Source of the DNA: a bacterium
GTDB taxonomy: Bacteria > UBA8248
Assembly: GCA_965213625.1 (NCBI GenBank)
Contig: CBDBZU010000004.1
Coordinates: forward strand, 3,328,001 to 3,392,000
DNA: 64,000 nucleotides
Reading direction: 5' to 3'
The notes beneath the pieces were generated by a model that worked only from the letters and a program-made list of their open reading frames with translations, did not search any database and was not told where the DNA came from. Below are positions 1 through 64,000 of this stretch, piece after piece. Position 1 is the first letter of the stretch; each line of letters begins with the position of its first letter. A program made the translations under genes and the position numbers.

Positions 1-1
1 G

Positions 2-796
2 ATGCCCACCATCGAGAGACTCATCGCCGTCTTCGGCTGGCGCTACGCTTACCTGATTTTCGGCGCCTCGATACTCTTCATCATCCTGCCGCTCAAACTA
101 CTCCTACTCAGAAACGCTCCCGCCGACGTAGGTCAGAATATCGATGGCGCGTCAGACGAAGAAGCCGCCGGGTTTCCGAAACCTCCTGCCTCCCAATCGC
201 AAAATGTGGGAGAAGTATTCCGGCGCATAAGAGGGGAGAAAAATTTCTGGGCATTGACGATCCTCGTTTTCGTCATAGGCCTGAACAACAACTCCATCTG
301 GAGCCAGCTCCAGATTTTCCTCGTCGACGCGAAATTCAGCACCGCATTCGGCGCTTTCGTTTTCGGGCTCACTGGCGCTATCCGTATTTTGGGCAGCGTA
401 GTCCTGGGTTGGGCAAGCGATCGCATGCCGCGCAAAAGGGCCCAGGCCATCGCCCTTTTCCTTTCGGGACTCGGCGTCCTCATCTTGCTTCTCGTACCAC
501 ATATGAACAACGGCATCGTTTTCGCTTTTATGTTCGCCGTCATCTACGGCTTCGGCGTCGGCGGCATGTCGGCATGCTATGCGGCCATGACCGCGGACGC
601 CTACGGCGGACGCTCGTTCGCTGTCATCATCGGGTTACTGGAAATCTCTTTTGGACTCGGGGGATTCATCGGCCCCCCGATGGCGGGCTTCATGTTCGAC
701 TATACGGGAAGCTATGTTCTGCCATTCTGCATCGTGGTCATATTCCAAACGGTCGCGCTCTTCGTCTGTCAGTTCGTCTACAGCACAGAGAGATAA
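2..796 (+). CDS. MFS transporter, 5'-truncated at window edge
   Basis: Multiple TM helices, GWASDRMPRK MFS loop motif; clear paralog of the next gene. Confidence 0.9.
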   Translation: MPTIERLIAVFGWRYAYLIFGASILFIILPLKLLLLRNAPADVGQNIDGASDEEAAGFPKPPASQSQNVGEVFRRIRGEKNFWALTILVFVIGLNNNSIWSQLQIFLVDAKFSTAFGAFVFGLTGAIRILGSVVLGWASDRMPRKRAQAIALFLSGLGVLILLLVPHMNNGIVFAFMFAVIYGFGVGGMSACYAAMTADAYGGRSFAVIIGLLEISFGLGGFIGPPMAGFMFDYTGSYVLPFCIVVIFQTVALFVCQFVYSTER

Positions 797-806
797 GGCC
801 TAACGA

Positions 807-2090
807 ATGAGAAAAAGAAAAAACGCGCGACCCTGGATATATTACGGATGGGTTATTGTCGGCACTTCCTTCACCGCCATGGCGTTTCATCAAACGGCGC
901 GTTTTTCCTTTTCCATCTTTCAAGTTCCTCTGATTCAGGAGTTCGGCTGGGGGCGCGGCGCTCTGGGCGGGGCATATGCCCTGATGTTGGGCAGCTACGC
1001 GGTTTGCAGTCCCATCATGGGCAACTTGTTCGACAAAAAAGGCGCGCGCGCCATTATGCCTTGGGGTTCTGTGTTCGTCGGCACGGGCTTCACCCTCGCG
1101 TATTTCATCAGTGAACTCTGGCACGTCTACCTTGTCCCCTGTCTGTTCGTGGGGATCGGCATGGCGCTCAGCGGTTTCGCGCTGCACAGCGCTATCATGC
1201 CGCAGTGGTTTCAGAGAAAGCGGGGCCTCGCCACAGGACTGGCACTCTCGGGCAGTGGAACGGGAATCCTGCTATTCATCCCGCTCATCGAACGGCTCAT
1301 CGCCACACAGGGCTGGCGCCTTACCTATCTGATTTTCGGCCTGGCAGTCTTGTTTATCGTCGTCCCCCTCACAGCGCTACTACTCAGAAAAGGGCCCGAG
1401 GAAGTGGGTCAATACATCGACGGGGCATCCGAATCTTCTGTACGTTCATCCCCGAAACCAGGCAAAAAATCACCCAGCACGCCTTTGCTCCAGGTGTTTC
1501 GCCAAGTCTATCGGGAGAGGAACTTCTGGACGCTCCTCATCGTCGTCTTCTTCATCGGCTTGAACAATAACTCGATATTGAGCCAACTCCAGTTGTTTCT
1601 GGTCGACGCCGAATACAGCACGGCTCTGGCGGCTTTCTTTTTCGGGATGCTGGGCGCTATACGGATGCTGGGCACGTTTTCCGTGGGCTGGCTGAGCGAT
1701 TCTATCGGCAGGCCGCGCGCCCAGGCCCTCTCTGCCTTCATCACAGTCTGCGGAATCGCAATTCTACTGTCCATTCCCCATATATCATATAAAATTCTGA
1801 TGGGCTGGATATTCATATTCGTTTACGGAATGGGCCTCGGCGGCATGAGCGTGTGCCACTCCTCCATGTCTGCAGATGCGTTCAGAGGCCCATCGTTCGG
1901 GGCCACTATCGGACTGCTCGAAATTTTCTTTGGCTTGGGGGGATTCATCGGCCCACCGCTAGCGGGTTTTATGTTCGACTATACGGGAAGCTATATGATT
2001 CCCTTTGTAGGGATAGCGGTCGGCCTGTTTTTTTGCATCTTCATGTGCCTGTTCGTCTATGAAACGCCCCGAAGGGCTTCCTCAGCATAG
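807..2090 (+). CDS. MFS transporter (OFA/MCT-like)
   Basis: 427 aa, about 12 TM helices, GNLFDKKGAR and GWLSDSIGR motifs, WFQRKRGLATG. Confidence 0.92.
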   Translation: MRKRKNARPWIYYGWVIVGTSFTAMAFHQTARFSFSIFQVPLIQEFGWGRGALGGAYALMLGSYAVCSPIMGNLFDKKGARAIMPWGSVFVGTGFTLAYFISELWHVYLVPCLFVGIGMALSGFALHSAIMPQWFQRKRGLATGLALSGSGTGILLFIPLIERLIATQGWRLTYLIFGLAVLFIVVPLTALLLRKGPEEVGQYIDGASESSVRSSPKPGKKSPSTPLLQVFRQVYRERNFWTLLIVVFFIGLNNNSILSQLQLFLVDAEYSTALAAFFFGMLGAIRMLGTFSVGWLSDSIGRPRAQALSAFITVCGIAILLSIPHISYKILMGWIFIFVYGMGLGGMSVCHSSMSADAFRGPSFGATIGLLEIFFGLGGFIGPPLAGFMFDYTGSYMIPFVGIAVGLFFCIFMCLFVYETPRRASSA

Positions 2091-2095
2091 CGGAA

Positions 2096-2917
2096 TCAAA
2101 AGGGCCGGCTCAATACCTCAAGCACTCTGGTAGCCTTCACCCTGTCGCCCTCGATGCGGAGGCGAGCCGCTCTTTCCTTAACCTCCAGACTCGCACGGCC
2201 TGTGGTAAGTAGTACAAGGTCGCTACCGCCACATACGACACGCGCGTCGCAATCGCCATGATCGGAAAACACGATTTCGGGCTTGCCTTTTTCGATGCGC
2301 AGCGCCCATTTGCGCTCGGGTTCGTTTGTTTCAAAGCAGATTGTTCCGTTGATATCCTTATCCCCCCGCGCACCGAAGAAGATGGGGAAACGATCGAGGA
2401 GACAATCCACCGCCACGGGCAGAGACGAAGCATGCAAATCGCCATCGGGCTGATTTCGAATGTCCCAGTCGTGGAGAATCAGTTCATAGAGCCTTTGCCC
2501 GGGAAACGTACGAATCGGGCATGGGGCGAGCCAGTGCCAGGCTTGTTTGTCCAGATCATCGGATCGAACCCCCTCAAAGACTTCCTGCAGCCGACATACG
2601 GCTTCGGTGAAAGCGTCTATGCGCTCTTCGCCCGATAGCGCAACGAGTTCATCCCCCACCTTTTTTCGATACGACCAGAACGATTTCAAATCCACCGCGC
2701 CGAAAGGCATCTCCAGACACCCTGCGGCGCCAGCGGGGATGACGTGCGCATAAAAACGCGCGCCCAACGTCATATGCGCCACTACATCTGCCACACACCA
2801 ACCTGGGCAAAAAGTGGGCGCGCGCCACCCTTGCTCGTCCAAGCATCTCAAGACATCGATGAACTTGTGATTTCCCTTTTCCACCCAGCAAACGACACCA
2901 GCAAAAAAATCATTCAT
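2096..2917 (-). CDS. Maleylpyruvate isomerase N-terminal (DinB-like) family protein with SCP2-like C-terminal domain
   Basis: W-x-APTFCPGWCVADVVAH and ELILHDWDI motifs; C-terminal LRIEGD. Confidence 0.8.
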   Translation of the reverse strand: MNDFFAGVVCWVEKGNHKFIDVLRCLDEQGWRAPTFCPGWCVADVVAHMTLGARFYAHVIPAGAAGCLEMPFGAVDLKSFWSYRKKVGDELVALSGEERIDAFTEAVCRLQEVFEGVRSDDLDKQAWHWLAPCPIRTFPGQRLYELILHDWDIRNQPDGDLHASSLPVAVDCLLDRFPIFFGARGDKDINGTICFETNEPERKWALRIEKGKPEIVFSDHGDCDARVVCGGSDLVLLTTGRASLEVKERAARLRIEGDRVKATRVLEVLSRPF

Positions 2918-2974
2918 AACGAAATCCCGCCCCCCTGCCCGGAGACGTGAAATTCCAAGCCCCCGCCAGCGTTA

Positions 2975-4027
2975 TCAAACGGGCATGGCCACTTTTAGTT
3001 CGCCCGAGATTTCCGCCACCTGCTTCCAAACGCCATCATCCACCGGGATTCCTTCCCGCAGCCTTCTTTCCTTTTCCCTGAAGCTGCGCTCCCCGGGCAC
3101 GCGAATCTCCTCCACGCCAGGGGCTCTGCGCGTGTTTTTGACCTCGGCGACATGGTAATCAACCATCTCCCTGAACACCTTCGGATCCCCAAATGCGGAT
3201 GGATCGATGGCGATGAACAAATCCCCCTTGTCGTAATGCCCCTCATGTACCGATTGACTGAGAGGCTTACCGACCTTGGCCCCAAGCAAAGGTCCCGCCA
3301 GAAGACCGATCAACAAACAAAGGCCGTAACCCTTGTGCTCCCCGAAAGGGGCAACCGCACCCGCAGCAGCCGTTTTCGCGTCCGTCGTCGGCTCGCCATC
3401 CGGCCCCACCGCCACGCCTTCCGGAATCGGCTCTCCCGTGACACTCGCTTTCAAGATCATCCCATAAGGAATGGCGCTCGTCGCAAAGTCGAGGAGTACG
3501 GGTTCGTCCCCGCCCTTTGGAACGGCTATTGAAAAAGGGTTCGTGCCCATGAGGCGCTCCACACCCCCATATGGATGAACAAGCGGCTGCGTGACGCCTG
3601 TAACGATTCCCACGCAACCTGCACGGGCGATACGCTCCGCATAATATCCCGTCATGCAGATGTGATCGCTATTCACGACGCCAACGGTGCAAGATCCCGC
3701 CTTTTCCGCTTTCCTGGCCGCGAGGGTTGCACCATAGGTTGCGCCCACGGGTCCCATGGCGCGATCGCCTTCCACCAACGCGGACCCCTCCCGCTCGTGC
3801 ACGACATGAGGTCTGGCATTTGCGTTAATCATCCCGCTCTGGATTCTTCGGATCATGTTCGGTAGGCGAATGAGGCCGTGGGTGGAATAACCCCTGAGAT
3901 CGGCTTCTATCAATACGTCGGCCGTCGACATCGATTGCTCGTGCGAACAACCCACGGCCGCCAGTATGCGCTCCATCAAATCGCGTAGTGCGTCCGCGTT
4001 GACGATGCGCTCTTTATCTAGACTCAT
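2975..4027 (-). CDS. Ldh_2 family oxidoreductase (malate/L-lactate/L-sulfolactate dehydrogenase-like)
   Basis: ADLRGYSTHG, GTNPFS, LDFATS, HKGYGL and RVPGER motifs; start placed at ATG 4027. Confidence 0.9.
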   Translation of the reverse strand: MSLDKERIVNADALRDLMERILAAVGCSHEQSMSTADVLIEADLRGYSTHGLIRLPNMIRRIQSGMINANARPHVVHEREGSALVEGDRAMGPVGATYGATLAARKAEKAGSCTVGVVNSDHICMTGYYAERIARAGCVGIVTGVTQPLVHPYGGVERLMGTNPFSIAVPKGGDEPVLLDFATSAIPYGMILKASVTGEPIPEGVAVGPDGEPTTDAKTAAAGAVAPFGEHKGYGLCLLIGLLAGPLLGAKVGKPLSQSVHEGHYDKGDLFIAIDPSAFGDPKVFREMVDYHVAEVKNTRRAPGVEEIRVPGERSFREKERRLREGIPVDDGVWKQVAEISGELKVAMPV

Positions 4028-4049
4028 GTGCGAAAAAACCTTTCTGTCT

Positions 4050-4559
4050 CTAAAGATCGGGGTTGGGAGCGGAAACGCTCGGCTTGGTGACATGCATCAT
4101 CCAGCAATAAATTTCTATCCGATTGCCGTCAGGGTCTAAAAAGTAGAATGCATGGCTTCCGCTTCCGCCGATGAATCCGTTCTCATCCAAACCCTCATGC
4201 GCATGAACATAGGGACCCGAGACAAACTCCACACCACAGGATTTCACGTGTTCCTGAGCAAGAAGCCAATTTTCTCGGTCATCAACCTCAAAAGCGATAT
4301 GGTGTAATCCGACATCCGTTCGATGTTCGGAGTCGGTCATCGTCAACCCGGCTTTCACGGCGTCTTCGGGCAACTCGAACAAGACCAGAGTGTGATGCTT
4401 CTCCGCGCAACGCATGAAACAGATCGGACGGAAGAAATCCGGAGGACCCCATTTCCCCGTCAGCTTCAATCCCACCACCTCACGATAGAACTTGATGGAG
4501 CGTTCAACGTCACTCACGTGGATTCCCATGTGACCAAGTCGTGCAACATTACAACCCAT
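4050..4559 (-). CDS. VOC family (glyoxalase/extradiol dioxygenase-like) protein
   Basis: LGHMGIHVSD, GLHHIAFEV, FYFLDPDGNRIEI. Confidence 0.9.
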   Translation of the reverse strand: MGCNVARLGHMGIHVSDVERSIKFYREVVGLKLTGKWGPPDFFRPICFMRCAEKHHTLVLFELPEDAVKAGLTMTDSEHRTDVGLHHIAFEVDDRENWLLAQEHVKSCGVEFVSGPYVHAHEGLDENGFIGGSGSHAFYFLDPDGNRIEIYCWMMHVTKPSVSAPNPDL

Positions 4560-4703
4560 TCCTATCCCTCCAAGAACGAATGCAGTGCAGAAAAATTCGT
4601 TTGCCTAAAATGGTGCGGCATCATAACATGCGCGGGCACGGTTGGCGTGTGCCTGTCCAGTTTGCAGATAAGCCGCTTCATACCCCAATGAAAGGGCATT
4701 CGA

Positions 4704-5531
4704 ATGTCGAATAAACCGGGTATCATCGCAATTTTTCTTGCCGCCACCATACTCTTCTCCGGCATATATCTGCTCCCATCCGCGAATAGTGAAAAAGTGA
4801 AACCCGCCGCAAACACAATCTCATCAAAAGAAACCAGGTCGAAAGCAGCGCCTGCTCCCACCCTCTTGGCGCAAAATTTCGACAAAAAGCAAATTGAAAA
4901 AATCATCAGAGAATATCTCATTGAAAACCCTGAAGTACTTGAGGAGGCCATCAGGGCTTTAAGAACAAAGCGAGAAGCAAAGCGCCTGGCTGCGGCCCAA
5001 ACCTCTATCCTGAGAAACAGGAAACAAATCTATGAGGACCCCGATGACCCCGTTGGCGGGAACCCCAACGGAGATGTGACAATTGTGGAATTTTTCGATT
5101 ATCGATGCGGGTTTTGCAAGCGAGTGGCCCCTGTCGTAAATGAAGCACTCGCAAAAGACAAGAACATCCGTATCGTCTACAAGGAGTTCCCCGTACTAGG
5201 CCCGAATTCCATATTGGCGGCCCGGGCGGCTCTCGCCTCACGCGCACAGGGCAAATATCATACTTTTCACAAGGCTCTCATGAAGGCTAAAATTTCTTAT
5301 GATGAAGCGAGTATCATGAAAATCGCCGACACCGTGGGCATAGACACGGCTCGCCTGAAAAAGGACATGCAAGCGCCAGGCATCCAGGCCCAGATAGCCA
5401 AAACCCGCGCTCTGGCGCGCTCGCTAGGCATACGCGGCACACCAGCCTTCGTAGTGGGAGAACAACTCTTCCCGGGCGCGCTCAGTTCGGCTCAGCTTGC
5501 CCGTATGATTCAAATGGCGAGAAAGAAATAG
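4704..5531 (+). CDS. DsbA family (Com1/ScsC-like) periplasmic thiol-disulfide oxidoreductase
   Basis: Signal peptide, EFFDYRCGFCK (CxxC), GIRGTPAF cis-Pro loop. Confidence 0.92.
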   Translation: MSNKPGIIAIFLAATILFSGIYLLPSANSEKVKPAANTISSKETRSKAAPAPTLLAQNFDKKQIEKIIREYLIENPEVLEEAIRALRTKREAKRLAAAQTSILRNRKQIYEDPDDPVGGNPNGDVTIVEFFDYRCGFCKRVAPVVNEALAKDKNIRIVYKEFPVLGPNSILAARAALASRAQGKYHTFHKALMKAKISYDEASIMKIADTVGIDTARLKKDMQAPGIQAQIAKTRALARSLGIRGTPAFVVGEQLFPGALSSAQLARMIQMARKK

Positions 5532-5539
5532 AAAAGAAA

Positions 5540-5569
5540 AAAGCCCCGGAGATTCCTCTCCGGGGCTTT
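5540..5569. terminator. Intrinsic terminator between convergent genes
   Basis: 13-bp perfect stem AAAGCCCCGGAGA/TCTCCGGGGCTTT, 4-nt loop, A-run upstream. Confidence 0.8.
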
Positions 5570-5585
5570 CCATCCATCGGCAAAC

Positions 5586-6038
5586 TCAGTCTACCGTCAC
5601 CGAACCCATTAACATTCTGCGGTAATCCCACCATTTCCATTTCTTGGGAACCATGGTGATTCGCACACGTATTTTCTGCGCGATGGGCGTATTTACGTAA
5701 TTCGCCCACATCTCCGGCCCAAAAAAGTGATCCACCACGCTTTTCAGCCCCTCGTGGTCCTTACCCATCACCTCGGAGACCTGCGCCTCCCCCTCCACGA
5801 CAACAGCGCGGAAAGGAGCTTCATCATCGTCGATGCAGATGGAAAACGCCGGGTTTCTCCTTAAATTCCTTGCCGAAACGGAATCCTCACCCGTGCTGAT
5901 GAAAAAACTGGCATCCTCGGGATTGAACAGATACAAAAGCGGAATTACGTGCGGGGAACCATCCGCATTCGTGGTAGCGATTCTCGCCATGTGGGGTTCC
6001 TGTAAAAATTCATCCATTTCGGTCGGGCGCTCGGCCAT
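5586..6038 (-). CDS. Pyridoxamine 5'-phosphate oxidase-like (PPOX/split-barrel) flavin- or F420-binding protein
   Basis: ARIATTNADGSPHVIP, RNLRRNP. Confidence 0.85.
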   Translation of the reverse strand: MAERPTEMDEFLQEPHMARIATTNADGSPHVIPLLYLFNPEDASFFISTGEDSVSARNLRRNPAFSICIDDDEAPFRAVVVEGEAQVSEVMGKDHEGLKSVVDHFFGPEMWANYVNTPIAQKIRVRITMVPKKWKWWDYRRMLMGSVTVD

Positions 6039-6117
6039 TTTCCATCTCCTCTCGAAAATTCATGACGTTATGAATCATTCCCGATTTATCGCTCCAAAAT
6101 GATACCGGAGTCCTCCT

Positions 6118-8727
6118 TCACTTCACAATCAGATTCACCAGGCGTCCCGGCACGACAATGTGCTTCACGATCTCTTTATCACCGATGTAACTAGCCGTGA
6201 CGGCTTCCGCTTTTTTCTTCAGTTCCTCCTCGGGCGCATCCGGCAGCGCCATGAACGTGCGCCTCGTCTTTCCGTTCACTTGCACGGCGAATTCTTTCTC
6301 CTCGGCGGCAATGGCCGATTCATCCACTTGGGGCCACGCCACCCGGAAGATACTGACCTCTCCCCCACTTCCGCTAAGAACCTGCCAGAGTTCCTCTGCC
6401 ACGTGAGGCGCCATGGGCGCCATACAGCGAAGCAGAATCTCGGCCGCCTCGCGCTGCACCGCATTGTCCGCCTCGGCCTCCGAGCGAAGCGACGTGGCCA
6501 GTTCCATGATGCGCGCCACCGCCGTGTTAAAGGAGAAGGAGTGCTCATAAACTTCCGTCACCGCCTTCAATGTGGCGTGGGCGTCGCGCCTGAGCTTTCT
6601 CCCGGATGCGGTCAACCCGCTCCCGTCTCCGGAATAGGCATCTGTCTCCCTCCAGGCTTCGAGCCGCTCCGTGAACGTAACCCAAAGCCTTTGCAGGAAC
6701 CTGTGCACGCCTATCAATCCATCATCGCGCCATTCCTTCGAGCGCTCGGGAGGACCGATGAACAGCGTATACAGGCGGCCCGCATCGGCCCCGTATTTTC
6801 CCGTGCATTCTTCAATCGAGACTCCGTTCATCTTCGACTTGCTCATCGAGGCCATCTCGGGGAGCACCTTCTGCCCGGCTTCGTAGCCGCTGCCACTCGG
6901 GCCGTCTGCCGTAACGACAAGAGATTCCTCGTCCACGTCCTGATAGGGTACCCAAACACGGCCGCGCGCATCTGCCAAATAGTAGGCCATCCTGCAAACC
7001 ATTCCCTGGGTGAACAGATTCTCAAAGGGCTCCTCGAAAGAAACAAGCCCCAGATCGTAGAGCACTTTTGTGAAAAACCGCGAGTACAGCAGGTGCATTA
7101 CGGCATGTTCCGCGCCCCCGATGTACTGTGTCACCGGTAGCCAGTGGTTCACGATTTCCGACTGGAACACGGCGCTATCGTCGCGCGGGCTGACGTACCG
7201 CAGGTAATACCAGGATGAGTCCACAAAAGTGTCCATAGTGTCCGTCTCCCGCCGGGCGGGCCTTCCTGTTTTCGGGCTGATGACGTTCACGAAATCCTCG
7301 CTCTGGGCCAGGGGATTTCCCCCTCGGCCCGTGAACTCGACGTCACGCGGGTGCATGACGGGCAGATGATCGTCCGGCACAGGGGTGATGCTGCCGTCTT
7401 CTTCATAGATAACTGGTATCGGCACACCCCAGTAACGCTGGCGAGAAATGAGCCAGTCTCTGAGGCGCCAGTTGATTGTCTTGTCCCCGAAACCCTTTTC
7501 CGCGAAATAATCGATCATCTTCGGATACGCTTCGCGGTTCGGCTGCCCGTCGAATGGGCCGGAGTTTTCCATGACGCCGTCTTCGATGTATGCCTCCTCC
7601 ATCGTGTCGCCATTGAGTCCCCCTTCAGGATGCTGGATGACCACCTTGACCGGGATCCCGTATTTTCTCGCAAAAACGAAATCGCGCTGGTCGTGCGCGG
7701 GCACGCCCATCACGATGCCCGTGCCATATTCCATCAAAGCGTAATCGGCCACGAGCAAGGGTACGCGGTCTCCATTGACGGGGTTGATAATGAAATGACC
7801 CGTATCGACGCCCGTCTTTTCACTCTCTTCGCTCATGCGTTCCGCGGCGCTTTGGGTCTGCATGGCTTCCACGGCCTCACGTATGGAATCCGCGCGGGCA
7901 TTCCCTTCCAGTAACTGATCGATTAGAGGGTGCTCTGGCGCGCAGACCATGAAGGTGACGCCATAGACCGTATCCGGCCTGGTGGTGAAAACCGAGAGCG
8001 TCTCGCCGGTCGTTTCGAGTCTGAAATCAATCCGAGCACCTTCGCTGCGCCCCAGCCAGTTTCTTTGTTGCTGCTTTACGTGCTCGGGCCAGCCGACCAG
8101 ACCATCGAGATCGTCCAGCAGGCGCTGCGCATAATCGGTAATCTTCAGGAACCACTGGCTGAGCCAGCGTTTTTCCACCTTGGCGCCGCTGCGCCAGGCG
8201 ATGCCGTCGTGAATCTGCTCGTTCGCAAGAACGGTCCCATCCACCGGATCCCAGTTGACGAGGGCCTCGCGCTTATACGCCAGGCCATTTTCTAGCATCT
8301 GGAGGAAAATCCACTGTGTCCATTTGTAATAGCCCGGATGCGCGGTGGAAATCTCGCGCGGCCAGTCATAAGCGAGACCCGCCATTCGAAGCTGGCGTCT
8401 CATGTTGTCGATATTTTTTTTCGTCCACGCGGCGGGATGCGCGCCGGCATTGATGGCGGCGTTCTCCGCGGGCAGCCCCAGGGCATCCCAGCCCATCGGG
8501 TGCAAGACCTCAAAGCCGCGCATCTTCCGGTAGCGGCTGATGGCGTCGCCCATCGTGTAGTTGCAGGCGTGGCCCATGTGTAGGTCGCCCGATGGGTAAG
8601 GAAACATCATCAGGGAATAGTAAGTAGGCTTATCACCTGGGTGATCGGAGGTCTCGAATATCTTCTCCTCCGCCCACAGATTCTGCCATTTCCCCTCATA
8701 ACTGGATGGACTATATTCGCCGAGCAT
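6118..8727 (-). CDS. leuS: Leucine--tRNA ligase
   Basis: MFPYPSGDLHMGH, DWLISRQRYWG, MDTFVDSSWY, SMSKS (KMSKS variant), VQVNGK; SD GAGGA before ATG 8727. Confidence 0.98.
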   Translation of the reverse strand: MLGEYSPSSYEGKWQNLWAEEKIFETSDHPGDKPTYYSLMMFPYPSGDLHMGHACNYTMGDAISRYRKMRGFEVLHPMGWDALGLPAENAAINAGAHPAAWTKKNIDNMRRQLRMAGLAYDWPREISTAHPGYYKWTQWIFLQMLENGLAYKREALVNWDPVDGTVLANEQIHDGIAWRSGAKVEKRWLSQWFLKITDYAQRLLDDLDGLVGWPEHVKQQQRNWLGRSEGARIDFRLETTGETLSVFTTRPDTVYGVTFMVCAPEHPLIDQLLEGNARADSIREAVEAMQTQSAAERMSEESEKTGVDTGHFIINPVNGDRVPLLVADYALMEYGTGIVMGVPAHDQRDFVFARKYGIPVKVVIQHPEGGLNGDTMEEAYIEDGVMENSGPFDGQPNREAYPKMIDYFAEKGFGDKTINWRLRDWLISRQRYWGVPIPVIYEEDGSITPVPDDHLPVMHPRDVEFTGRGGNPLAQSEDFVNVISPKTGRPARRETDTMDTFVDSSWYYLRYVSPRDDSAVFQSEIVNHWLPVTQYIGGAEHAVMHLLYSRFFTKVLYDLGLVSFEEPFENLFTQGMVCRMAYYLADARGRVWVPYQDVDEESLVVTADGPSGSGYEAGQKVLPEMASMSKSKMNGVSIEECTGKYGADAGRLYTLFIGPPERSKEWRDDGLIGVHRFLQRLWVTFTERLEAWRETDAYSGDGSGLTASGRKLRRDAHATLKAVTEVYEHSFSFNTAVARIMELATSLRSEAEADNAVQREAAEILLRCMAPMAPHVAEELWQVLSGSGGEVSIFRVAWPQVDESAIAAEEKEFAVQVNGKTRRTFMALPDAPEEELKKKAEAVTASYIGDKEIVKHIVVPGRLVNLIVK

Positions 8728-8806
8728 GAAATTCCTCAATTTTTCGGTATATGTTTCTTGAATTCCAATGCAGGCGTTCCGCCTGCTTCAAAATGTTCGC
8801 GCTGCT

Positions 8807-9229
8807 CTAAAGGTGCGGTCCCTCCGAGATGGGCGCGGCCTCTCCTCTTATCTTCTCTAGGATTTCAGGCGGAATGCGTCTTGGCTTTCCAAGCGCATCG
8901 GTTCTCGCATGAAGCGTATAGCCTTCCACCAGAACCCGCCCCTCCTGCTCCACCAAATAATCAATACGTACCCGCACGCCTTCAGGCTCTCTGAACCAGC
9001 CGGTGACCTTCACCTGGCCATCATACCGAGCGCCTTCCTTGTAGCGGCAATGGCTCTCCACCACGGGAAAGAAAACGCCCTCTTTTTCGAGTTGCCCGTA
9101 GGGAAATCCGATCTTGCGAAAATACTCCGTTCTAAGCTGCTCGAACCATACAAAATAGACCGTGTGATGCACCACACCCATCTGGTCAGTTTCGGCATAC
9201 CTTACACGAAAATCAATGGATAGAGCCAA
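8807..9229 (-). CDS. Acyl-CoA thioesterase, YbgC/FadM (4HBT) family
   Basis: RVRYAETDQMGVVHH. Confidence 0.92.
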   Translation of the reverse strand: MALSIDFRVRYAETDQMGVVHHTVYFVWFEQLRTEYFRKIGFPYGQLEKEGVFFPVVESHCRYKEGARYDGQVKVTGWFREPEGVRVRIDYLVEQEGRVLVEGYTLHARTDALGKPRRIPPEILEKIRGEAAPISEGPHL

Positions 9230-9250
9230 ACCGGATAAACCTATGAGCGG

Positions 9251-10618
9251 TTATGAAAAAAGAAACCAACGGGCGATGTTAAAGTAAATCAAAAGCCCCA
9301 GGACATCGACTCCAGTCGTCACAAAAGGCCCCGTCGCCACGGCAGGATCCACACGAAATCGATGAAGCACGAGTGGCAAAAACGATGCCAGAAGAGCGGA
9401 AAACATCATTACTACACAAATCGCGAGTCCCACAACAAAACCCAGCCAAGCGACAGAAGAGAACTGATACGTTGCTAACAATCCCAACAACAAGCCATAA
9501 CAAACGCCAAGAAGCGACCCGACGGTCACCTCCTTCGAGATGACGCGAAGCCATGATTTGGGATCGATGCGTCCAGTCGCCAAACCACGCACGACGATAG
9601 TAGCGCTTTGGGTGCCGACGTTACCCGCCATACCGATAATTACCGGCATGAACGCTGCGAGAGCCACAATCTTGCTCAATTGGTCTGAATACTGATGGAT
9701 AAGTTGAGCAGCGAGAATACCGCCCAACCAACTGAAAAACAGCCAGGGCAAACGAATCCACGCAAGGCGCCTTGCGGAAAGCGCCGTTACCTCGTCCTGA
9801 TAGGAGTGCGTCCCCGCCATCTTCAAGATGTCTTCGGTCGCTTCCTCCCTGATGACGTCGAGCACATCATCCACCGTGATAATTCCGACCAGGACGTTGT
9901 CGTCATCCACGACAGGGATGGCCAAAATGTTGTAGCGTGAGACGACGCGTGCGACGTGCTCCTGGTCGGCATGCACGCTCTCGCTCCAGACATTGGTAAT
10001 CATAATTTCAGACAGGGACTTGGACGGGCCCGCCAGCAAGAGTTGCCGCAGAGTAATCACCCCTCTCAGGCAACCATTCGTGTCGATGACGTAGACATAG
10101 AAAATATAGTCCACCTCGCTGGCTTTTCGCACTTGGGATATAGCTTCATCAACCGTGAGTTCTTCAGGAAGAGCCACATATGAATCCGTCATGATGGCGC
10201 CTGCAGTTTCCGGCAAATACGCCATCATGTCCTGCATAGCTTCCGTTTCCGGTGCATCGAGGAGCGCGACAATTTCCTGGGAACGATCCTCTGGCAGGGT
10301 CTCCAGAATGTATCTGGCGTCGTCGCTGTCCAATTCCTTGATCAGTGGGACGACATCTTCGTTCGACACCGGTTCCAGGAGTTCTCGTACGATGTGGGAA
10401 TCCGATTCCGTCAGAATGGAGGCGCGGTGCTCCCTGTTTCGGACGAGGGAAAACGCTTCTTGACGTTCTTCGGGTAGAAAATGCTGAAAAATCTGTGCTA
10501 CTTCGGCCGCGTGCATTTTTTCCAGTGCATTGGAAAGATTGGCGTCGGCCTTATGCCTCAAAAGCCGACGCACCATGTCTTCGACGCGAAGAAGTCTCGG
10601 ATCACGCTCGTTCACCAT
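9251..10618 (-). CDS. mgtE: Magnesium transporter MgtE
   Basis: CBS pair, GNVGTQS, DPAVATGPFVTT. Confidence 0.96.
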   Translation of the reverse strand: MVNERDPRLLRVEDMVRRLLRHKADANLSNALEKMHAAEVAQIFQHFLPEERQEAFSLVRNREHRASILTESDSHIVRELLEPVSNEDVVPLIKELDSDDARYILETLPEDRSQEIVALLDAPETEAMQDMMAYLPETAGAIMTDSYVALPEELTVDEAISQVRKASEVDYIFYVYVIDTNGCLRGVITLRQLLLAGPSKSLSEIMITNVWSESVHADQEHVARVVSRYNILAIPVVDDDNVLVGIITVDDVLDVIREEATEDILKMAGTHSYQDEVTALSARRLAWIRLPWLFFSWLGGILAAQLIHQYSDQLSKIVALAAFMPVIIGMAGNVGTQSATIVVRGLATGRIDPKSWLRVISKEVTVGSLLGVCYGLLLGLLATYQFSSVAWLGFVVGLAICVVMMFSALLASFLPLVLHRFRVDPAVATGPFVTTGVDVLGLLIYFNIARWFLFS

Positions 10619-10818
10619 GGCTGATCCTCACATCGTCAAGCTAGTAAACACGGTGTCCAAAAGGCGTAGAGTCTATTGAACACCTTAGGGAGTGTCAATC
10701 ATATTGTGTTACGGGCAAACTTAGCATATCTTGGTTGTAGATTGTTGTTCATGCAGGGGGCATTTACTGGCGGTAACACTTATATTTTTCGCTCGTTTGA
10801 TTTGGGGAGTGCCTTACC

Positions 10819-12534
10819 ATCGCTAGACTTCATGGTCGCCTCACCGGGCTGAAGCCTAAGCAAATGAAAGTTTTGGAAAGGCTTTACCGCCGCAAAATTC
10901 CATCCAGTCAATTCATTCATTTAGAACTTGGCCGCGAACTGGCATTTCTATCTCATGAGATCTCGCGTCAGATTGGGCTGCTCATAGATAGACTCGGAAT
11001 CGTGCGCTACGTGATCATCGGAGATGCGCGGGGAATTGAAATTCCGGACCTGGGCCGCGCACGCGCCGGGATGGCCAGACTCAGAGGCCTTCGGTGCGTG
11101 CACACCCACTTGAAAGCCTCCTCGTTGTCCCAAGAAGATTTGACGGATATGGCCCTCTTGCGCCTCGACGCCATGGGAGTCATAGAAGTCGTGGAAGGCG
11201 GGATAGCGGGCCGTTTCCATTTCGCCCACATTACACCCCGGCCTCCTGATTTGAGTGGACAAGCCAACGGCCACTCGACCTTCGCGGAGAATCGCGCTCC
11301 ATGGGAAATCCAGTCGTTCCCAAACCTTGAATCGACCCAGGTCGATATCGAGGTCCTCATAAATTCTCTGGAAAATGAATTTGCACGACTGCAAAAATCA
11401 TCAATTGAGCTCGAAGAGGGAGAGCGCGCCTTGCTGGTGCATCTCGATACGGGGCAGAAATCGAACCGCTCTCCCGAGACCGAGTTCGAGGAATTGGCCC
11501 TCCTCACGCGCGAGGCCGGTTTCATCCCATGCGGACAAATCCTCCAGCGACGCAAAAAGCCGGATCCTCGCTTCGTCATAGGTAGGGGCCGGCTGGCAGA
11601 GGTCCTCATGAACTCGATGCAGGTAGGGGCCGAGGTGCTGTTCTTCTCCAACGAGTTGACGCCATCACAAATCAAGAATTTATCGGAATTCACCGATCTG
11701 AAAATCCTCGACCGGACGCAAATCATTCTCGACATTTTCGCCCAAAGAGCAAAGAGCCGTGTCGGAAAACTCCAGGTGGAACTGGCTTTATTGCGATATA
11801 CCCTACCCCGCATCTCCTCTCAACACACGGCCCTGAGCAGGCTCACCGGTGGTATCGGCGGCAGGGGACCGGGCGAAACGAAGCTAGAAATTCACCGCCG
11901 CCGCGCGTTCGATCGCATTCGCAGGGTTGAGAAAGAACTCGAAAATCTACAAAAAAAACGCTCTCAAGGCAGGCAACTCCGCCAGCGTCGTGAAGTACCG
12001 GTTCTATCTCTAGTGGGTTATACCAATGCGGGTAAATCGACACTGCTGAACGCCTTAACGAATAGCGAGGTAATTGCCGAGAATCGCCTATTCGCCACCT
12101 TGGACACATCGAGCCGAAGACTCAGGCTTCCCCGCGAGCAGGAAGTCATCATCACGGATACCGTCGGGTTCATTCACGACCTCCCCCAGGAGTTGATAGG
12201 AGCGTTCCGCTCGACATTAGAGGAACTGGGTGAGGCGGATCTCCTCCTTCACGTAATCGACGCCTCATCTCCGCATTGTGAGGACAACCTCTTTGCCGTA
12301 GAGAAAATTCTGGGTGAGATAGGATTGAAAGATACGCCTCTCATTCGTGTATTCAACAAAATGGACCAGACAGATGACATCCGTCTGGCCAACTTGTGCC
12401 GCCGGTTTGACGGCATCGCCGTGAGCGGCATAGAACCTGAAAGCCTTGTGCCACTTGTAGAAGAGGCAGCCTCCCGCCTATCGAGCATAGACAAGCAAGA
12501 TGAAACGCAAGAATATGAACAAATCGCAAACTAA
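10819..12534 (+). CDS. hflX: GTPase HflX (long form); probable non-canonical ATC start at 10819, first in-frame ATG at 10864
   Basis: GYTNAGKS, LFATLD, DTVGF, NKMD, GPGETKLE; SD GGGGAG upstream of an in-frame ATC. Confidence 0.93.
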   Translation: MARLHGRLTGLKPKQMKVLERLYRRKIPSSQFIHLELGRELAFLSHEISRQIGLLIDRLGIVRYVIIGDARGIEIPDLGRARAGMARLRGLRCVHTHLKASSLSQEDLTDMALLRLDAMGVIEVVEGGIAGRFHFAHITPRPPDLSGQANGHSTFAENRAPWEIQSFPNLESTQVDIEVLINSLENEFARLQKSSIELEEGERALLVHLDTGQKSNRSPETEFEELALLTREAGFIPCGQILQRRKKPDPRFVIGRGRLAEVLMNSMQVGAEVLFFSNELTPSQIKNLSEFTDLKILDRTQIILDIFAQRAKSRVGKLQVELALLRYTLPRISSQHTALSRLTGGIGGRGPGETKLEIHRRRAFDRIRRVEKELENLQKKRSQGRQLRQRREVPVLSLVGYTNAGKSTLLNALTNSEVIAENRLFATLDTSSRRLRLPREQEVIITDTVGFIHDLPQELIGAFRSTLEELGEADLLLHVIDASSPHCEDNLFAVEKILGEIGLKDTPLIRVFNKMDQTDDIRLANLCRRFDGIAVSGIEPESLVPLVEEAASRLSSIDKQDETQEYEQIAN

Positions 12535-13183
12535 TTTGTACGCTGAACAGAAAATTCTTTTTGCATCTGCCATCTTGCTGAGTATTCTGGTTGGTGGTTG
12601 TGCCGGAGGCAACTTTTCGTCAAAAGACCTTTGGGAAAAAACGAAAACCACGGCTCAATCAGCATACTTCAATACTCAAAAAGCCGTTACGAACACGCTG
12701 ATCTCCATCGGGAAATATCAGCGAGACCATGCATACGGACAAGATGACAAAGAAGAAACACAATCCACAGACGATATAAACAGCAGAAACCCTGCTCTCC
12801 GTCCCGCCGAAACGCCCCGCACGGATGATTGGTTTCCTTCCAAAACTACTACTCCAGTAGAGGAAAACCTTAGGTCCGGACAAGCCCGGCAAACAGCCAG
12901 AACAATCACGCGAGATGAAACCCCGAAAGAAATGCCTTTGCCGCCACGTACAAAAATGACTCTCGAAGAATTGCGTCAACGCATTCAAGATATCGAACGA
13001 GAGCGAATCCGTTCAAAAAATTCTGCGGAAAGGCGCAGACTGGCTGCTGAACTGAAAGAATTGGAGCGAGTGGTGCTTACATACCAAAGAGAAGAAAACA
13101 TCATCGAAGAAATGACGCAATTACGGCGCAGATTGAGAAAACTACAAGAAGATTTGTTCGAGATGCAACAATCCAATCGCTAG
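12515..13183 (+). CDS. Hypothetical lipoprotein with C-terminal coiled coil
   Basis: Hydrophobic stretch ending in LVGGC lipobox; E/R/L-rich helical tail; overlaps hflX end. Confidence 0.7.
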   Translation: MNKSQTNLYAEQKILFASAILLSILVGGCAGGNFSSKDLWEKTKTTAQSAYFNTQKAVTNTLISIGKYQRDHAYGQDDKEETQSTDDINSRNPALRPAETPRTDDWFPSKTTTPVEENLRSGQARQTARTITRDETPKEMPLPPRTKMTLEELRQRIQDIERERIRSKNSAERRRLAAELKELERVVLTYQREENIIEEMTQLRRRLRKLQEDLFEMQQSNR

Positions 13184-13192
13184 AGAGTCAGG

Positions 13193-15940
13193 CTAGTTCA
13201 AAGTATTGCCCGACACAGTCACCAGGCATTCTTTACTCGGATTCATAAAATGATGCGCGGCTTCCCTTACTGCGCTTAAGTCTATATGTTCAATCTGTCG
13301 CTTGGTGTCATCAAGCGTCTCCCAGCCCAAGCCATGGACAAATCTACCCGCCAAGTCGGCCGATCGCGCAAAGGCCCGCTGATGCGCGCGAGACAATCCA
13401 CCAACAAGGTAAGCCTTCGCCCTATTGAATTCCTCCTCGCCAAGACCTTCGGTGCTCACGCGAGTAATTTCTTTCCTCATTAGGTCAATAACGAGCTCTT
13501 CCTTGCCCGCAGGCGTGGCCGCATAAATCGAAATCGGCCCTGGGTCCAGAGACTCGTGAGATGAAACGCTCACATCGTAGGCAAGGCCACGCTTTTCTCT
13601 CAGTTCCAGAAACAGTCCTCCCCCCTGACTCCCCAAGGCCGCTGTTATAATGGCAAGCGCATGTCTGGCCGGATCATGAAATGTTGTTCCCATAAACATC
13701 ATATGAATATGGCTTTGCGAGGCTTCATCGAGCGTGTAGGAACGGAATCGCCTTCTCGAGGGAGTTCTCGGCGAGGCGGGATGAAGGACGGGCGTATCCA
13801 CAGGTGCGCTTTCAGCCCAAGTCTTTAGCATTTTCGGGAGTTGTTGTTCCAAATATTTGGCGTCGAAATTACCGGCTGCCGCGATTACTAGATTCGCAGG
13901 CGTAGCCCTTTTACGCCATTCCCGCCTCAAGACATTTCGGCTGAATGCGGCCATCGCCTTGGACGTCCCGAGTGGATGGCGACCCAACGGGTGTTTGCCG
14001 TACAAGAGTTGATAGCCCTTGAAGCGGCACCATTGCCCCAAGTCGTCGAGTTCGCTATCGCGCTCCGCATTAAGCTCCGCACGAGAGAATTCAACATCAT
14101 CTTCATCAAAAGCCGGCGCAGTCATGACCTCCACGAATTTTCCCATTACCTCGGGCAAAACCGCACTGAGACCGGAGGCAGTAAATCCAAACGTATTTCT
14201 CCCGGAAAACCCATCGATGCTGGCGCCCAAACCCTCCACTTCTTTGGTGTGGGTGAGCGAGGGACATTTCTCCGTAGCCATTGGAGCGACGGACATCATC
14301 AGAGCGTGCAGTCCAGCCTGACGGGCCGATTCATTTCTTTGCCCTCCCGGAAACACGACTCGCAAAGAGAAAACGCGCGGACCACTATCCGGGAGCATAA
14401 CCAAGCGTCCGCCTCTCGGAAGTTTTGTCTCTATTGGTGTGTTTTTGCCTCTCGAGCGTCTTGTATCTTTGAGGTGGCTTCTTTTTTGTGAAGCAGAACG
14501 AGTACGACCGGATACGGTTGATTTATCCCCAGCTCTCTGACTTCGACTTGCAGCGCTTAGTTTTTGCTCAAGACTGTTTTCGAATCCGTTCCATATCGCT
14601 TTGCGAATTCTTCGTGCACCGATTCGCGGCGCTTCTCCCTTGGGGAAGAATACGCCCGCGGTCAATCGTGACGGCGTCAAATAACGCCTCGCCACATCCG
14701 AGACGTCATCCGCATCCACCTCCATAACCATTTTCGTGTAATTCAGATGATAATTCATGTCTCCAGTAATCAGCTCGGAATAACCCGCCACACGAGCGCG
14801 GCCGGTCATGCTCTCGCGCCGAAACTCAAGGCCTGTCAGATAAGTCATACGCACTTTATTCAACTCATTGGGTGTGGGTGGCCTATCCTCGTAAATTTGT
14901 TTCGCCACCTGGAGGATTTGCTCGGCGGCTTTCTCGACATTTTCCGGCGCCGTATATCCGCCCAGGAAAAATAACCCCGGCCCGCCAGTGAGATAGACAT
15001 CCGTAGAAACGTCGAACATCAGCGATGTGTTCATGCAAAGTTGCTCATACAATCGGGAACTCTCGCCCGCTCCCAGAACGATGCCAAGCACTTCTAGCGC
15101 GGGAGCATCCCGATTCGTGAGGGGAGGAATTTCAAAAGCGAGTTCCAGGTGCGCCGTACCCGAGCGTCCGCGTTGAACGACAATGCGCGGACCTTCGTTC
15201 AGAGGAGTCGGCCGGGGAACTTTCGGGAATTTCCTCCGCTGAGGTTTTGGCCATTTGGTGAGCAAACTCTTTTGTTTTTTTCTCAAAATGAATTTTACTC
15301 GTGGGACTTCAAAGGCCCCGGCGATAACCAGGACTGCGGATGAAGGCGCATAGAATTGCTTGTGATATCTCTTCAACTCTGCCGCGCCTATGTTCTTGAG
15401 TGTCTGCCGTGTGCCCAAAATTGTGCGGGCGTAAGGATGCCGGGGACCGTAGGCTTCACGATAGAGGTGATATTGGAGCAACTGATCGGGTTGTTCATAA
15501 GTGCGACTGAATTCCGAGAGAATGACCTGTCTTTCCTGGCGGACCTCGCTCTCGTCGAGTCGTGGCCACCAGAGCGCATCGAGAAGCCCTTCCAGGCACT
15601 TTTCGAATTCGTCCGGCATCGATATCAGATCGTAATGGGTGGTCTCGTTCGTCGTATAGGCGTTGATATCTCCACCGGAAGACTCGGACAGCGAGGCGAG
15701 TTCTCCTACTTCCAAGTTTTCCGAACCCTTGAATATCATATGCTCCAGGAAATGGGAGATGCCCTCGATAGGATCCGTTTCCGTAAGACTACCGACGCGA
15801 AACCATGTTTGTACGCTCACGGCGGGAGCGTTGGAGTCCGGCAGGAAAAGACAGGTGGGTCCACCCTTCATCCGGTAGACGATAGATTTTCTATCTTCAG
15901 AGAATGCATTGCTTACGTCGTTTGAAATTTTTATGAACAT
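13193..15940 (-). CDS. M16 family zinc metallopeptidase (pitrilysin-like, two fused M16 halves)
   Basis: GISHFLEHMIFKG (HxxEH), NAYTT, LFLELREKRGLAY; start uncertain. Confidence 0.92.
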   Translation of the reverse strand: MFIKISNDVSNAFSEDRKSIVYRMKGGPTCLFLPDSNAPAVSVQTWFRVGSLTETDPIEGISHFLEHMIFKGSENLEVGELASLSESSGGDINAYTTNETTHYDLISMPDEFEKCLEGLLDALWWPRLDESEVRQERQVILSEFSRTYEQPDQLLQYHLYREAYGPRHPYARTILGTRQTLKNIGAAELKRYHKQFYAPSSAVLVIAGAFEVPRVKFILRKKQKSLLTKWPKPQRRKFPKVPRPTPLNEGPRIVVQRGRSGTAHLELAFEIPPLTNRDAPALEVLGIVLGAGESSRLYEQLCMNTSLMFDVSTDVYLTGGPGLFFLGGYTAPENVEKAAEQILQVAKQIYEDRPPTPNELNKVRMTYLTGLEFRRESMTGRARVAGYSELITGDMNYHLNYTKMVMEVDADDVSDVARRYLTPSRLTAGVFFPKGEAPRIGARRIRKAIWNGFENSLEQKLSAASRSQRAGDKSTVSGRTRSASQKRSHLKDTRRSRGKNTPIETKLPRGGRLVMLPDSGPRVFSLRVVFPGGQRNESARQAGLHALMMSVAPMATEKCPSLTHTKEVEGLGASIDGFSGRNTFGFTASGLSAVLPEVMGKFVEVMTAPAFDEDDVEFSRAELNAERDSELDDLGQWCRFKGYQLLYGKHPLGRHPLGTSKAMAAFSRNVLRREWRKRATPANLVIAAAGNFDAKYLEQQLPKMLKTWAESAPVDTPVLHPASPRTPSRRRFRSYTLDEASQSHIHMMFMGTTFHDPARHALAIITAALGSQGGGLFLELREKRGLAYDVSVSSHESLDPGPISIYAATPAGKEELVIDLMRKEITRVSTEGLGEEEFNRAKAYLVGGLSRAHQRAFARSADLAGRFVHGLGWETLDDTKRQIEHIDLSAVREAAHHFMNPSKECLVTVSGNTLN

Positions 15941-16140
15941 TATTGAAACAGATTCACTCCAGGTCAAGACGATCGATCCGACGTGCCTTTAATCCGAAAG
16001 AGGCGAATCCCTTGACTTCTAGTCAGCGGAGCGTATCATCCTGTTCTGGCAAAGTCATTCAGGGATGATGTAGGAAGATTCTAAAACCTCGCTCTGAGAA
16101 ATTCCAAAAGAGACTACCATAATTTGAAAAGAGGATAATT

Positions 16141-16482
16141 GTGGAACACATCAAAAGACACGTTTTCGTCTGCATCAATCAACGCCCGCCGACTCACCCG
16201 ATGGGCTGTTGCCAGAGCAAGGGCAGCATAGAGGTCGCCCAAGCAATCACGGAGGCGATTGGCTCGGATGATGAACTCGCCGCGGATACGGCTATGGCGG
16301 GAGCCACTTGTCTGGGTCCGTGCACGATGGGCCCCACTCTGGTCGTATACCCCGAGGGCGTCTGGTATACGGGCGTAAAGGTGGAGGACGTTCCCGAAGT
16401 CATCGAGGAACACCTGAAAAACGGCCGCCCCGTCGAGCGGCTGCGGTTGAGGCTCCCCGGTAATGTCGGAAGCGACGATTAG
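16141..16482 (+). CDS. Thioredoxin-like [2Fe-2S] ferredoxin
   Basis: HVFVC...CC...TCLGPC...VVYPEGVWY. Confidence 0.92.
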   Translation: MEHIKRHVFVCINQRPPTHPMGCCQSKGSIEVAQAITEAIGSDDELAADTAMAGATCLGPCTMGPTLVVYPEGVWYTGVKVEDVPEVIEEHLKNGRPVERLRLRLPGNVGSDD

Positions 16483-16503
16483 ACCCGCCATGGAGAACAA
16501 CCG

Positions 16504-16776
16504 ATGAGCCGAGCGCTGGTAATGCACCCGAAAGACAACGTGGCAACTGTGCTCGAGGACGTCTCCCCCGAGCAGAGCGTGGAAATCGAAGGCGGTGAAA
16601 AGATACTCACGCTCTCTGCATCAGAATCGGTTCCTTTTGGACACAAAATTGCGTTGCGTAAGATCCGCTCGAACGCAAAAGTGCTCAAATACGGCGAGGT
16701 CATCGGCACCGCCACACAAGAGATATCCGTCGGCAGTCACGTTCACGTCCATAACATCAAGAGCACAAGAGGCTAG
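16504..16776 (+). CDS. UxaA family dehydratase small (SAF) subunit, SuyA-like
   Basis: HPKDNVA, PFGHKIAL, KYGEVIG, HVHVHN. Confidence 0.9.
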   Translation: MSRALVMHPKDNVATVLEDVSPEQSVEIEGGEKILTLSASESVPFGHKIALRKIRSNAKVLKYGEVIGTATQEISVGSHVHVHNIKSTRG

Positions 16777-16778
16777 GC

Positions 16779-17957
16779 ATGGCCCGGAAAAAAGCAACTC
16801 CCACTTTCTGGGGCTACAGAAGACCTGAAGGTCCTCCGGGTGGGCGGAATCATCTCGCTATCGTCAGCGGAATGGACAATTCCAACCCCATCGTTCGAAG
16901 AATCGGTTCACTGGTGCGAGACGCCACCCCCGTCAACACCTCGTTCGGACGCGCCCTGATGGGCGAGGACGAGGCGCAACACTGGCGGGTCATGGGGCAC
17001 ACCGCCGCCCACCCGAACGTCGGGGCTGCCATCATCGTGAGCCTCGAACCCAAGAGCGCCAGCGCCATCGCGGAAGTAGCCGCGAGAACATCTCCCTGGA
17101 TGCCCATAGAAGCCGTAAACATCCAGGAGATTGGAGGCACGCTCAGCACCACCTCGCATGTCGTGGAACTCGCAACGAAACTTTCCGCCCATCTCGCATC
17201 CGCCAAGCGCGTCCGTTGTGAATTGGGTGAACTCACCATCGGGGCGGAATGCGGAGGATCAGATACAACCAGCGGCGTCATCTCGAACCCCGTGACGGGC
17301 ATGGTCGCAGACAGGGTCGTGGAAGCGGGGGGTTCGGTTATTTTTTCCGAAACGCTGGAAATCGTGGGCGCCGAGCATCTCCTCGCTCGTCGGGCTGCGG
17401 ACAAAAAAACGGCGCGGAGAATCATCGATTCCGCAAATAGCGCCGTCGATTACGCCGAAAGCATCGGCGTCGACTTCATCGGATCGAATCCGGCGCCGGA
17501 TAACATCCGGGGAGGTCTGTCGTCCATCGAGGAAAAAAGTCTGGGGGCTATAAAAAAAGCAGGGAGCCACCCCATCGTCGAGGTCGTAGGCGTAGGAGAA
17601 CGCCCCTCGAAGAAAGGCACCATCTTCGCCGACGCTCCCTGCGCGGGCGTAGAGAACATCTCCTCCCTGGCGGCCAGCGGGGCGCAGGCGATCATTTTCT
17701 CGACCGGAATCGGCAATCCTATCGGCCATCCCATCTCTCCCACCATCAAAGTGACCGGAAATCCCCGGACCGCGCGGACGATGGCCGAGAACATCGACGT
17801 GGACATCAGCGGCGTCATGGAGGGAACGATGCGAATCGATGAGGCGAAGAATTTGCTCGAAAAAGAACTGATAGCGGTGATGAGCGGTAAACTCACGACA
17901 TCGGAGCTTCTCGGAGAAACCGAACTCACGGTCAGCAGGGCCGCATTAAGCCTCTAA
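16779..17957 (+). CDS. UxaA family dehydratase large subunit, SuyB-like
   Basis: HPNVGA, ECGGSD, GGLSSIEEKSLG. Confidence 0.9.
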   Translation: MARKKATPTFWGYRRPEGPPGGRNHLAIVSGMDNSNPIVRRIGSLVRDATPVNTSFGRALMGEDEAQHWRVMGHTAAHPNVGAAIIVSLEPKSASAIAEVAARTSPWMPIEAVNIQEIGGTLSTTSHVVELATKLSAHLASAKRVRCELGELTIGAECGGSDTTSGVISNPVTGMVADRVVEAGGSVIFSETLEIVGAEHLLARRAADKKTARRIIDSANSAVDYAESIGVDFIGSNPAPDNIRGGLSSIEEKSLGAIKKAGSHPIVEVVGVGERPSKKGTIFADAPCAGVENISSLAASGAQAIIFSTGIGNPIGHPISPTIKVTGNPRTARTMAENIDVDISGVMEGTMRIDEAKNLLEKELIAVMSGKLTTSELLGETELTVSRAALSL

Positions 17958-18004
17958 ATCATCTATTCCAAGCATCTCCAGCCTGGAAGTAGTAGAACCT
18001 CATA

Positions 18005-18517
18005 TTAAAAACCCATGCCCACAATGAGTCGATTCCAGGAGTTAATGAGCGCGATGGCTCCGAGAAGCTCCACAATCTGCGCTTCTGAATAGTGGGCCTT
18101 CAGCGCTTCAAACGTCTCATCCGAAATGCTCACTCCCTGCGTGCTCTCCTCGCAAAGGCGAAGCGCCGCCTTCTCCTTCTCATCGAAGACGTCACTCGAA
18201 GAACCCTCTTGCGCGGCTTTCGTCTTCTCGTCTCCTGCCTTGTGCATCCTTGCCATGTTGGAATGCATGTTGGTGCAAAAATGACACCCGTTTAGCACCG
18301 ACGCCCGAATGTTCAAGATTTCCTTGAAGCCGACGTCGATCTCCCCCGGGCCGTCCGCCACCGTGGTCAGGCTCAGCAAAGAACGCAAAAAATCCGGTTT
18401 GTGGGCCAGCGCCTTTACCGGAGGAATCACGATGCCGAATTGTTTTTTCAGATTCTCCATGATGCGTTTCGCGGATGCTTCCGCCTGCTCGGGCTCTAAC
18501 AAGGAAATCCGTGGCAT
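18005..18517 (-). CDS. Carboxymuconolactone decarboxylase / AhpD-like protein
   Basis: S-x-LNGCHFC-x-x-H motif, INSWNRL. Confidence 0.88.
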   Translation of the reverse strand: MPRISLLEPEQAEASAKRIMENLKKQFGIVIPPVKALAHKPDFLRSLLSLTTVADGPGEIDVGFKEILNIRASVLNGCHFCTNMHSNMARMHKAGDEKTKAAQEGSSSDVFDEKEKAALRLCEESTQGVSISDETFEALKAHYSEAQIVELLGAIALINSWNRLIVGMGF

Positions 18518-18750
18518 TCCATGCTCCTTAGATAGATTCGTCTGAATGTGAGCTTACTAAAAAAAGACATACTCTTTTCACAGATATTTACGCCACCTCA
18601 AGGCTACCGGTCAACGAATACGCTAAAATCATCCCTCTTTCAGCAGCTATACGTATGAGCGCAAGCACATATCATCAACATTTGTTAAACTATGCCCCAT
18701 AATTTGTGTTACCCACATCATGCGCCCAAAACGAGTGGATGGAAGCTGCC

Positions 18751-19578
18751 ATGAGCAAGCAAATGTCCTTACGAGAAGCCGCTTCTCTCATTGAAGGAGG
18801 AGACGCAATAAGTCCCGGCGGCACCCTCTTGCACAGAACACCCGCCGCCCTCATCCGTGAAATTGCGCGCGCGGGCCTTCGGGATCTCATGCTCATCAAA
18901 CCCTCTCCCGGATACGACGCCGATCTCCTTTGCGCCGCAGGGGCCGTGAAGAGAATCATCAGCGGCATCGTCACATTCGAGGCGGAATTCGGATTGGCGC
19001 CTCACTACCGGAAGGCGATTGAAAAGGGCTTGACCGGCCTCACCGAACACGCCTGAGCCAGTGTTCTGGCAGGGCTGCGGGCCGCAGCCTACGGCGTTCC
19101 ATTCCAGCCCATTCGCGGTTTCGACGGGAGCGACATTCCGGAACAAAGCGGCATATTCACGATGGAAGATCCCTACACGAAAGAGGAACTCTATGCGATT
19201 CCCGCTCTCAAGCCGGACTGGGCATTAATACACGTCCAGAAATCTGACCCGCATGGAAACGCGCAAATCCTGGGCAACCAGCAATTCGACGTTGAAATGA
19301 CGCGCGCGGCACAAAATGGCGTCATTCTCACGACCGAGAAAATCGTAGACCCCGAAGAGATCGCAGCGGAACCGGAGAGAACCACCATTCCAGGCTTTCT
19401 CGTCAAAGCTGTTGTGGAAACGCCGGGCGGAGCGTCTCCCTGCAGTTGCCATCCATACTATGGGGTCGACAAAGACGAAATGAAACGTTACATGACCTTG
19501 ACTCAGAGCCCGGACGGGCTTCGGGAATATCTTGCGAGCACCGACAAAACACACACACAAGATGCGGTGACAAAATAG
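18751..19578 (+). CDS. CoA-transferase family I alpha subunit (GctA/IpdA-like) with a single in-frame TGA at 19054-19056; candidate selenoprotein
   Basis: ORFs 18706-19056 and 19162-19578 are in one frame; the sequence reads ...TEHA*ASVLAGLRAAAYGVPF... with family-like residues on both sides; a SECIS-like hairpin follows. Confidence 0.8.
19057..19090 (+). promoter_or_regulatory. Candidate bacterial SECIS element
   Basis: Stem 19072-19079/19083-19090 (GGGCTGCG/CGCAGCCT) with a G-initial loop about 23 nt after UGA; short GCCAG/CTGGC hairpin directly after UGA. Confidence 0.55.
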
Positions 19579-19580
19579 CG

Positions 19581-20333
19581 ATGGGCAATCGTCTGGCTTC
19601 GTTGCCCAAGCACGTAATTCGCGCGGGAAACCAGATGGCCGTCACACTCTCGCGCCTCATCCAAGATGGCGAGAAGGTGTTCCACGGCGTCAACTCCCCG
19701 CTTCCCATGGTCGCGATCTTTTTGGCCAAGAAACGACATGCCCCCAATTGCTCGCTTATAGAAGTCGCGGGTTCGGTGGACCCTCAACCGCGCTTCATGC
19801 CGAATAGCACGGCCGACCCTGAACTCTGCCATGGCGCGGCTTCCATGTTCTACAACCCGGACATGTACGATCTTTTTGCTCGCGGCGGGGTGGACATGGC
19901 TTTCCTGGGGGCCGCCCAACTCGACAAACAAGGGCGAGCCAACATGAGCTACATCGGCGACCCGTTCCAGCCGAAAGTGAAGCTTCCCGGCGGAGGGGGA
20001 GGCGCCGTCATCATGCCTCAGGTGAAACGCACCGTCATATGGCGAACTTTGCACGACAGGCGATTTCTCGTACCCCGGGTCGATTTCTCTACCCAATCAG
20101 GCAGTCTAAGCCACTTGGTGACACCTATCGCTTTGTTCGAGAAAAAACCCACAGGGCTCGAAATTGCCAGTGTTCACCCTGGCCACTCGATGAATGAAGT
20201 GATCGAGAATACCGGCTTCGAACTGGAACACCCGAGCGTCGTGGCGCAAACTACCGCGCCAAACGCCGAAGAACTGAACGCCCTGGAGGAACTCGACCCT
20301 GATGGCGTGCGCTTTACGGAATTCCGTTTTTAG
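19581..20333 (+). CDS. CoA-transferase family I beta subunit (GctB/IpdB-like)
   Basis: FLGAAQLDKQGRAN, LPGGGG, HPG...ENTGF; starts 2 nt after alpha-subunit stop. Confidence 0.9.
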   Translation: MGNRLASLPKHVIRAGNQMAVTLSRLIQDGEKVFHGVNSPLPMVAIFLAKKRHAPNCSLIEVAGSVDPQPRFMPNSTADPELCHGAASMFYNPDMYDLFARGGVDMAFLGAAQLDKQGRANMSYIGDPFQPKVKLPGGGGGAVIMPQVKRTVIWRTLHDRRFLVPRVDFSTQSGSLSHLVTPIALFEKKPTGLEIASVHPGHSMNEVIENTGFELEHPSVVAQTTAPNAEELNALEELDPDGVRFTEFRF

Positions 20334-20418
20334 GTCCCAAACTTGCCACGAAACGAGTATCGTTTCCTTTACAATTTGACACCGATTTCTTCCGGCACGA
20401 CGGATTCAGGAGAATTTC

Positions 20419-21060
20419 ATGAGTAATGACTTGGTAAATCGATTAAGGAGCTATTCAGCCTGTCAGGCGGCAGACGCTTTTGACAAATTGAAGATCAGGG
20501 GCCACATGCCCGACATTATCCTGTTGTCTCCCGACCCTGATTACAGGATGGTGGGGGAAGCCCATACCGTTCGAATGGTTCCCGCCGGCGGCGGACCGCT
20601 GCCCAAACGCGAGGTGCACCACATCGACGCGGCGCCCGAGGGCAGCATCGTCGTCATCAGCATCCCGCCCGGAGTCACGACGGCCAACTGGGGCGGGATG
20701 ATGACCACGCGGGCGAAGGTGATGAACCTCGCAGGTGTCGTCCTGGACGGCAGGGCAAGGGACATTGAAGAACACCGCCATGCGGGTTTTCCCGTGTTCG
20801 CCAGGGGGGTATCGGTTCACGGCAGCGGCGGGTATACGGTTCCCATCAGTGTGGGAGAGCCGATCAATTGCGGGGGCGTCGCGGTGAGGCAGGGAGACAT
20901 CATTCTTGGCGACGTAAACGGCGTTGTCGTCATCCCCGTGGAAAGGCTCGAGGAAGTCATCGACAAGATGGATGAACTGGCGGAAATCGAAGAAAGAATC
21001 ATCGCGGAACTCGACAAAGGCGTGAGCATTGGTGAGGCATTCTCCAGGCACAGAAACTAG
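20419..21060 (+). CDS. RraA family / HMG-CHA aldolase-like protein
   Basis: WGGMMT, GVVLDGRARD, GDIILGDVNGVVVIP. Confidence 0.9.
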   Translation: MSNDLVNRLRSYSACQAADAFDKLKIRGHMPDIILLSPDPDYRMVGEAHTVRMVPAGGGPLPKREVHHIDAAPEGSIVVISIPPGVTTANWGGMMTTRAKVMNLAGVVLDGRARDIEEHRHAGFPVFARGVSVHGSGGYTVPISVGEPINCGGVAVRQGDIILGDVNGVVVIPVERLEEVIDKMDELAEIEERIIAELDKGVSIGEAFSRHRN

Positions 21061-21193
21061 CACGAGGCCACGATAACCGCCTGAAAGTTTGATTTTGCAA
21101 AATCCGTCCGAAAGAGACGCTTCCATGGCAGCGCCGGATGAAACTGATATAATTACTTCGTCTTTTTACGAATTACGCCCCAGACGTATCCCG

Positions 21194-21856
21194 ATGAATT
21201 TAATGACCAATCCCTCGTGTACTCCCCCCCTGATGGCTCTTATCATCAGCCTCGCAATTTCCTTTCTCCTGAGTGGATGCAGCTTTCTGCCCACTCAAAG
21301 GAGTTATGACACCGAAGGGAAGGGTTCCCACGGCATCGCCTCGTGGTATGGAAATCCCTACCACGGGCGTAAAACGGCGAACGGCGAAACCTACGACATG
21401 CACGCCCTTACTGCCGCGCACCGCACCTTGCCTTTTGGTTCCATCGTACGGGTGCGTAGAAACGACGACGGGCGGGAAGTGCAAGTGCGAATCAACGACC
21501 GGGGACCCTTTTTCATAAACCGTGTCATCGACCTCTCCCGTGAGGCGGCCCGTAGAATCGGCATGCTGCGCAGAGGCACCACCGAGGTTTCCATTGAACC
21601 CCTCTACATTCCCCGAGAGCCGAACCCGAAGTGGATGATCCTGGTGGGCGGGTTTATGGAAAAAACGGAGGCGCAAGAGTTCGCCGATTACTTTCATAGA
21701 AACGGTACGAAATCGGAGATCCGACCGGGCTGGCATGGAAACTACGCCCACTACCACGTGCAGATCAAAGGCCTTACCGGCGAGAGTCAAGCGAAGCGAT
21801 TGGTGGAAAGGCTGCAGCGCAAAGGGTACGGGGCATTCATCGTGCGGTCGAAATAA
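21194..21856 (+). CDS. rlpA: Septal ring lytic transglycosylase RlpA (lipoprotein, DPBB + SPOR)
   Basis: LSGC lipobox, ASWYG, TAAHRTLPFG, INDRGPF, IDLS; start uncertain. Confidence 0.92.
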   Translation: MNLMTNPSCTPPLMALIISLAISFLLSGCSFLPTQRSYDTEGKGSHGIASWYGNPYHGRKTANGETYDMHALTAAHRTLPFGSIVRVRRNDDGREVQVRINDRGPFFINRVIDLSREAARRIGMLRRGTTEVSIEPLYIPREPNPKWMILVGGFMEKTEAQEFADYFHRNGTKSEIRPGWHGNYAHYHVQIKGLTGESQAKRLVERLQRKGYGAFIVRSK

Positions 21857-21861
21857 TCGAT

Positions 21862-23934
21862 TCAGTCCCTATCGAGCGCATGTTCAATCGCGCCCAAGTC
21901 CGTGAGGGGCTCCTTGCATGTAAAATTTTCGCACAGATACACAGCCGCTCGCCCATCCACCATGGATTTTCCATCAAGCAAAGGAACTGCGGCGTCTGTT
22001 TCTTCGCTTGATGATTTGGACTTGAAAGCCAAAACCTTGTTTGGAATGAAACGGGAATCAACGGCCCTGAGAGCCGCTTGTGTATCCTCAGCGTTTCTTT
22101 CACCGACAATCGCCACCTCTACCGGGGAATCAAGATGAAAATCAAGCGCCACCAGCATCATGTGGAAAGCGGCGGGCACGCGGCTCAGATAGTCGCCGAA
22201 CGAGCGCAAAACGCCCTCGCCGCGTTTTGCGAATTCTGCCTCGCCCGTGAATTTCGCCAGCTTCAGTAACGCCAGCGCCGCCACCGAATTCCCGCTCGGA
22301 ACGGCGCCGTCTTGCGTCATCTTCTTCCGCACGATGAGTTGTTCATGATCGTGGGCCGTAAAGAAGAATGCGCCCCCCTCATCATCCCAATAGCGCGATA
22401 TCATTTCCTGCGCCAATTCAGACGCCGCTCGAATCCACCGCGGCTCGAAACTCGCCTCATATAAATCCACCAGCCCCAGGATCAGAAAAGCATAATCATC
22501 CAGATAGGCGTTAAATTTGCTCACGCCCTCCCGGTGGCTTCTCAGCAAGCCGCGCTCCTCGCGCATGTTGTTCAAAATAAATTCAGCCGCTTTGCCCGCT
22601 TCTTCAACGTAAGGGCGGTGCTCCAGAATCCTGCCCGCCAAAGCCATCGAACCGATCATGAGTCCGTTCCAGCTCGTGAGAATTTTATCGTCCAGGCCCG
22701 GCTTTACTCGCCGCTCGCGCTCGGCGAAGAGTTTTGCGCGCCCTCTTTGCAAGACATCAAAGAGCTTCTCTTCGGTGAGCCCCGACTCTTCGGCGAAAAC
22801 GCGGGGTGGTTTCTGAATAAACAAGGCGGAGGTCTTGCCTTCGAAGTTCCCCTCCTCCGTCACGCTGTAGAACCGGCAGAATATGTCGGCTTCTTCTTTG
22901 CCGAGAATCTCTTCTATCTCCTCAGGACGCCATACGAAGAACTTGCCCTCCTCGCCCTCGCTGTCGGCGTCCTGCGCAGAATAAAATCCACCGCTCGGGC
23001 TGGTCATCTCGCGCAAAACGTAATCGAGCGTATCCGTAACCACGGAACGGTAAAACGCGCTTCCCGTCGCCTGGTATGCCTCGAGGTAGACTCTGGACAG
23101 CAGAGCGTTGTCATAAAGCATTTTCTCGAAGTGCGGGATGAGCCAGTAAGCATCCACGCTATAGCGGTGAAAACCTCCTCCGAGTTGATCATACATCCCG
23201 CCCAGCGCCATCCTCTGGAGTGTAATCTCGACCATTTTCAGCAATTCCTGATCCGGGGACCGTTTCCATTTTCTTAAAAGGAGCATCAGCGCCATGGAGG
23301 GCGGGAATTTTGGAGCGCTCCCGAAACCGCCCCAGGTGGAATCGAATCGTTCCTTTAATTCCTGAGCAGCCTGGTCGATCCACTCGGCTTTCAAATCACC
23401 TTCAGCTGGCGTTACGACCCCCATTTGCTGCAGATTCGCAGTGATGCTCTCTGCGTTCGTATGCAATTCGTCCTGTCTCGTCTGGTAAATTTCGGCCAGC
23501 TTCATGAGCACGTTTTTAAAGCCGGGCCTCCCCCATTTGTCATCCGGCGGAAAATACGTGCCCCCGAAAAAGGGCCTCAAATCCGGGAGCAGGAAAACGC
23601 TCATCGGCCAACCACCCTGGCCCGTCATCATCTGCACCGCTTCCATATAAATGCCGTCGATATCGGGGCGTTCTTCCCGGTCCACCTTGATGGAGACGAA
23701 ATGCTCATTCAGGATGTCGGCGATTCCCTCATCCTCGAAGCTCTCATGCTCCATCACGTGGCACCAATGACAGGCGGAATAGCCGACGGACAAGAAAATG
23801 GGCTTGTTCTCATCTCTTGATTTACGGAGCGCGTCCTCGCCCCAGGGATACCACTGCACCGGATTGTTTTGATGCTGCAAGAGATATGGGCTCGTCTCCT
23901 GTGCGAGGCGGTTCTTCTGCCGGGGTTGATTCAT
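21862..23934 (-). CDS. Thioredoxin domain-containing protein, YyaL/SSP411 family
   Basis: [32 protein letters not shown]; SD GAGGA before ATG 23934. Confidence 0.95.
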
Positions 23935-24007
23935 GAATTCCTCATGTAAGTAGATAAAAGTCCGCTGACCAAGAAAATACGCCTGCCGACAGGGTATGGG
24001 AGAATGA

Positions 24008-24511
24008 TCAACAAAACAATTCGGGCTGCGGAGCGATTTGCACGTGTGTCTCCACGCGGCCGTCCCCGCGAATATGCGATATGTTTTCGCCGCAACTCTC
24101 CGTCCAAGCCGCCGATACCAGATGCAGGCGATGACAGTTTCTCGGGTTCTCCTCCGCACAAAGAACCGCCGTGGGTTCTTTTCCCACTTGCGTTCTCAAG
24201 CGCTCCATCGCAAGGATGAAACTCTCATCACGCCTCACTTTCTTCCAGTCGATACGCCTATCAGAGCCAAAGAATTCTGGGTTTTCACTAAAGTTGCGTT
24301 TCCCGCCCAGCGCCTCTCCTTCCCAAACGTATGCGATATTTCGCGATGAGAGGCTTTGTCTCATCTTCTCTCTACTAAACTGTGGATTTCTCCTGCTGTA
24401 GGGGATGCTGCGAACATCCACAACGCATGCGATCTCATGACGAGCTAGCAAGTCAAGGAATTTCTCCGCGTTGTGGTTGCTGTGGCCTATCGTCCAGAGC
24501 GGGTGCTTCAT
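24008..24511 (-). CDS. DUF488 family protein
   Basis: [28 protein letters not shown]; ATGA overlap with upstream gene. Confidence 0.9.
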
Positions 24512-25848
24512 GCGAGACCCTCCATGAGAGTTGCCGCAATCTCGCAACCCCGATGAAATATCTCCACGTCGATATTCTCATCAGGCGCATGGGCGTTCGA
24601 ATCCGCATTGGCGAGGGGGAACCAGACGGAAGGGATCCCTAAATCCTTCGTAAACATACTGTCGGGAACGCTACCGCCGAAATTGGGGTAGATGATCGGT
24701 TCAACCCCGTAACCGCCGACGGCTTGGATCACCTTTTGAACATAGAGGTTGTCCGCGGGCGTTTTGCTCGGGTCGAACGTGGCCATCTTGCGTACTTCGA
24801 TATCATCGAAACCTTCAGCTCTTAAAAATGAACACACATCATCGAACAGCTTATCCGGGTCCTGCTCCACGACGAGGCGGAAATCCAGCTTGGCGCGCGC
24901 GGAACCTGGCAGGACCGTTTTCATGCCATCGTTGGAATACCCTCCTTGAAATCCACAAATGTTCAGGTTCGGCTGGGTGAGAACTTTCCTGTAAAAGGCG
25001 GAAAGATCCGGAATACGGGAGGCGCCTTCTCCGATGACGGCCCGTAGCTCCGCCTCCGGATCAGGAATTCCTTCCAGCGCATCCTGATCCGCATCCCCTA
25101 TCGGGAGCACTGACTTATAAAACCCCGGCACGCGCACCCTTCCCTCATCATCTCGCAGGCATTGCACAGCCTCCATGAGGCGCCAGAACGGGTTCGGCGC
25201 TGGCCCTCCATAAGACCCGGAATGGAGGTCTTTTCCGACGCCGCGCGAGATTAGTTCGATATAGAGCAATCCCCTGCAGCCCATAGAGAGGGTCGGCCTA
25301 CCCGAGGGGTGTACGGAGCCATCGGATGAGCAGGCGATATCGGCTTTCAACAAGTCTGTGTTCGACTGTATGAATTTCCTCAAGTTTGGGGAGCCCATCT
25401 CTTCTTCCCCTTCAATCAAAAACTTGAGGTTGATTGGCATTTTTGTGTTCGTCTGGTGGTAGGCTTCAACAGCCTTGATCTGGGCGAAATGCTGGCCCTT
25501 GTTGTCTCCCGAACCACGTGCGTAGAGGCGGCCATTTCGAACCTGGGGTTCAAATGGTTCGGAACTCCAGCCCTCGGAAATATCAGCCGGCTGAACGTCA
25601 TAGTGGCCATATATCAGCATGGTCGGAGCATCCGGAGGCCCCTTCACCTCTCCGTATACGAGAGAAATACCGTCGGTCGGCAGAATTTGCACCTCGATGC
25701 CAGCTCTACTCATCAACTGGACGAGATGCTCCGCCGCCTCCTCGACACCAATACCCAACGTGCTGATAGAGGGTATCTTGAGGTATTCGATGAGTTCCGC
25801 CAGGCTCTGCTCCCTTCTCGCTCGCAGAAAATCAATCACCGCCGCCAT
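24508..25848 (-). CDS. M20/M25/M40 metallo-hydrolase (dipeptidase-like)
   Basis: YGHYDVQP, ARGSGDNKG, EGEEEMGS, DLHSG, HAPDE. Confidence 0.93.
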   Translation of the reverse strand: MAAVIDFLRARREQSLAELIEYLKIPSISTLGIGVEEAAEHLVQLMSRAGIEVQILPTDGISLVYGEVKGPPDAPTMLIYGHYDVQPADISEGWSSEPFEPQVRNGRLYARGSGDNKGQHFAQIKAVEAYHQTNTKMPINLKFLIEGEEEMGSPNLRKFIQSNTDLLKADIACSSDGSVHPSGRPTLSMGCRGLLYIELISRGVGKDLHSGSYGGPAPNPFWRLMEAVQCLRDDEGRVRVPGFYKSVLPIGDADQDALEGIPDPEAELRAVIGEGASRIPDLSAFYRKVLTQPNLNICGFQGGYSNDGMKTVLPGSARAKLDFRLVVEQDPDKLFDDVCSFLRAEGFDDIEVRKMATFDPSKTPADNLYVQKVIQAVGGYGVEPIIYPNFGGSVPDSMFTKDLGIPSVWFPLANADSNAHAPDENIDVEIFHRGCEIAATLMEGLA

Positions 25849-25970
25849 TCATTTCTCCTTCACATAAGCTATGTTCGCCGAGATGTTGCCGAATTCGTCC
25901 GCTCAGATTATTCTCAGAGATGGCATGAACCTGCCAATTCTTTTGCCGCCGTGCAAAAACTGGATTTCGC

Positions 25971-26981
25971 ATGATTCGATCTGTACTTAGCATAATGCAT
26001 CGCTTCTTCAAGATCATCCGCATAAAGTCCCTATTGCTTTTCATCATCGTCGTGCTGATGGTGACGAGTTGCGCCCGACCCCGCACCTTGAACCTGGCTC
26101 CTGCTCCTGCTGGAAACCACGACCACCAGGAGAACTACGTCGAACTGCCATCGAGCATCGAAAACGCATCCATGACGGGATATCTGGTACGTCCTTCGAA
26201 AGATGGGAGATATCCTTGCGTCGTATTGCTGCACGGAAAAGGCGGTTGGTGGCGGGCATACATCCGCTACGCCCGAAAACTTGCGAGCCATGGATTCTCA
26301 TCCCTGGTCATCAATTATTACTCTGTGCACCAGGTGGACCTCGAGGGTCTAAGAACACCTTTCGTTCAAAGAAAATCAAATTTCGAACGCCAGAATGAAG
26401 ACATCAACCGAGCCGTTTCCGCCTTTGCGAAAAGCGCGCATTGCATACAAGACAAGATTGGTCTCATCGGCTTCTCACTCGGTGCAGACAAAGCGTTCCG
26501 TGCTGCCGCGTCACTCCCAGTTGTGAAGGCCGTGGTGGCCTACTATGGCCCCTATGATTATGAGGCTCTCATCAAAAAGCGCATCAACGCCGTGGTGCTC
26601 GCTCTGGCGACTGAGGATTTGCTGCGCTGGAAAGAATATCTGGAACTTCACAGCCCCGCCAATAAGATACAGAACACAAATGCTTCGGCCTTGATGTTTC
26701 ATGGCGTGGCGGATGGGCTCATTCCTGTCCAGCAATCTTTCACGATGATGAAAAAACTGCGAGCGAGAGGAGCAGGCAACGCCCAATTGAAACTTTACGA
26801 GGGCACCGGCCACAATTTCGTTCTCAGAAGGAGAACTCCTCGGGAAAGAGAAGACTCGATTCGGCTCGCGTTGCTTTTTCTCAAAGATCACTTGCCCCGT
26901 AGCGAAGAAACCCCCGAACCAAAAGAATTGAGAAAAAAACGGGCCGATTTTCATTCTGAAACCGAAAAACAAGATAGTTGA
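25971..26981 (+). CDS. Dienelactone hydrolase-like alpha/beta hydrolase, probable lipoprotein
   Basis: VTSC lipobox-like, GFSLGA nucleophile elbow, HGVAD, GHNF. Confidence 0.82.
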   Translation: MIRSVLSIMHRFFKIIRIKSLLLFIIVVLMVTSCARPRTLNLAPAPAGNHDHQENYVELPSSIENASMTGYLVRPSKDGRYPCVVLLHGKGGWWRAYIRYARKLASHGFSSLVINYYSVHQVDLEGLRTPFVQRKSNFERQNEDINRAVSAFAKSAHCIQDKIGLIGFSLGADKAFRAAASLPVVKAVVAYYGPYDYEALIKKRINAVVLALATEDLLRWKEYLELHSPANKIQNTNASALMFHGVADGLIPVQQSFTMMKKLRARGAGNAQLKLYEGTGHNFVLRRRTPREREDSIRLALLFLKDHLPRSEETPEPKELRKKRADFHSETEKQDS

Positions 26982-26987
26982 CATATC

Positions 26988-29204
26988 ATGGATACGACAC
27001 CAGACGGCAGACACGGCAAGAGTGAATCCTGGGTTCGCGAATGGGTGGGCTGGAGTGAACTCACCCCCGCCGGGAACGTGGAAGCGGGTGCGTGGGGCAT
27101 TTGGACGATCACTTACCACGTTGGCAGATACGGCGTGGACGATGGCGGGACAATCATCCTTTCGCGACGTTTCGCCAGTGATTGGGCCAAACCGCAAACC
27201 GACACGCCTGGTGAACCTCACTATGTGAAGGTGAACACGAGTGGAAGCGCTTCCCTAAGGGCAAGATGGGACCCGAAATCGAACATCAGGCCTTGGCAGC
27301 AAGGCTTGGCAATCGATGTATTTGACAGCTATCTCGCGGAAGGAGATACGGTAACCATCGTTCTGGGAGACCAAAGCGGGGGCGGAGCGGGAACCCGTGC
27401 TCAAACCTTTTGCGAAAACAATTTCCGTTTCAGGCTATTCGTCGATTGCTTCGGCTCGAATCGTTTCATTGAGGCAGCCGATACGCCCGCCTTCTCCATT
27501 GTCCCTGGGAAACCCGCCCGCCTCGTCATTCATGGGCCAACCGAACAAGCACCTGATGAATCTTCGTGGATGCAGGTGAAACTCGAAGACATCTGGGGAA
27601 ATCCATGCTGCGGCATAGATGCGCAAGTTTCGCTCACCGCCGCGGGGGGAATCTGCGAAGGGCTGCCCGGAATTGTTCGGTTCAAACGTGACGAGCCGGC
27701 CGTAGCTCGCCTGGAAAATCTGCGTTGGGAAACAGGAAAATGGGGGCGCATACGAGGCGACGCAGGGGACGGCATCCCTCCTGCATACAGCAATTACTTA
27801 TACGCCATGGAGAAAACCCACCAATGGCGGCCATTCTGGGGCGACCTCCACGGCCAGAGCGAAGAGACGGTGGGCACAAATACTGCGGATGATTACTTTG
27901 CTTTCGCCCGTGATATGGCCGGAGCGCAATTTTCCTGCCACCAAGGAAACGATTTTCAAGTCTCGAAAGATACCTGGAGCGCCATTCGAGCGGCCACGAA
28001 GAAATACAACGAGCCGGGTCGCTTCGTCACGTTCCTGGGAGTCGAATGGTCCGCCGTAACGGGAATGGGCGGGGACAGAAACGTCATGTATCTAGGTGAC
28101 GACGGCCCTCTGCACCGTACCAGCCATTGGCAACTGGAGGACTGGACCGATCAAGAAACAGACAGATATCCCCTAGATGCACTCTATGGCGCCCTGGAAG
28201 GCCGCCGGGACGTCACCCTGATCCCCCACATCGGGGGCCGGCGGGCCAGCCTGGACTATCACCATGTAGAACTCGAACGCGTCATGGAGATATATTCCTC
28301 CTGGGGACGATTCGAATGGTTCGTGGAGGAAGCCCTGGAAAAGGGCTGGCGCGTGGGCATCACGGCAGGGAGCGATGGGCACAAGGGCCGACCGGGAGCC
28401 AGTTACCCGGGAGCTGCGATTTTCGGGGTCTATGGCGGTTACGCCTGCTTCTATGCGGAAGAACTCACGCGTGAGAGCCTCTGGGAAGCGGTTCTGGCAA
28501 GACGCGTCTACGCAACAACAGGGAAGAAAATTCATCTCTCCTTCTCGGCAGGCGAACATTTCATGGGAGAGGAATATGAATCCTCCACTCCCCCAGCGTT
28601 CAAGGTACATGCCATGGGAGAGTGCGGCATCGAGTCGATAGAGCTAAAGCGCGCCTCGCAAACCATATCCTCTTACCGCCCCAAAGATGCGGCTGCCGAA
28701 CATTCCGATTGGTTCCGTGTCTCCTGGAGCGGCGCCCGTATACACCAGCGTAATCGACAAACCCACTGGCACGGCGGTTTGCGGGTCGATAAAGGGAGAA
28801 TCGAAGAGCCCAGAAACTGGCAAGTGGACAACCTCGAAGAAGGCATACAGTCAGCCGATGAGCGTAATATCCGGTGGTTGAGCCGCACGACCGGGGATGC
28901 GGACGGCGTCGAATTCCGCCTTTCAGGCGGGGAAGGCGCAACGCTCTCCTTCGAAACTGATGTCGTTTCCTTTGATGTAAAACTCGATGACATCGGGGCC
29001 GTTCCGTATGTGGTGGACGCAGGCGGCGTTCGCCAACAAGTGGAAGTGCAGCGCATCTGCCCAACGCCAGGGAATCCTTACGCGAGTGTCACATTCGACG
29101 TCAATGAAAATGATTTTCATGACGGCTGGAACCCTTATTTCATCCGCCTGATGCAAGAAGACGGGGCATTGGCCTGGAGCAGCCCCATTTTCACAAAAAG
29201 GTAA
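26988..29204 (+). CDS. DUF3604 domain PHP-like metallohydrolase
   Basis: WGDLHGQS, GSDGHKGRPG, RRVYATTG, AWSSPI. Confidence 0.85.
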   Translation: MDTTPDGRHGKSESWVREWVGWSELTPAGNVEAGAWGIWTITYHVGRYGVDDGGTIILSRRFASDWAKPQTDTPGEPHYVKVNTSGSASLRARWDPKSNIRPWQQGLAIDVFDSYLAEGDTVTIVLGDQSGGGAGTRAQTFCENNFRFRLFVDCFGSNRFIEAADTPAFSIVPGKPARLVIHGPTEQAPDESSWMQVKLEDIWGNPCCGIDAQVSLTAAGGICEGLPGIVRFKRDEPAVARLENLRWETGKWGRIRGDAGDGIPPAYSNYLYAMEKTHQWRPFWGDLHGQSEETVGTNTADDYFAFARDMAGAQFSCHQGNDFQVSKDTWSAIRAATKKYNEPGRFVTFLGVEWSAVTGMGGDRNVMYLGDDGPLHRTSHWQLEDWTDQETDRYPLDALYGALEGRRDVTLIPHIGGRRASLDYHHVELERVMEIYSSWGRFEWFVEEALEKGWRVGITAGSDGHKGRPGASYPGAAIFGVYGGYACFYAEELTRESLWEAVLARRVYATTGKKIHLSFSAGEHFMGEEYESSTPPAFKVHAMGECGIESIELKRASQTISSYRPKDAAAEHSDWFRVSWSGARIHQRNRQTHWHGGLRVDKGRIEEPRNWQVDNLEEGIQSADERNIRWLSRTTGDADGVEFRLSGGEGATLSFETDVVSFDVKLDDIGAVPYVVDAGGVRQQVEVQRICPTPGNPYASVTFDVNENDFHDGWNPYFIRLMQEDGALAWSSPIFTKR

Positions 29205-29208
29205 AACA

Positions 29209-29934
29209 ATGACTGAGCAACAACTTCCCGCTCTCGATGAAAATTGGGAACGTGCGCTGGCCATCGTGGCTCATCCTGACGACATGGAATTCGGCGCATC
29301 GAGTGCAATTGCCAGATGGACGTCACAAGGCAAAATAATTTCATACATCCTCATGACGAGTGGGGAGGCGGGCATCGACGGTATGTCGCCGGTAGAAGCC
29401 GGCCCCGCAAGAGAAGAGGAACAAATGAAAAGCGCCGCCATCGTCGGTGTGGATAAGGTGGAATTCCTCGGCTATTCGGATGGGGTCATCGAGTACAATC
29501 TGAAATTAAGACGCGACCTTACCCGCAAAATCAGAGCGTTTCGGCCTAATGTCGTAATCACGCTTTCACACCACCTCACCTGGCCGGGCGGTCCGTTGAA
29601 CATGGCGGATCATCGCTGGCTAGCATATGGCGTGATGGACGCTAGCCGCGATGCCGGAAACCGCTGGATTTTCCCCGAACTGCTGGACGAGGAGCTGGAA
29701 CCCTGGGCGGGCGTTCGCATGGTTTTACTCAGCGGCTCTCCTGATCCCACACATGCCGTGGATGTCACTGAGTACCTCGACAAAGGAATCGAATCCTTAC
29801 AAGCCCATAAGCTCTACATCGACAATCTCGCGCAAGGTTTCGACCCCGTCGGGTTTCTCACCCAGGCGACCGCCGTAACAGGGAAACTCGCCGGTTTTGA
29901 ATATGCGGTATCTTTCGAGGCGATTTCGATATAA
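29209..29934 (+). CDS. PIG-L family deacetylase
   Basis: AHPDD and DH motifs. Confidence 0.92.
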   Translation: MTEQQLPALDENWERALAIVAHPDDMEFGASSAIARWTSQGKIISYILMTSGEAGIDGMSPVEAGPAREEEQMKSAAIVGVDKVEFLGYSDGVIEYNLKLRRDLTRKIRAFRPNVVITLSHHLTWPGGPLNMADHRWLAYGVMDASRDAGNRWIFPELLDEELEPWAGVRMVLLSGSPDPTHAVDVTEYLDKGIESLQAHKLYIDNLAQGFDPVGFLTQATAVTGKLAGFEYAVSFEAISI

Positions 29935-30054
29935 ATAACTGAAAAAAATTGCCGCTCAAGGCTATATCTTCACCAGCGAATTGGGTAGTATTCGCCTGCG
30001 GTTGGGCTGCAATGCGATTTGTTAAATTGATTGATATATCCAATGAGGAATTGA

Positions 30055-30999
30055 ATGCTTGATGATGCAACAAAACAAGAGTTAAAGGAAAAACATTACA
30101 ACGCCACAGTAGCCGATATCGTCTGGCAGCATGAGACGCTCGCATGTTTTCGCGTCAAACCCGATTTCAACTTTCCCGACTATAAATCGGGGCAATATAC
30201 GACGCTGGGACTGGGCAACTGGGAGCCCCGCCACGAAGACGCCGTCAAAGAAAAAGAGCTCGACGAGAAAAGAATCCGGCGATTGGGCAGGCGCGCCTAT
30301 TCCGTATCTCACCCTGTGGTCAACGGAGCGGGAGAACTGTATCCGCTAGAAGACCTGGATTTTCTGGAATTCTACATCGTCATGGTTATCGGCGAGGAAG
30401 GCGAACCAGCGCCGCTCCTTACTCCAAGACTCTTCCTCCTGAAACCAGGCGACCGTATCCACATGGGCCAAAAATTTACCGGTGAATACACGCTCGAATG
30501 CATGAACGATATTCGAGACGACGAAAACTCTCTTGTCGTCTTCGCTGGCACGGGAACGGGAGAAGGCCCGCACAACCACATGATTTGGGAACTTCTTCGC
30601 ACGGGCTACAAAGGCCAAATCGCCAGCATCAACGTCGTACGATACAATAACGACCTTGCATACGAACCCCTATACAGAGAACTCGAGAATAAATACCCCC
30701 AGCTTACATATCACGCGCTCACCACGCGCGAGGCGGATACTATACACAACAAAGTGTATGTACAGGACTATCTGGCTACAGGTGCGTTCGAAGATAATAT
30801 CGGTCGCAAAATGGACCCTGCGAACACGCATTTGTTCTTGTGCGGAAACCCTGCCATGATCGGAATCCCCAAAGTTCGTGAAGGCGAGAAGATATGGCCG
30901 GAAGGCGGACCGGGCGTTATCCAGATCATGGAAGATCGCGGCTTCACGATGGACTATGGCCAAACAAAGGGAAACATCCATTACGAGAAATACTGGTAA
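30055..30999 (+). CDS. Ferredoxin--NADP(+) reductase
   Basis: RRAYS, GTGTGEGP, LCGNPAMI, C-terminal EKYW. Confidence 0.9.
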   Translation: MLDDATKQELKEKHYNATVADIVWQHETLACFRVKPDFNFPDYKSGQYTTLGLGNWEPRHEDAVKEKELDEKRIRRLGRRAYSVSHPVVNGAGELYPLEDLDFLEFYIVMVIGEEGEPAPLLTPRLFLLKPGDRIHMGQKFTGEYTLECMNDIRDDENSLVVFAGTGTGEGPHNHMIWELLRTGYKGQIASINVVRYNNDLAYEPLYRELENKYPQLTYHALTTREADTIHNKVYVQDYLATGAFEDNIGRKMDPANTHLFLCGNPAMIGIPKVREGEKIWPEGGPGVIQIMEDRGFTMDYGQTKGNIHYEKYW

Positions 31000-31055
31000 A
31001 ACCTATTTTTCACAAATCACCTCGGCTCATGTAAACGAATTCCGCAGGAGGCCCA

Positions 31056-31835
31056 ATGCCCGATCTTATTCATGAAGCCGAGGGCGCACTCTCCATCTTG
31101 AAGTTCAACAGAAAAGACGTTCGCAACGCCATCAACGAAGAAATCATGCAGGGACTTACAGACGTCCTGGACAACCTTGAGGCTTCAGATGAACTGAGAG
31201 CCGTCATCCTCACAGGTGCGGGCGAGGAGGCATTCTGCTCGGGCGGCGACTTGAAATGGCTACAGTCTTTCGAGTCTCGTGACGAAGGAATGGGTATGAG
31301 CATGCGCATGCAGGGAATCCTAGGACGCTTGTCAGCGTTGCCGGTGCCCGTCATAGCCGTTTTGAATGGATACGCTCTGGGCGGCGGGACCGAAATCGCC
31401 ATGGCCTGCGACATGCGGGTCATCGAAAAACACGCCTACATGAGCTTCAAGCAAGCCCGCGTGGGTCTCATGACGGGCTGGGGAGGCGGGGGTCGTCTTG
31501 TTCGGGCCATCGGCTATGGACGCGCGATGGAGTTGTTGACCACATGCAAGGAATTGCACCCGGAAGACGCGATGGAGATGGGACTCGCATGCGCCGTCGT
31601 GCCCAGAGGAGACGGTCTTTGCGTCGCCAAGGCGATGGTGGATGATATTTCCAAAAGCGCGCCGGGGGCTATCCGTTCTTTGAAGGAATTGCTCTTATTC
31701 GGATTAGAAAATACACTGGATGAAACGACGGTTTTGGAATCGTCGCTATTTGCCGATCTATGGGTGTCAGAAGATCATGATGAGGCGGTAAAAGCGTTTT
31801 TTGAAAAGCGAAGCCCCGTTTTCAAGGGGAGGTAA
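31056..31835 (+). CDS. Enoyl-CoA hydratase/isomerase family protein
   Basis: AFCSGGDL, ALGGGTEIAMACD, C-terminal FFEKRSPVFKGR. Confidence 0.93.
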   Translation: MPDLIHEAEGALSILKFNRKDVRNAINEEIMQGLTDVLDNLEASDELRAVILTGAGEEAFCSGGDLKWLQSFESRDEGMGMSMRMQGILGRLSALPVPVIAVLNGYALGGGTEIAMACDMRVIEKHAYMSFKQARVGLMTGWGGGGRLVRAIGYGRAMELLTTCKELHPEDAMEMGLACAVVPRGDGLCVAKAMVDDISKSAPGAIRSLKELLLFGLENTLDETTVLESSLFADLWVSEDHDEAVKAFFEKRSPVFKGR

Positions 31836-31842
31836 CCGCGAA

Positions 31843-33429
31843 ATGACTAATGAACATCCACAGACGAGAACACGCTCGGGCCTCGCCGTTGAAAACACTT
31901 ACGGCCTTGGGGATTTGCCTCAGAACTATTCCCCTGGCAAACCAGGCGAATATCCTCTCACGCGCGGCATTCACCCCGAGATGTACAGAAAACGCCTGTG
32001 GACGATGCGCCAGTATTCGGGTTACGGAACCGCCGAGGAAACGAACCAGCGATACCGATTTCTGCTTGATGAGGGAAACACCGGACTTTCCGTCGCGCTC
32101 GACCTTCCGACACAACTTGGACTCGACAGCGACAATGAAAAATCAGCCGGTGAAGTCGGCAAAGTCGGGGTAGCCATCGACTCGCTGGCGGATATGGAAA
32201 CCATTTTTCAAGACATCCCGCTCGATAAGATCAGCACGTCTTTCACCATCAACTCAACGGCCGCCATCCTCTACGCCATGTACGTCGCGGTGGGGAAGAA
32301 ACAAGGTGTTTCGCCCGCTCAATTAACCGGCACCATTCAGAACGATATCCTGAAAGAATACGTTTCCCGCGGCACGTGGATTTTTCCGCCCGAGCCATCT
32401 TTAAGGCTGATAGTAGATACTGTTGAATATGGCGTGAAAAACACCCCGAGGTTCAACACCATCAGCGCTGCGGGCGCTCATTTCAGGGACGCCGGCGCAA
32501 CCGCCGTCCAGGAAGGCGGTTTCACTCTCGCTGACGCCATTGTTTACGTGGAAAGATGCCTGGAACGTGGGCTTGACATCGACGAGTTCGCCCCCAGGCT
32601 CAGTTTTTATTTTTACACCCACATGGATTTTTTCGAAGAAATCGCAAAATACAGGGCCATGCGGACGCTTTGGGCCAAAATCATGCGTGAGCGCTTTGGC
32701 GCCAAAAACGAGAGAAGCCGGCTGTTCCGTTTCGGCGTCGTTTGCGGCGGCAGCACACTCACCGCGCAAGAGCCCGAGAACAATATCGTCAGGGTCACCT
32801 ACGAAGCGCTGTCCGCCGTGCTCGGCGGCGCCCAGACCATCTTCACTTGCGCTTATGACGAAGCGCTCGCTTTGCCGACCGAGGATAGCGCCCTCCTCGC
32901 CCTGCGCACCCAGCAGATCATTGCCCATGAAAGCGGCGTGCCCGATGTAGCGGACCCATTCGGTGGTTCATATTTTTTGGAAAATTTGACTTCTCAAATG
33001 GAAGATGGAATGGCGCAGATTATCGAAGATGTGGAAGAGCGCGGTGGAATGGTCGAGTGTATCCAGCGGGGCGCAGTGCAAAAGTGGATAGCAGAGAGCG
33101 CTTTCCGCTGGCAAAAAGCGGTGGATGCACAAGAGCAGACTATCGTCGGCGTCAATAAATATGTGAGAGAGGAACCCCTCGCACAGGAAATATTCACGAT
33201 AGATTCTAAACTCGAAGAACGCCAGAAGAAACAGCTGAAAAAATTGAAGAAAGAGCGAGACGCCTCGCAGGCGGAGCAGAGTCTCAGACGTCTCGAAGAA
33301 GCCGCCAGAGGTGATGAGAATCTCATGGACCCCATTTCCGAGGCGGTGGAAGCATACGCCACCATCGGGGAGATAACGGACGTGCTGCGCGGCGTTTTTG
33401 GAGAATTTCAAGAGCCTGTTGCTTTCTGA
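31843..33429 (+). CDS. Methylmalonyl-CoA mutase family, substrate-binding large subunit (no B12 domain)
   Basis: [31 protein letters not shown]; SD GGAGG. Confidence 0.93.
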
Positions 33430-33561
33430 AGACTCACCACGTCCGTCGGCTTGCCCAACAAGGCAAAACACGGAATAATCACGGACTGAGAAAAACAATC
33501 AATCGCAAAAAATATAACTCTAGAATCCCATGTGGCATATTCATCGGAGGCAGGCAGAAAA

Positions 33562-35430
33562 ATGTGGACAGACGCCAAAAACGGGAACAACTCGGCAACT
33601 GATTACAAGTACAGAAGCGCAACCGTTGAGCTGAGTAGCGGAAGCATCACGATAGAAGACAAATCCTGTGAGGATTTGGAGGATTTTCTGGGCGGGATCG
33701 GCAGGATATTCAAGATTCTTTCCCATCACGACGTATCTGATCCCTATGCCCCCTCCGCCCCGCTCGTCATGGAACTGGGCTGCTTCTCGGGCACGAATCT
33801 CATGACCGGGCTGAGAACCTTCTTCGGCGGCTACAGTCCGCTTAAGAGCACGCTCGCAGGCGCTCCTTCCGCCATGTATTCGGCGGGTTCGGGCAAATTC
33901 GGAACCAAGGTCGCCTGTGCGGGCATCGATGAAATCATCTTTACCGGCAGGAGCGAGAAGCCCGTCACTTTGGTTATCAAGAGCGATACTCTGGGCGGTC
34001 CGCCGAGCCTGGAACTTGTGGACGCTTCTCCTCTCGTGGGTCAGGATTCGCATGAAAAAATGATGGCGCTCGCCGATGAATACAACGACGCGCACTTCGC
34101 CGTCATCGGCCCGCCGGGGGAGAATTTTGAAACGAACCGCATGGCGTCCATCGTTCTGAGCACGGAAAACCAGCTCAAAACGAGAGAATGCAAGCCGAGA
34201 TTCTGCGGACGCGGCGGTTTCGGCGGCGTGATGGGTTCCAAAAACCTCATCGCTATCGTCGCGCAGGCGCCGGACGACAAAGCCGCCGTCACGAATGTCG
34301 TCAAAGAGGCGAACAAGGTCATCTCACGGGGCGCAGGTTCCAAGAACTACCGAGACGCCCACAAGGCCGACGGCGGCGGCGGCACCTGGAGAAATATCGC
34401 GGGTCTCCACCCCATGGGCTGTCTCCCCGAGAGAAACTTCTGGGCCCCGGGAAACGATGAAGCCGTTCAACTGTACCGGGGCAGTTTTGAAGAACCCTAC
34501 GTCATCAAGGATGAATCCTGCTTCAAGTGCGGCATCGCATGCCATAAAAACATCTACGACAGGCCCGAGGGCGAGACGGCCGAAGGCAGGCGGGCGAAGA
34601 AAGGGAAATTCAGGGTCAAGTTCGACTATGAGCCGCTCGACCTCATCACGGCGAACTGCGGCGTCTACGATGCGGAAGAATCCCTGGACCTCGTCGAACT
34701 GGGTGATCGCATGGGCTACGACGCCATCAGCCTGGGCGCAACAATCAGCTACGCCATGGAGTGGAACGAGCGAAACCCCGACAAACCCGTGCTCGACGAT
34801 ATCCGTTTCGGCGACGCCAAGAAGATGGATGAATTGATTCGCAAAGCGGCGGCGGGCGAGTGCGAAGAACTGGCCCAGGGCACCATGCGTCTGGCCCAGC
34901 AGTGCGGCGACCTATCTTTCGCCATGCAGGGCAAGGGCCTCGAATATCCCGCCTATCTGCCCGAAACCAACCCCGGCTACCCCTGGGCGCTGGCCGGCGG
35001 CCACATGAGCATGCGCACGTTCCTGCTCCTCATCCTCGATGGCCAGCAGACGGACATCGACTATTGGGAAAACGCCATCCAGAACGGCATCTACTACACG
35101 AGGGACGACCTCATCGGGACTTGTAAATTCGCAGGCGCGCCCAACGAGAATATCGTCGACAGCCTGAACGACATGTTCGGCGTCTCATTGACCGAAGAAA
35201 ACGTGAACCAGGCGATTCGGCGTTCCTACCTGAGAGGGCGTCTGCTGGAGAAAAAGGTGGGCTATACTGACGAGGAATACGACGTGCCCTCCCGCGTGTA
35301 TGAAGGGGCAAATGAAAACGTCAAAATGCCCAGTTTCATGACGCGCGAGTTCATGGACGAATTGAAAAAACGGACCGAGGCGAATTGGGACAGGCTTACG
35401 GAAGAAGAGGGAATCGCCCTTCCCGCCTAA
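33562..35430 (+). CDS. Aldehyde:ferredoxin oxidoreductase family (W/Mo-pterin) protein
   Basis: GRGGFGGVMGSKNL, CFKCGIAC, DYEP, GYDAIS, CKF. Confidence 0.9.
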   Translation: MWTDAKNGNNSATDYKYRSATVELSSGSITIEDKSCEDLEDFLGGIGRIFKILSHHDVSDPYAPSAPLVMELGCFSGTNLMTGLRTFFGGYSPLKSTLAGAPSAMYSAGSGKFGTKVACAGIDEIIFTGRSEKPVTLVIKSDTLGGPPSLELVDASPLVGQDSHEKMMALADEYNDAHFAVIGPPGENFETNRMASIVLSTENQLKTRECKPRFCGRGGFGGVMGSKNLIAIVAQAPDDKAAVTNVVKEANKVISRGAGSKNYRDAHKADGGGGTWRNIAGLHPMGCLPERNFWAPGNDEAVQLYRGSFEEPYVIKDESCFKCGIACHKNIYDRPEGETAEGRRAKKGKFRVKFDYEPLDLITANCGVYDAEESLDLVELGDRMGYDAISLGATISYAMEWNERNPDKPVLDDIRFGDAKKMDELIRKAAAGECEELAQGTMRLAQQCGDLSFAMQGKGLEYPAYLPETNPGYPWALAGGHMSMRTFLLLILDGQQTDIDYWENAIQNGIYYTRDDLIGTCKFAGAPNENIVDSLNDMFGVSLTEENVNQAIRRSYLRGRLLEKKVGYTDEEYDVPSRVYEGANENVKMPSFMTREFMDELKKRTEANWDRLTEEEGIALPA

Positions 35431-35444
35431 GCAACTGAGCTAAA

Positions 35445-35487
35445 ACAAGAACGCCCTCCAGGCTGATCCTTGGGGGGCGTTTTCTTG
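35445..35487. terminator. Intrinsic terminator between AOR and queE
   Basis: AACGCCCTCCAGG/CCTTGGGGGGCGTT stem followed by TTCTT. Confidence 0.7.
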
Positions 35488-35522
35488 TCACCGGATACTA
35501 TCGAATACCCTGTTGCCTGAGG

Positions 35523-36227
35523 TTAGACCCCGCGCTTGTCACCCCACAGCATGACGTGCAGCCTGGGAGTGAACCGAAAGCCTCGATTCATCGCAGGCTC
35601 CGCCAGGGCGAACAGCCTGTGCTCCATCTGCTCGCGCGTTTTGCCTCCCGGAGAAATGATGACGCGGCTTCGCGGGAAATCACCTAGGCTATATTTTATG
35701 AGAACAGACTCGACTTCATCGAGTTCATCCGCCCGGTGAACCACGAATTTGAGGTAGGGTTCTTTGGCTCGGCGCAGCCAGTCGAGGGTAGTCGACTGTT
35801 TTTTCTCTGAAATCTGGGCTGACTGTAGTTTTGGCGAGACGTTCCATTGGTCCACCCGCTCGAGGAGGTCTTCAGACGGCGGGATGTGGCCCGCCGTTTC
35901 CACCTCCACCCTTAAACCCGCGGCATCGAGGGCCTCGATTAGCGTTGGGAACTGCGGGGATTCCAGAGGTTCTCCCCCCGTCACCACCACCTGGGCGCCT
36001 TCGTGTTCCTCACAAAAACCCAGGATTTCCGCTATCGTTCTCTCCTCGACGGGAGGCCCCGACCAGGAATACTTCGTATCGCACCACACGCAGCCCACAG
36101 AGCAGCCCATGAGGCGAATGAAGATTGACGGTCGGCCGATGGTCGCGCCCTCTCCCTGTAAAGAGAAAAAAAGCGGATCCGCAAGCGAAACCCTGAAATC
36201 CGCTTTTCCCTTGAGTTTTATCATCAC
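35523..36227 (-). CDS. queE: 7-carboxy-7-deazaguanine synthase QueE (radical SAM)
   Basis: SLQGEG, CSVGCVWCDT (CxxxCxxC), TGGEP, VSPKL, PRLHVMLWG. Confidence 0.9.
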   Translation of the reverse strand: MMIKLKGKADFRVSLADPLFFSLQGEGATIGRPSIFIRLMGCSVGCVWCDTKYSWSGPPVEERTIAEILGFCEEHEGAQVVVTGGEPLESPQFPTLIEALDAAGLRVEVETAGHIPPSEDLLERVDQWNVSPKLQSAQISEKKQSTTLDWLRRAKEPYLKFVVHRADELDEVESVLIKYSLGDFPRSRVIISPGGKTREQMEHRLFALAEPAMNRGFRFTPRLHVMLWGDKRGV

Positions 36228-36302
36228 GTCAGGTCCGCTTTTTCACCCTTGCTCAGAGGCTCTCGATGCCAGGGTCACAAGAGCAACAACGCTTATCCCC
36301 GA

Positions 36303-36584
36303 TTACCCCAACGCCGCCGCGACGATGAGCGCCACGCCGATGAAAATCGCGCCCACAACAATGCCAACCGCCCTGTTCTGATCTTTCGACAGCGCATCGT
36401 TTACCGAGAAGGGCGTGATCCACTCGAAAATCTTGTACCCGATCATCAACAGAGCGATGCCGACCAGGCCATAGACGATCGAAAGGAACAGGCCCGTGCC
36501 GATACCCATACGCGCCTCGCCCTGTGCGAGGGCCACGGCGGGCGTCATCAGGAGCAAAGCGGTTGCATATGAAAATTTTTTCAT
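36303..36584 (-). CDS. DUF350 family small membrane protein
   Basis: TM helices, ITPF...NRAVGIVVGAIFIG; SD AAGGAG. Confidence 0.8.
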   Translation of the reverse strand: MKKFSYATALLLMTPAVALAQGEARMGIGTGLFLSIVYGLVGIALLMIGYKIFEWITPFSVNDALSKDQNRAVGIVVGAIFIGVALIVAAALG

Positions 36585-36615
36585 GTGAGAAACTCCTTGT
36601 TCAGTGACGGAAAAT

Positions 36616-37047
36616 TTAACGTCGCGACATCATTCGCATAATGAAAATCAAGATGAGGGGAAAGAGAAGCATCCGGCCCAGACCGAAGAGACCCATCCCG
36701 CCGAATCCCCATCCCCCCAGCATTCCCAAACCCATTCCCATGCCGAAACCGCCGAGCCCGCGCCGGCCCGCGAACCCCCGGCTGTAGCCCCGGCCATAGC
36801 CTCGTCTCGAAAATGAACGCGCGCCGAAAGAACGCATGCGCCCGAACCCGCCAAATGAACGGCCCCCGCCGAAACGCCTGGCTTCCGCAATGGATGGCTG
36901 CAGTACGAAGACGGCGGTGATGGCGGAGGCCCCTACGGCGCCGCGCACGATGTGCGTCATTGAGACGGGAGCAAGCGCAAAGAATGCGCCCGCAACAACG
37001 ACCGAGAGACAATACGCGGGGCGGAACGAGAATGGAGTTGTCTTCAA
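36616..37047 (-). CDS. Hypothetical Gly/Arg-rich membrane protein
   Basis: Hydrophobic N-terminus, AEARRFGGGRSFGG, GMG repeats, C-terminal TM; co-oriented with neighbours. Confidence 0.6.
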   Translation of the reverse strand: MKTTPFSFRPAYCLSVVVAGAFFALAPVSMTHIVRGAVGASAITAVFVLQPSIAEARRFGGGRSFGGFGRMRSFGARSFSRRGYGRGYSRGFAGRRGLGGFGMGMGLGMLGGWGFGGMGLFGLGRMLLFPLILIFIMRMMSRR

Positions 37048-37124
37048 TGCGGCCTCGCATCCGGGGCGGTCGAAACTACGGAAACAGCCTAGCAGGGCGT
37101 GCGCAATTTCTCAATCACCCGTTT

Positions 37125-37904
37125 TCAGTCCCACTTCCTGCCCGGCATGTGATTGTAGACGCTGTTCAGGATGCCGCCGTCGATATCGAGACGCGAAGCC
37201 GTGATCCAGTCGGATTCCTCGGACAGCAGGAACAAAATGCCGTGCGCGATGTCCACCGGCTGGCCCACGCGGCCGAGCGGCGTCACGTCGCTTCTGCCCT
37301 TTTTGATCTCGGGGTCCTGGAGATAGGCGGTGAGCGGCGTTTCCGTATGGCCGGGGCATACGGCGTTCACGCGAATCCCCTTGCGCGCCCACTCGATGCC
37401 CAGCTGCTTGGAGAGCATGATGATGCCCGCCTTCACCGTGCTGTATGCGCCCGACATGCCGTACGGCTGGACGCCTGCGTTAGACGATAGATTCACCATG
37501 ACGCCCGGCCTCTCGTTCTCTATCAGCCAGCGGCCCGCCGCCTGACACATCAGGAACATGCCCGTAAGACCGATGTCCACCACCATTTTCCAGCTCGCCA
37601 GAGGCAGGTCGACCAGCGGGGCGGGGTCCATCTTGATGGCGCAGTTCACGAGGTGGTTCAGGCCGCCGAACTCGCCCACAGCGCGCTCCACCGCCGCCTG
37701 GCAGGACGCCTCGTCCGACACGTCGAGCGTTTGAAATACCGCCTTCTCCTTGCCGAGCCTGGCTTCGAGTTCTACGCCCAGCTCATCGTTCACGTCGCCG
37801 ATGAGCACGCGGCCGCCCTGCTCCACATACATTTCACACGTCTTGGCGCCGATGCCCCGGGCGCCCCCTGCGACGATGCAGACATCTCCATCGAAACGGC
37901 CCAT
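37125..37904 (-). CDS. SDR family oxidoreductase
   Basis: GGARGIG, YSTVK (YxxxK), IRVNAVCPG. Confidence 0.95.
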   Translation of the reverse strand: MGRFDGDVCIVAGGARGIGAKTCEMYVEQGGRVLIGDVNDELGVELEARLGKEKAVFQTLDVSDEASCQAAVERAVGEFGGLNHLVNCAIKMDPAPLVDLPLASWKMVVDIGLTGMFLMCQAAGRWLIENERPGVMVNLSSNAGVQPYGMSGAYSTVKAGIIMLSKQLGIEWARKGIRVNAVCPGHTETPLTAYLQDPEIKKGRSDVTPLGRVGQPVDIAHGILFLLSEESDWITASRLDIDGGILNSVYNHMPGRKWD

Positions 37905-37924
37905 AAGGAACCTCCTCTCTCAAG

Positions 37925-38725
37925 TCATTTATACTCGATTTTCCTGCCGCCCCAGTTTCGTCCGGGCGTATGAATCATCTTGCTCTCCACCTGCCCGCCA
38001 TCGATGGGCAGGTTCGCCGCCGTGATGTACCTCGCCCGCTCCGAGAGCAGGAACACGCACCCCTCCGCGATGTCCTCAGGCGTCGCCACGCGGCCCATCG
38101 GCACGACGGAGGCCCGCCCCGCCGCGATTTCCGGGTCCTGAAACATGGCCTCGGTCATCGGGGTGCGCACCTGGCCGGGCGAGACGGTGTTCGCGCGAAC
38201 GCCGCGTCCGCCCCACTCCACGCCGAAGAGCTTGCTGAGCATGATGGCCCCCGCCTTGCATACGCTGTATGCGCCCGCGAGGGGGTAGGTCTGCATGCCG
38301 CCGATGGAGGAGACGAAGACGATGGAGCCGCTCCCCTTCTCCAGCATCACCCGTCCCGCCGCCTGAGCGCAAAGAAAATAACCCTTTAGCCCGATATCCA
38401 TCACCATGTCCCAGTCGGCTTCCGGTAATTCCTCAAGCTTTCCGGGCACGAGCTTTATCGCGCAGCAGACGAGGCCGTCTATCGTGCCGAAGGCGTCTAA
38501 GGCCTCGGCCGTCATGCGCTCGGCATCGGCTTTTTTCGCCGTATCCATCTCGATGAGGATAGCCTGAACGCCTTGTTTTTCCACCATTTGGACCGTCTCG
38601 GCGGCGGTCTCGGGGTTGATGTCGGCGACGGCGACGTCGGCGCCCTCGGCGGCGGCGAGGAGGCACGTGGCGCGGCCGATGCCGCTGCCCCCTCCGGTGA
38701 CGATTACCTTCTTCCCCTCGAGCAT
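37925..38725 (-). CDS. SDR family oxidoreductase, paralog of neighbour
   Basis: TGGGSGIG, YSVCK, VRANTVSPG. Confidence 0.95.
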   Translation of the reverse strand: MLEGKKVIVTGGGSGIGRATCLLAAAEGADVAVADINPETAAETVQMVEKQGVQAILIEMDTAKKADAERMTAEALDAFGTIDGLVCCAIKLVPGKLEELPEADWDMVMDIGLKGYFLCAQAAGRVMLEKGSGSIVFVSSIGGMQTYPLAGAYSVCKAGAIMLSKLFGVEWGGRGVRANTVSPGQVRTPMTEAMFQDPEIAAGRASVVPMGRVATPEDIAEGCVFLLSERARYITAANLPIDGGQVESKMIHTPGRNWGGRKIEYK

Positions 38726-39283
38726 GGCGCGCGATCCTCCAAATTGTGGTTATTCAACGTGTTACGGCTCATCTGTGGCGCTGTGACCCGCATTCTACGC
38801 GAGAGAGGCCCCCTGGGCCAGCCCCGCGCTCACCCCCCCGGTTACGGCTCCATATCCCCTCATATTACAACGGCTTATGCGGGGCGCACGACGCTTTTTC
38901 AAGGGCTTCCGGGCGCTCGTTTTTTTACGGAAAAACACCGGTAATTTACAGATAAACCCCGTGAATTTATCGATATTTATGGAATTGTTTTCGCCGGTTC
39001 CGGCTAGGTGATGAGCGTACGCCGCGGGCGGTGGCGGCAACAGTCGCTGTGGGACCAACCCGCAAACCTCCTCCCCTCCCCCAAGGTTGTCCTTTTCTGT
39101 TCGACGGCTTCTGACAGGCGCCGGTTCCGGGAGGCTACGAGAAATTCGATTCCTCCGCGGTGCCTGCCCGCATGAAATCCTGCCATGCGCGCGAGGCCGC
39201 CCGGTGACGCCAATTGCGGGGAAATGCGCCTTGAACCTGACCGTCCCGGGGCAGAAGCGTTCGCCGACCGGGACGGGAGAGAT

Positions 39284-39313
39284 TTGACGAAGCGCGCGCG
39301 CTCTATTTATAGT
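39284..39313 (+). promoter_or_regulatory. Putative sigma70 promoter of small coiled-coil gene copy 1
   Basis: TTGACG-N18-TATAGT; same layout before copy 2 and a similar one before copy 3. Confidence 0.55.
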
Positions 39314-39375
39314 CGTATGCGACAGTCATGAACGTACGCGAGGATACCGAGGGACCCACATCCCGGGAGCTACGC

Positions 39376-39675
39376 ATGACGACATTCGAAAACCTCAGCC
39401 TCATCGCCGCTTACCTGAACCTCATCGCCCACTATATTGCCCTCGCTCTCATCTACTACGGCATCCGCACCATGGAGAAGGACGAGAAAATCCGCGATGA
39501 GAAGTCAAAACGCAGGCATGCCGAGTTCATGGCTAAGTCCAGTCGCAGGCACAACGAGTTCATGACCGACTCCCACCTCAGGAAAGAGGAGTCTGATCGC
39601 AGGCACGCCGAAGCCCGGAACAGGCAAGAGGAGTCCATGGCCGCCCTGCGCGCGCTCATCGAACGGACCAGGTAA
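39376..39675 (+). CDS. Small single-TM coiled-coil protein, copy 1 (99 aa)
   Basis: SD GGGAG, MTTFE start, TM helix, RRHxE repeats, LRALIERTR end; three paralogs in window. Confidence 0.75.
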   Translation: MTTFENLSLIAAYLNLIAHYIALALIYYGIRTMEKDEKIRDEKSKRRHAEFMAKSSRRHNEFMTDSHLRKEESDRRHAEARNRQEESMAALRALIERTR

Positions 39676-39912
39676 ACGAACCCTCATCCCTCAATCGCGT
39701 CGAACCCTCATCCCTCAATCGGGTTGGACCCACGAAAACCGCTAACGCCTCTTTCCTCACCCTGAGTAGCCGCCATCGGCGGCGTATCGAAGGGCGAGGG
39801 GCATTGAACGCCTCGCACCTGACGAGAGGGCATCCTTCTGACTGGCAAAGACCCCCTTTCAAGGGGCTGTTGAAAAAGCCTGTTTCGTTTGGGATTGACA
39901 TTAGCCTTTGCT

Positions 39913-40152
39913 CGTCATTCCGGCGAAAGCCGGAATCCATTTTCGCCTTTGTCTTTGGCCTTTCGCCCGGACGTTCTCGCTCCCGGCGAAGAAGATACGG
40001 ACGCCGCCACATATATCCGCCTCATCCGTTCCGGATTCAGGCGCGGCAAACGCTCTCTCCTCCGGTAGCGTTTGACCTCCCGCGAGTCGGAATCAAATGC
40101 GAAAACGAAAGCAAAAATCACAAAATGGATTCCGGCTTTCGCCGGAATGACG
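39913..40152. repeat. CGTC-type REP doublet (REPIN-like)
   Basis: 31-bp perfect inverted pair: CGTCATTCCGGCGAAAGCCGGAATCCATTTT at 39913-39943 and its reverse complement at 40122-40152. Confidence 0.88.
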
Positions 40153-40284
40153 GTGGTTTTCCTTCATCAGAGGTCAAACGCGAGTGAGGAGGGAGGGCCA
40201 GACGCGAGTGAGAAGCGAGCGTTTGACCCTTTGTCGGGGTTGTTGAAAAAGCCCTGTTTCGGTAGCTGGCGACATGATGATCCC

Positions 40285-40312
40285 GTAGCGGACAGGCCCC
40301 TGCGCCTGTCCG
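40285..40312 (+). repeat. GTAG-type REP
   Basis: GTAGCGGACAGGCCCCTGCGCCTGTCCG; inverted relative at 47412-47440. Confidence 0.8.
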
Positions 40313-40441
40313 AGGCCTCCGTGCCTGTCCTGATTGCAACCATCCTGCAAAAGGACAACCACGGAGGGCAGGACAACCCCGAGGAGGGAGGGTTTGACCC
40401 CTGAAATGGGAGCTGCTCCAGCACCCCCGAGGCGCGGGGAT

Positions 40442-40471
40442 TTGACGAAGCGCGCGCTCTCTATTTATATT
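40442..40471 (+). promoter_or_regulatory. Putative sigma70 promoter of copy 2
   Basis: TTGACG-N18-TATATT. Confidence 0.55.
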
Positions 40472-40533
40472 CGTATGCAACTGTCATGAACGTACGCGAG
40501 GAAAATGATCGGCCCACATCCCGTGAGCTACGC

Positions 40534-40866
40534 ATGACGACGTTCGAAAACCTCAGCCTCATCGCCGCTTACCTCAACCTCATCGCCTCCTACGGCGGCC
40601 TCGCGCTCATCTACTACGGCATCCGCGTCATGGCCAAAGGCGCTGAATTGCGCGCGGCCGACTCCGAGCACAAGCACGCCGAAACAATGAAAGAGTCTGA
40701 TCGCAGGCACGACGAAGCCATGGCCGAATCCGAACGCAGGCACAACGAGTTCATCGCCGATTCCCGCCGCAGGGATGAGGAGTCGGTCCGCAGGCACGCC
40801 GAATCCATGGCCAGGCACGAGGAGTCCATGGCGGCCCTGCGCGCGCTCATCGAACGGACCAGGTAA
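40534..40866 (+). CDS. Small single-TM coiled-coil protein, copy 2 (110 aa)
   Basis: Paralog of 39376-39675 with an extra 11-aa repeat. Confidence 0.75.
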   Translation: MTTFENLSLIAAYLNLIASYGGLALIYYGIRVMAKGAELRAADSEHKHAETMKESDRRHDEAMAESERRHNEFIADSRRRDEESVRRHAESMARHEESMAALRALIERTR

Positions 40867-41103
40867 ACGAACCCTCATCCCTCAATCGCGTCGAACCCTC
40901 ATCCCTCAATCGGGTTGGACCCACGAAAACCGCTAACGCCTCTTTCCTCACCCTGAGTAGCCGCCATCGGCGGCGTATCGAAGGGCGAGGGGCATTGAAC
41001 GCCTCGCACCTGACGAGAGGGCATCCTTCTGACTGGCAAAGACCCCCTTTCAAGGGGCTGTTGAAAAAGCCTGTTTCGTTTGGGATTGACATTAGCCTTT
41101 GCT

Positions 41104-41343
41104 CGTCATTCCGGCGAAAGCCGGAATCCATTTTCGCCTTTGTCTTTGGCCTTTCGCCTGGACGTTCTCGCTCCCGGCGAAGAAGATACGGACGCCGCCA
41201 CATATATCCGCCTCATCCGTTCCGGATTCAGGCGCGGCAAACGCTCCCTCCTCCGGTCGCGTTTGACCTCCCGCGAGTCGGAATCAAATGCGAAAACGAA
41301 AGCAAGAATCACAAAATGGATTCCGGCTTTCGCCGGAATGACG
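41104..41343. repeat. CGTC-type REP doublet, second copy
   Basis: Same 31-bp inverted pair as 39913-40152. Confidence 0.88.
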
Positions 41344-41515
41344 GTGGTTTTCCTTCATCAGGGGTCAAACCCGACCGAGGAGGGAGGGTTTGACGCGATT
41401 GATGAATGAGCGTTTGACGCGAGTGATATAGGAGCGTTTGATTTATCCCCTCCAGGATACCAATGGCTGGGGGTCAATTCCGACTGAGGAAGGAGGAATT
41501 GAATTATTCTCACAC

Positions 41516-41554
41516 AAAAAGAGGCGGCCCCGTGAAGGGACCGCCTCTTCTTTT
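41516..41554. terminator. Bidirectional intrinsic terminator
   Basis: AAGAGGCGG..CCC/GGG..CCGCCTCTT stem flanked by an A-run and a T-rich run. Confidence 0.75.
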
Positions 41555-41694
41555 CAATCTTGCATTGGGGTTGCCAAGTATTCTTTAATACACGTATAAA
41601 GTCAGCAACACGCGTATCAAAGATGGCTGGGAGTCAAACGCGAGTGAGAAGCGAGTGTTTGATTTATTCCCCCCTACGCCCTATAAAACTGGCT

Positions 41695-41800
41695 GGGGGT
41701 TACTCATTATTCCCTGCCCACACCGAGAGGACTCAAACTCTGTAGCATGGGTAGGTACAATTTGCTCCCGACGATGTAGAGCAACCAATGAGTAACCCCC
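41695..41800. repeat. 106-bp element bounded by 14-bp perfect inverted repeats (MITE-like or 3' UTR stem)
   Basis: GGGGGTTACTCATT (41695-41708) / AATGAGTAACCCCC (41787-41800). Confidence 0.65.
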
Positions 41801-41826
41801 AAAAAGCCTGCCCTTTCTCTTTATAA

Positions 41827-43542
41827 TTACCTGTGCGCCGCAAATGACCCGATGAAGGCGGCGTCTCCCACCGGCGCGCTCTGCTGCGTGGCGTAAAAGG
41901 TTCCCGCCACCGAACCGGGCGCCTGGGGCGAATACGTCGTCGTTATCGTACTTGTCGTCACCGGTGGAGTTTCCGTATTCGTTGTCCTTACCGTTGTTTG
42001 GGACCTTGAGACCCTCGTCATCCCAAAAAACTGGCCCTTCCAGGAGCCGCTGAAGGATTTGCCGTCAACCACGCCAATGGTGGAACCATTATTGAATTTG
42101 TCATTCCCGCTGATATCATCTCCAAGGCTCTGGTCCTGTAATTCGATGCTGCCCACCATTCGTTGCCCACCAGCGACGATGTTCGTGACCGCGCCCACGA
42201 TGCTGCCCGAGCCATCCGAACCTGCACCTGTCGGATTCTGGAACTCGGCGGTGAGCGTAACGTCCGCCGTGAAATAGCTCGTATCGCTTCCCGCGAGGTA
42301 GGCGCCGTTCGCATTCCCCGTGTAAGTGGCTGTCACATCCTGGCCGTCTTTCACAAAAGTGCTGATGGTGTTGAATCCACCAGTATCACCGCATTCTCTG
42401 ATGGTTACGGATGTTGTTCCGGTTCCGGATTCACCACTACCTTCATTACCACTACAGAAGTTTAAATCACTGGCGTTGCTTGTGGGTTGGCCCCCGTAAG
42501 CGAATGCCGTAATAGTGGAAGTACTCAAATTGTCGTTTTCCACTGTAAGCCAGATTCCGGCGATCAGATAGTCGGTATCGGGTTCATAGTCATACCGCTC
42601 GTCGTGAAGCGTATCGGGCATATCTTCCATGACGGTATTTCTTGCCCTGCTCTCTTTAGAGATGTCCGTGTAGGCGTTAACGAAGGTCGAGGTGGTGCCG
42701 TCCACTCCTGTCAGATCGAAGCCACTGGAAAGGCGGCCCGTTCCAGTGAGTGAAGGCGTCGTGCTGTCCGATACGAGACCCTCTATTCGGACCGTCTTCT
42801 GTCCGGTAACCCTGTCTGCGCCGCTCCCGATATCTGCTGGGAATTCGGCACATGGTGCAGTGCAAGCAACACGAGGATTGCCGCTGGACGGCCCGGAGTT
42901 GCCGGCCGCGCCCACGACTATGCTACCGGCTGTCAAGCCCTTAACGGCGTCGGCGAGAAGTTTATTATCTCTCAAGTGCTTGATGAGCCCTGAATTGTTC
43001 GTCAAGGCGGCCTCGTCCGCTTCACGTTGCATGCGGGCGGCAGCAACCGCGTTAACGGCGCTCTGGATGGCTGCCACAGCCGATTGCGCGGATATCAGGT
43101 CGGCGAGCGCCGCTCTCGCATCATCCAGCGCGCTCTCCGCCTCTGCAGGCGTGGTGGCCGCATCCGCCGCGTCTCTCGCATCTTCGATTTCCGTCAATTG
43201 GTTTTGCGCTTCGACTGCATTGGCGAGAGCGCTCGTTATTTGATCCGCCGTGGCGTCGGGGTGAACCTGCACCGCCGCCGCCGCCGCGCGCGCCGCTCCC
43301 TCTCGCGCCCGGGCGTTTGTTACGATGCCGTCGAGTGTATCCTGTGCATCGGCTATCAGTTCCGCATCCGTCGGCCCCGGAGCCATGCAGTCCGGGTACG
43401 TGCCGATCTGGCCCTGCGGGCATTCCATCACCATCTCATCCGCAGTACCGCCGCCACCGCCGCCGCCGCCGCAACCGGAGGCAAATGCCGCAATGCACAC
43501 GACAAGTACCGCCAATCCTGAATATCTGAGCATTTTCATCAC
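41827..43542 (-). CDS. Surface lipoprotein with Ala-rich stalk and TbpB-like C-terminal beta-barrel
   Basis: ASGC lipobox then poly-Gly; ATYTGNANGAY, GSWKGQFFG, GSVAGTF, IGSFAAHR; start GTG 43542 or ATG 43539. Confidence 0.8.
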   Translation of the reverse strand: MMKMLRYSGLAVLVVCIAAFASGCGGGGGGGGTADEMVMECPQGQIGTYPDCMAPGPTDAELIADAQDTLDGIVTNARAREGAARAAAAAVQVHPDATADQITSALANAVEAQNQLTEIEDARDAADAATTPAEAESALDDARAALADLISAQSAVAAIQSAVNAVAAARMQREADEAALTNNSGLIKHLRDNKLLADAVKGLTAGSIVVGAAGNSGPSSGNPRVACTAPCAEFPADIGSGADRVTGQKTVRIEGLVSDSTTPSLTGTGRLSSGFDLTGVDGTTSTFVNAYTDISKESRARNTVMEDMPDTLHDERYDYEPDTDYLIAGIWLTVENDNLSTSTITAFAYGGQPTSNASDLNFCSGNEGSGESGTGTTSVTIRECGDTGGFNTISTFVKDGQDVTATYTGNANGAYLAGSDTSYFTADVTLTAEFQNPTGAGSDGSGSIVGAVTNIVAGGQRMVGSIELQDQSLGDDISGNDKFNNGSTIGVVDGKSFSGSWKGQFFGMTRVSRSQTTVRTTNTETPPVTTSTITTTYSPQAPGSVAGTFYATQQSAPVGDAAFIGSFAAHR

Positions 43543-43681
43543 TTGCCCCCTGAGGGTTACGTCCCCTTCCGGGAAAGAAGAGGGCGGGCGGTTGAAACCA
43601 GGTAAGTAAAATGAATCGTTTGCTTTGAGAACCCCCGGCCCCGGGCTCAAAGAGCCCGAGGCCAAAGGGAGTCGTGCGTTG

Positions 43682-45400
43682 TTACTGCCTGTGTGCGCCG
43701 AACGCGCCGATCAGACTCATCTTGTTGTCCGCGCTGGATGCGCCGAATGTGCCGGCAACACCCGTCGGGTGCGTGGTGTTTGCAGCGCTGCCCGAGCCGT
43801 TCGGACCGTATAGCTGACCGCCCCAGTTCCCCCTGAGGCCGGTTCCACCGAGAACGCCGTCCGTGGTGCCTGTGAACGATCCAGCTTCGCCTGCTGTATC
43901 AGCCAAGGTGGCTTTCACCAGATTCAGGGAGCCGTCAACAGCCTGTCCGGCGGCCCTGATACCCGAGATGCTTCCCGAGATTGACCCCAGCGTGGCGTTC
44001 GTTGCGCTGAGGAAGTCGACCTCGAGCGAGGCGTCCGCGTCGAAGTACTGGACCATGCCGCCCGCTGAATAGAGGCCGGTGGCGCTTCCTTCATACGAGG
44101 CATTACCCGTGATAGCTACATTCACCGTGTACGTGTCACTGCCGTACGCGAAGGCGCCTGCCTGGGCGGGATCAATTGCTATGGCAGTAGTACCATCGGC
44201 AGCTATCAGGGAGTCCCTGACGGAAGCGGTTACCCACATACCCCAAGCCATGTAGTCTTCGTCGTGACCGGGATCTTTTCCTGTGGCGGTTCGGTATGTG
44301 TATCCAGTATTCTCTACAATTTTCCCGTCTTCATCCACGCTTATAGAACATGGTGTATTGGTGGGGTCTGCACAGTAAATTTGAGCTGGAACCGCGACAT
44401 TGTTGTCAGCGGGATCCAAATTGAGCAACACTTCAAAATTGCTGCCATCGCTCGGGATATCACCCGTCAATACAGCAGACATTTCTATTGCGTCTGTTAT
44501 TTCAATTCCTGTTCCCGTATATATGTTCTTTTCAACCGACGCTTCGATGTCCGTGGTGACGACGAGATGAGTTTTCGTATTCTCGCTTGTTGTGCGAACC
44601 AAATCTGCGCCTTCGTTTCCTTTGATATGGAAACGTGAAGGCTCTTCACCCGTCCGCATTCGATTTACCTCAGCAGCACCGCCATGGTTTATCCCGAATG
44701 CTGATCCACCCGCTTTATGCGCCACGAATGGAACGTCTGTTATTCCACCACTTATCGTAACAGTGGCAGTGGTATCACTGCTTCCGCCCTGGTTGGTAAG
44801 ACCATCAGTAGTAGCAGCCACACCGGCAGCTGCAATCGCCGACCCTACGGTAGCCGAATTTGTCATTGCCTTTAGCGGATCCGAGCCATCCAGCTCGGCA
44901 TTTTCGATGTCGTCGCCGTTGAGCAGCTTGTTCGACAGGTTGATAAGCACCAGGCTGCTCATGCCAGCTGCTTCCATCGCCTTGTCGCGGGCCGTCTCGG
45001 CCGCCATCTGGTGACCCATTGCGTCTGCAGAAGTCGTGGCCGCCTGCGCCGCCGTGTTGGCGTCACCAGCCATGCTCGCGTAACCGTACGCGTTGCCGGC
45101 CGCCACGGGGTCAACCGCGCCGCCCACGGCCGCCATCGCAGCCGCTGCCGCCATCGCAGCCGCGTCCTGCGCGCCGCTCAGGGCAGCTTCTTCGGCAAGG
45201 TCAGCGGCGGAGGTGCAGGAACCGTCCGCGTTATACCGGCCGCCGGCATCCATGCATTCCGCCTGCGGGTCAGGCATCGGCATCGGCATCTCTTCTTCCA
45301 TCTCAGCCGTTCCGCCGCCGCCGCCGCAACCAGCCAGCGTCAGCGCGAAGGCCGCCGCCAGCATGAATGAAAAGATTTTATTTCTGTTGAGTTTCATCAC
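43682..45400 (-). CDS. Surface lipoprotein with Ala-rich stalk and TbpB-like C-terminal beta-barrel (paralog)
   Basis: LAGC lipobox then poly-Gly; ASYEGSATGLY, GNWGGQLYG, GVAGTFGA, IGAFGAHR; SD AGGAGGA. Confidence 0.82.
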   Translation of the reverse strand: MMKLNRNKIFSFMLAAAFALTLAGCGGGGGTAEMEEEMPMPMPDPQAECMDAGGRYNADGSCTSAADLAEEAALSGAQDAAAMAAAAAMAAVGGAVDPVAAGNAYGYASMAGDANTAAQAATTSADAMGHQMAAETARDKAMEAAGMSSLVLINLSNKLLNGDDIENAELDGSDPLKAMTNSATVGSAIAAAGVAATTDGLTNQGGSSDTTATVTISGGITDVPFVAHKAGGSAFGINHGGAAEVNRMRTGEEPSRFHIKGNEGADLVRTTSENTKTHLVVTTDIEASVEKNIYTGTGIEITDAIEMSAVLTGDIPSDGSNFEVLLNLDPADNNVAVPAQIYCADPTNTPCSISVDEDGKIVENTGYTYRTATGKDPGHDEDYMAWGMWVTASVRDSLIAADGTTAIAIDPAQAGAFAYGSDTYTVNVAITGNASYEGSATGLYSAGGMVQYFDADASLEVDFLSATNATLGSISGSISGIRAAGQAVDGSLNLVKATLADTAGEAGSFTGTTDGVLGGTGLRGNWGGQLYGPNGSGSAANTTHPTGVAGTFGASSADNKMSLIGAFGAHRQ

Positions 45401-45402
45401 TT

Positions 45403-45938
45403 TTGAGTCCTCCTAGTCTCGTGATATTAAAGAGCTTTGCATCTAACAAAACCTGAAATGTTCGGATTAGACCTCCTTTCTTTGACTTTCCGACTTTCTA
45501 TCCTTTCCGTTATCGGGCTTATTTCGTTTCATCGTTTCATCGAACCGGAACCGGAGGCGCGGCCGCCGGCCCGGACTTACGCGTCCGGGCCGGTAGCCGG
45601 CATATCCACGAGACTAGCGTGGGAGTCTTTTCGGGAATCATCATGGTTTGAGTCCTCTAGCCTCGCGATATAAAAACGTCTCCGGCCCGAGCCGGGTATT
45701 CCATATTCCAGGTGGAACGATTCACGAGACTGTAGAGGGATTTGCTGCGTGGTGCATCCTGGGTTGAGTCCTCTAGCCTCGTGATTTGCTGCTTCCCGGC
45801 TCTCGCCGGGCTTACCGCTTTCCTGCGCCGGGGCCTCCGCTTTTACGAACGCGAAACTCCGGGACATTTCATCGATTCACGAGACTGGAGAGGGTCTTAC
45901 GGCGTGGTGCATCGTGGGTTGAGTCCTCTAGCCTCGTG
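45403..45938 (-). repeat. Array of three 61-bp imperfect hairpin repeats plus a half-copy over the lipoprotein RBS
   Basis: Units 45607-45667, 45723-45783 and 45878-45938 each read CACGAGACT...TTGAGTCCTCTAGCCTCG(T/C)G; half-copy TTGAGTCCTCCTAGTCTCGTG at 45403-45423. Confidence 0.88.
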
Positions 45939-46120
45939 TTTGTTGCTGCTGAAGCCTGGAATCTTTCCGGGTCGTCGTCTTCCGGGCTTCGTCAAGCCAT
46001 CTGCGATTGCAGGCTGCTCCCCTTGGCTCCCGCTCTATGCGTCCTTCACGAACGAAGTCCGCGCTGCGTTCTGCGGGCGGCCCCTGGGCTGCTGCTCCCG
46101 TGTATTACTTGACATATACG

Positions 46121-46150
46121 ATAGTGCGTCAAATTTTCCGGTTTTGTCAA
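46121..46150 (-). promoter_or_regulatory. Possible sigma70 promoter driving the hairpin-array leader and lipoprotein genes
   Basis: Minus strand TTGACA-N18-CACTAT in an AT-richer patch; CTTGACA/TGTCAAG inverted pair across 46108-46151. Confidence 0.35.
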
Positions 46151-46279
46151 GCCTTTATTTGAACTTGCGCGCGACTTGCGAATCGCGGCGGGCGGTTCAA
46201 AGATGTTGCGATTATGAAGCATCGGGGGATGGGGGTCAAACGCCTACCGGATGAAGGAGGGTTTGACGCGAGGGGGTGT

Positions 46280-46374
46280 GTAGCCGGACAGGCCCCCGTG
46301 CTTGTCCGGCCCTCCTCGGGGTTGTCCTGATTGACGCGAGGGGGTGTAGTCGAACAAGCCCCCGTGCTTGTTCG
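46280..46374 (+). repeat. Two GTAG-type REPs downstream of RAYT
   Basis: GTAGCCGGACAGGCCCCCGTGCTTGTCCGGC and GTAGTCGAACAAGCCCCCGTGCTTGTTCG, both preceded by TTGACGCGAGGGGGTGT. Confidence 0.8.
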
Positions 46375-46422
46375 GGGTCGCGACCTGTGCGCATTCTCTT
46401 TTTTTGAATGCAGGGGCCATCC

Positions 46423-46980
46423 TTACAGGCGGGGTACGGTGTTGTACCTGTCGAACGCCCATTTCAAGGGATTGTTGCGGATGTATTCCCGGATGCTGTT
46501 CAGGTTTTCTTCGTTGCGGATAATGTGGTCGTAAAACGAGCGTTGCCACCCGAAAGCATTCTTGCTCCGGCGTTTTCGCACTTTTCGGGTTACGGATGAT
46601 TTGAACCCCTGAATGATTTTCGGCAAAACCATTTTCGAGCGGTCGATGTTTTGTCGTTTCGATTGTAGGTGGCGACCCCTCCTCGGGGTCGCCCCTCACA
46701 TATATGCGTCCCGCTCGGGGTTGTTATCCCCAACGATAATCACGATCCCGTGTAAATGATTCGGCATCACGACGTAATCATCGATGTCCGTATTCGGAAA
46801 ATGACCGGGGATTGCCAGCCAACATTCTTGCGCAATCATTCCGGTTGCATTCAACCGCATTTTCTCGTCCAAGACTTCGCCGAAGCATTGGGTGTGATTC
46901 CGCGTGCAGATTGTCACGAAATAGTATCCTTGCCGAGAATAATCACGTTCTTGAAGTCTGTTTTCCTTTCTGGATTTCAT
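46423..46980 (-). pseudogene. REP-associated tyrosine transposase (RAYT, Y1 HUH) with an in-frame TGA at 46696-46698
   Basis: DYS..GYYFVTICT, VMPNHLHGI (HUH), WQRSFYDHIIR...EYIRNNP; both halves in the same frame; flanked by REPs. Confidence 0.85.
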
Positions 46981-47050
46981 TTCTCAAGGATCATCCTTTC
47001 CCATCAACTCGTTCGGCGGCACAACCGTTTGCATCATCAAATAGCAACTT

Positions 47051-47480
47051 GTAACGGGACGCATATATTTGCACGGCCCATGACCGGCTGCAAAAAGCCG
47101 GGTGGGAAATTGGTGCGGGGCGCATATCTGTCGGACATATATGTCCGACCTACAAATTCATATACGTCGAACCGAACCGCAGAGTCGGGACTCTTTCTAC
47201 AACCTCATGCGGCATGTCGTACAGGAGATTGAGATTATAATTCACCGGAACATCAAAAAGGAATGCGCGATGGGTTTTGTAGGGACAGGCCTCCGTGCCT
47301 GTCCGCTACGGTGAACAAATTCGGTAATCGGGATTCTTCCTCTCCTCTTGGTCGTCCCGCCCCCTGTGGTTGGCCCTTGCAAAACGCGGCCACGGACAGA
47401 CGCGGAGGCCACGGACAGGCGCAGGGGGCCTGTCCGCTACTACGAAAACCGCAAACGCTCGTTCTTCACTCGCGTTTGAC
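47051..47480. repeat. GTAG-type REP cluster upstream of RAYT
   Basis: GTCGGACATATATGTCCGACCTAC (47130-47153), GTAGGGACAGGCCTCCGTGCCTGTCCGCTAC (47279-47309), CGGACAGGCGCAGGGGGCCTGTCCGCTAC (47412-47440). Confidence 0.82.
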
Positions 47481-47639
47481 CCAATCTTCACAAACTCTTT
47501 ACAAAACTTTCCCCTGTCCCCCGCCCCGCCGTTGTTGTAAGATGTCCCCCTCCCCGGCTCAAGGACGGCGCGGGAACTTGTACCCGCATTTGTATGCCGC
47601 CGTATCCGAAGGCCGGGGTTTATTACGGGAGTATCGCAG

Positions 47640-48605
47640 ATGTCCTCCCCGTCCGATCTTCCCCAGCGCCTCGTCGCCGTCGGCGGCAACGCGACCCACC
47701 CGCCCGAGATACGCGGCACGGCCGCCGAGCAGGCCGCCATCGCCGCCGCCACGGGCCGCGCGCTCCTGCCCCTCTTGCAGCTGAAGAACGAACTCATCAT
47801 CACGCACGGGAACGGCCCCGTCGTCGGCAAGATACTCATGCGCCAGGCGGTATCGAGCGAGCAGGTGACGCCCATGACGCTCGACATCTGCGTCGCCCAC
47901 AGCCAGGGCGGCATCGCCTACCTTCTTATGCAGGCGTTCGAAAACGCGCTGAGGCGCGCGGGCGACCCGCGCCACGTGGTCTGTCTGCTGACGCAGGTGG
48001 AGGTCGACCCCGAAGACCCGGCCTTCGACGCGCCCACCAAGTTCGTCGGCTACACCTACACGGAAGAAGAGGCCCGCCGCTATGAGCGCGATATGGGCTG
48101 GACGTTCCGTGAGGATTCCGGGCGCGGCTGGCGGCACGTGGTTCCCTCGCCCATGCCGAAGCACATCGTGGACATCTCGCTCATCGAGACTATCGCCAAG
48201 AGCGGCGCGGTGGTGATAGCGGGAGGAGGCGGCGGCATCCCCGTCGTGCGCGAAGCCGACGGCGCGCGCAGGGGACTCTCGGCCGTCATCGACAAGGATT
48301 TAACCTCGGCCTTGATGGCGAACGTCCTGGGGGTCGAGACGATGATGATCCTCACCGCCGTGCCGCAAGTCTCTATCCACTTCGGGACGCCGCAGCAGCA
48401 GGATTTGGAGAGAGTCTCCCTTGCAGACCTCAGGGAATATCACGCCGAGGGCCACTTTCCCCCCGGCAGCATGGGCCCCAAGATCGAGGCGGCTATCCGG
48501 TTTCTGGAGGGCGGCGGCAAGCGCGTCCACATCGCCGCGCTCAAGGACGCCGTCCCCGCCCTGCGCGGTGATGCCGGGACTTGTGTATTCAAGGAGGAGG
48601 GGTGA
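47640..48605 (+). CDS. arcC: Carbamate kinase
   Basis: VAVGGNA, THGNGP, VVPSP, GGGGIPV, AVIDKD, GSMGPKIEAA. Confidence 0.95.
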   Translation: MSSPSDLPQRLVAVGGNATHPPEIRGTAAEQAAIAAATGRALLPLLQLKNELIITHGNGPVVGKILMRQAVSSEQVTPMTLDICVAHSQGGIAYLLMQAFENALRRAGDPRHVVCLLTQVEVDPEDPAFDAPTKFVGYTYTEEEARRYERDMGWTFREDSGRGWRHVVPSPMPKHIVDISLIETIAKSGAVVIAGGGGGIPVVREADGARRGLSAVIDKDLTSALMANVLGVETMMILTAVPQVSIHFGTPQQQDLERVSLADLREYHAEGHFPPGSMGPKIEAAIRFLEGGGKRVHIAALKDAVPALRGDAGTCVFKEEG

Positions 48606-48633
48606 TTCCCCGCGCATCAATCGAATTTTCCCT

Positions 48634-48858
48634 GTAGGGGCGTTTCGCGAACCGCCCGTATTTCGTTTTTTTTCGTCAACGAATTTGTAGGGACAGGTCG
48701 CGACCTGTCCCTACGGTCGGAACCCGATTGGCGTGGACGATGATATTGTAGGGGTCGCATATATGCGACCCATGACGGGCGGCGAAAAAGGCCAGGTCGC
48801 GCTACAAATTCTTTGTCAACCGAACGAAAAATGGGAGGACACACGGGTCCTCCCCTAC
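48634..48858. repeat. Four different GTAG-type REPs between convergent genes
   Basis: 48634-48660, perfect 28-bp palindrome 48687-48714, 48748-48771, reverse copy 48833-48858. Confidence 0.88.
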
Positions 48859-48882
48859 GAAACCATTCTCACCAAGAGGATT

Positions 48883-49953
48883 TTACCCCGCCCTCACGTT
48901 CCGCCTCGCCTGCACGAACACCACCGTCAAGACGATGATCGCCTGAAAGACGAACACCGCCGCCCCCGGCAGTCCGATGCTTCTCTGGAGCGAATCCGAC
49001 CCCGAGACCAGCACCGCGAACACCGCGGCGGCGATGGTGACGCCGAGCGGGTTGTTCCGCCCGATGACGGCGATGAGGATGGCCATGGCGCCGTAGTTGG
49101 GCGCGCCCTCCGCCCCGCTGATGCCGAGCAGCAGGCTCTGGTGGAAACCCGAAACCTCGATGGCCCCGGCGAGTCCCGAGAGCGCGCCGCAGGTCGGCAT
49201 GATGATGAGCGTGACGCGCGCGACATTGATGCCGCCGAAGCGCGCCGCCCGGGGGTTGTCCCCCACCGCGCGGATTTCGTAGCCGGCGATGGTGCGCGTC
49301 ATGAAGTAGTACATGCCGGCCGCCGCCGCCAGCGCGATGAGGAAGCCGGCGTGCGCGCCCGCTCTCGGCATTACCTGGGGCAGCACCGAGGCGTCGGGGA
49401 TCGGGAGCGAGATGGCGTCGCCCGCCAGCGGGTCGTTCCACGGGCCGTTCGCGAGGTAGTCCACGAGGTAGAGTGCTACGAAATTCAGCATCACCGTCAC
49501 GAATATCTCGCTCACCTGGAAGCGCACGCGCAGTATTCCGGGGATGAAGCCCCAGAACCACCCGCCCAGGATTCCGCCCAGCAGTCCCAGCGGCACGAAT
49601 ACCGGCCAGGGCAGATTCAGGCCCTCGAGCGCGAAGGCCGTGCCCGTCATGCCGATGGCGCCCGCGTAAATCTGCCCGTCCACGCCGATGTTGAAGTGCC
49701 CGCCCCGCATCCCGAAGGCCACCGCGAGCGAGGCGAGCAGCAGCGGGCAGAACTTGTTGAGCGTCTGCGCGAACCCGCCCCACGTGCCGAGCGAGGATCT
49801 GAGAACCGTGCCGAGCGCGACGAACACGTCGCCGCCGAAGGCGACGATGAAGACGGCCCCGCACGCGAGGGCCAGCGCGCCCGCCGCCGCGTAGGTGACG
49901 GCGAACTCCATCGCCATCTTTTTCCTGTCGCTCACGTTCGCAGGCGCCGCCAT
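48883..49953 (-). CDS. ABC transporter permease (nucleoside/CUT2 type)
   Basis: FNIGVDGQ, GYEIRAVGDNPRAARFGGI. Confidence 0.93.
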   Translation of the reverse strand: MAAPANVSDRKKMAMEFAVTYAAAGALALACGAVFIVAFGGDVFVALGTVLRSSLGTWGGFAQTLNKFCPLLLASLAVAFGMRGGHFNIGVDGQIYAGAIGMTGTAFALEGLNLPWPVFVPLGLLGGILGGWFWGFIPGILRVRFQVSEIFVTVMLNFVALYLVDYLANGPWNDPLAGDAISLPIPDASVLPQVMPRAGAHAGFLIALAAAAGMYYFMTRTIAGYEIRAVGDNPRAARFGGINVARVTLIIMPTCGALSGLAGAIEVSGFHQSLLLGISGAEGAPNYGAMAILIAVIGRNNPLGVTIAAAVFAVLVSGSDSLQRSIGLPGAAVFVFQAIIVLTVVFVQARRNVRAG

Positions 49954-49954
49954 G

Positions 49955-51505
49955 TCAGGAAACCTCTCCTTCTTTCTGGCCCGCCATCAAGGCGCCTATC
50001 TGGTAGATGTCGTATTCGGGGCCGTCGAAGGCGCCCAGAATCTCCCCCGCATAGATGACGACGATGCGGTCGCTCATCTGGCAGAGTTCGTCCAGGTCTT
50101 CTGATATCAGCAGGACGCCCGCGCCGCCCGCGCGAAGCTCACGCAGCCGGCCGTGCACGAACGAGGCGGCCATGACGTCGAGCCCGCGCGTGGGGTTGTT
50201 CGCGATCATCACCTTCCCGCCCGTCCTGTGGGCGAGCATGACCGCGCGCGCCACGATGGTCTTCTGGATGTTCCCGCCCGAGAGGTGCGCGGCCGGCACG
50301 TGTTCGTTACGCGCCAGAATGTTGAACTCCGCAATCGCGTTCCTGCCCAACTCATGCGCGGCCTCGCGCTCGAACACCCCGCGCCGCCTGAAGATGTGCG
50401 GGTGGAGTCCCAACACGAAATTCTCCGCGAGACTCAGGCCCGGCAGAATCCCCTCCTCTATCCTGTCCTGCGGCAGGAGGCTCATCCCCCGCGCGATGCG
50501 CCCGGCCACCGAGAGGGCGGATACCTCCTCGCCGTCGATATGGACCTCGCCCGCTTCCGTCTCGATGAGACCGGCCAGGGCTTCCGCCAGCTCCTTCTGG
50601 CCGTTCCCCGAGATGCCTGCCATGCCGACGATGAGTCCCCGGGGAACGTCGAAGGCGACGCCGGTGAGCGGGACTCCCGACTTCGCCGAGGTGCGCACCC
50701 CCCGGACGGAAAGCGCGGGTGTTCCCTCACGCGCCGCCGAGGGTCCGGTCGGCCGCTCGCCCACGGGCGGCATGCCGCGCTCGCCCATCATCATCTGCAC
50801 GAGCCTGTCGCGGGTGGCCTCCTGGCGGGGGATGGTGTCTATCTTGCAGCCGCCCCGGAACACGGTGATGCGGTCGCAGTTGTCCAGGACCTCCTGGATC
50901 TTGTGCGTGATGAAGACGACCGTCAGCCCGCCCCTGGCGAAGGACTTGAGAATCGCGAACAGGCCGTCCACCTCGTGGGGGGTCAGCATGGTCGTCGGCT
51001 CATCGAGTATGAGGATGTCCGCGCCGTGGTAGAGCGCTTTCAGGATTTCGACTTTCTGCTGGATACCTGCGGGCAGGGTTTTCACCTGCTCGTCCAGCGG
51101 GATGGTGAGGCCGTAGTTCGCGGCCAGTTCCTCCACGGAGCTCCGCCTGGCTTCGACGTCGAGCCGCCAGCGCGAGCCCTCGCGGCCCAGCAGGATGTTC
51201 TCGAGCGCGGTGAAGTTGCCGATCAGCTCCACGTGCTGGTGCACCATCCCGACGCCGACCGCAATCGCATCCTGCGGCGAGTGGATATCCACCGCGCGCC
51301 CGTCGACCGCGATTCGCCCTTCGTCCATGCGGTAGAGGCCGCTCAGGATGTTCATGAGCGTGGTCTTGCCCGCGCCGTTCTCCCCGAGCAGGGCGTGTAT
51401 CTCCCCCTTGGCGGCCTCGAAGTCCACCGCGTCCAGGGCGCGGACCGCCCCGAAGGACTTGCTGACGCCGGTCATCTCGACGCAGGAGTCGTTGTGTTCC
51501 GTCAT
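49955..51505 (-). CDS. ABC transporter ATP-binding protein (fused double NBD, CUT2 type)
   Basis: GENGAGKT, ILDEPT, LSGGNIQK, PTRGLD. Confidence 0.95.
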   Translation of the reverse strand: MTEHNDSCVEMTGVSKSFGAVRALDAVDFEAAKGEIHALLGENGAGKTTLMNILSGLYRMDEGRIAVDGRAVDIHSPQDAIAVGVGMVHQHVELIGNFTALENILLGREGSRWRLDVEARRSSVEELAANYGLTIPLDEQVKTLPAGIQQKVEILKALYHGADILILDEPTTMLTPHEVDGLFAILKSFARGGLTVVFITHKIQEVLDNCDRITVFRGGCKIDTIPRQEATRDRLVQMMMGERGMPPVGERPTGPSAAREGTPALSVRGVRTSAKSGVPLTGVAFDVPRGLIVGMAGISGNGQKELAEALAGLIETEAGEVHIDGEEVSALSVAGRIARGMSLLPQDRIEEGILPGLSLAENFVLGLHPHIFRRRGVFEREAAHELGRNAIAEFNILARNEHVPAAHLSGGNIQKTIVARAVMLAHRTGGKVMIANNPTRGLDVMAASFVHGRLRELRAGGAGVLLISEDLDELCQMSDRIVVIYAGEILGAFDGPEYDIYQIGALMAGQKEGEVS

Positions 51506-51584
51506 AACGCCTTCCGTTCCAGGCGCCCCCGCCCTTGATCGCAAATCCGGGAGGGGGCGCCCACACCTTCTATTTACTTCCTGT

Positions 51585-52586
51585 TTACTTCGCCAGCATG
51601 ACCTTCTTCATCACGAGCCGGGGCTTGATCGCGCCCGAGCGCACTTTGCCATACGTCTCCTTGGTTCGCTTCACGGCCTCGGCGGATACGTTCCCCAGCG
51701 AGCCGAGCTCGAAGCCGTTCCCCAGGTTCATGGCGACGTATCCCCCCGGCGATCCTTTCAGGATTCCGTCCATCACCTGCCGGTAGGGAGGCCGGAAGTC
51801 GATGATCAGCGTGCCCGCGAAGTGCTTGGGCGCCTTGTCCGTCTTGTCGGTGTAGAACGTGGTGATCAGCACCTTGCCCTTCGCCTTCTTGGCGGCCTCC
51901 GCCACGCCGTACACGCCAAGATTCACCATGTTGATGATGAAGTCGACGCCGCCTGCGATCATGGCGTCGGCGGTCTGGCGCGCCTTGACCGGATCGTTCT
52001 GGTTGCCGGTGAAGGCGTAGGAGAGCTTCGCCTTGGGGTTGGTCGCCTTGAGCGCGTCCGAAATCGTGTTGATGGAAGCCTTGAAGTCCGGAAGCGGAAT
52101 GCCCGCGATGACGCTCACCTTGTTCGACTTCGTCGAGAGGCCGGCCAGCACGCCGAAGGGATAGAAGGCCTCGTAATAGTGGCGGTGAATGTTCCAGACG
52201 TTCTTGGGCACCTTGAATTTTCCGGAACTCTCCATGACGAAGGTCACTTCTGGAAATTTCGGCGCCAGCTTCTGCACGAGCCGGACGTACTGCCCGCCGT
52301 GGAAGCCGATGATGGTGAAGCCCGAGGAAATGTATTCGCGCGCCACCCGCTCGGCGTCCGCAGGCGAGATGCGCTCCGAATAGGATGTCTCGATCTTGTA
52401 CTTCTTCTTGATGTCCTGGGCGACCTCGTAGCCGCGGAAGTTGTAGTCCGCATCCTCGATGGGTCCGGGCAGGATGACGGCGAACTTGTGGGCCTTCGCG
52501 GCGAGCGCCGTGCCAGGCGCGATCAGGGCCAGGGCGATGAGCGCGGCGGCGGCGAAGAACAGTCTGCGTGTCCATTTGGTTTTCAT
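51585..52586 (-). CDS. BMP family ABC substrate-binding protein (purine/nucleoside-like)
   Basis: Signal peptide, LPGPIEDADYN; SD AAGGAGG before ATG 52586. Confidence 0.88.
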   Translation of the reverse strand: MKTKWTRRLFFAAAALIALALIAPGTALAAKAHKFAVILPGPIEDADYNFRGYEVAQDIKKKYKIETSYSERISPADAERVAREYISSGFTIIGFHGGQYVRLVQKLAPKFPEVTFVMESSGKFKVPKNVWNIHRHYYEAFYPFGVLAGLSTKSNKVSVIAGIPLPDFKASINTISDALKATNPKAKLSYAFTGNQNDPVKARQTADAMIAGGVDFIINMVNLGVYGVAEAAKKAKGKVLITTFYTDKTDKAPKHFAGTLIIDFRPPYRQVMDGILKGSPGGYVAMNLGNGFELGSLGNVSAEAVKRTKETYGKVRSGAIKPRLVMKKVMLAK

Positions 52587-52631
52587 TTCACATTCCTCCT
52601 TGATGAGAAAACACGATATCCCGGGCACCGG

Positions 52632-53573
52632 TCAGTTCCGGGCTTCACGGTCGTATGGCCTCGTGAGCGCGCGCGGGCTTTCGGCCCCCCGCGCGACCTG
52701 GACCAGAACTATCATGGCGAACACGTACGGCAGCATGAGTAAAAACTGCGGCGGTATGAGTTGGGCGTATTGCGGCAGGGCGTTCACCTTGAACTGGAAG
52801 GCGTCAACGTAGGCGAAGAGCAGCGCGCCGACGAACGACCAGACCGGCACCCAGCGACCGAATATCACCAGCATCAGGGCGAGCCATCCCCTGCCGTTCA
52901 CGATGTTGTCCGTAAACGACCCCGAGATCACGAGCGGCAGGTACGCGCCCGCGACGCCCAGGAAAAGTCCGCCCACAACGCACGCGCCGTAGCGCATCCG
53001 GGCGACGTCTATCCCCACCGTGTCCGCCGCGCGCGGGTTTTCCCCGCAGGCGCGGAGCCTCAGGCCCAGCGGCGTCTTGAACAGAAAGAAACTCACCGCA
53101 GCGACGAGGAAATAGGACATGTAGACGAGCCCGTTCTGCGCGAAGAAAATCTCGCCGATGAAGGGGATGCTCCCCAGCAGCGGGATGTGTATCTCTTTTA
53201 GTGTCGGCACCTGGGGGATGGACTGCACGACGCCCACCGCCAGCCGGTAGATGGTGGGCGAGATTCCCAACCCCAGGACGAATATCCCTAGCCCGATGAC
53301 GATCTGGTTCGCCCGCAGGGTGATCGAGAAATACGCCAGGAGCAGCGTCAGGACGCTCCCCGAGAGCGCCGCGACCATGCAACCGATGATCGCGCTGCCC
53401 GAGTAGTAGGTGAGCAGAAAGCCCGTCACCGAACCGAGCGTCACGACCCCCTCGATGCCGACGTTCAGTATCCCCGAGCGCTCGATGATGGTCTCGCCCA
53501 GGCACGCGATGATGAGCGGCGCCATCATGAGCATCGTGAGCTGGAAAAGGGATATGTCGAACAAAAGGGACAA
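52632..53573 (-). CDS. ABC transporter permease (nucleoside/CUT2 type)
   Basis: ERSGILNVGIEG, GLRLRACGENP, GRGWLAL; TTG start after GGGAG. Confidence 0.93.
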   Translation of the reverse strand: MSLLFDISLFQLTMLMMAPLIIACLGETIIERSGILNVGIEGVVTLGSVTGFLLTYYSGSAIIGCMVAALSGSVLTLLLAYFSITLRANQIVIGLGIFVLGLGISPTIYRLAVGVVQSIPQVPTLKEIHIPLLGSIPFIGEIFFAQNGLVYMSYFLVAAVSFFLFKTPLGLRLRACGENPRAADTVGIDVARMRYGACVVGGLFLGVAGAYLPLVISGSFTDNIVNGRGWLALMLVIFGRWVPVWSFVGALLFAYVDAFQFKVNALPQYAQLIPPQFLLMLPYVFAMIVLVQVARGAESPRALTRPYDREARN

Positions 53574-53925
53574 GAAGGCGCACTCCCGACAATGGTGTGA
53601 AAATGCGAAAACTCGCCTCCGAGTGCCGCTTCCCGGGAGACGGGGTGTATGTCCTTGTGGCTTGGCGTCAGTATGCCTTATATATCCTCAAATTCAAAAT
53701 CTAGCGATTTTTTTTCCTGCGTGTAACGCGGATTCCCTTTCTCTCCGGTTCACTCCGGTTTTGGAAAACCGGCCGGCACGCCGCGCACCGTTCGACGTGA
53801 AAGCGGATGCGTTGCCCGCCGCTTTTGGTTCATACATAATGCGCGCATTGCACACGCTTCCCATAATGAACCGACTGCCAAGATGGAGATCGTTTCTTTT
53901 CTTCCTCCTATAGGAGACCTCCGAG

Positions 53926-54642
53926 ATGGAATTGATCGATCTGAGCATGGAAATTTACCGGGACATGCCGATTTACCCGGACCTCCCCGGCCCCTCACTC
54001 ACCGTCGATGAAGACTGGGACACCGTGGCCAGGCGGACGGGCTCCATCAATTACGGCGCCCCCATCGTAACGAACCACTGCGTCATCTTCATGAGCGATC
54101 ACACGGGAACGCACATCGACTCCCCCTGGCACAACAATCCCGACGGCTTCACGACCGAGCGCATCCCGATCGAATGGTGCATGTCTGACGGCGTCGTTCT
54201 CGATTTCACAGATAAAGAGTCGGGCTACGCCATTACGGCGGCGGACTTAGAAGGCGCGCTCCAGAAAATCGACTACACCCTCAAGCCGCTCGACATCGTG
54301 CTCATCCGCACCGACGCGAGCGTGGACTGGCAGACGAACCCCGACTACACCATGAACCAGCCCGGCATGAGCGCCGAGGCGACACACTACTTAATCGACA
54401 ACGGTATCCGCGTGATGGGTATCGACGCGAGCGGCTGGGACGTGCCGATCTGGAAGATGCACGAGACGCGCAGCTACTGGGAGGCCCACCGGGTCATGCT
54501 GGAGAAGGACTACTGCCACATCGAGAACATGATTAACCTGAACCTCATCCCCAAGTCCCACGGGTTCAAGCTCTCGGTGCTGCCCATCAAGTTCCGCGGC
54601 ATGTCGGGCTCCCCCATTCGCGCGGTGGCTATCATCGAGTAG
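53926..54642 (+). CDS. Cyclase family (kynurenine formamidase-like) metal-dependent amidohydrolase
   Basis: HTGTHIDSPWH, GID, HIEN, GSPIRAVA. Confidence 0.93.
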   Translation: MELIDLSMEIYRDMPIYPDLPGPSLTVDEDWDTVARRTGSINYGAPIVTNHCVIFMSDHTGTHIDSPWHNNPDGFTTERIPIEWCMSDGVVLDFTDKESGYAITAADLEGALQKIDYTLKPLDIVLIRTDASVDWQTNPDYTMNQPGMSAEATHYLIDNGIRVMGIDASGWDVPIWKMHETRSYWEAHRVMLEKDYCHIENMINLNLIPKSHGFKLSVLPIKFRGMSGSPIRAVAIIE

Positions 54643-54667
54643 TCCCCGGGCAACGGAAGCGAGTGAA

Positions 54668-56224
54668 ATGGCGCTGGCCGTCCGCGTCTTAAGCGGCGCG
54701 TACCACGATTCGGTGAAGCTCATGCGCATCAGCGCCGCCGCCTGCGAACGATCGGGCGTCCGGGGGGCGGCGGCCCTCATGGGCACGCCGATGAACCTGG
54801 AGCAACTCGCAGCAAGCGGCCTGTTGGCGGAAGAGGCGAAAAGCGCCGGGCCGAACGACCTCGTACTCGTCGTGGATGCGGAAGACACAGACGCGGCGCA
54901 AGAAGAACTCACCAATATGGAAGCGGCGCTTACCGCCCCCCGCACAAGCGGCGGAGCAGGCCCGCTCGCGAATCTCTCCGCCCCCACGCTCGACGCCGCC
55001 CTCGGTGAAGACCCCGCGATAAACCTCGCCCTCTTCTCGATTCCCGGCCCGAGCGTGCGCAGAGAGGCCGAGCGCGCACTGCGTAAGGGCCTCCACTGCC
55101 TGATCTTCAGCGACAACGTATCCGTAGAAGATGAGGTGGCCCTCAAGCAAATGGGGCGCGATAAGGACTTGCTCGTCATGGGTCCCGACTGCGGCACGGC
55201 GCATGTCGGAGGTATCGGCCTCGGTTTTTGCAACGTCATGAGGCCTGGAAAAATCGGGATCGCGGGCGCTGCGGGCACGGGGATTCAGGAGGCCATGGCC
55301 GCCATCGACGCTGCGGGCGGCGGCATCTCCTGCGCCCTGGGAACCGGCGGGCGTGACGTGTCGGACGCCGTCGGTGGCCTCGGCATGATCCAGGCCATCG
55401 AAACTTTAAGAGAGGATGCGGCGACGGAGGTTCTCCTCGTTCTCGGGAAACCGCCCGAGCCCGCCGCCATGAAAAAAGTGTTGGAGACGACTGCTCGGTG
55501 CGCAAAACCCGTCGTCATCCACTTCGTCGGGGACCGGAGCGAGGATGTCCGCAAACACCCCGGTCTTCACGCGGCGGATTCTCTGGCAGAGGCGGGGCGG
55601 CTCGCCGTCTCGCTGAGCGGTGGACACGCCGACGCTACACCTCCAGAACTCGACTCCGAGGCCAAAGGAAAAATCGCCCAGTGGAGCCGCGTGCGCGAAA
55701 AAGGCCGCCGATTCCTGCGCGGCGTCTACACGGGCGGAACGCTTTGCGCCGAGGCGCAGGCGATCGTTGGTAAAACTATATCGGGGATTCGCTCCAACAC
55801 GCCCGTGAATAAAACGAATGGCGCTATGTCTGACCCCATGAGATCGCAGGGCCATTCCGTCGTGGATATGGGCGACGACCTCTTCACGCGGGGAAAACCC
55901 CATCCCATGATTGACCCCGCGCCCAGAAGCGCGCGTATCCTTCAGGAAGCCCGTGACCCCGAAACGGCGGTGGTGCTCTTGGACTTGGTGCTGGGTCTCG
56001 GTGCGCATGAAGACCCGGCGGGAGAGGCCGCTAAAGCTATAGAGAGTGCGAGAGTCTCTCATCCAGGCGTCTTGTTCATCGGTTCGGTGACGGGAACAGA
56101 AGGCGACCCGCAGGGTATTACGGCCCAGCGCGCCAGATTGAAAAAGGCCGGCGTCCTGGTGGCGGATACGCACGCCGGAGCCTGTCTCGCCGCCGTTTTT
56201 GCACTAGAGGGGCTGGGCGGATGA
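54668..56224 (+). CDS. fdrA: FdrA family protein (acyl-CoA synthetase-like; oxamate carbamoyltransferase subunit homolog)
   Basis: YHDSVKLM, FSDNV, MGPDCGT, GTGGRD, GGTLC, PHPMIDP. Confidence 0.92.
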   Translation: MALAVRVLSGAYHDSVKLMRISAAACERSGVRGAAALMGTPMNLEQLAASGLLAEEAKSAGPNDLVLVVDAEDTDAAQEELTNMEAALTAPRTSGGAGPLANLSAPTLDAALGEDPAINLALFSIPGPSVRREAERALRKGLHCLIFSDNVSVEDEVALKQMGRDKDLLVMGPDCGTAHVGGIGLGFCNVMRPGKIGIAGAAGTGIQEAMAAIDAAGGGISCALGTGGRDVSDAVGGLGMIQAIETLREDAATEVLLVLGKPPEPAAMKKVLETTARCAKPVVIHFVGDRSEDVRKHPGLHAADSLAEAGRLAVSLSGGHADATPPELDSEAKGKIAQWSRVREKGRRFLRGVYTGGTLCAEAQAIVGKTISGIRSNTPVNKTNGAMSDPMRSQGHSVVDMGDDLFTRGKPHPMIDPAPRSARILQEARDPETAVVLLDLVLGLGAHEDPAGEAAKAIESARVSHPGVLFIGSVTGTEGDPQGITAQRARLKKAGVLVADTHAGACLAAVFALEGLGG

Positions 56225-57639
56225 GCAGAATAAATTTACTTGAGGGCGTCCGCGTCGCCAACGTCGGCGTGGCGTTGTTCGCGGAAAGTTTGGCCGCGCA
56301 GAATGCCCCCGTGGTGCAGGTGGACTGGCGTCCCCCCGCCGGAGGAGACCCCGAAATGATCGAACACCTCGACCGACTGTCGGTTTGTGATGCCGCGAAC
56401 GACGACGCCATCGAGCGGCTTCAGGCCGCAAGGCCCGTATGGGTGGACATCGGGCTCGCCATAGATGACGTCCCCGGCATGGGTGAGCGCACCCTCTTGC
56501 ACGCAGGACCTCCCATCACCTGGGAACACATGTCGGGGCCTCTCAAGGGCGCGATGATCGGCGCGGCCCTTCTGGAAGGCTGGGCGCAGAACGCGGACGC
56601 TGCCGAACAACTCTGCGCGAGCGGAGAAATTACTTTCGAACCCTGCCACCACCACGCGGCGGTGGGGCCAATGGCGGGCGTGGTCTCGCCCTCGATGCCG
56701 GTGAGCATCATCGAAAACCGCGCGCCCGAAGAACTCGGAGGCGGCGGGAGGGCCTATTGCACGCTGAACGAAGGCCTGGGCAAGGTGCTGCGTTACGGCG
56801 CGTATTCAGAAGACGTGCTGACGCGCCTCAGATGGATGGCGGACGAGCTGGCCCCCGCCCTTCGCGCGGCGCTGCGGGCGACCCCTGAGGGCCTGGATAT
56901 CAAGAACGTCATCGCGCGCGCCCTGCAGATGGGCGATGAGGCCCACAACCGGAACGTCGCGGCCACCTCCACGGTCGCCCGCACCCTCATGCCATACCTC
57001 GCGGAGGCGGTGAGCGATACAGGGGTGATCTTCCGCGTGGCGGAATTTCTTGCAGGCAACGATCACTTCTTCCTGAATCTCGCGATGCCCGCCGCCAAGG
57101 CGAGCCTGGACACCATGGCGGGGGTCGAGGGCTGCTCTCTGGTCTACGCCATGTCGCGCAACGGGACGGATTTCGGCATCAGGGTCGCCGGCCTGGGGGA
57201 CGCGTGGTTCACGGCGCCCGCGAAGCACCCGGTGGGACTGTTCTTCCCGGGCTACTCACAAGAGGACGCCAACCCCGACATCGGGGATTCCGCCATCATG
57301 GAGACGCTCGGCGTCGGCGGCTTCGCCATGGCCGCGGCGCCCGCCATTGTCGAGTTCGTGGGCGGCTCGACGGCGGAAGCATTCCAGGCGACGAACGAGA
57401 TGTACGGCATCACCTGGTCACGGAGCCGCGACTACACCCTGCCCGCCCTCGATTTCGCCGGCGTGCCGACAGGGGTCGACGTGCGCAAAGTGATCGAGAC
57501 GGGCATCTACCCCGTCATCAACACCGGAATCGCCCATAAGGAAGCGGGCATAGGACAGATAGGCGCAGGGGTTCTGCGCGCGCCCGAAGCGCCGTTCCAA
57601 AAAGCCTTCGAAGCTCTGGTCGAGAAATTGTCAAGGTAG
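56221..57639 (+). CDS. DUF1116 (YlbE/YahG) family protein
   Basis: DWRPPAGG, LLHAGPP, VGPMAG, NEGLGKVLR, MGDEAHNRN, GDSAI, INTGIAH; ATGA overlap with fdrA. Confidence 0.92.
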   Translation: MSRINLLEGVRVANVGVALFAESLAAQNAPVVQVDWRPPAGGDPEMIEHLDRLSVCDAANDDAIERLQAARPVWVDIGLAIDDVPGMGERTLLHAGPPITWEHMSGPLKGAMIGAALLEGWAQNADAAEQLCASGEITFEPCHHHAAVGPMAGVVSPSMPVSIIENRAPEELGGGGRAYCTLNEGLGKVLRYGAYSEDVLTRLRWMADELAPALRAALRATPEGLDIKNVIARALQMGDEAHNRNVAATSTVARTLMPYLAEAVSDTGVIFRVAEFLAGNDHFFLNLAMPAAKASLDTMAGVEGCSLVYAMSRNGTDFGIRVAGLGDAWFTAPAKHPVGLFFPGYSQEDANPDIGDSAIMETLGVGGFAMAAAPAIVEFVGGSTAEAFQATNEMYGITWSRSRDYTLPALDFAGVPTGVDVRKVIETGIYPVINTGIAHKEAGIGQIGAGVLRAPEAPFQKAFEALVEKLSR

Positions 57640-57716
57640 CCGTTCAGGGCTGTTCAGTGCAAGAAAAACCACTCAATTTGGCTCGCGTCAAACGCTCGCT
57701 CTGCGCTTGCGATTGA

Positions 57717-57983
57717 CTATCTGGTTCGCTCGATGAGTTCGCGCAGGGCCATGCGGCTTTCCACCTGCCCTTCGATGAGTTCGCGCAGGGACGCCATCGA
57801 CTCCTCGTGTCTGCGGATGCCTTCTTCTTCCCTGCGGCGGGATTCGGCCATCGCTTCGGCGTGTTTGCGCTCTGAGTCGGCTGCGCGCAATTCGGCGCCT
57901 TTCGCCATGACACGGATGCCATAATAGATCAGGGCGAGACCGCCGTAAGAGGCAATGAGGTTGAGGTATTCGAACGTCGTCAT
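57717..57983 (-). CDS. Small single-TM coiled-coil protein, copy 3 (88 aa)
   Basis: MTTFEYLNLIASYGGLALIYYGIRVMAKGAELRAADSE...LRELIERTR; SD GGGAG. Confidence 0.75.
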   Translation of the reverse strand: MTTFEYLNLIASYGGLALIYYGIRVMAKGAELRAADSERKHAEAMAESRRREEEGIRRHEESMASLRELIEGQVESRMALRELIERTR

Positions 57984-58021
57984 GCCAATTCTCCCAGGAT
58001 ATGGGCCCCTCATTTTCCTCG

Positions 58022-58057
58022 TTAAGTAATGACTAACTATTAAGTAATGACTAACTA
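58022..58057. repeat. Perfect 18-bp tandem duplication
   Basis: TTAAGTAATGACTAACTA x2. Confidence 0.9.
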
Positions 58058-58095
58058 TATATAAGAGTTGAATTCGCGTTTCGTCAAATCCCCCT

Positions 58096-58262
58096 GTAGT
58101 GACAGCCCCTCCTCGGGGCTGTCCCGCAGGTCGAGACCTGCCCGTCCCTACCTTACCGACGAATTCCCTCAAACGCCGAGCTTGACAAGCCGTCCTCTGA
58201 ATCAAGCACATCCAGATTACCGGCCTTCTTCGTCCGTCATTCCGGCATACGCCGGGATGACG
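58096..58262. repeat. GTAG-type REPs and a CGTC-type palindrome
   Basis: GTAGTGACAGCCCCTCCTCGGGGCTGTCCC (58096-58125); CGTCATTCCGGCATACGCCGGGATGACG (58235-58262). Confidence 0.8.
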
Positions 58263-58445
58263 ACGTTTTGTGATCAATACCGAAAAAAAGGTCATAACGC
58301 CCCTGTGTTTTCGCTTAGGGTTTGCGCGGCGCGTTTTGGGAGCTATGATAAAGATATCTTAAGAAGAATAAATCAACGGTGGGAAATTACCGGCCATTGG
58401 GTTCGTACTTTGGTTTCGCATCGTATTCAAGGAGAGGAGTTAACC

Positions 58446-59414
58446 ATGGAATATACGAAATCGGAAGCGAAAGCGTATTGCAGGGAACACATGACGGGCG
58501 TCTGGGCAGCCCTCACGACACCCTTCACGCCATCTGGAGAACTGGACGAAGAGGGCCTTCGCCGGATCGTGAGAACGTGCATCGACGATCTGAAGATCGA
58601 CGGGTTTTTCTGCAACGGGCTGATGGGCGAGTACTGGTCGCTCTCGCCGGAAGAACGCAAGCGTGTCCAGCACATCGTCTGCGAGGAAAGCCGGGGAGGC
58701 GCGCAGACCATCCCCCACACCCCGCACATCAACATCAAAGAGGCGGTGGAACTCACGAAACACGCAGAGGAAGTGGGGGCGGATTACGCCATCATGATCA
58801 ACCCGATCTACGGCGCGCACGATGACGACGAGATTTTCCTCTATTTCAAGACCATCTGCGATCAGATAGATATAGGGCTTTCACTGTTCAACCAGCCGAA
58901 GTCGGGCACGACGCTCAGCCCCGAACTCATCGAGCGACTTTGTACGCTCGAGAACATCTGCTGCATCAAGAACGCGGTTCCGAGCATGGCGCACCAGAGC
59001 GAAGTGCGACGCCGCGTGGGGGACGAAATCGTCGTCTGCGACCCGAACGAGGAGAACTTTCTCGTGAGCCTCCTGCACCTGGGAATGCAGGTGCACATGT
59101 CCTCGCCCGTGCCGTATCTCTTCCAGGTGCCGAGCTATACGCCGATACGCAATTACTACGAGGCGGCGATGGCCGGCGACCTGGAGAAGGCCTGGCAGAT
59201 CAACTACTCGCTCGAGCCCCTTCGCACGGTCCGCAAGAAGTATTTCACGACGGGTCCGAACGGACGCACAACGGCGTATCTCAAAGAATGGTCGAGTCTG
59301 CTCGGCATGCCCGCAGGCGATCCGCGTCCACCCATCGTGCCCCTCACGCAGCGGGAGAAGGACGCATTCAGAAAAGACCTGGAGGCGACGGGGATACTGG
59401 ACCGAGTGAAGTAG
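58446..59414 (+). CDS. Dihydrodipicolinate synthase family (DapA-like) aldolase/lyase
   Basis: ALTTPF, NGLMGEYWSLSPEERK, CIKN Schiff-base Lys; SD GAGGAG. Confidence 0.9.
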   Translation: MEYTKSEAKAYCREHMTGVWAALTTPFTPSGELDEEGLRRIVRTCIDDLKIDGFFCNGLMGEYWSLSPEERKRVQHIVCEESRGGAQTIPHTPHINIKEAVELTKHAEEVGADYAIMINPIYGAHDDDEIFLYFKTICDQIDIGLSLFNQPKSGTTLSPELIERLCTLENICCIKNAVPSMAHQSEVRRRVGDEIVVCDPNEENFLVSLLHLGMQVHMSSPVPYLFQVPSYTPIRNYYEAAMAGDLEKAWQINYSLEPLRTVRKKYFTTGPNGRTTAYLKEWSSLLGMPAGDPRPPIVPLTQREKDAFRKDLEATGILDRVK

Positions 59415-59423
59415 GGTTTGATT

Positions 59424-59451
59424 GCAGGGACAGGTCGTGACGTGTCCCTAC
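59424..59451. repeat. GTAG-type REP
   Basis: GCAGGGACAGGTCGTGACGTGTCCCTAC, a variant of 48687-48714. Confidence 0.8.
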
Positions 59452-59570
59452 GCATTCGGCGATTGTGATTTTCGTTCGTAATAACGGCGCAAACAGGAAC
59501 GACGTAGGTTGTAGAAAGGGGGATATTTCACTTTCACTTAGTTCCCAACATACCGAATGGAGGTGCCACT

Positions 59571-61154
59571 ATGCTGCCAATGCTGATATCCGTTCTTTCC
59601 ATCCTGTTTTTGGCGCTCAGCCCGCTGACCGACGCCCATGCCGCTAAGAGGGGCGGCACCCTAAAGGTCGCCATCGAGGGAGAAGCCGCCAACCTGGACC
59701 CGCTTGGAGTCGGCTTCGGGCGCAAAGTGTACCGCGAGGCAATCGGTTCAGGCCTGGTGCGCCTCGATGATAACTACAACGTCGTCGGGGACTTGGCGAA
59801 GAGTTGGGAAGTCTCCGACGAAGGCCGCGTCATCACCTTCAAGCTTCACCCGGGCGGCACCTACCATGACGGCACGCCGCTCGACGCCGCGTCGGTCAAA
59901 TGGAACTTCGATATCATCAGCGGCAAGGTCGTTCCGACGTGGGTCAAGGAACTGAAGAAAAAAAGCCCGAAATACAAATGGCGAAACATATTCATCGGCT
60001 ACCTCTTCCACATCAACAAGGTGGAAGTGCTCGACAAGTACACCGTGCGCATTCACCAGAACGACGTCGGCAAGGCGATGACGTTCGACGCTATGTCCTC
60101 GGCCTTCTCGCGCTTCGTGCTGGTTTCCCCCAAATCGTACGACATGAATATCGAGAAGTTCAGGCGCCACCCGGTGATGAGCGGCCCGTACAAATTCGTC
60201 GAGTGGAAGCGCAATCGGCACTTCTTCGCCGAGCGGCACAAGGGATACTTCAGAAAGGGCCTGCCCTACCTCGACAGACTCGAGTTCTACTTCATGGCGG
60301 ACGCGAACCAGCGCATGAACGCCCTCGCCGCAGGCGAGATAGACATCATCAACAACCTTCCGTTGCCGCTGTACGCTACGGCGAAGAAGACGACGGGCGT
60401 GAAGGTGCTCGCCGGGCCCCAGACCTTGAACTACGCATTCCCGATAAACAACCAGAGGGCCCCGTGGAAGGACAAGAGGGTTCGAAGGGCGCTTTCCTGC
60501 TTCGGCGTGGACCGCACCCAGATCGTCAAGACCGCGCTGCGTGGGCTCGCCAAGCCGTGGGTGAGCTACTCGCCCGCGGGCGCAAAGGACGCGCTCGATC
60601 TCACCGCCGAGTGCCCCTACGATCCCGCCAAGGCCAAGGCGCTGCTCAAGGAAGCCGGCTACGGATCGGGCGGCAAACCGCTCAAGATCACCCTGACCAC
60701 CAACAACTCGGATCCGGCCCACATCGAGGTGTCACAGGCGCTCAAGCTGCAATTCGCCAAGCTCGGTGTTTCCATGGACATCCGCGTCGTGGACTACGCC
60801 ACCTGGGTCCGCGCCTTCGTGCGCAAGAGAAAACTCCAGCTCACGCTTCAGAACACGCTTTCCTCCCGCACAGCGAACAGCAACTCGCATACCATTCACT
60901 CGAAATCGGGAATCGACTACTACAACATGAAGAACCCAGAGATCGACCGACTGCTCGATCTCTGGCGCTCCACCATCGATCCGAAAAAGCAGATCGGCAT
61001 CAGCCACAAGCTCCAGCGATACATACTGTCGCAGGGGTTTTACCCGAACATAGCGAGCTTCTCCTTCCTGCAGGCCACGAGGTCCGACGTTAAGGGCTTC
61101 ACGAATCTGGGCAAGATGATGCTCGACTACACGTCCGTGTGGCTTGATCGGTAA
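59571..61154 (+). CDS. ABC transporter substrate-binding protein, family 5 (peptide/nickel type)
   Basis: Signal peptide, KRGGTL, LAKSWEVS, HDGTPLDA, YDPAKAKALLKEAG. Confidence 0.95.
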   Translation: MLPMLISVLSILFLALSPLTDAHAAKRGGTLKVAIEGEAANLDPLGVGFGRKVYREAIGSGLVRLDDNYNVVGDLAKSWEVSDEGRVITFKLHPGGTYHDGTPLDAASVKWNFDIISGKVVPTWVKELKKKSPKYKWRNIFIGYLFHINKVEVLDKYTVRIHQNDVGKAMTFDAMSSAFSRFVLVSPKSYDMNIEKFRRHPVMSGPYKFVEWKRNRHFFAERHKGYFRKGLPYLDRLEFYFMADANQRMNALAAGEIDIINNLPLPLYATAKKTTGVKVLAGPQTLNYAFPINNQRAPWKDKRVRRALSCFGVDRTQIVKTALRGLAKPWVSYSPAGAKDALDLTAECPYDPAKAKALLKEAGYGSGGKPLKITLTTNNSDPAHIEVSQALKLQFAKLGVSMDIRVVDYATWVRAFVRKRKLQLTLQNTLSSRTANSNSHTIHSKSGIDYYNMKNPEIDRLLDLWRSTIDPKKQIGISHKLQRYILSQGFYPNIASFSFLQATRSDVKGFTNLGKMMLDYTSVWLDR

Positions 61155-61175
61155 ACCGGCGCGGATGGGGAAGAT

Positions 61176-62123
61176 ATGAGGGCGTACATCATCCGCCGCA
61201 TTTTGTTGCTGATTCCGACGCTGCTCGGAATCACGATGGTGGTCTTCCTGACGATCCAGTCGATCCCGGGCGACCCCATCGAGGCCTACCTCGGCGAGTT
61301 CTACGAGGAGGACGTCGCGGCGGCGCTGCGGAGCCACTACGGCTTGGACCGCCCCATCTATGTGCAATACGTACTCTGGCTCGGCCGTCTGGTCCGGGGG
61401 GACTGGGGAAAGGAAGTCCTCTCGGGCCTGCCGGTCCTCGACCAGATACTCGAACACCTGCCAGTTAGTCTCGAACTCATCCTCGGGGCCATGATCGTGG
61501 CGCTCATGGTGGCGCTTCCAGCGGGGATCATTTCCTCCGTCCGCCCCTACACGCCGAGCGACTACACCGCGATGACCGGAGCGATGGTGGGCATTTCAAC
61601 GCCCGAGTTTTTCGGCGGAATCGTTCTTGTGTTGATCTTTTCGCTGGGCCTTGGCGTTTTACCGGTGCAGGGTTACAAGCCCTGGTCGGCGGGCGTCGGC
61701 GAGCATCTCTCCCACATGGCGCTACCCATACTTACCCTCGGGCTCACCCGGGGCGCCATTCTCACCCGTCTCGTCCGCGGATGCATGCTCGAGGTCGTCG
61801 GGCAGGACTACGTGAACACGGCCCGCTCGAAAGGAGCCGTCGAGTTCGTCGTCATCCTCAGGCACGCGTTCAAGAACGCCCTCATCCCCGTGGTCACGGT
61901 GATGGGCCTTCAGGTGGGCTTCCTCGTCGGAGGCACCATCATCGTCGAAACGATATTTTCCATTCCCGGCCTGGGGCAGTATGGAATCAACGCCATTTCG
62001 AGCAGGGACTACCCGGCCGTGATGGGTTTTATTCTGGTGTCTTCCTCCATTTTCGTGCTGGCGAACCTGACGGTGGATATTCTCTACGCCTATCTCAATC
62101 CGAGAATCCGCTATGAGAACTGA
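61176..62123 (+). CDS. ABC transporter permease (DppB-like)
   Basis: PGDP, DYVNTARSKG, HAFKNALIP, LNPRIR. Confidence 0.95.
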   Translation: MRAYIIRRILLLIPTLLGITMVVFLTIQSIPGDPIEAYLGEFYEEDVAAALRSHYGLDRPIYVQYVLWLGRLVRGDWGKEVLSGLPVLDQILEHLPVSLELILGAMIVALMVALPAGIISSVRPYTPSDYTAMTGAMVGISTPEFFGGIVLVLIFSLGLGVLPVQGYKPWSAGVGEHLSHMALPILTLGLTRGAILTRLVRGCMLEVVGQDYVNTARSKGAVEFVVILRHAFKNALIPVVTVMGLQVGFLVGGTIIVETIFSIPGLGQYGINAISSRDYPAVMGFILVSSSIFVLANLTVDILYAYLNPRIRYEN

Positions 62124-63066
62124 ACCGGAACGGCGCGAAGCCATAACCGCATCCATCGGGCAGGTCGACGGGAAACCCGCATCGACGGTTCTCGATCCGC
62201 TTGCGAGCAACGGTGAGGAGATCGACCATCAAAACATGCTCTCGGTGTTCTGGCGCAGCCTGCGCAGGAGCAAGACGGCCGTCGCCGGGCTCGTCATCGT
62301 GGTCGCCCTCGTCCTGATCGCCATTACGGCCGACATCGTCGCCCCCAATTCATATCAGGACCCTGCCGGGCCGAGCCTGATGCCGCCCTCCCTGAAATTT
62401 CCGTTTGGAACGGACCCGCTGGGCCGCGATATTTTCTCGCGCGTCATCTACGGCACCCGCGTTACGCTTTTCGTGGGTCTCGGCTCCATCGTGCTGGCGG
62501 TCGTTCTGGGCATTCCGCTCGGGGTATGCGCGGGCTATTACGGTAGCTGGTTCGATCTGATCTCGATGCGTTTCATGGATCTCATCCTCGCCTTTCCCAC
62601 GTTCTTGCTTGCCATCGTCATCATGGTCATTCTCGGGCCGAGTACTGCCAACGTGGTTTTGGCGCTCGCCATCGTACGCATTCCCATCTTCGCGCGCGTC
62701 GTGCGGGGTAGCGTTCTGGCCGTTAAGGATCAGGAGTTCGTCGAGGGCGCCCGGAGCGTATCGGCTTCGGACTTCCGGCTGCTCTTCCTGCACGTTCTGC
62801 CGAACTGCCTCGCCCCGCTGATTGTGTCGGCCACCATCTCCATCGCTTTCGCCATCCTGCTCGAGGCGAACCTCTCGTTTCTGGGTCTGGGCTCCCAGCC
62901 TCCGACGCCTTCGTGGGGCTTCGACCTCAAGCAGAACCTGACTTCGCTCGCCGTTCGGCCATTCAACGTCGTGGCGCCCGGACTGGCAATCATGGTGACG
63001 GTGCTCGGCTTCAATCTTTTCGGCGACGGTCTGCGCGACGCGCTGGACCCCAAAACGCGAAACTAA
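62113..63066 (+). CDS. ABC transporter permease (DppC-like)
   Basis: FGTDPLGRD, HVLPN, LSFLGLG, GDGLRDALDP. Confidence 0.95.
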   Translation: MRTEPERREAITASIGQVDGKPASTVLDPLASNGEEIDHQNMLSVFWRSLRRSKTAVAGLVIVVALVLIAITADIVAPNSYQDPAGPSLMPPSLKFPFGTDPLGRDIFSRVIYGTRVTLFVGLGSIVLAVVLGIPLGVCAGYYGSWFDLISMRFMDLILAFPTFLLAIVIMVILGPSTANVVLALAIVRIPIFARVVRGSVLAVKDQEFVEGARSVSASDFRLLFLHVLPNCLAPLIVSATISIAFAILLEANLSFLGLGSQPPTPSWGFDLKQNLTSLAVRPFNVVAPGLAIMVTVLGFNLFGDGLRDALDPKTRN

Positions 63067-63087
63067 TATTACGGGCAAACCCGTGTA

Positions 63088-63372
63088 GGGGTTGTTGAAA
63101 AACCGGCCCTGGCATCTCGTGCGTTTGACGCTCTCTCATCGGTCGCGTCGTATTCTCGTCTTCTATGACCGCCTTATCGACCTCATCCTGAGCAGGTATC
63201 GGAGATCAAACGCGACTGATGAAGGTTTTTTGCATAACCCGTAAAGAGACAATTTTTTTGTAGGTGCCAACCCCTCCTCGGGGTTGTCTCACACATAAAT
63301 TCGTACATGGACGCCCCTACGAAGTCTTTGGCTCCCAAGCAACGATAGACAGGCTCGGAGGCCTGTCCCTAC
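63088..63372. repeat. MITE-like element (63088-63240) followed by GTAG REPs
   Basis: GGGGTTGTTGAAAAA ... TTTTTTGCATAACCC imperfect terminal repeats; GTAGGTGCCAACCCCTCCTCGGGGTTG (63260) and GACAGGCTCGGAGGCCTGTCCCTAC (ends 63372). Confidence 0.65.
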
Positions 63373-63388
63373 CAACTCCCCCTCCAAA

Positions 63389-64000
63389 TCACGCGGCCTG
63401 CCAGATGATCACCACCATCCCGATGAACAACAAGACGGCGCCCACCGTTTTCTGCCAGGTAATCTCCTCCTCCCCCTTGAGCCATATCCGCGCCAGCAGC
63501 AGCGAGAACAGCGGCGCCGTATACACGATGGGGGCGATGATCGACACGTCGCCGTATTGATACGACGTGAAATGGCAGAAAAAAGAAAGCGTGAGAATCG
63601 AGCCTGCCAGCGCGAATCCCTTAACACCCGCCCTGTTGAAGGAGAGGCGCTCGTTATCGGGCAGGAAGGGATAGAACAGGAACAGCACGGGGATGGAGAT
63701 CGCATAGGAAAGCGTGGCCCCCAGCAGCGGTTCGGGCATAATGGTGAGTACCTGTTTTCGGATGGATGCGGCGAAGGCGAACGAGACGGCGTGCGCCATC
63801 GGCATGAGGATGAAAATCCGCCGCCAGGGTTTTTCGCCTTCCCTTTTAAGCGCCAGCAGAACGCATCCCGCAACCACGAATAACGTCGCGCCCAGTACCA
63901 CGGCACCCGGGCGCTCGCCCAGCCAGGCCATCGCCACGAGCGTTGAGAAAAAAGGCGTCACCGTGATGAGCGGCATCGCGCGACCCACCCCGATATAGCT
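63389..64000 (-). CDS. DMT/EamA family transporter, 5'-truncated at window edge
   Basis: TM helices, WLGE, VSIIAPI...PLFSLLLA. Confidence 0.88.
   Translation of the reverse strand, partial: SYIGVGRAMPLITVTPFFSTLVAMAWLGERPGAVVLGATLFVVAGCVLLALKREGEKPWRRIFILMPMAHAVSFAFAASIRKQVLTIMPEPLLGATLSYAISIPVLFLFYPFLPDNERLSFNRAGVKGFALAGSILTLSFFCHFTSYQYGDVSIIAPIVYTAPLFSLLLARIWLKGEEEITWQKTVGAVLLFIGMVVIIWQAA

What the first reader, a model, noticed from the sequence alone, without database searches (positions are those of the whole stretch)
18751..20333. Candidate novel selenoenzyme: CoA-transferase-fold alpha subunit with an in-frame UGA at a probable active-site position
Seen: the alpha-subunit frame from ATG 18751 has a single TGA (codon 102, 19054-19056) and continues in frame as ...GLTEHA-U-ASVLAGLRAAAYGVPFQPIRG... 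to TAG 19578, giving 275 aa with no other lesion. The beta subunit starts 2 nt later. A GC-rich hairpin (19072-19090) has a G-initial loop about 23 nt downstream of the UGA. Established: this spacing and loop fit the bacterial SECIS model of Zhang and Gladyshev. From memory, not computed: the UGA aligns with the second Glu of IpdA EMDEGMLRCGLQAAA, the catalytic Glu105 of the IpdAB ring-cleaving hydrolase. Also from memory: the beta subunit here (PNCSLIEVAGSVD) has Val where GctB (PNCHIIVESG) has its catalytic Glu. Inference: a CoA-transferase scaffold may have been repurposed with Sec as the catalytic residue. I do not know this as a described selenoprotein family.
Basis: partly seen in the sequence, partly recalled or inferred. 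Interest (0 to 1): 0.92.

Follow-up and report, generated by a model that had tools for sequence, protein, structure and literature searches.

The report
Selenocysteine in a CoA-transferase-fold enzyme
A gene for a CoA-transferase-like enzyme carries a conserved UGA that is almost certainly read as selenocysteine at the enzyme's probable catalytic position, and the same feature is widespread in environmental bacteria yet missing from current lists of selenoproteins.

Summary
The alpha-subunit gene (18751-19578, +) has one in-frame TGA, at 19054-19056 (codon 102). An 8-bp GC-rich hairpin lies at 19072-19090.

- **Conservation:** the TGA is present in orthologs of 34 genomes from 5 genera of one uncultured "Nitrospinota" family, down to 64% identity. 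It is also present in 59 of 80 metagenome homologs, which fall into at least six subfamilies.
- **Cys pair:** 59 of 73 full-length protein homologs carry Cys at this column, and 11 distant ones carry Glu.
- **Hairpin:** it is 97% base-paired across 60 distinct Sec-type sequences, against 64% in 19 Cys-type controls. It includes C-G to A-U swaps.
- **Machinery:** the genome has selA, selB, selD and tRNA-Sec(UCA). TGA is also its commonest stop codon.
- **Catalytic position:** residue 102 aligns with Glu105 of IpdA, the residue changed in PDB 6COJ. It starts a helix in a confident model (pLDDT 95).
- **Beta subunit:** all 75 beta subunits examined have Val or Ile where GctB has its catalytic Glu and AibB has Cys56.

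The enzyme is therefore an IpdAB/AibAB-like enzyme with Sec/Cys as its probable catalytic residue, not a canonical CoA-transferase. Its substrate is unknown. A CxxC (AhpD-like) or UxxC (DsbA-like) gene is a conserved neighbour. Two reviews (2022, May 2026) list no such selenoprotein family.

The parts
18751..19578 (+). Alpha subunit gene, 275 aa when the TGA is read through. CoA_trans fold of the GctA/IpdA/AibA type.
   Evidence: PF01144 E 1.5e-20. PDB by sequence: 5mzw_A 3e-32, 1poi_A 2.5e-31, 6con_A 1.4e-29. AF2 model pLDDT 95.2. Foldseek: 6con_A TM 0.89.
19054..19056 (+). In-frame UGA, codon 102, read as selenocysteine. Motif E-H-A-U.
   Evidence: Kept in 34 genomes and 59 of 80 metagenome loci. 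Cys in 59 of 73 full-length homologs. Aligns with IpdA Glu105.
19057..19070 (+). 5-bp mini-hairpin directly after the UGA. Seen only in the Nitrospinota-family clade. Possibly the lower part of the SECIS.
   Evidence: One pair occurs as C-G, G-C and A-U, but only 71% of cells are paired and many sequences have a mismatch. Weak evidence.
19072..19090 (+). SECIS-like hairpin: 8 bp, apical loop GGC at 19080-19082, starting 15 nt after the UGA.
   Evidence: Near-invariant in 34 orthologs, including synonymous sites. 97.1% paired in 60 sequences, against 63.8% in Cys-type controls. C-G to A-U change in 11 sequences.
19581..20333 (+). Beta subunit gene, 250 aa, lacking the catalytic Glu of class I CoA-transferases.
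   Evidence: PF01144 E 1.5e-17. Best PDB match is AibB, 5mzw_D 2.5e-35. Val at the AibB Cys56 position. Val or Ile there in 75 of 75 beta subunits.
20419..21060 (+). RraA-like (aldolase/decarboxylase family) gene. Conserved downstream partner in four genera.
   Evidence: PF03737 E 3.7e-32. Follows alpha-beta in loci of genera g1, g17, g19 and g22.
18005..18517 (-). AhpD-like (CMD family) CxxC protein, transcribed divergently from the alpha gene. Candidate thiol partner.
   Evidence: PF02627. TIGR00778 AhpD core domain above its cut-off. CHFC motif. Present with CxxC in 14 of the 14 loci that hold it.

Best explanation
The locus encodes a genuine selenoprotein: the alpha subunit of a two-subunit enzyme with the class I CoA-transferase fold.

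**How the UGA is read.** UGA-102 is recoded to selenocysteine by the genome's own SelA/SelB/SelD/tRNA-Sec system. A coding-region hairpin starting 15 nt downstream directs the recoding.

**What kind of enzyme it is.** It is not a CoA-transferase in the classical sense, because its beta subunit has no catalytic glutamate. It belongs with the repurposed members of the fold: the IpdAB ring-opening hydrolase and the AibAB decarboxylase. These act on the acyl group of a bound CoA thioester.

**Role of Sec-102.** In this clade the residue that is the catalytic Glu105 in IpdA is Cys or Sec. It sits at the N-terminus of a helix, next to an invariant Glu and a usually conserved His (motif E-[HN]-[AS]-[CU]). 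I infer that the selenolate or thiolate is the catalytic nucleophile or proton-transfer group. It would act on an acyl-CoA substrate in a C-C or C-X bond cleavage or rearrangement, for example a thiolase-like retro-Claisen step.

**Role of the neighbouring gene.** I also infer that the neighbouring CxxC protein (AhpD-like here, a DsbA-like selenoprotein in a soil subfamily) keeps this residue reduced or completes a redox step.

**Shown:** the recoding signals, the Cys/Sec pair, the fold, the aligned position, the loss of the beta-subunit Glu, and the conserved neighbours.

**Inferred:** catalysis by Sec, a CoA-thioester substrate, and the partner's role. The substrate is unknown.
For: **Recoding**
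- The TGA is kept in orthologs of 20 of the 22 other same-genus genomes. It is also kept in 13 of 19 genomes from other genera of the family, at 64-94% identity. Protein similarity continues on both sides of it.
- 59 of 80 metagenome homologs carry TGA at the same codon. They fall into at least six subfamilies with different flanking peptides.
- The homologous column is Cys in 59 of 73 full-length proteins. Six further database entries are fragments that begin just after the TGA.
- selA scores 564 bits, selB 388 bits and selD 333 bits, and selD itself contains a TGA. tRNA-Sec scores 75.9 bits and has anticodon TCA.
- TGA ends 1428 of 3035 long open frames, so the codon is not reassigned genome-wide.

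**Hairpin**
- It is near-invariant at synonymous sites in the Sec forms. The Cys paralogs in the same genomes vary at those sites.
- 97.1% of cells are paired, against 63.8% in Cys-type sequences.
- Pair 34/46 occurs as C-G in 40 sequences and A-U in 11.
- A second subfamily has a different, invariant 15-nt hairpin in 21 of 21 sequences.

**Catalytic position**
- Residue 102 aligns with the E/A difference between 6co6_A and 6coj_A, the latter titled 'IpdAB E105A'.
- The model has pLDDT 95.2. Residue 102 is the first residue of helix 102-113, after strand 96-99.
- E99 is present in 73 of 73 Sec forms and 83 of 84 Cys forms.
- The Cys/Sec clade separates from the Glu-type relatives with support 99.

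**Not a transferase**
- Val or Ile occupies the AibB Cys56 / GctB Glu position in 75 of 75 beta subunits (PMC7756340).

**CoA chemistry in the neighbourhood**
- Family III CoA-transferase, enoyl-CoA hydratase, AMP-dependent ligase and CoA-binding-domain genes lie next to alpha-beta in several subfamilies.
- The beta subunit keeps the glycine-rich LPGGGGG loop.

**Thiol partner**
- An AhpD-like CxxC gene lies divergently upstream in 14 of the 14 loci that hold it, across four genera.
- A DsbA-like gene with TGA in a UxxC motif lies divergently upstream in 7 of 7 loci of a Cys-type soil subfamily.
Against: - No experiment here shows selenium in the protein.
- The hairpin overlaps the conserved peptide G-L-R-A-A-A. 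Part of its pairing is therefore forced by coding; Cys-type sequences still reach 64%.
- Four of the eight pairs never vary.
- Nine sequences of one subfamily have a C.U mismatch at pair 34/46, and five lack pair 38/42.
- The single-sequence fold is not significant (z = -1.7).
- No Rfam family matched, and bSECISearch was not available.
- The catalytic role rests on alignment to IpdA. The IpdAB paper was not held, so the role of Glu105 is recalled. It is supported only by the PDB entry titles.
- At the same column GctA has Gln and AibA has Gly, so the position is not catalytic in every relative.
- No second Cys is invariant in alpha. C61 is present in 66 of 73 Sec forms and 58 of 84 Cys forms. 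C233 is present in 47 of 73 and 62 of 84. None is invariant in beta either. A simple internal redox pair is therefore not supported.
- In the window's own module no CoA ligase or transferase gene lies nearby, so CoA-ester use in this organism is inferred from relatives.
- Neighbourhoods differ between subfamilies, so they may not share one substrate.
Confidence: 0.8

Rival explanations
1. The selenoprotein is real, but Sec-102 is a redox centre and not a stand-in for Glu105 as nucleophile or base. On this reading the alpha-beta pair and the CxxC/UxxC neighbour form a reductive system, comparable in logic to glycine or proline reductase. The selenolate would attack a substrate atom. The resulting Se-S or Se-C adduct would then be resolved by the thiol partner.
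For: - Thiol or selenol oxidoreductase genes are conserved divergent neighbours in two separate subfamilies: AhpD-like CxxC in 14 of 14 loci, and DsbA-like UxxC in 7 of 7.
- Sec sits at a helix N-terminus, as it does in many redox Cys/Sec proteins (recalled).
- The reviews state that most known selenoproteins are redox enzymes (PMC9312934 and PMC13188914, passages read).
Against: - There is no invariant resolving Cys in alpha or beta.
- Four other subfamilies show no thiol-oxidoreductase neighbour among the gene types I looked for.
- The nearest characterised relatives are non-redox enzymes.
Confidence: 0.3
2. The TGA is an ordinary stop. It would reflect a pseudogene, a split gene giving two polypeptides of 101 and about 170 aa, or a sequencing error.
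For: - Gene callers split the gene. Database entries P0005, P0029, P0062, P0064, P0066 and P0070 begin just after the TGA.
- The ORF listing gives 18706-19056 and 19162-19578 as separate frames.
Against: - The TGA sits at the same codon in 81 distinct sequences from many lineages, and Cys occupies it in the homologs.
- No other lesion occurs in any of the 34 orthologs.
- The first ATG after the TGA is 35 codons downstream, at 19162, within the conserved core.
- Contigs from runs of other studies show no listed difference at 19054-19056. Note that 36 differences in that output were not printed.
Confidence: 0.02
3. The TGA is read as a standard amino acid such as Trp, Gly or Cys, through a changed genetic code or near-cognate read-through, not as Sec.
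For: A frame that stays open across a TGA is also what a TGA-reassigned genetic code would produce.
Against: - TGA is the commonest terminator of long frames in this genome, ending 1428 of 3035.
- The complete Sec machinery is present.
- A conserved hairpin lies at SECIS distance.
- Homologs have Cys at this column, not Trp or Gly.
Confidence: 0.02
4. It is a working CoA-transferase. Sec/Cys-102 would take over the covalent role of the lost beta-subunit Glu, carrying the acyl group as a seleno- or thioester between CoA and a carboxylate or another acceptor.
For: - Both subunits keep the fold and the glycine-rich loop.
- The window's own module has no other CoA-activating gene.
Against: - Related loci already carry a family III CoA-transferase or an AMP-dependent ligase for activation.
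- The two closest characterised relatives that lack the beta-subunit Glu are a hydrolase and a decarboxylase.
Confidence: 0.12

Closest known systems
IpdAB (COCHEA-CoA ring-opening hydrolase of actinobacterial steroid catabolism; PDB 6CO6, 6COJ, 6CON)
   Same: - Two-subunit class I CoA-transferase fold: alpha sequence match 1.4e-29 and Foldseek TM 0.89.
- No catalytic Glu in the beta subunit (recalled for IpdB).
- The functional residue lies in alpha at the aligned column.
- In the Cys-type sister subfamily an enoyl-CoA hydratase gene sits beside alpha-beta. I recall the same arrangement for EchA20 with IpdAB.
   Different: - Glu105 is replaced by Sec or Cys, within the motif E-[HN]-[AS]-[CU].
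- Alpha identity is only about 31%, and the beta match is weak (5e-6).
- The window has no steroid-catabolic context.
- Glu-type relatives form a separate clade.
AibA/AibB 3-methylglutaconyl-CoA decarboxylase of Myxococcus xanthus (PDB 5MZW-5N03)
   Same: - Best sequence match for both subunits: alpha 3e-32 and beta 2.5e-35.
- The beta subunit lacks the transferase Glu.
- It acts on an acyl-CoA without transferring CoA (PMC7756340, passages read).
   Different: - AibB has Cys56 where this beta subunit has Val.
- AibA has Gly where this alpha subunit has Sec.
- The candidate acid-base group is therefore on the other subunit.
Glutaconate CoA-transferase GctAB (PDB 1POI)
   Same: Same fold and subunit arrangement: alpha 2.5e-31, beta 2e-21. 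JGI names the homologs 'glutaconate CoA-transferase subunit A'.
   Different: - The defining beta-subunit Glu is absent in 75 of 75 beta subunits.
- GctA has Gln at the Sec column.
Known bacterial selenoproteins with Cys homologs and a coding-region SECIS (for example FdhA, and the AhpD-like and DsbA-like selenoproteins)
   Same: - In-frame UGA, Cys-containing homologs, and a hairpin with G in the apical loop a short distance downstream.
- Dependence on selA, selB, selD and tRNA-Sec.
   Different: - The protein family (PF01144) does not appear in the catalogue tables of PMC9312934 (2022; 87 families) or PMC13188914 (May 2026).
- No NCBIfam model recognises it above its cut-off.
- The fold and its nearest relatives are non-redox metabolic enzymes.

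Membership tests
Bacterial selenoprotein (SelB/SECIS-dependent) | In-frame UGA conserved among orthologs, with protein similarity on both sides | tested here: met
   34 genomes of 5 genera. 59 of 80 metagenome loci.
Bacterial selenoprotein (SelB/SECIS-dependent) | Homologs with Cys at the UGA position | tested here: met
   Cys in 59 of 73 full-length hits. TGC or TGT in 21 metagenome loci. Cys paralog in the same genomes.
Bacterial selenoprotein (SelB/SECIS-dependent) | Stem-loop shortly downstream of the UGA with G in the apical loop | tested here: met
   8-bp hairpin 15 nt after the UGA, loop GGC. 97.1% paired, against 63.8% in Cys forms. The distance rule of bSECISearch is recalled and the program was not run.
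Bacterial selenoprotein (SelB/SECIS-dependent) | selA, selB, selD and tRNA-Sec in the genome | tested here: met
   All four score above their curated cut-offs. Anticodon is TCA.
Bacterial selenoprotein (SelB/SECIS-dependent) | Selenium incorporated into the protein | not testable with these tools
   Needs 75Se labelling or mass spectrometry.
Class I CoA-transferase (GctAB/SCOT/AtoDA type) | CoA_trans fold in both subunits | tested here: met
   PF01144 in both subunits. Foldseek matches.
Class I CoA-transferase (GctAB/SCOT/AtoDA type) | Catalytic Glu in the beta subunit | tested here: not met
   Val at the AibB Cys56 position, which PMC7756340 equates with the Gct Glu. Val or Ile in 75 of 75.
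IpdAB hydrolase | Glu105 in the alpha subunit | tested here: not met
   Sec in the window. Cys or Sec in 157 of the 170 sequences in the tree. Glu only in the outgroup.
IpdAB hydrolase | Steroid-catabolic gene context | tested here: not met
   Neighbours are AhpD-like, RraA-like, a SAF/UxaA-type dehydratase and RlpA.
AibAB decarboxylase | Cys56 in the beta subunit | tested here: not met
   Val at this position. PMC7756340 (passages read) notes that replacing Cys56 by Val among others did not eliminate AibAB activity, so this feature is not strictly required for that activity.

The most novel reading that the evidence does not exclude
Sec-102 is the working nucleophile of a previously unrecognised kind of selenoenzyme. 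On this reading it is a CoA-transferase-fold enzyme that cleaves or rearranges an acyl-CoA through a covalent seleno-intermediate, with a dedicated CxxC/UxxC protein as its partner. Selenium would then be used outside classical redox chemistry, or in a new reductive C-X/C-C cleavage system. The enzyme family would be common in soil, freshwater and marine bacteria.
Probability: 0.3. Interest if true: 0.88.

Novelty: new variant of a known kind. Interest (0 to 1): 0.74.

Why it matters
- **A gap in the catalogues.** This would add a widespread selenoprotein family to the prokaryotic list. The fold and its nearest relatives are metabolic, non-thioredoxin-like enzymes.
- **Annotation errors.** Gene callers currently split these genes into two fragments, so the family is under-annotated in thousands of metagenome assemblies.
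- **A natural experiment.** The Glu/Cys/Sec series at one catalytic position of the IpdAB/AibAB/Gct fold shows how a scaffold changes chemistry.
- **A ready probe.** The Sec/Cys pairs mark the functional residue of an uncharacterised enzyme clade whose substrate could now be sought.
- **A testable lead.** The pairing with AhpD-like and DsbA-like (seleno)proteins points to a possible two-component system.

Tried and rejected
**Searches and analyses that added little or nothing**
- An Rfam scan of 18700-19400 at E <= 10 found nothing relevant.
- The single-sequence fold z-score of -1.7 is not informative on its own.
- The genome-contig scan with the single protein returned only 16 loci, all at 81-94% identity with the TGA-type protein, whose titles name Nitrospinota/Nitrospinaceae or only 'bacterium'. 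The taxonomy of the other Sec subfamilies therefore stays unknown. One fragment, P0029, is named Candidatus Tectomicrobia.
- My first neighbour clustering was polluted by antisense shadow ORFs. Cluster 0 was the antisense strand of alpha, and several clusters had no Pfam hit. I replaced it with tblastn using named queries. That method only finds the gene types I queried.
- The mini-hairpin directly after the UGA looked compensatory but is paired in only 71% of cells. I do not rely on it.
- No invariant second Cys was found in alpha or beta.
- The partial hit in G015 with a TGA is a frameshifted copy of the His-type paralog, not a Sec form.
- The context of the genome's own Cys paralog (ScpA/ScpB, PfkB kinase) was uninformative.
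- The proportion 59 of 80 is not an unbiased frequency. The scan used one peptide pattern and kept the best 80 of 314 relatives.

**Sequencing runs**
- No RNA holder was listed.
- The four runs that hold the whole stretch are from one study and may be the source of this DNA. Of these I laid X1 and X4.
- The small-share runs I laid (X5, X11) come from other studies and are labelled sponge metagenome.

**Literature**
- No paper describing a CoA-transferase-family selenoprotein was found by these searches:
  - selenoprotein + CoA-transferase + selenocysteine: 6 papers;
  - selenoprotein + 'glutaconate CoA': 1 paper;
  - selenoprotein + 'CoA transferase' + SECIS: 4 papers;
  - selenoprotein + 'CoA transferase' from 2021: 25 papers, judged by title and abstract.
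- PMC7176365 and PMC5736913 were checked by passages and are irrelevant.
- Term searches inside PMC9312934, PMC13188914 and PMC13326102 found no CoA-transferase, glutaconate or PF01144 entry.
- Not held and therefore not seen:
  - Crowe et al. 2018 on IpdAB;
  - Haft and Gwadz 2023;
  - Haft and Tolstoy 2025;
  - deep-Sep 2025, cited in PMC13188914 and not looked up here;
  - the BSepDB website and all supplements.
- Any of these could list the family.
Full report
**Observation.** The sequence is as described.
- An ORF starts at ATG 18751. It has one in-frame TGA at 19054-19056 (codon 102) and ends at TAG 19576-19578. Read through, it gives 275 aa.
- The next gene starts at 19581, two bases later.
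- Both products match Pfam CoA_trans (PF01144), with E 1.5e-20 for the first and 1.5e-17 for the second.
- No NCBIfam model reaches its cut-off for either.
- RNA folding of 19054-19113 gives an 8-bp hairpin at 19072-19090 with the loop GGC, plus a 5-bp mini-hairpin at 19057-19070. The energy is only 1.7 sd below shuffles.

**Is the organism able to insert Sec?**
- The window lies in a 4.15-Mb assembly (G000, contig C4).
- That assembly has selA (564 bits), selB (388 bits), selD (333 bits, itself with one in-frame TGA) and a tRNA-Sec (75.9 bits). All four score above the curated cut-offs.
- ARAGORN gives the tRNA anticodon as TCA.
- TGA ends 1428 of 3035 open frames of at least 300 codons on C4, so it is the normal and commonest stop.
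- Record titles of near relatives name uncultured Nitrospinota/Nitrospinaceae bacteria.
- The BSepDB paper lists MAGs labelled Nitrospinota or Nitrospinae and classified as UBA8248 among the ten most selenoprotein-rich bacteria, with 48-54 genes each (PMC13326102, passages read). I did not establish that this genome is one of them.

**Conservation of the TGA.**
- A six-frame search of relatives found a full-length ortholog with exactly one TGA in 20 of the 22 other genomes of the genus. It was not found in G015 (94% complete) or G017 (79% complete). G023, from another genus, also has it.
- The phylum-wide search covered 51 genomes at E <= 1e-60. It added 12 more TGA forms. In total, 13 of the 19 genomes from other genera of the family have one: g17 4 of 4, g19 1 of 1, g22 3 of 4, g2 5 of 5. 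Genera g3, g18, g20 and g21 have none. None of the 9 genomes outside the family has one.
- Identity falls to 64%, and the alignment runs through the TGA in every case.
- Nearly all these genomes also hold a paralog at 45-53% identity without a stop. In the own genome it lies at C4:1290084.
- In all 34 loci read, the peptide is ...TEHA*[AP]S[VI]L AGLRAAAYG....

**Cys/Sec pair.**
- The protein search returned 79 hits. In a MAFFT alignment the column of residue 102 is Cys in 59, Glu in 11, and His, Ser and Gln in one each.
- The six remaining hits (166-170 aa) begin just after the site. These are the C-terminal halves of Sec forms cut by gene callers. One is named Candidatus Tectomicrobia.
- A metagenome scan with an alignment returned 80 loci. 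Of these, 58 have TGA at the codon, 17 TGC and 4 TGT. The one unresolved locus, L137, is also TGA.
- The Sec forms fall into at least six subfamilies, recognisable by their flanking peptides.
- A FastTree of 170 sequences (84 Cys, 73 Sec, 11 Glu, 1 His, 1 Ser) separates the Cys/Sec clade from the Glu/His/Ser relatives with support 99. It needs at least four Sec/Cys changes, and the basal branches are Cys. This is a quick tree with several long branches. The order of gains and losses is not settled.

**The hairpin.**
- In the 34 Nitrospinota-family orthologs the 19-nt hairpin is almost invariant. That includes its six synonymous positions, while neighbouring third positions vary.
- The only changes are A to G at one position (U-A becomes U-G) and C to U at another (G-C becomes G-U).
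- The Cys paralogs of the same genomes vary freely at the equivalent synonymous sites.
- Over 60 distinct Sec-type sequences from five subfamilies the helix is paired in 97.1% of 480 cells. Slid controls give 36.5-52.9%.
- Pair 34/46 is C-G in 40 sequences, A-U in 11 and unpaired in 9. Pair 31/49 is G-U in 39 and G-C in 21.
- The same helix scored on 19 Cys-type sequences is paired in 63.8% of 152 cells, no better than shuffles.
- The sixth subfamily (EHA*MTLV, 21 sequences) has a different, shorter hairpin in the same place. Its 15 nucleotides are invariant in 21 of 21 while flanking third positions vary.
- Because the hairpin overlaps the conserved G-L-R-A-A-A peptide, part of the pairing comes from coding. 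The contrast with Cys forms is the relevant evidence.
- No Rfam family matched. The fit to the bSECISearch model is recalled, not computed.

**What the protein is.**
- By sequence the alpha subunit is closest to AibA (5mzw_A, 3e-32), GctA (1poi_A, 2.5e-31) and IpdA (6con_A, 1.4e-29).
- An AlphaFold2 model built on 52 sequences has mean pLDDT 95.2. Its best Foldseek matches are IpdA (6con_A, E 2.7e-26, TM 0.89), GctA and AibA.
- In the HMMER alignments residue 102 pairs with the Glu of 'emdEgm' in 6con_A and 6co6_A, and with Ala in 6coj_A. Entry 6COJ is titled 'IpdAB E105A COCHEA-CoA complex'.
That Glu105 is the catalytic residue is my recollection of Crowe et al. 2018, which is not held.
- GctA has Gln and AibA has Gly at this column.
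- In the model, residue 102 is the first residue of helix 102-113, directly after strand 96-99.
- Within the clade, E99 is present in 73 of 73 Sec forms and 83 of 84 Cys forms. Residue 100 is His in 58 of 73 and 60 of 84, otherwise mostly Asn or Phe.

**The beta subunit.**
- It is closest to AibB (2.5e-35) and GctB (2e-21).
- Where wild-type AibB has Cys56 the window has Val. The deposited AibB variants differ at exactly that column.
- PMC7756340 (passages read) states that Cys56 of AibB replaces the conserved catalytic glutamate of glutaconate CoA-transferases.
- Across 75 beta subunits next to Sec- or Cys-type alpha genes the position is Val in 50 and Ile in 25.
- The enzyme therefore fails the defining test of a class I CoA-transferase. 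It resembles the two known repurposed members of the fold.

**Surroundings.**
- In four genera (g1, g17, g19, g22) the conserved module is an AhpD-like gene on the opposite strand, followed by alpha(Sec), beta and an RraA-like gene.
  - In the window these are 18005-18517 (-), 18751-19578, 19581-20333 and 20419-21060.
  - The AhpD-like protein passes the AhpD core-domain model. It has a CxxC motif in all 14 loci that hold it.
- The SAF/UxaA-type dehydratase pair at 16504-17957 accompanies the module only in genus g1.
- In genus g2 the order is MFS transporter, alpha(Sec), beta, a second Cys-type alpha, and a CoA-binding-domain protein.
- Among the metagenome loci:
  - A soil Cys-type subfamily has a divergent DsbA-like gene in 7 of 7 loci.
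  - That DsbA-like gene itself carries TGA in a U-P-W-C motif, followed by a good hairpin. This is the known DsbA-like selenoprotein type listed in PMC13188914.
  - The EHA*MTLV Sec subfamily lies beside TctC, LVIVD-repeat and fumarase-superfamily lyase genes. Downstream are a family III CoA-transferase, a cupin, an enoyl-CoA hydratase and a quinone-oxidoreductase-like gene.
  - Its Cys-type sister subfamily has the order CoA-transferase III, enoyl-CoA hydratase, alpha, beta, AMP-dependent ligase.
- These contexts point to acyl-CoA metabolism of organic acids. They differ between subfamilies, and the substrate is unknown.
- A thiol or selenol oxidoreductase recurs as a neighbour in two unrelated subfamilies. 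That suggests a functional link to the reactive Cys/Sec.
- No second Cys is invariant in alpha or beta.

**Independent assemblies.**
- Contigs of two runs of one study are identical to the window and may be its source.
- Contigs from two other studies, labelled sponge metagenome, cover the gene with many differences. One 33-kb contig has 50 differences in 828 bases.
- None of the listed differences falls in 19054-19056 or 19072-19090. However, 36 differences were not printed.

**Novelty.**
- The 2022 review, which claims a complete list of 87 prokaryotic selenoprotein families, and the May 2026 review table contain no CoA-transferase, glutaconate or PF01144 entry by term search.
- Four full-text searches found no description.
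- Several primary sources and all supplements could not be seen (see Tried and rejected). 'Not described' is therefore probable, not certain.

**Verdict.**
- This is a real, widespread and apparently uncatalogued Sec/Cys enzyme family.
- The Sec assignment is very likely (about 0.93).
- The catalytic role at the IpdA Glu105 position is likely (about 0.7).
- The chemistry and the substrate are open.

Noticed in passing
L114, L116, L118, L119, L122, L123, L124 (about 150-750 nt upstream of the alpha gene, opposite strand): A DsbA-like (PF01323) gene with in-frame TGA in a U-P-W-C motif and a hairpin about 14 nt downstream. It lies next to a Cys-type alpha-beta pair in 7 of 7 soil metagenome loci. 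In this subfamily the Sec residue is on the partner protein, not on the enzyme.
   Followed up: partly
G000:C4:1518852-1519814 (L011): The genome's selD match contains one in-frame TGA, so SelD itself is probably a selenoprotein here.
   Followed up: no
G000:C4:1290084-1290872 and C4:1900963-1901745: The genome holds three alpha paralogs: the Sec type in the window, a Cys type (48% identity, motif EHAC) and a third type with His at the same column (38% identity, motif EWSH).
   Followed up: partly
L104:7832-8548: The beta-subunit gene of this metagenome contig has an in-frame stop where the near-identical L093 has Glu (SSKE*VMEQ versus SSKEEVMEQ). It is probably an assembly error or a broken copy. 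The stop is not at a conserved Cys.
   Followed up: partly
window 16504-16776 and 16779-17957 (+): A split SAF-domain / GD_AH (UxaA or SuyAB-like) dehydratase pair lies upstream. It accompanies the module only in the window's genus.
   Followed up: partly
L097 (G054) 2665-6817, minus strand: In genus g2 the order is MFS transporter, alpha(Sec), beta, a second alpha (Cys type), and a 174-aa CoA_binding_2 protein. No AhpD-like or RraA-like gene is nearby.
   Followed up: partly
window 21862-24159 (-): A 765-aa DUF255/thioredoxin-like (YyaL-type) protein lies next to RlpA. It is conserved beside the module in several genera. This is a third thiol-redox-type gene within 6 kb.
   Followed up: no
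window 19022-19033, in run X5: The related sponge-metagenome contig has a 1-base insertion and a 1-base deletion 11 bases apart. This recodes about four codons in the variable KGLTG stretch just before the conserved TEHA-U motif.
   Followed up: no

What the first reader, a model, noticed from the sequence alone, without database searches (positions are those of the whole stretch)
45403..45938. Array of RBS-mimic hairpins with mini-ORFs ahead of the surface lipoprotein genes (possible register-shift translational switch)
Seen: three hairpin units of exactly 61 bp (45878-45938, 45723-45783, 45607-45667) are separated by unrelated 94- and 55-bp spacers that carry their own CCGG stems. On the minus strand each unit reads left arm C(A/G)CGAGGCUAGAGGACUCAA (SD-like AGAGGA), then an AUG, then a right arm ending AGUCUCGUG that pairs back with the left arm. 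Outer-stem A/C mismatches on the plus strand become G-U pairs on the minus strand, which favours a minus-strand RNA. The real gene start carries a fourth left arm, CACGAGACUAGGAGGACUCAAAAGUGAUG, with no right arm of its own. The nearest right arm (CUAGUCUCGUG) is a perfect 11-bp complement of this fourth arm, a better match than to its own left arm. Inference: each right arm can pair with its own left arm (gene RBS free) or with the next downstream one (gene RBS blocked), giving a domino-like switch. An alternative is a set of protein-binding or recombination sites. I recognise no known family with this layout.
Basis: partly seen in the sequence, partly recalled or inferred. Interest (0 to 1): 0.88.

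Follow-up and report, generated by a model that had tools for sequence, protein, structure and literature searches.

The report
Start-site mimic hairpins before lipoprotein genes
A long, conserved, folded RNA leader ahead of two surface-lipoprotein genes carries three hairpin copies of the gene's own ribosome landing site, and a folded element behind the genes has loops matching that site, which suggests an unusual RNA-based way of tuning surface-protein output.

Summary
They occur at one locus only in this genome. The same locus holds 2-4 units in 11 of 22 other species of the genus and in two metagenome contigs.

They lie in a roughly 715-nt leader. It starts at a conserved promoter and is 77-82% identical between species. 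The mature lipoprotein and the upstream DNA do not align. The leader's 5' domain shows base-pair covariation.

The units are old duplicates of the gene's translation-initiation region (TIR) plus its first codons. Each folds back on an anti-TIR arm.

New here: a roughly 100-nt structured element directly behind these TbpB-like lipoprotein genes. Of 29 copies examined, 27 lie just after such a gene. Its two loops are complementary to the two conserved halves of the TIR and its mimics.

The proposed domino switch is possible but not shown. The unit stems show no covariation. The real TIR is also among the most open of 150 control start sites.

Best reading, confidence about 0.4: TIR mimics compete with the real TIR for anti-TIR sequences, both those in cis and those in the 3' element. 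No transcript data were found.

The parts
46121..46150 (-). Candidate sigma-70 promoter P2: TTGACA (46150-46145), 18-nt spacer, CACTAT (46126-46121). A palindrome, TTGCGCGCAA in most species, lies at about 46176-46161.
   Evidence: Both hexamers are invariant in 12 species, and sequence conservation starts here. The covarying helix begins 8 nt downstream of the -10 hexamer. The site is inferred, not mapped.
45940..46113 (-). 5' domain of the leader RNA. A long-range closing helix joins 46113-46108 to a segment about 135 nt downstream. It also holds inner helices and a GCCCGG/CCGGGC hairpin.
   Evidence: RNAalifold and pair counts on 11 species: 93.7% of cells paired (0 of 500 shuffles as high), 6 pairs changed on both sides (1 of 500), covariation score 0.233 against 0.169 (0 of 500).
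45878..45938 (-). Unit 1. It comprises a TIR mimic (left arm, SD-like AGAGG, GACTCAA), an ATG, an 11-codon ORF, and a right anti-TIR arm ending in TGA.
   Evidence: z = -3.45.
45723..45783 (-). Unit 2, with the same build as unit 1.
   Evidence: z = -2.60.
45607..45667 (-). Unit 3 (type B). Its right arm ends in TGG rather than a stop, so the ORF reads on for 35 aa. In 10 of the 11 species that have this unit the SD-like part is a full GGAGG.
   Evidence: z = -2.15. It aligns at 70% over 54 nt to a pseudo-start copy at the Slam-linked lipoprotein locus.
45795..45809 (-). Spacer hairpin CCGGC-GNRA-GCCGG between units 1 and 2.
   Evidence: The stem is invariant. The loop is GAGA, GAAA, GCGA or GGGA in 11 of 12 species.
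45560..45599 (-). GC-rich hairpin of 11 or more pairs directly after unit 3.
   Evidence: (pair I3). The stem is conserved, and the 6-nt loop varies between species without indels.
45471..45480 (-). Conserved strong SD-like AAGGAGG in an A/G-rich stretch, with no start codon at a usable distance.
45395..45423 (-). Fourth arm, the real translation-initiation region: CACGAGAC-TAGGAGG-ACTCAAAA-GTG-ATG.
   Evidence: The 21-nt core is identical in 12 of 12 leader-bearing species, with one copy per genome. It is followed by the conserved signal peptide.
43682..45400 (-). Lipoprotein gene 1 (572 aa, lipobox LAGC). Its C-terminal domain is related to the TbpB beta-barrel.
   Evidence: Residues 380-571 align at 40% (E 6e-24) to a protein stretch that carries Pfam PF01298 above its cut-off. 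There is no direct Pfam, NCBIfam or PDB sequence hit.
41827..43539 (-). Lipoprotein gene 2, a paralogue. Its start region carries no arm motif.
41696..41799 (-). 3' element: a 104-nt structured RNA motif about 30 nt after the stop of gene 2. The loop of hairpin 2, together with its 3' stem strand, is complementary to the GAGGACTCAA(A) part of all four left arms.
   Evidence: Model R2 scores it at 89 bits. Of 35 pairs, 11 show compensatory changes in 24 distinct sense copies. Complementarity to the leader is 11-13 nt; 1 of 1000 shuffles gave as long a match.
41515..41554 (-). Intrinsic terminator (GC stem followed by a U run), the likely end of the operon.
   Evidence: It is visible in the alignment and the sequence.

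Best explanation
The three units belong to a conserved, structured 5' leader RNA of about 715 nt. The leader precedes a two-gene operon for TbpB-like surface lipoproteins. Each unit is an ancient duplicate of the gene's own translation-initiation region (TIR): upstream box, Shine-Dalgarno, GACUCAA box, start codon and a few codons. Each duplicate is folded back on an anti-TIR arm.

The likely function is post-transcriptional control by competition. There are n+1 TIR-type sequences, namely the mimics L1-L3 and the real TIR. They compete for a limited set of anti-TIR sequences. These are the n right arms in cis and the two loops of a conserved element in the 3' UTR of this and other lipoprotein mRNAs. 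Whichever TIR copy stays unpaired is available to ribosomes. The mimics would therefore buffer or sponge anti-TIR RNA away from the real start. Translation of the mini-ORFs, which end inside the right arms, could shift that balance.

- **Shown:** anatomy, conservation, uniqueness, the covarying 5' domain, the covarying 3' element, the complementarities, and the gene association.
- **Inferred:** that the leader is one transcript with the gene, that any of these pairings form in the cell, and their effect on translation.
For: 1. The units are real and non-random.
2. The same locus in 11 of 22 other species of the genus has 2-4 units, 38 in all, and an identical fourth arm. No match was found in 28 genomes of other genera of the class or 7 of other classes. 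Two metagenome contigs add 3 units each.
3. The leader is 77-82% identical to its orthologues in 10 of 11 comparisons (62% in the eleventh). The mature coding part is 41-79% identical, the DNA upstream of the promoter 40-47%, and the neighbouring carbamate kinase gene 80-89%. No conserved long ORF exists in the leader.
4. The 5' domain covaries, starting 8 nt after the -10 box.
5. Whole-leader folds pair the real TIR with one right arm in 11 of 12 species. When the TIR is forced open, all units pair with themselves in 7 of 12.
6. A unit-like pseudo-start also sits 215 nt upstream of the Slam-linked lipoprotein gene. Three diverged single units precede other lipoprotein genes in one species. 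This ties the motif to this gene family.
7. The 3' element lies 33-332 nt behind a TbpB-like gene, on the same strand, in 27 of 29 copies. It lies behind the leader-bearing operon in 11 of 12 species. It covaries.
8. Its loops are predicted open, at a cost of 0-1.6 kcal/mol. They are complementary to both conserved halves of the TIR. The two longest matches to the leader, at separate sites in the element, sum to 21 nt, and none of 1000 shuffles reached that.
9. No Hfq or CsrA gene was found. This fits loop-loop pairing that needs no chaperone.
Against: - No transcript data exist, so the TSS, the processing and even co-transcription of leader and gene are unproven (one search listed no RNA holder).
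- The unit stems show no covariation, so conservation of the arms could serve something other than pairing.
- The real TIR is predicted to be unusually open. Opening it costs 8.5-9.6 kcal/mol against 17.5 +/- 4.9 for 150 control starts. The right arms add little to that cost.
- Nested co-folding predicts no intermolecular pairs between the 3' element and the TIR or units. The method cannot represent kissing loops.
- The complementarity between the 3' element and the TIR could be a by-product of common descent by inverted duplication: the reverse complement of the element resembles the unit-3 region.
- Seven of 38 units lack a start codon and 2 are frame-shifted. Mini-ORF translation therefore cannot be essential to every unit.
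Confidence: 0.4

Rival explanations
1. Translational attenuation by leader peptides. The mini-ORFs are translated. A ribosome pausing or terminating on the proline-rich end of the peptide (N/K-P-S/P-P-V-S-stop) covers the right arm. This decides whether that arm can pair with the real TIR.
For: - Of 38 units, 31 have an ATG 9-12 nt after the SD-like GG. Of the 20 type-A units with an ATG, 18 give an 11-12-aa ORF that stops inside the right arm.
- One unit changed TGA to TAA and kept the stop. Two diverged copies in another species use GTG at the same place and keep an in-frame TGA.
- Frame-breaking indels occur in 3 of the 6 start-less 'GGCG' units but in only 2 of the 31 units with a start.
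- Third codon positions vary slightly more than the others: entropy 0.54 against 0.38 and 0.35 in the loop codons.
Against: - Seven units have no start and 2 are frame-shifted, yet all keep both arms.
- Most substitutions are non-synonymous.
- The SD-like sequence is itself buried in the stem.
- The type-B ORF changes frame and end point between species.
- The peptide conservation may simply reflect RNA-level constraint.
Confidence: 0.2
2. Register-shift 'domino' switch. Each right arm pairs either with its own left arm or with the next one downstream, and the state propagates to the real RBS.
For: - The spacers are themselves hairpins, which would bring R(n) next to L(n+1).
- The consensus fold of the last segment pairs R3 with the fourth arm.
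- R3 and the fourth arm form 11 perfect pairs.
Against: - In full-leader folds the captured arm is R1, R2 or R3 depending on species, and the other units stay self-paired. No chain appears.
- The duplex energies of the two registers differ by only 0.6 kcal/mol.
- There is no covariation.
- The effect on TIR opening is small.
Confidence: 0.1
3. Protein-binding sites on the RNA. A translational repressor or other RNA-binding protein recognises the TIR motif. The mimics would be extra sites, either cooperative or titrating.
For: - Both boxes of the left arm are invariant far beyond what SD function needs.
- The same GGAGGACTCA start motif marks 7 of the 11 places where it occurs in the genome as lipoprotein starts or pseudo-starts.
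Against: - No candidate protein is known.
- CsrA and Hfq genes were not found.
- It does not explain the conserved right arms or the complementary loops of the 3' element.
Confidence: 0.12
4. DNA-level element. The left arms and the inverted copy in the 3' element would be recombination or inversion sites, or operators, used for phase or antigenic variation of a hypervariable surface protein.
For: - A 13-bp perfect inverted repeat joins unit 3 and the 3' element, and inverted copies of 11 bp join the other three left arms to it. These repeats flank the genes.
- The mature protein is hypervariable between conserved flanks.
- The paralogue cassettes at C4:1.92-1.96 Mb lie in alternating orientation.
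- Unit number differs between species.
Against: - All 12 species and both metagenome contigs have the same orientation, with the fourth arm followed by the signal peptide.
- Contigs of 4 runs show no joints, although contigs cannot show rare variants.
- Covariation with G-U pairs in the 3' element and in the 5' domain argues for RNA.
- Unit positions are orthologous, not shuffled.
Confidence: 0.1
5. The units are functionless scars of repeated duplication or gene conversion at the conserved 5' end of lipoprotein cassettes.
For: - The units are clearly derived from the gene start, and a similar scar exists at the Slam-linked locus.
- Some units have lost their start codon or reading frame.
Against: - The arms are invariant or nearly so across 12 species whose unconstrained flanks do not align.
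- The leader is about as conserved as the adjacent enzyme gene.
Confidence: 0.08

Closest known systems
Anti-RBS thermosensor of meningococcal fHbp (Loh et al. 2016, PMC4999090; abstract read)
   Same: It controls a Slam-type surface lipoprotein. Its translation start is controlled by two redundant anti-ribosome-binding sequences in the same mRNA.
   Different: There the anti-RBS copies lie inside the coding region and there are no RBS mimics. Here they lie upstream, each pre-paired to a mimic of the start site, and a further pair sits in a 3' element. Temperature dependence was not tested here.
Translational attenuation leaders of erm/cat type (recalled, not looked up)
   Same: A short leader ORF with its own SD overlaps one arm of alternative hairpins, which decide whether the main SD is free.
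   Different: There the leader is a single one of about 100-150 nt, and the stalling signal is known. Here 2-4 tandem units are spread over about 330-630 nt of a 620-970-nt leader, some without a start codon, and the main start site is predicted to be open.
OxyS-fhlA two-site kissing complex (PMC2946933, search listing only; mechanism recalled)
   Same: A structured RNA uses two separate loops to contact two sites at a translation start.
   Different: OxyS is an Hfq-associated trans-acting sRNA. Here the two-loop element sits in the 3' UTR of the same gene family, no Hfq gene was found, and no pairing has been shown.
mRNA-derived sponges and target mimics of sRNAs, such as SroC for GcvB (PMC4474525, listing and start of abstract)
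   Same: Sequences that imitate a target site soak up an antisense regulator and create cross-talk between mRNAs.
   Different: Known sponges are separate RNAs or processed fragments. Here the mimics are built in tandem into the leader of the target itself, and each is masked by its own complementary arm.
RNA thermometers of ROSE/fourU type (recalled; Rfam holds models)
   Same: Several hairpins lie in a 5' UTR, with SD-like sequence paired in a stem.
   Different: No Rfam family matched. In thermometers the final hairpin holds the real SD, whereas here the real SD has no hairpin partner of its own. The leader is also about 5-10 times longer.

Membership tests
Any Rfam family (riboswitches, thermometers, leaders, sRNAs) | Score at or above the family's gathering threshold | tested here: not met
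   The whole window gave 0 matches at gathering threshold. Permissive scans of 44500-47000 and 41300-42000 gave only chance-level hits, with E of 0.085 or more.
CsrA/RsmA-titrating RNAs (CsrB/RsmZ type) | A CsrA-family protein encoded in the genome | tested here: not met
   PF02599 was not found in the genome, which is 96.6% complete. The control rang in 3 of 14 genomes.
CsrA/RsmA-titrating RNAs (CsrB/RsmZ type) | GGA motifs exposed in hairpin loops | tested here: not met
   The GG of AGAGGA is paired in the stem in the predicted unit folds.
Hfq-dependent sRNA circuits | An Hfq gene is present | tested here: not met
   PF17209 was not found. The control rang in 5 of 14 genomes.
Dispersed repeats (REP/MITE-like) | Many copies scattered over the genome | tested here: not met
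   The units occur at one locus only in 11 of the 12 genomes that carry them. One species has 3 extra diverged single copies.
Translational attenuation leader (erm/cat type) | A short ORF with SD and start, conserved in frame | tested here: inconclusive
   Of 38 units, 31 have a start. Of the 20 type-A units with a start, 18 end in the right arm. Seven have no start and 2 are frame-shifted.
Translational attenuation leader (erm/cat type) | The main SD is sequestered in the resting state | tested here: not met
   Opening the TIR costs 8.5-9.6 kcal/mol, lower than in 149 of 150 control starts.
Translational attenuation leader (erm/cat type) | Ribosome stalling on the leader peptide | not testable with these tools
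   This needs toeprinting or ribosome profiling.
RNA thermometer | Temperature-dependent melting of an SD-containing helix | not testable with these tools
   Folds were computed at 37 C only.
Structured cis-regulatory leader RNA (generic) | Conserved secondary structure supported by covariation | tested here: met
   For the 5' domain, 0-1 of 500 shuffles reached the observed value on four of five measures, and the fifth (further pair types) was not above shuffles (349 of 500). This criterion is not met for the unit stems themselves.
TbpB-like (Slam-type) surface lipoproteins, for the regulated genes | Lipobox signal peptide plus a C-terminal TbpB_B_D beta-barrel | tested here: met
   The lipobox LAGC is present. 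The barrel is supported only through a relative that carries PF01298 at 51 bits. The Atlas neighbours carry the same family. One Slam gene is in the genome but 1.9 Mb away.

The most novel reading that the evidence does not exclude
In this genus the mRNAs of the hypervariable surface lipoproteins regulate one another through RNA alone. The conserved 3'-UTR element would be a two-loop antisense module aimed at the family's shared start-site motif, acting in cis by 5'-3' contact or in trans after processing. The tandem start-site mimics in this one leader would be a built-in, self-masked sponge that shields this operon from that repression. The result would be a hierarchy, or mutual exclusion, among paralogous surface antigens without Hfq or CsrA.
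Probability: 0.15. Interest if true: 0.85.

Novelty: new variant of a known kind. Interest (0 to 1): 0.62.

Why it matters
Anti-SD hairpins, leader ORFs and RNA sponges are all known. A leader that carries several masked copies of its own start site has not been described in any source I could search. Nor has such a leader paired with a family-wide 3' element whose loops match that start site.

If functional, it would be a new design for setting the output of surface lipoproteins. These proteins evolve very fast here, while their 5' and 3' control regions stay fixed. It would also be an example of chaperone-independent mRNA cross-talk.

Independently of mechanism, two new structured RNA motifs with covariation support can be defined for annotation: the leader 5' domain and the 3' element.

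Tried and rejected
- **RNA evidence.** No RNA holder was listed for 45300-46250, so the TSS and expression could not be addressed.
- **Read laying.** Read laying on the four DNA runs used Logan contigs from one study, possibly the source of the window. It showed the stretch unchanged, with no joints or indels. Contigs cannot show rare unit-number or inversion variants.
- **Direct family searches on the lipoproteins.** Pfam, NCBIfam and PDB sequence searches found nothing.
- **Rfam.** Nothing was found.
- **CsrA-sponge idea.** Rejected: there is no CsrA gene and the GGA is in a stem.
- **Candidate promoter P1** (46239-46211). I discounted it because its -35 lies inside a repeat (…GTCAAAC…GTTTGACCCC…) that also occurs downstream of the operon.
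- **Terminator-like site at 45695-45682.** It is not above shuffle expectation: 2 found against 1.9 +/- 1.7.
- **A claim I dropped.** I first read the three diverged units of G014 as carrying two compensatory stem changes (alignment). Independent folding gives other registers and z-scores of 0.5-0.8, so I do not use that claim.
- **'RBS blocked at equilibrium'.** The 10-16 kcal/mol opening cost looked supportive. The controls changed that: truncation leaves 7.6-11.3 kcal/mol, and genome controls average 17.5.
- **Co-folding.** Nested co-folding of the 3' element with the TIR or the units gave 0 intermolecular pairs. The method cannot model loop-loop contacts, so this is uninformative.
- **Integron attC idea for the 3' element.** Rejected by eye against a recalled core motif. 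No tool was used.
- **GANTC methylation sites.** Each left arm holds a GANTC, but I did not pursue this because the flanking GAATC sites are not conserved.
- **Type-II loop 1 match.** The 8-nt match between this loop and the Slam-locus start region was seen by eye and not tested against chance.
- **Metagenome scan for more arrays.** It found only 2 contigs, with no new arm variants.
- **Literature.** Searches listed no paper on such a leader. Supplements were not consulted.
- **Structure and complex prediction.** These were not used.
Full report
**1. What is there**

On the minus strand, three 61-nt units lie at 45938-45878, 45783-45723 and 45667-45607, separated by 94 and 55 nt. Each reads as follows:
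- an upstream box, (AU)CACGAGG;
- CUAG;
- an SD-like AGAGG;
- ACUCAA;
- 3-6 nt, then AUG;
- about 10 codons;
- a right arm, ...CC(A/U)GUCUCGUG.

A fourth left arm without a partner lies at 45423-45395. It is the real start region of a 572-aa lipoprotein ORF.

The 18-nt left-arm core occurs 3 times against 0.03 expected. The right arm of unit 3 is a perfect 11-nt complement of the fourth arm. The units fold better than shuffles, with z of -3.45, -2.60 and -2.15. Fuzzy and profile searches of the whole 4.15-Mb genome find full units only here.

**2. Conservation**

The whole 781-nt stretch 45380-46160 finds a match in 11 of 22 other species of the genus. It finds none in 18 genomes outside the genus. 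The 21-nt core of the fourth arm is identical and single-copy in those 12 genomes, counting this one.

The 12 loci hold 38 units: 2 in one species, 3 in eight and 4 in three. A covariance model of the unit, searched over all 51 genomes held for the class, hits only these 12 genomes. An exact-pattern scan of metagenome contigs adds two contigs with 3 units each.

Identity to the window differs sharply by region:

| Region | Identity to the window |
|---|---|
| Leader | 77-82% in 10 of 11 comparisons, 62% in the eleventh |
| Signal-peptide codons | 79-95% |
| Mature coding part | 41-79% |
| DNA upstream of the promoter | 40-47%, i.e. unaligned |
| Syntenic carbamate kinase gene | 80-89% |

The leader is therefore under purifying selection, while the exposed part of the protein turns over fast. 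No long ORF is shared by the leaders.

**3. It is an RNA leader**

Conservation begins at an invariant TTGACA, an 18-nt spacer and CACTAT (46150-46121), preceded by a palindrome. Eight nucleotides after the -10 box a helix begins (46113-46108). It pairs about 135 nt downstream and covaries, GUCAAG/CUUGAC against GCCGAG/CUCGGC.

Over the 5' domain in 11 species:
- 93.7% of cells are paired (0 of 500 shuffles as high);
- 6 pairs changed on both sides (1 of 500);
- the covariation score is 0.233 against 0.169 (0 of 500);
- sliding the partners gives 31-46% paired.

The structure was derived from the same alignment, which favours it somewhat.

The spacers are conserved hairpins. One has a GNRA-type loop in 11 of 12 species. 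A stem of 11 or more pairs follows unit 3, with a loop that varies freely. Rfam has no match.

The TSS itself is inferred, because no RNA run was listed.

**4. The unit stems**

On 36 distinct units, 85.9% of cells are paired. That is no more than in shuffles (86.3%), and the covariation score of 0.094 equals the shuffled 0.093. RNAalifold finds no pair changed on both sides. The arms are simply too conserved to test.

The one-sided changes are A-U to G-U and G-U to G-C. These are tolerated only in a minus-strand RNA. A few breaking changes also occur, so this is a weak argument for the strand and not a proof of pairing.

**5. Mini-ORFs**

Thirty-one of 38 units have an ATG 9-12 nt after the SD-like GG. 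Twenty of these are type-A units:
- 18 encode M(M)xHAxNPSPVS-type peptides of 11-12 aa that stop in the right arm;
- 2 are frame-shifted.

The 11 type-B units, nearest the gene, always have a start. They read on for 33-47 aa with a variable frame at the end.

Seven units have no start. One unit kept a stop through a TGA-to-TAA change.

Codon-position variability is only slightly periodic, at 0.38, 0.35 and 0.54. Translation is plausible, but it is not needed by every unit.

**6. Origin**

The best weak profile hit elsewhere in the genome lies upstream of a lipoprotein gene that directly precedes the genome's only Slam gene. That gene's start region has the same build: AUCACGA, 6 nt, GGAGGACUCAA, 3 nt, AUG.

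A decayed copy of this start plus its first codons sits 215 nt upstream. It aligns to window unit 3 at 70% over 54 nt.

In one species, three diverged single units lie 20-90 nt upstream of other lipoprotein genes.

GGAGGACTCA occurs 11 times in the genome, and 7 of these are lipoprotein starts or pseudo-starts. The units are thus duplicated gene starts of this family.

The family is TbpB-like. Residues 380-571 align at 40% to a stretch that carries PF01298, and the Atlas neighbours agree. Direct Pfam, NCBIfam and PDB searches were blank.

**7. Testing the switch**

Full-leader folds pair the fourth arm with one right arm in 11 of 12 species. Which arm is captured differs between species: R1, R2 or R3. 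In the twelfth species the ensemble does the same.

Forcing the start region open costs 10.4-16.2 kcal/mol, and all units then pair with themselves in 7 of 12 species. The controls, however, weaken this:
- After removing everything up to the last right arm, the cost is still 7.6-11.3 kcal/mol.
- The same measure on 150 other SD-preceded starts in this GC-rich genome averages 17.5 +/- 4.9.
- The lipoprotein start, at 8.5 kcal/mol, is lower than 149 of those 150. With the full leader it is 9.6, below all 25 long-context controls.
- The R:fourth-arm and R:own-arm duplexes differ by only 0.6 kcal/mol.

So alternative pairing is possible and finely balanced. The data do not show a start site that is shut at rest, nor a neighbour-to-neighbour domino.

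**8. A second element that matches the start site**

About 30 nt after the stop of gene 2 lies a 104-nt element (41799-41696). It has a 14-bp closing stem and two hairpins, and a strong terminator follows at 41554-41515.

A model of this element finds 2-16 copies in 17 of 23 genomes of the genus, counting this one, plus one weak hit outside it.

- **Association with the gene family.** Twenty-seven of 29 copies examined lie 33-332 nt behind a TbpB-like C-terminus on the same strand. A near-identical 'type II' copy follows the leader-bearing operon in 11 of 12 species. In the twelfth, the contig ends 200 nt past the start.
- **Structure.** In 24 distinct sense-strand copies, 11 of 35 pairs show compensatory changes and 96.7% of cells pair. 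One search gives higher numbers, but it included opposite-strand rows that inflate them.
- **Hairpin 2.** The 14-mer GAGUUUGAGUCCUC is invariant in 30 of 30 copies. It comprises the hairpin-2 loop UUUGAGUC and the adjacent stem.
- **Complementarity of hairpin 2.** That region is complementary to GAGGACUCAA(A), over 10-13 nt, in all four left arms.
- **Hairpin 1.** In the dispersed 'type I' copies the hairpin-1 loop, (C/U)CUCGUGAU(A), is complementary over 9 nt to the upstream box AUCACGAG(G/A). It shares its core with the units' right arms.

The matches to the leader compare with 1000 shuffles as follows:

| Element type | Longest match | Shuffles as long | Two best matches, summed | Shuffles as high |
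|---|---|---|---|---|
| Type I | 12 nt | 3 | 21 nt | 0 |
| Type II | 13 nt | 1 | 19 nt | 6 |

The loops are predicted open, at 0-1.6 kcal/mol. In the fourth-arm context the targets cost 2.9-3.8 kcal/mol to open. The duplexes are worth -8.5 to -16.3 kcal/mol. In the units, the upstream box is locked in the stem at 12-14 kcal/mol, while GACUCAA is accessible at 1.4-3.2.

Two cautions apply:
- Nested co-folding predicts no contact, and it cannot model kissing loops.
- The reverse complement of the element resembles the unit-3 region, so the complementarity may partly reflect descent by inverted duplication.

**9. Reading**

Its mechanism is one of several that the anatomy allows.

I favour a competition model, at about 0.4. 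Masked start-site mimics in the leader and the real start share a pool of anti-start sequences: the right arms in cis and the loops of the 3' element. Mini-ORF translation is a possible input.

This fits the n+1 against n arithmetic, the invariance of both boxes, the family-wide 3' element, and the absence of Hfq and CsrA genes.

The rivals are leader-peptide attenuation, the literal domino, a protein that binds the motif, DNA-level sites for inversion or cassette exchange, and inert scars. They are scored in their own section.

All 14 loci have the same orientation, and four runs' contigs show no rearrangement. This argues against DNA switching but cannot exclude rare events.

**10. Comparison and novelty**

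The nearest documented case for this gene class is the fHbp thermosensor, which has two anti-RBS sequences in the ORF (PMC4999090, abstract). Attenuation leaders, the two-site OxyS-fhlA contact (PMC2946933, listing) and mRNA-derived sponges (PMC4474525, listing and start of abstract) each share one feature.

None combines tandem self-masked start-site mimics with a complementary 3' element. Two full-text searches listed no such leader. Supplements were closed.

I class it as a new variant of known RNA control. Two RNA motifs, the leader 5' domain and the 3' element, are newly definable. The organism is an unnamed, uncultured lineage. One relative of the lipoprotein is filed under a Nitrospinae label, while the Atlas neighbours are Pseudomonadota.

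Noticed in passing
window 41696-41799 (-); other copies include G000 C4:1938832, 1944847, 1949142, 1961299, 1926749 and 790924: This is a roughly 100-nt structured element with strong covariation. It lies behind TbpB-like lipoprotein genes in 17 of 23 genomes of the genus. Two subtypes differ in the loop of hairpin 1. It has no Rfam match.
   Followed up: yes
G000 C4:1463455-1463720 (outside the window): The lipoprotein gene next to the only Slam gene has a start region of the same build as the fourth arm. A decayed tandem copy of that start lies 215 nt upstream. The hairpin-1 loop of the window's 3' element contains CAUCGUCG, which is complementary to CGACGAUG in that start region. I saw this by eye and did not test it against chance.
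   Followed up: partly
L042, L043, L044 (G014 C1:3227167, 232836, 2488092): Three nearly identical, diverged single units lie 20-90 nt upstream of other lipoprotein genes in the most divergent leader-bearing species. Two of them start the mini-ORF with GTG and keep an in-frame TGA.
   Followed up: partly
window 43682-45310 compared with 45311-45400: The mature part of lipoprotein 1 is unalignable or only 41-79% identical between species. The signal peptide is 79-95% identical. In the four DNA runs, the stretch 45302-45362 is also matched at 85-95% by several other contigs that diverge on both sides.
   Followed up: partly
G000 C4:1.92-1.96 Mb (outside the window): This is a cluster of lipoprotein paralogue cassettes in alternating orientation. 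Their start regions are near-identical (four copies), and each is followed by a type-I 3' element. It looks like recent duplication, conversion or inversion.
   Followed up: no
window 39328-41400: This is a tandem duplication of about 1.19 kb. It carries two related ORFs of 115 and 126 aa (MNVRE...) on the plus strand and two identical 118-aa ORFs on the minus strand (39656-40012 and 40847-41203). Pfam finds nothing for the plus-strand ORFs.
   Followed up: no
window 46230-46300 and 41360-41480, 41640-41670: Copies of a short repeat with inverted GTCAAAC / GTTTGAC ends flank the operon on both sides. One of them supplies the -35 of a second promoter-like site at 46239-46211.
   Followed up: partly
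window 46161-46176 (-): A palindrome, TTGCGCGCAA in most species, lies about 19 nt upstream of the -35 box. It is conserved in 12 species and duplicated in one. It is a candidate operator for a dimeric regulator.
   Followed up: no
window 45471-45480 (-): A perfectly conserved strong Shine-Dalgarno-like AAGGAGG sits in an A/G-rich stretch about 55 nt upstream of the real SD, with no usable start codon after it.
   Followed up: no
whole genome G000: No Hfq (PF17209) and no CsrA (PF02599) gene was detected in a genome that is 96.6% complete.
   Followed up: partly
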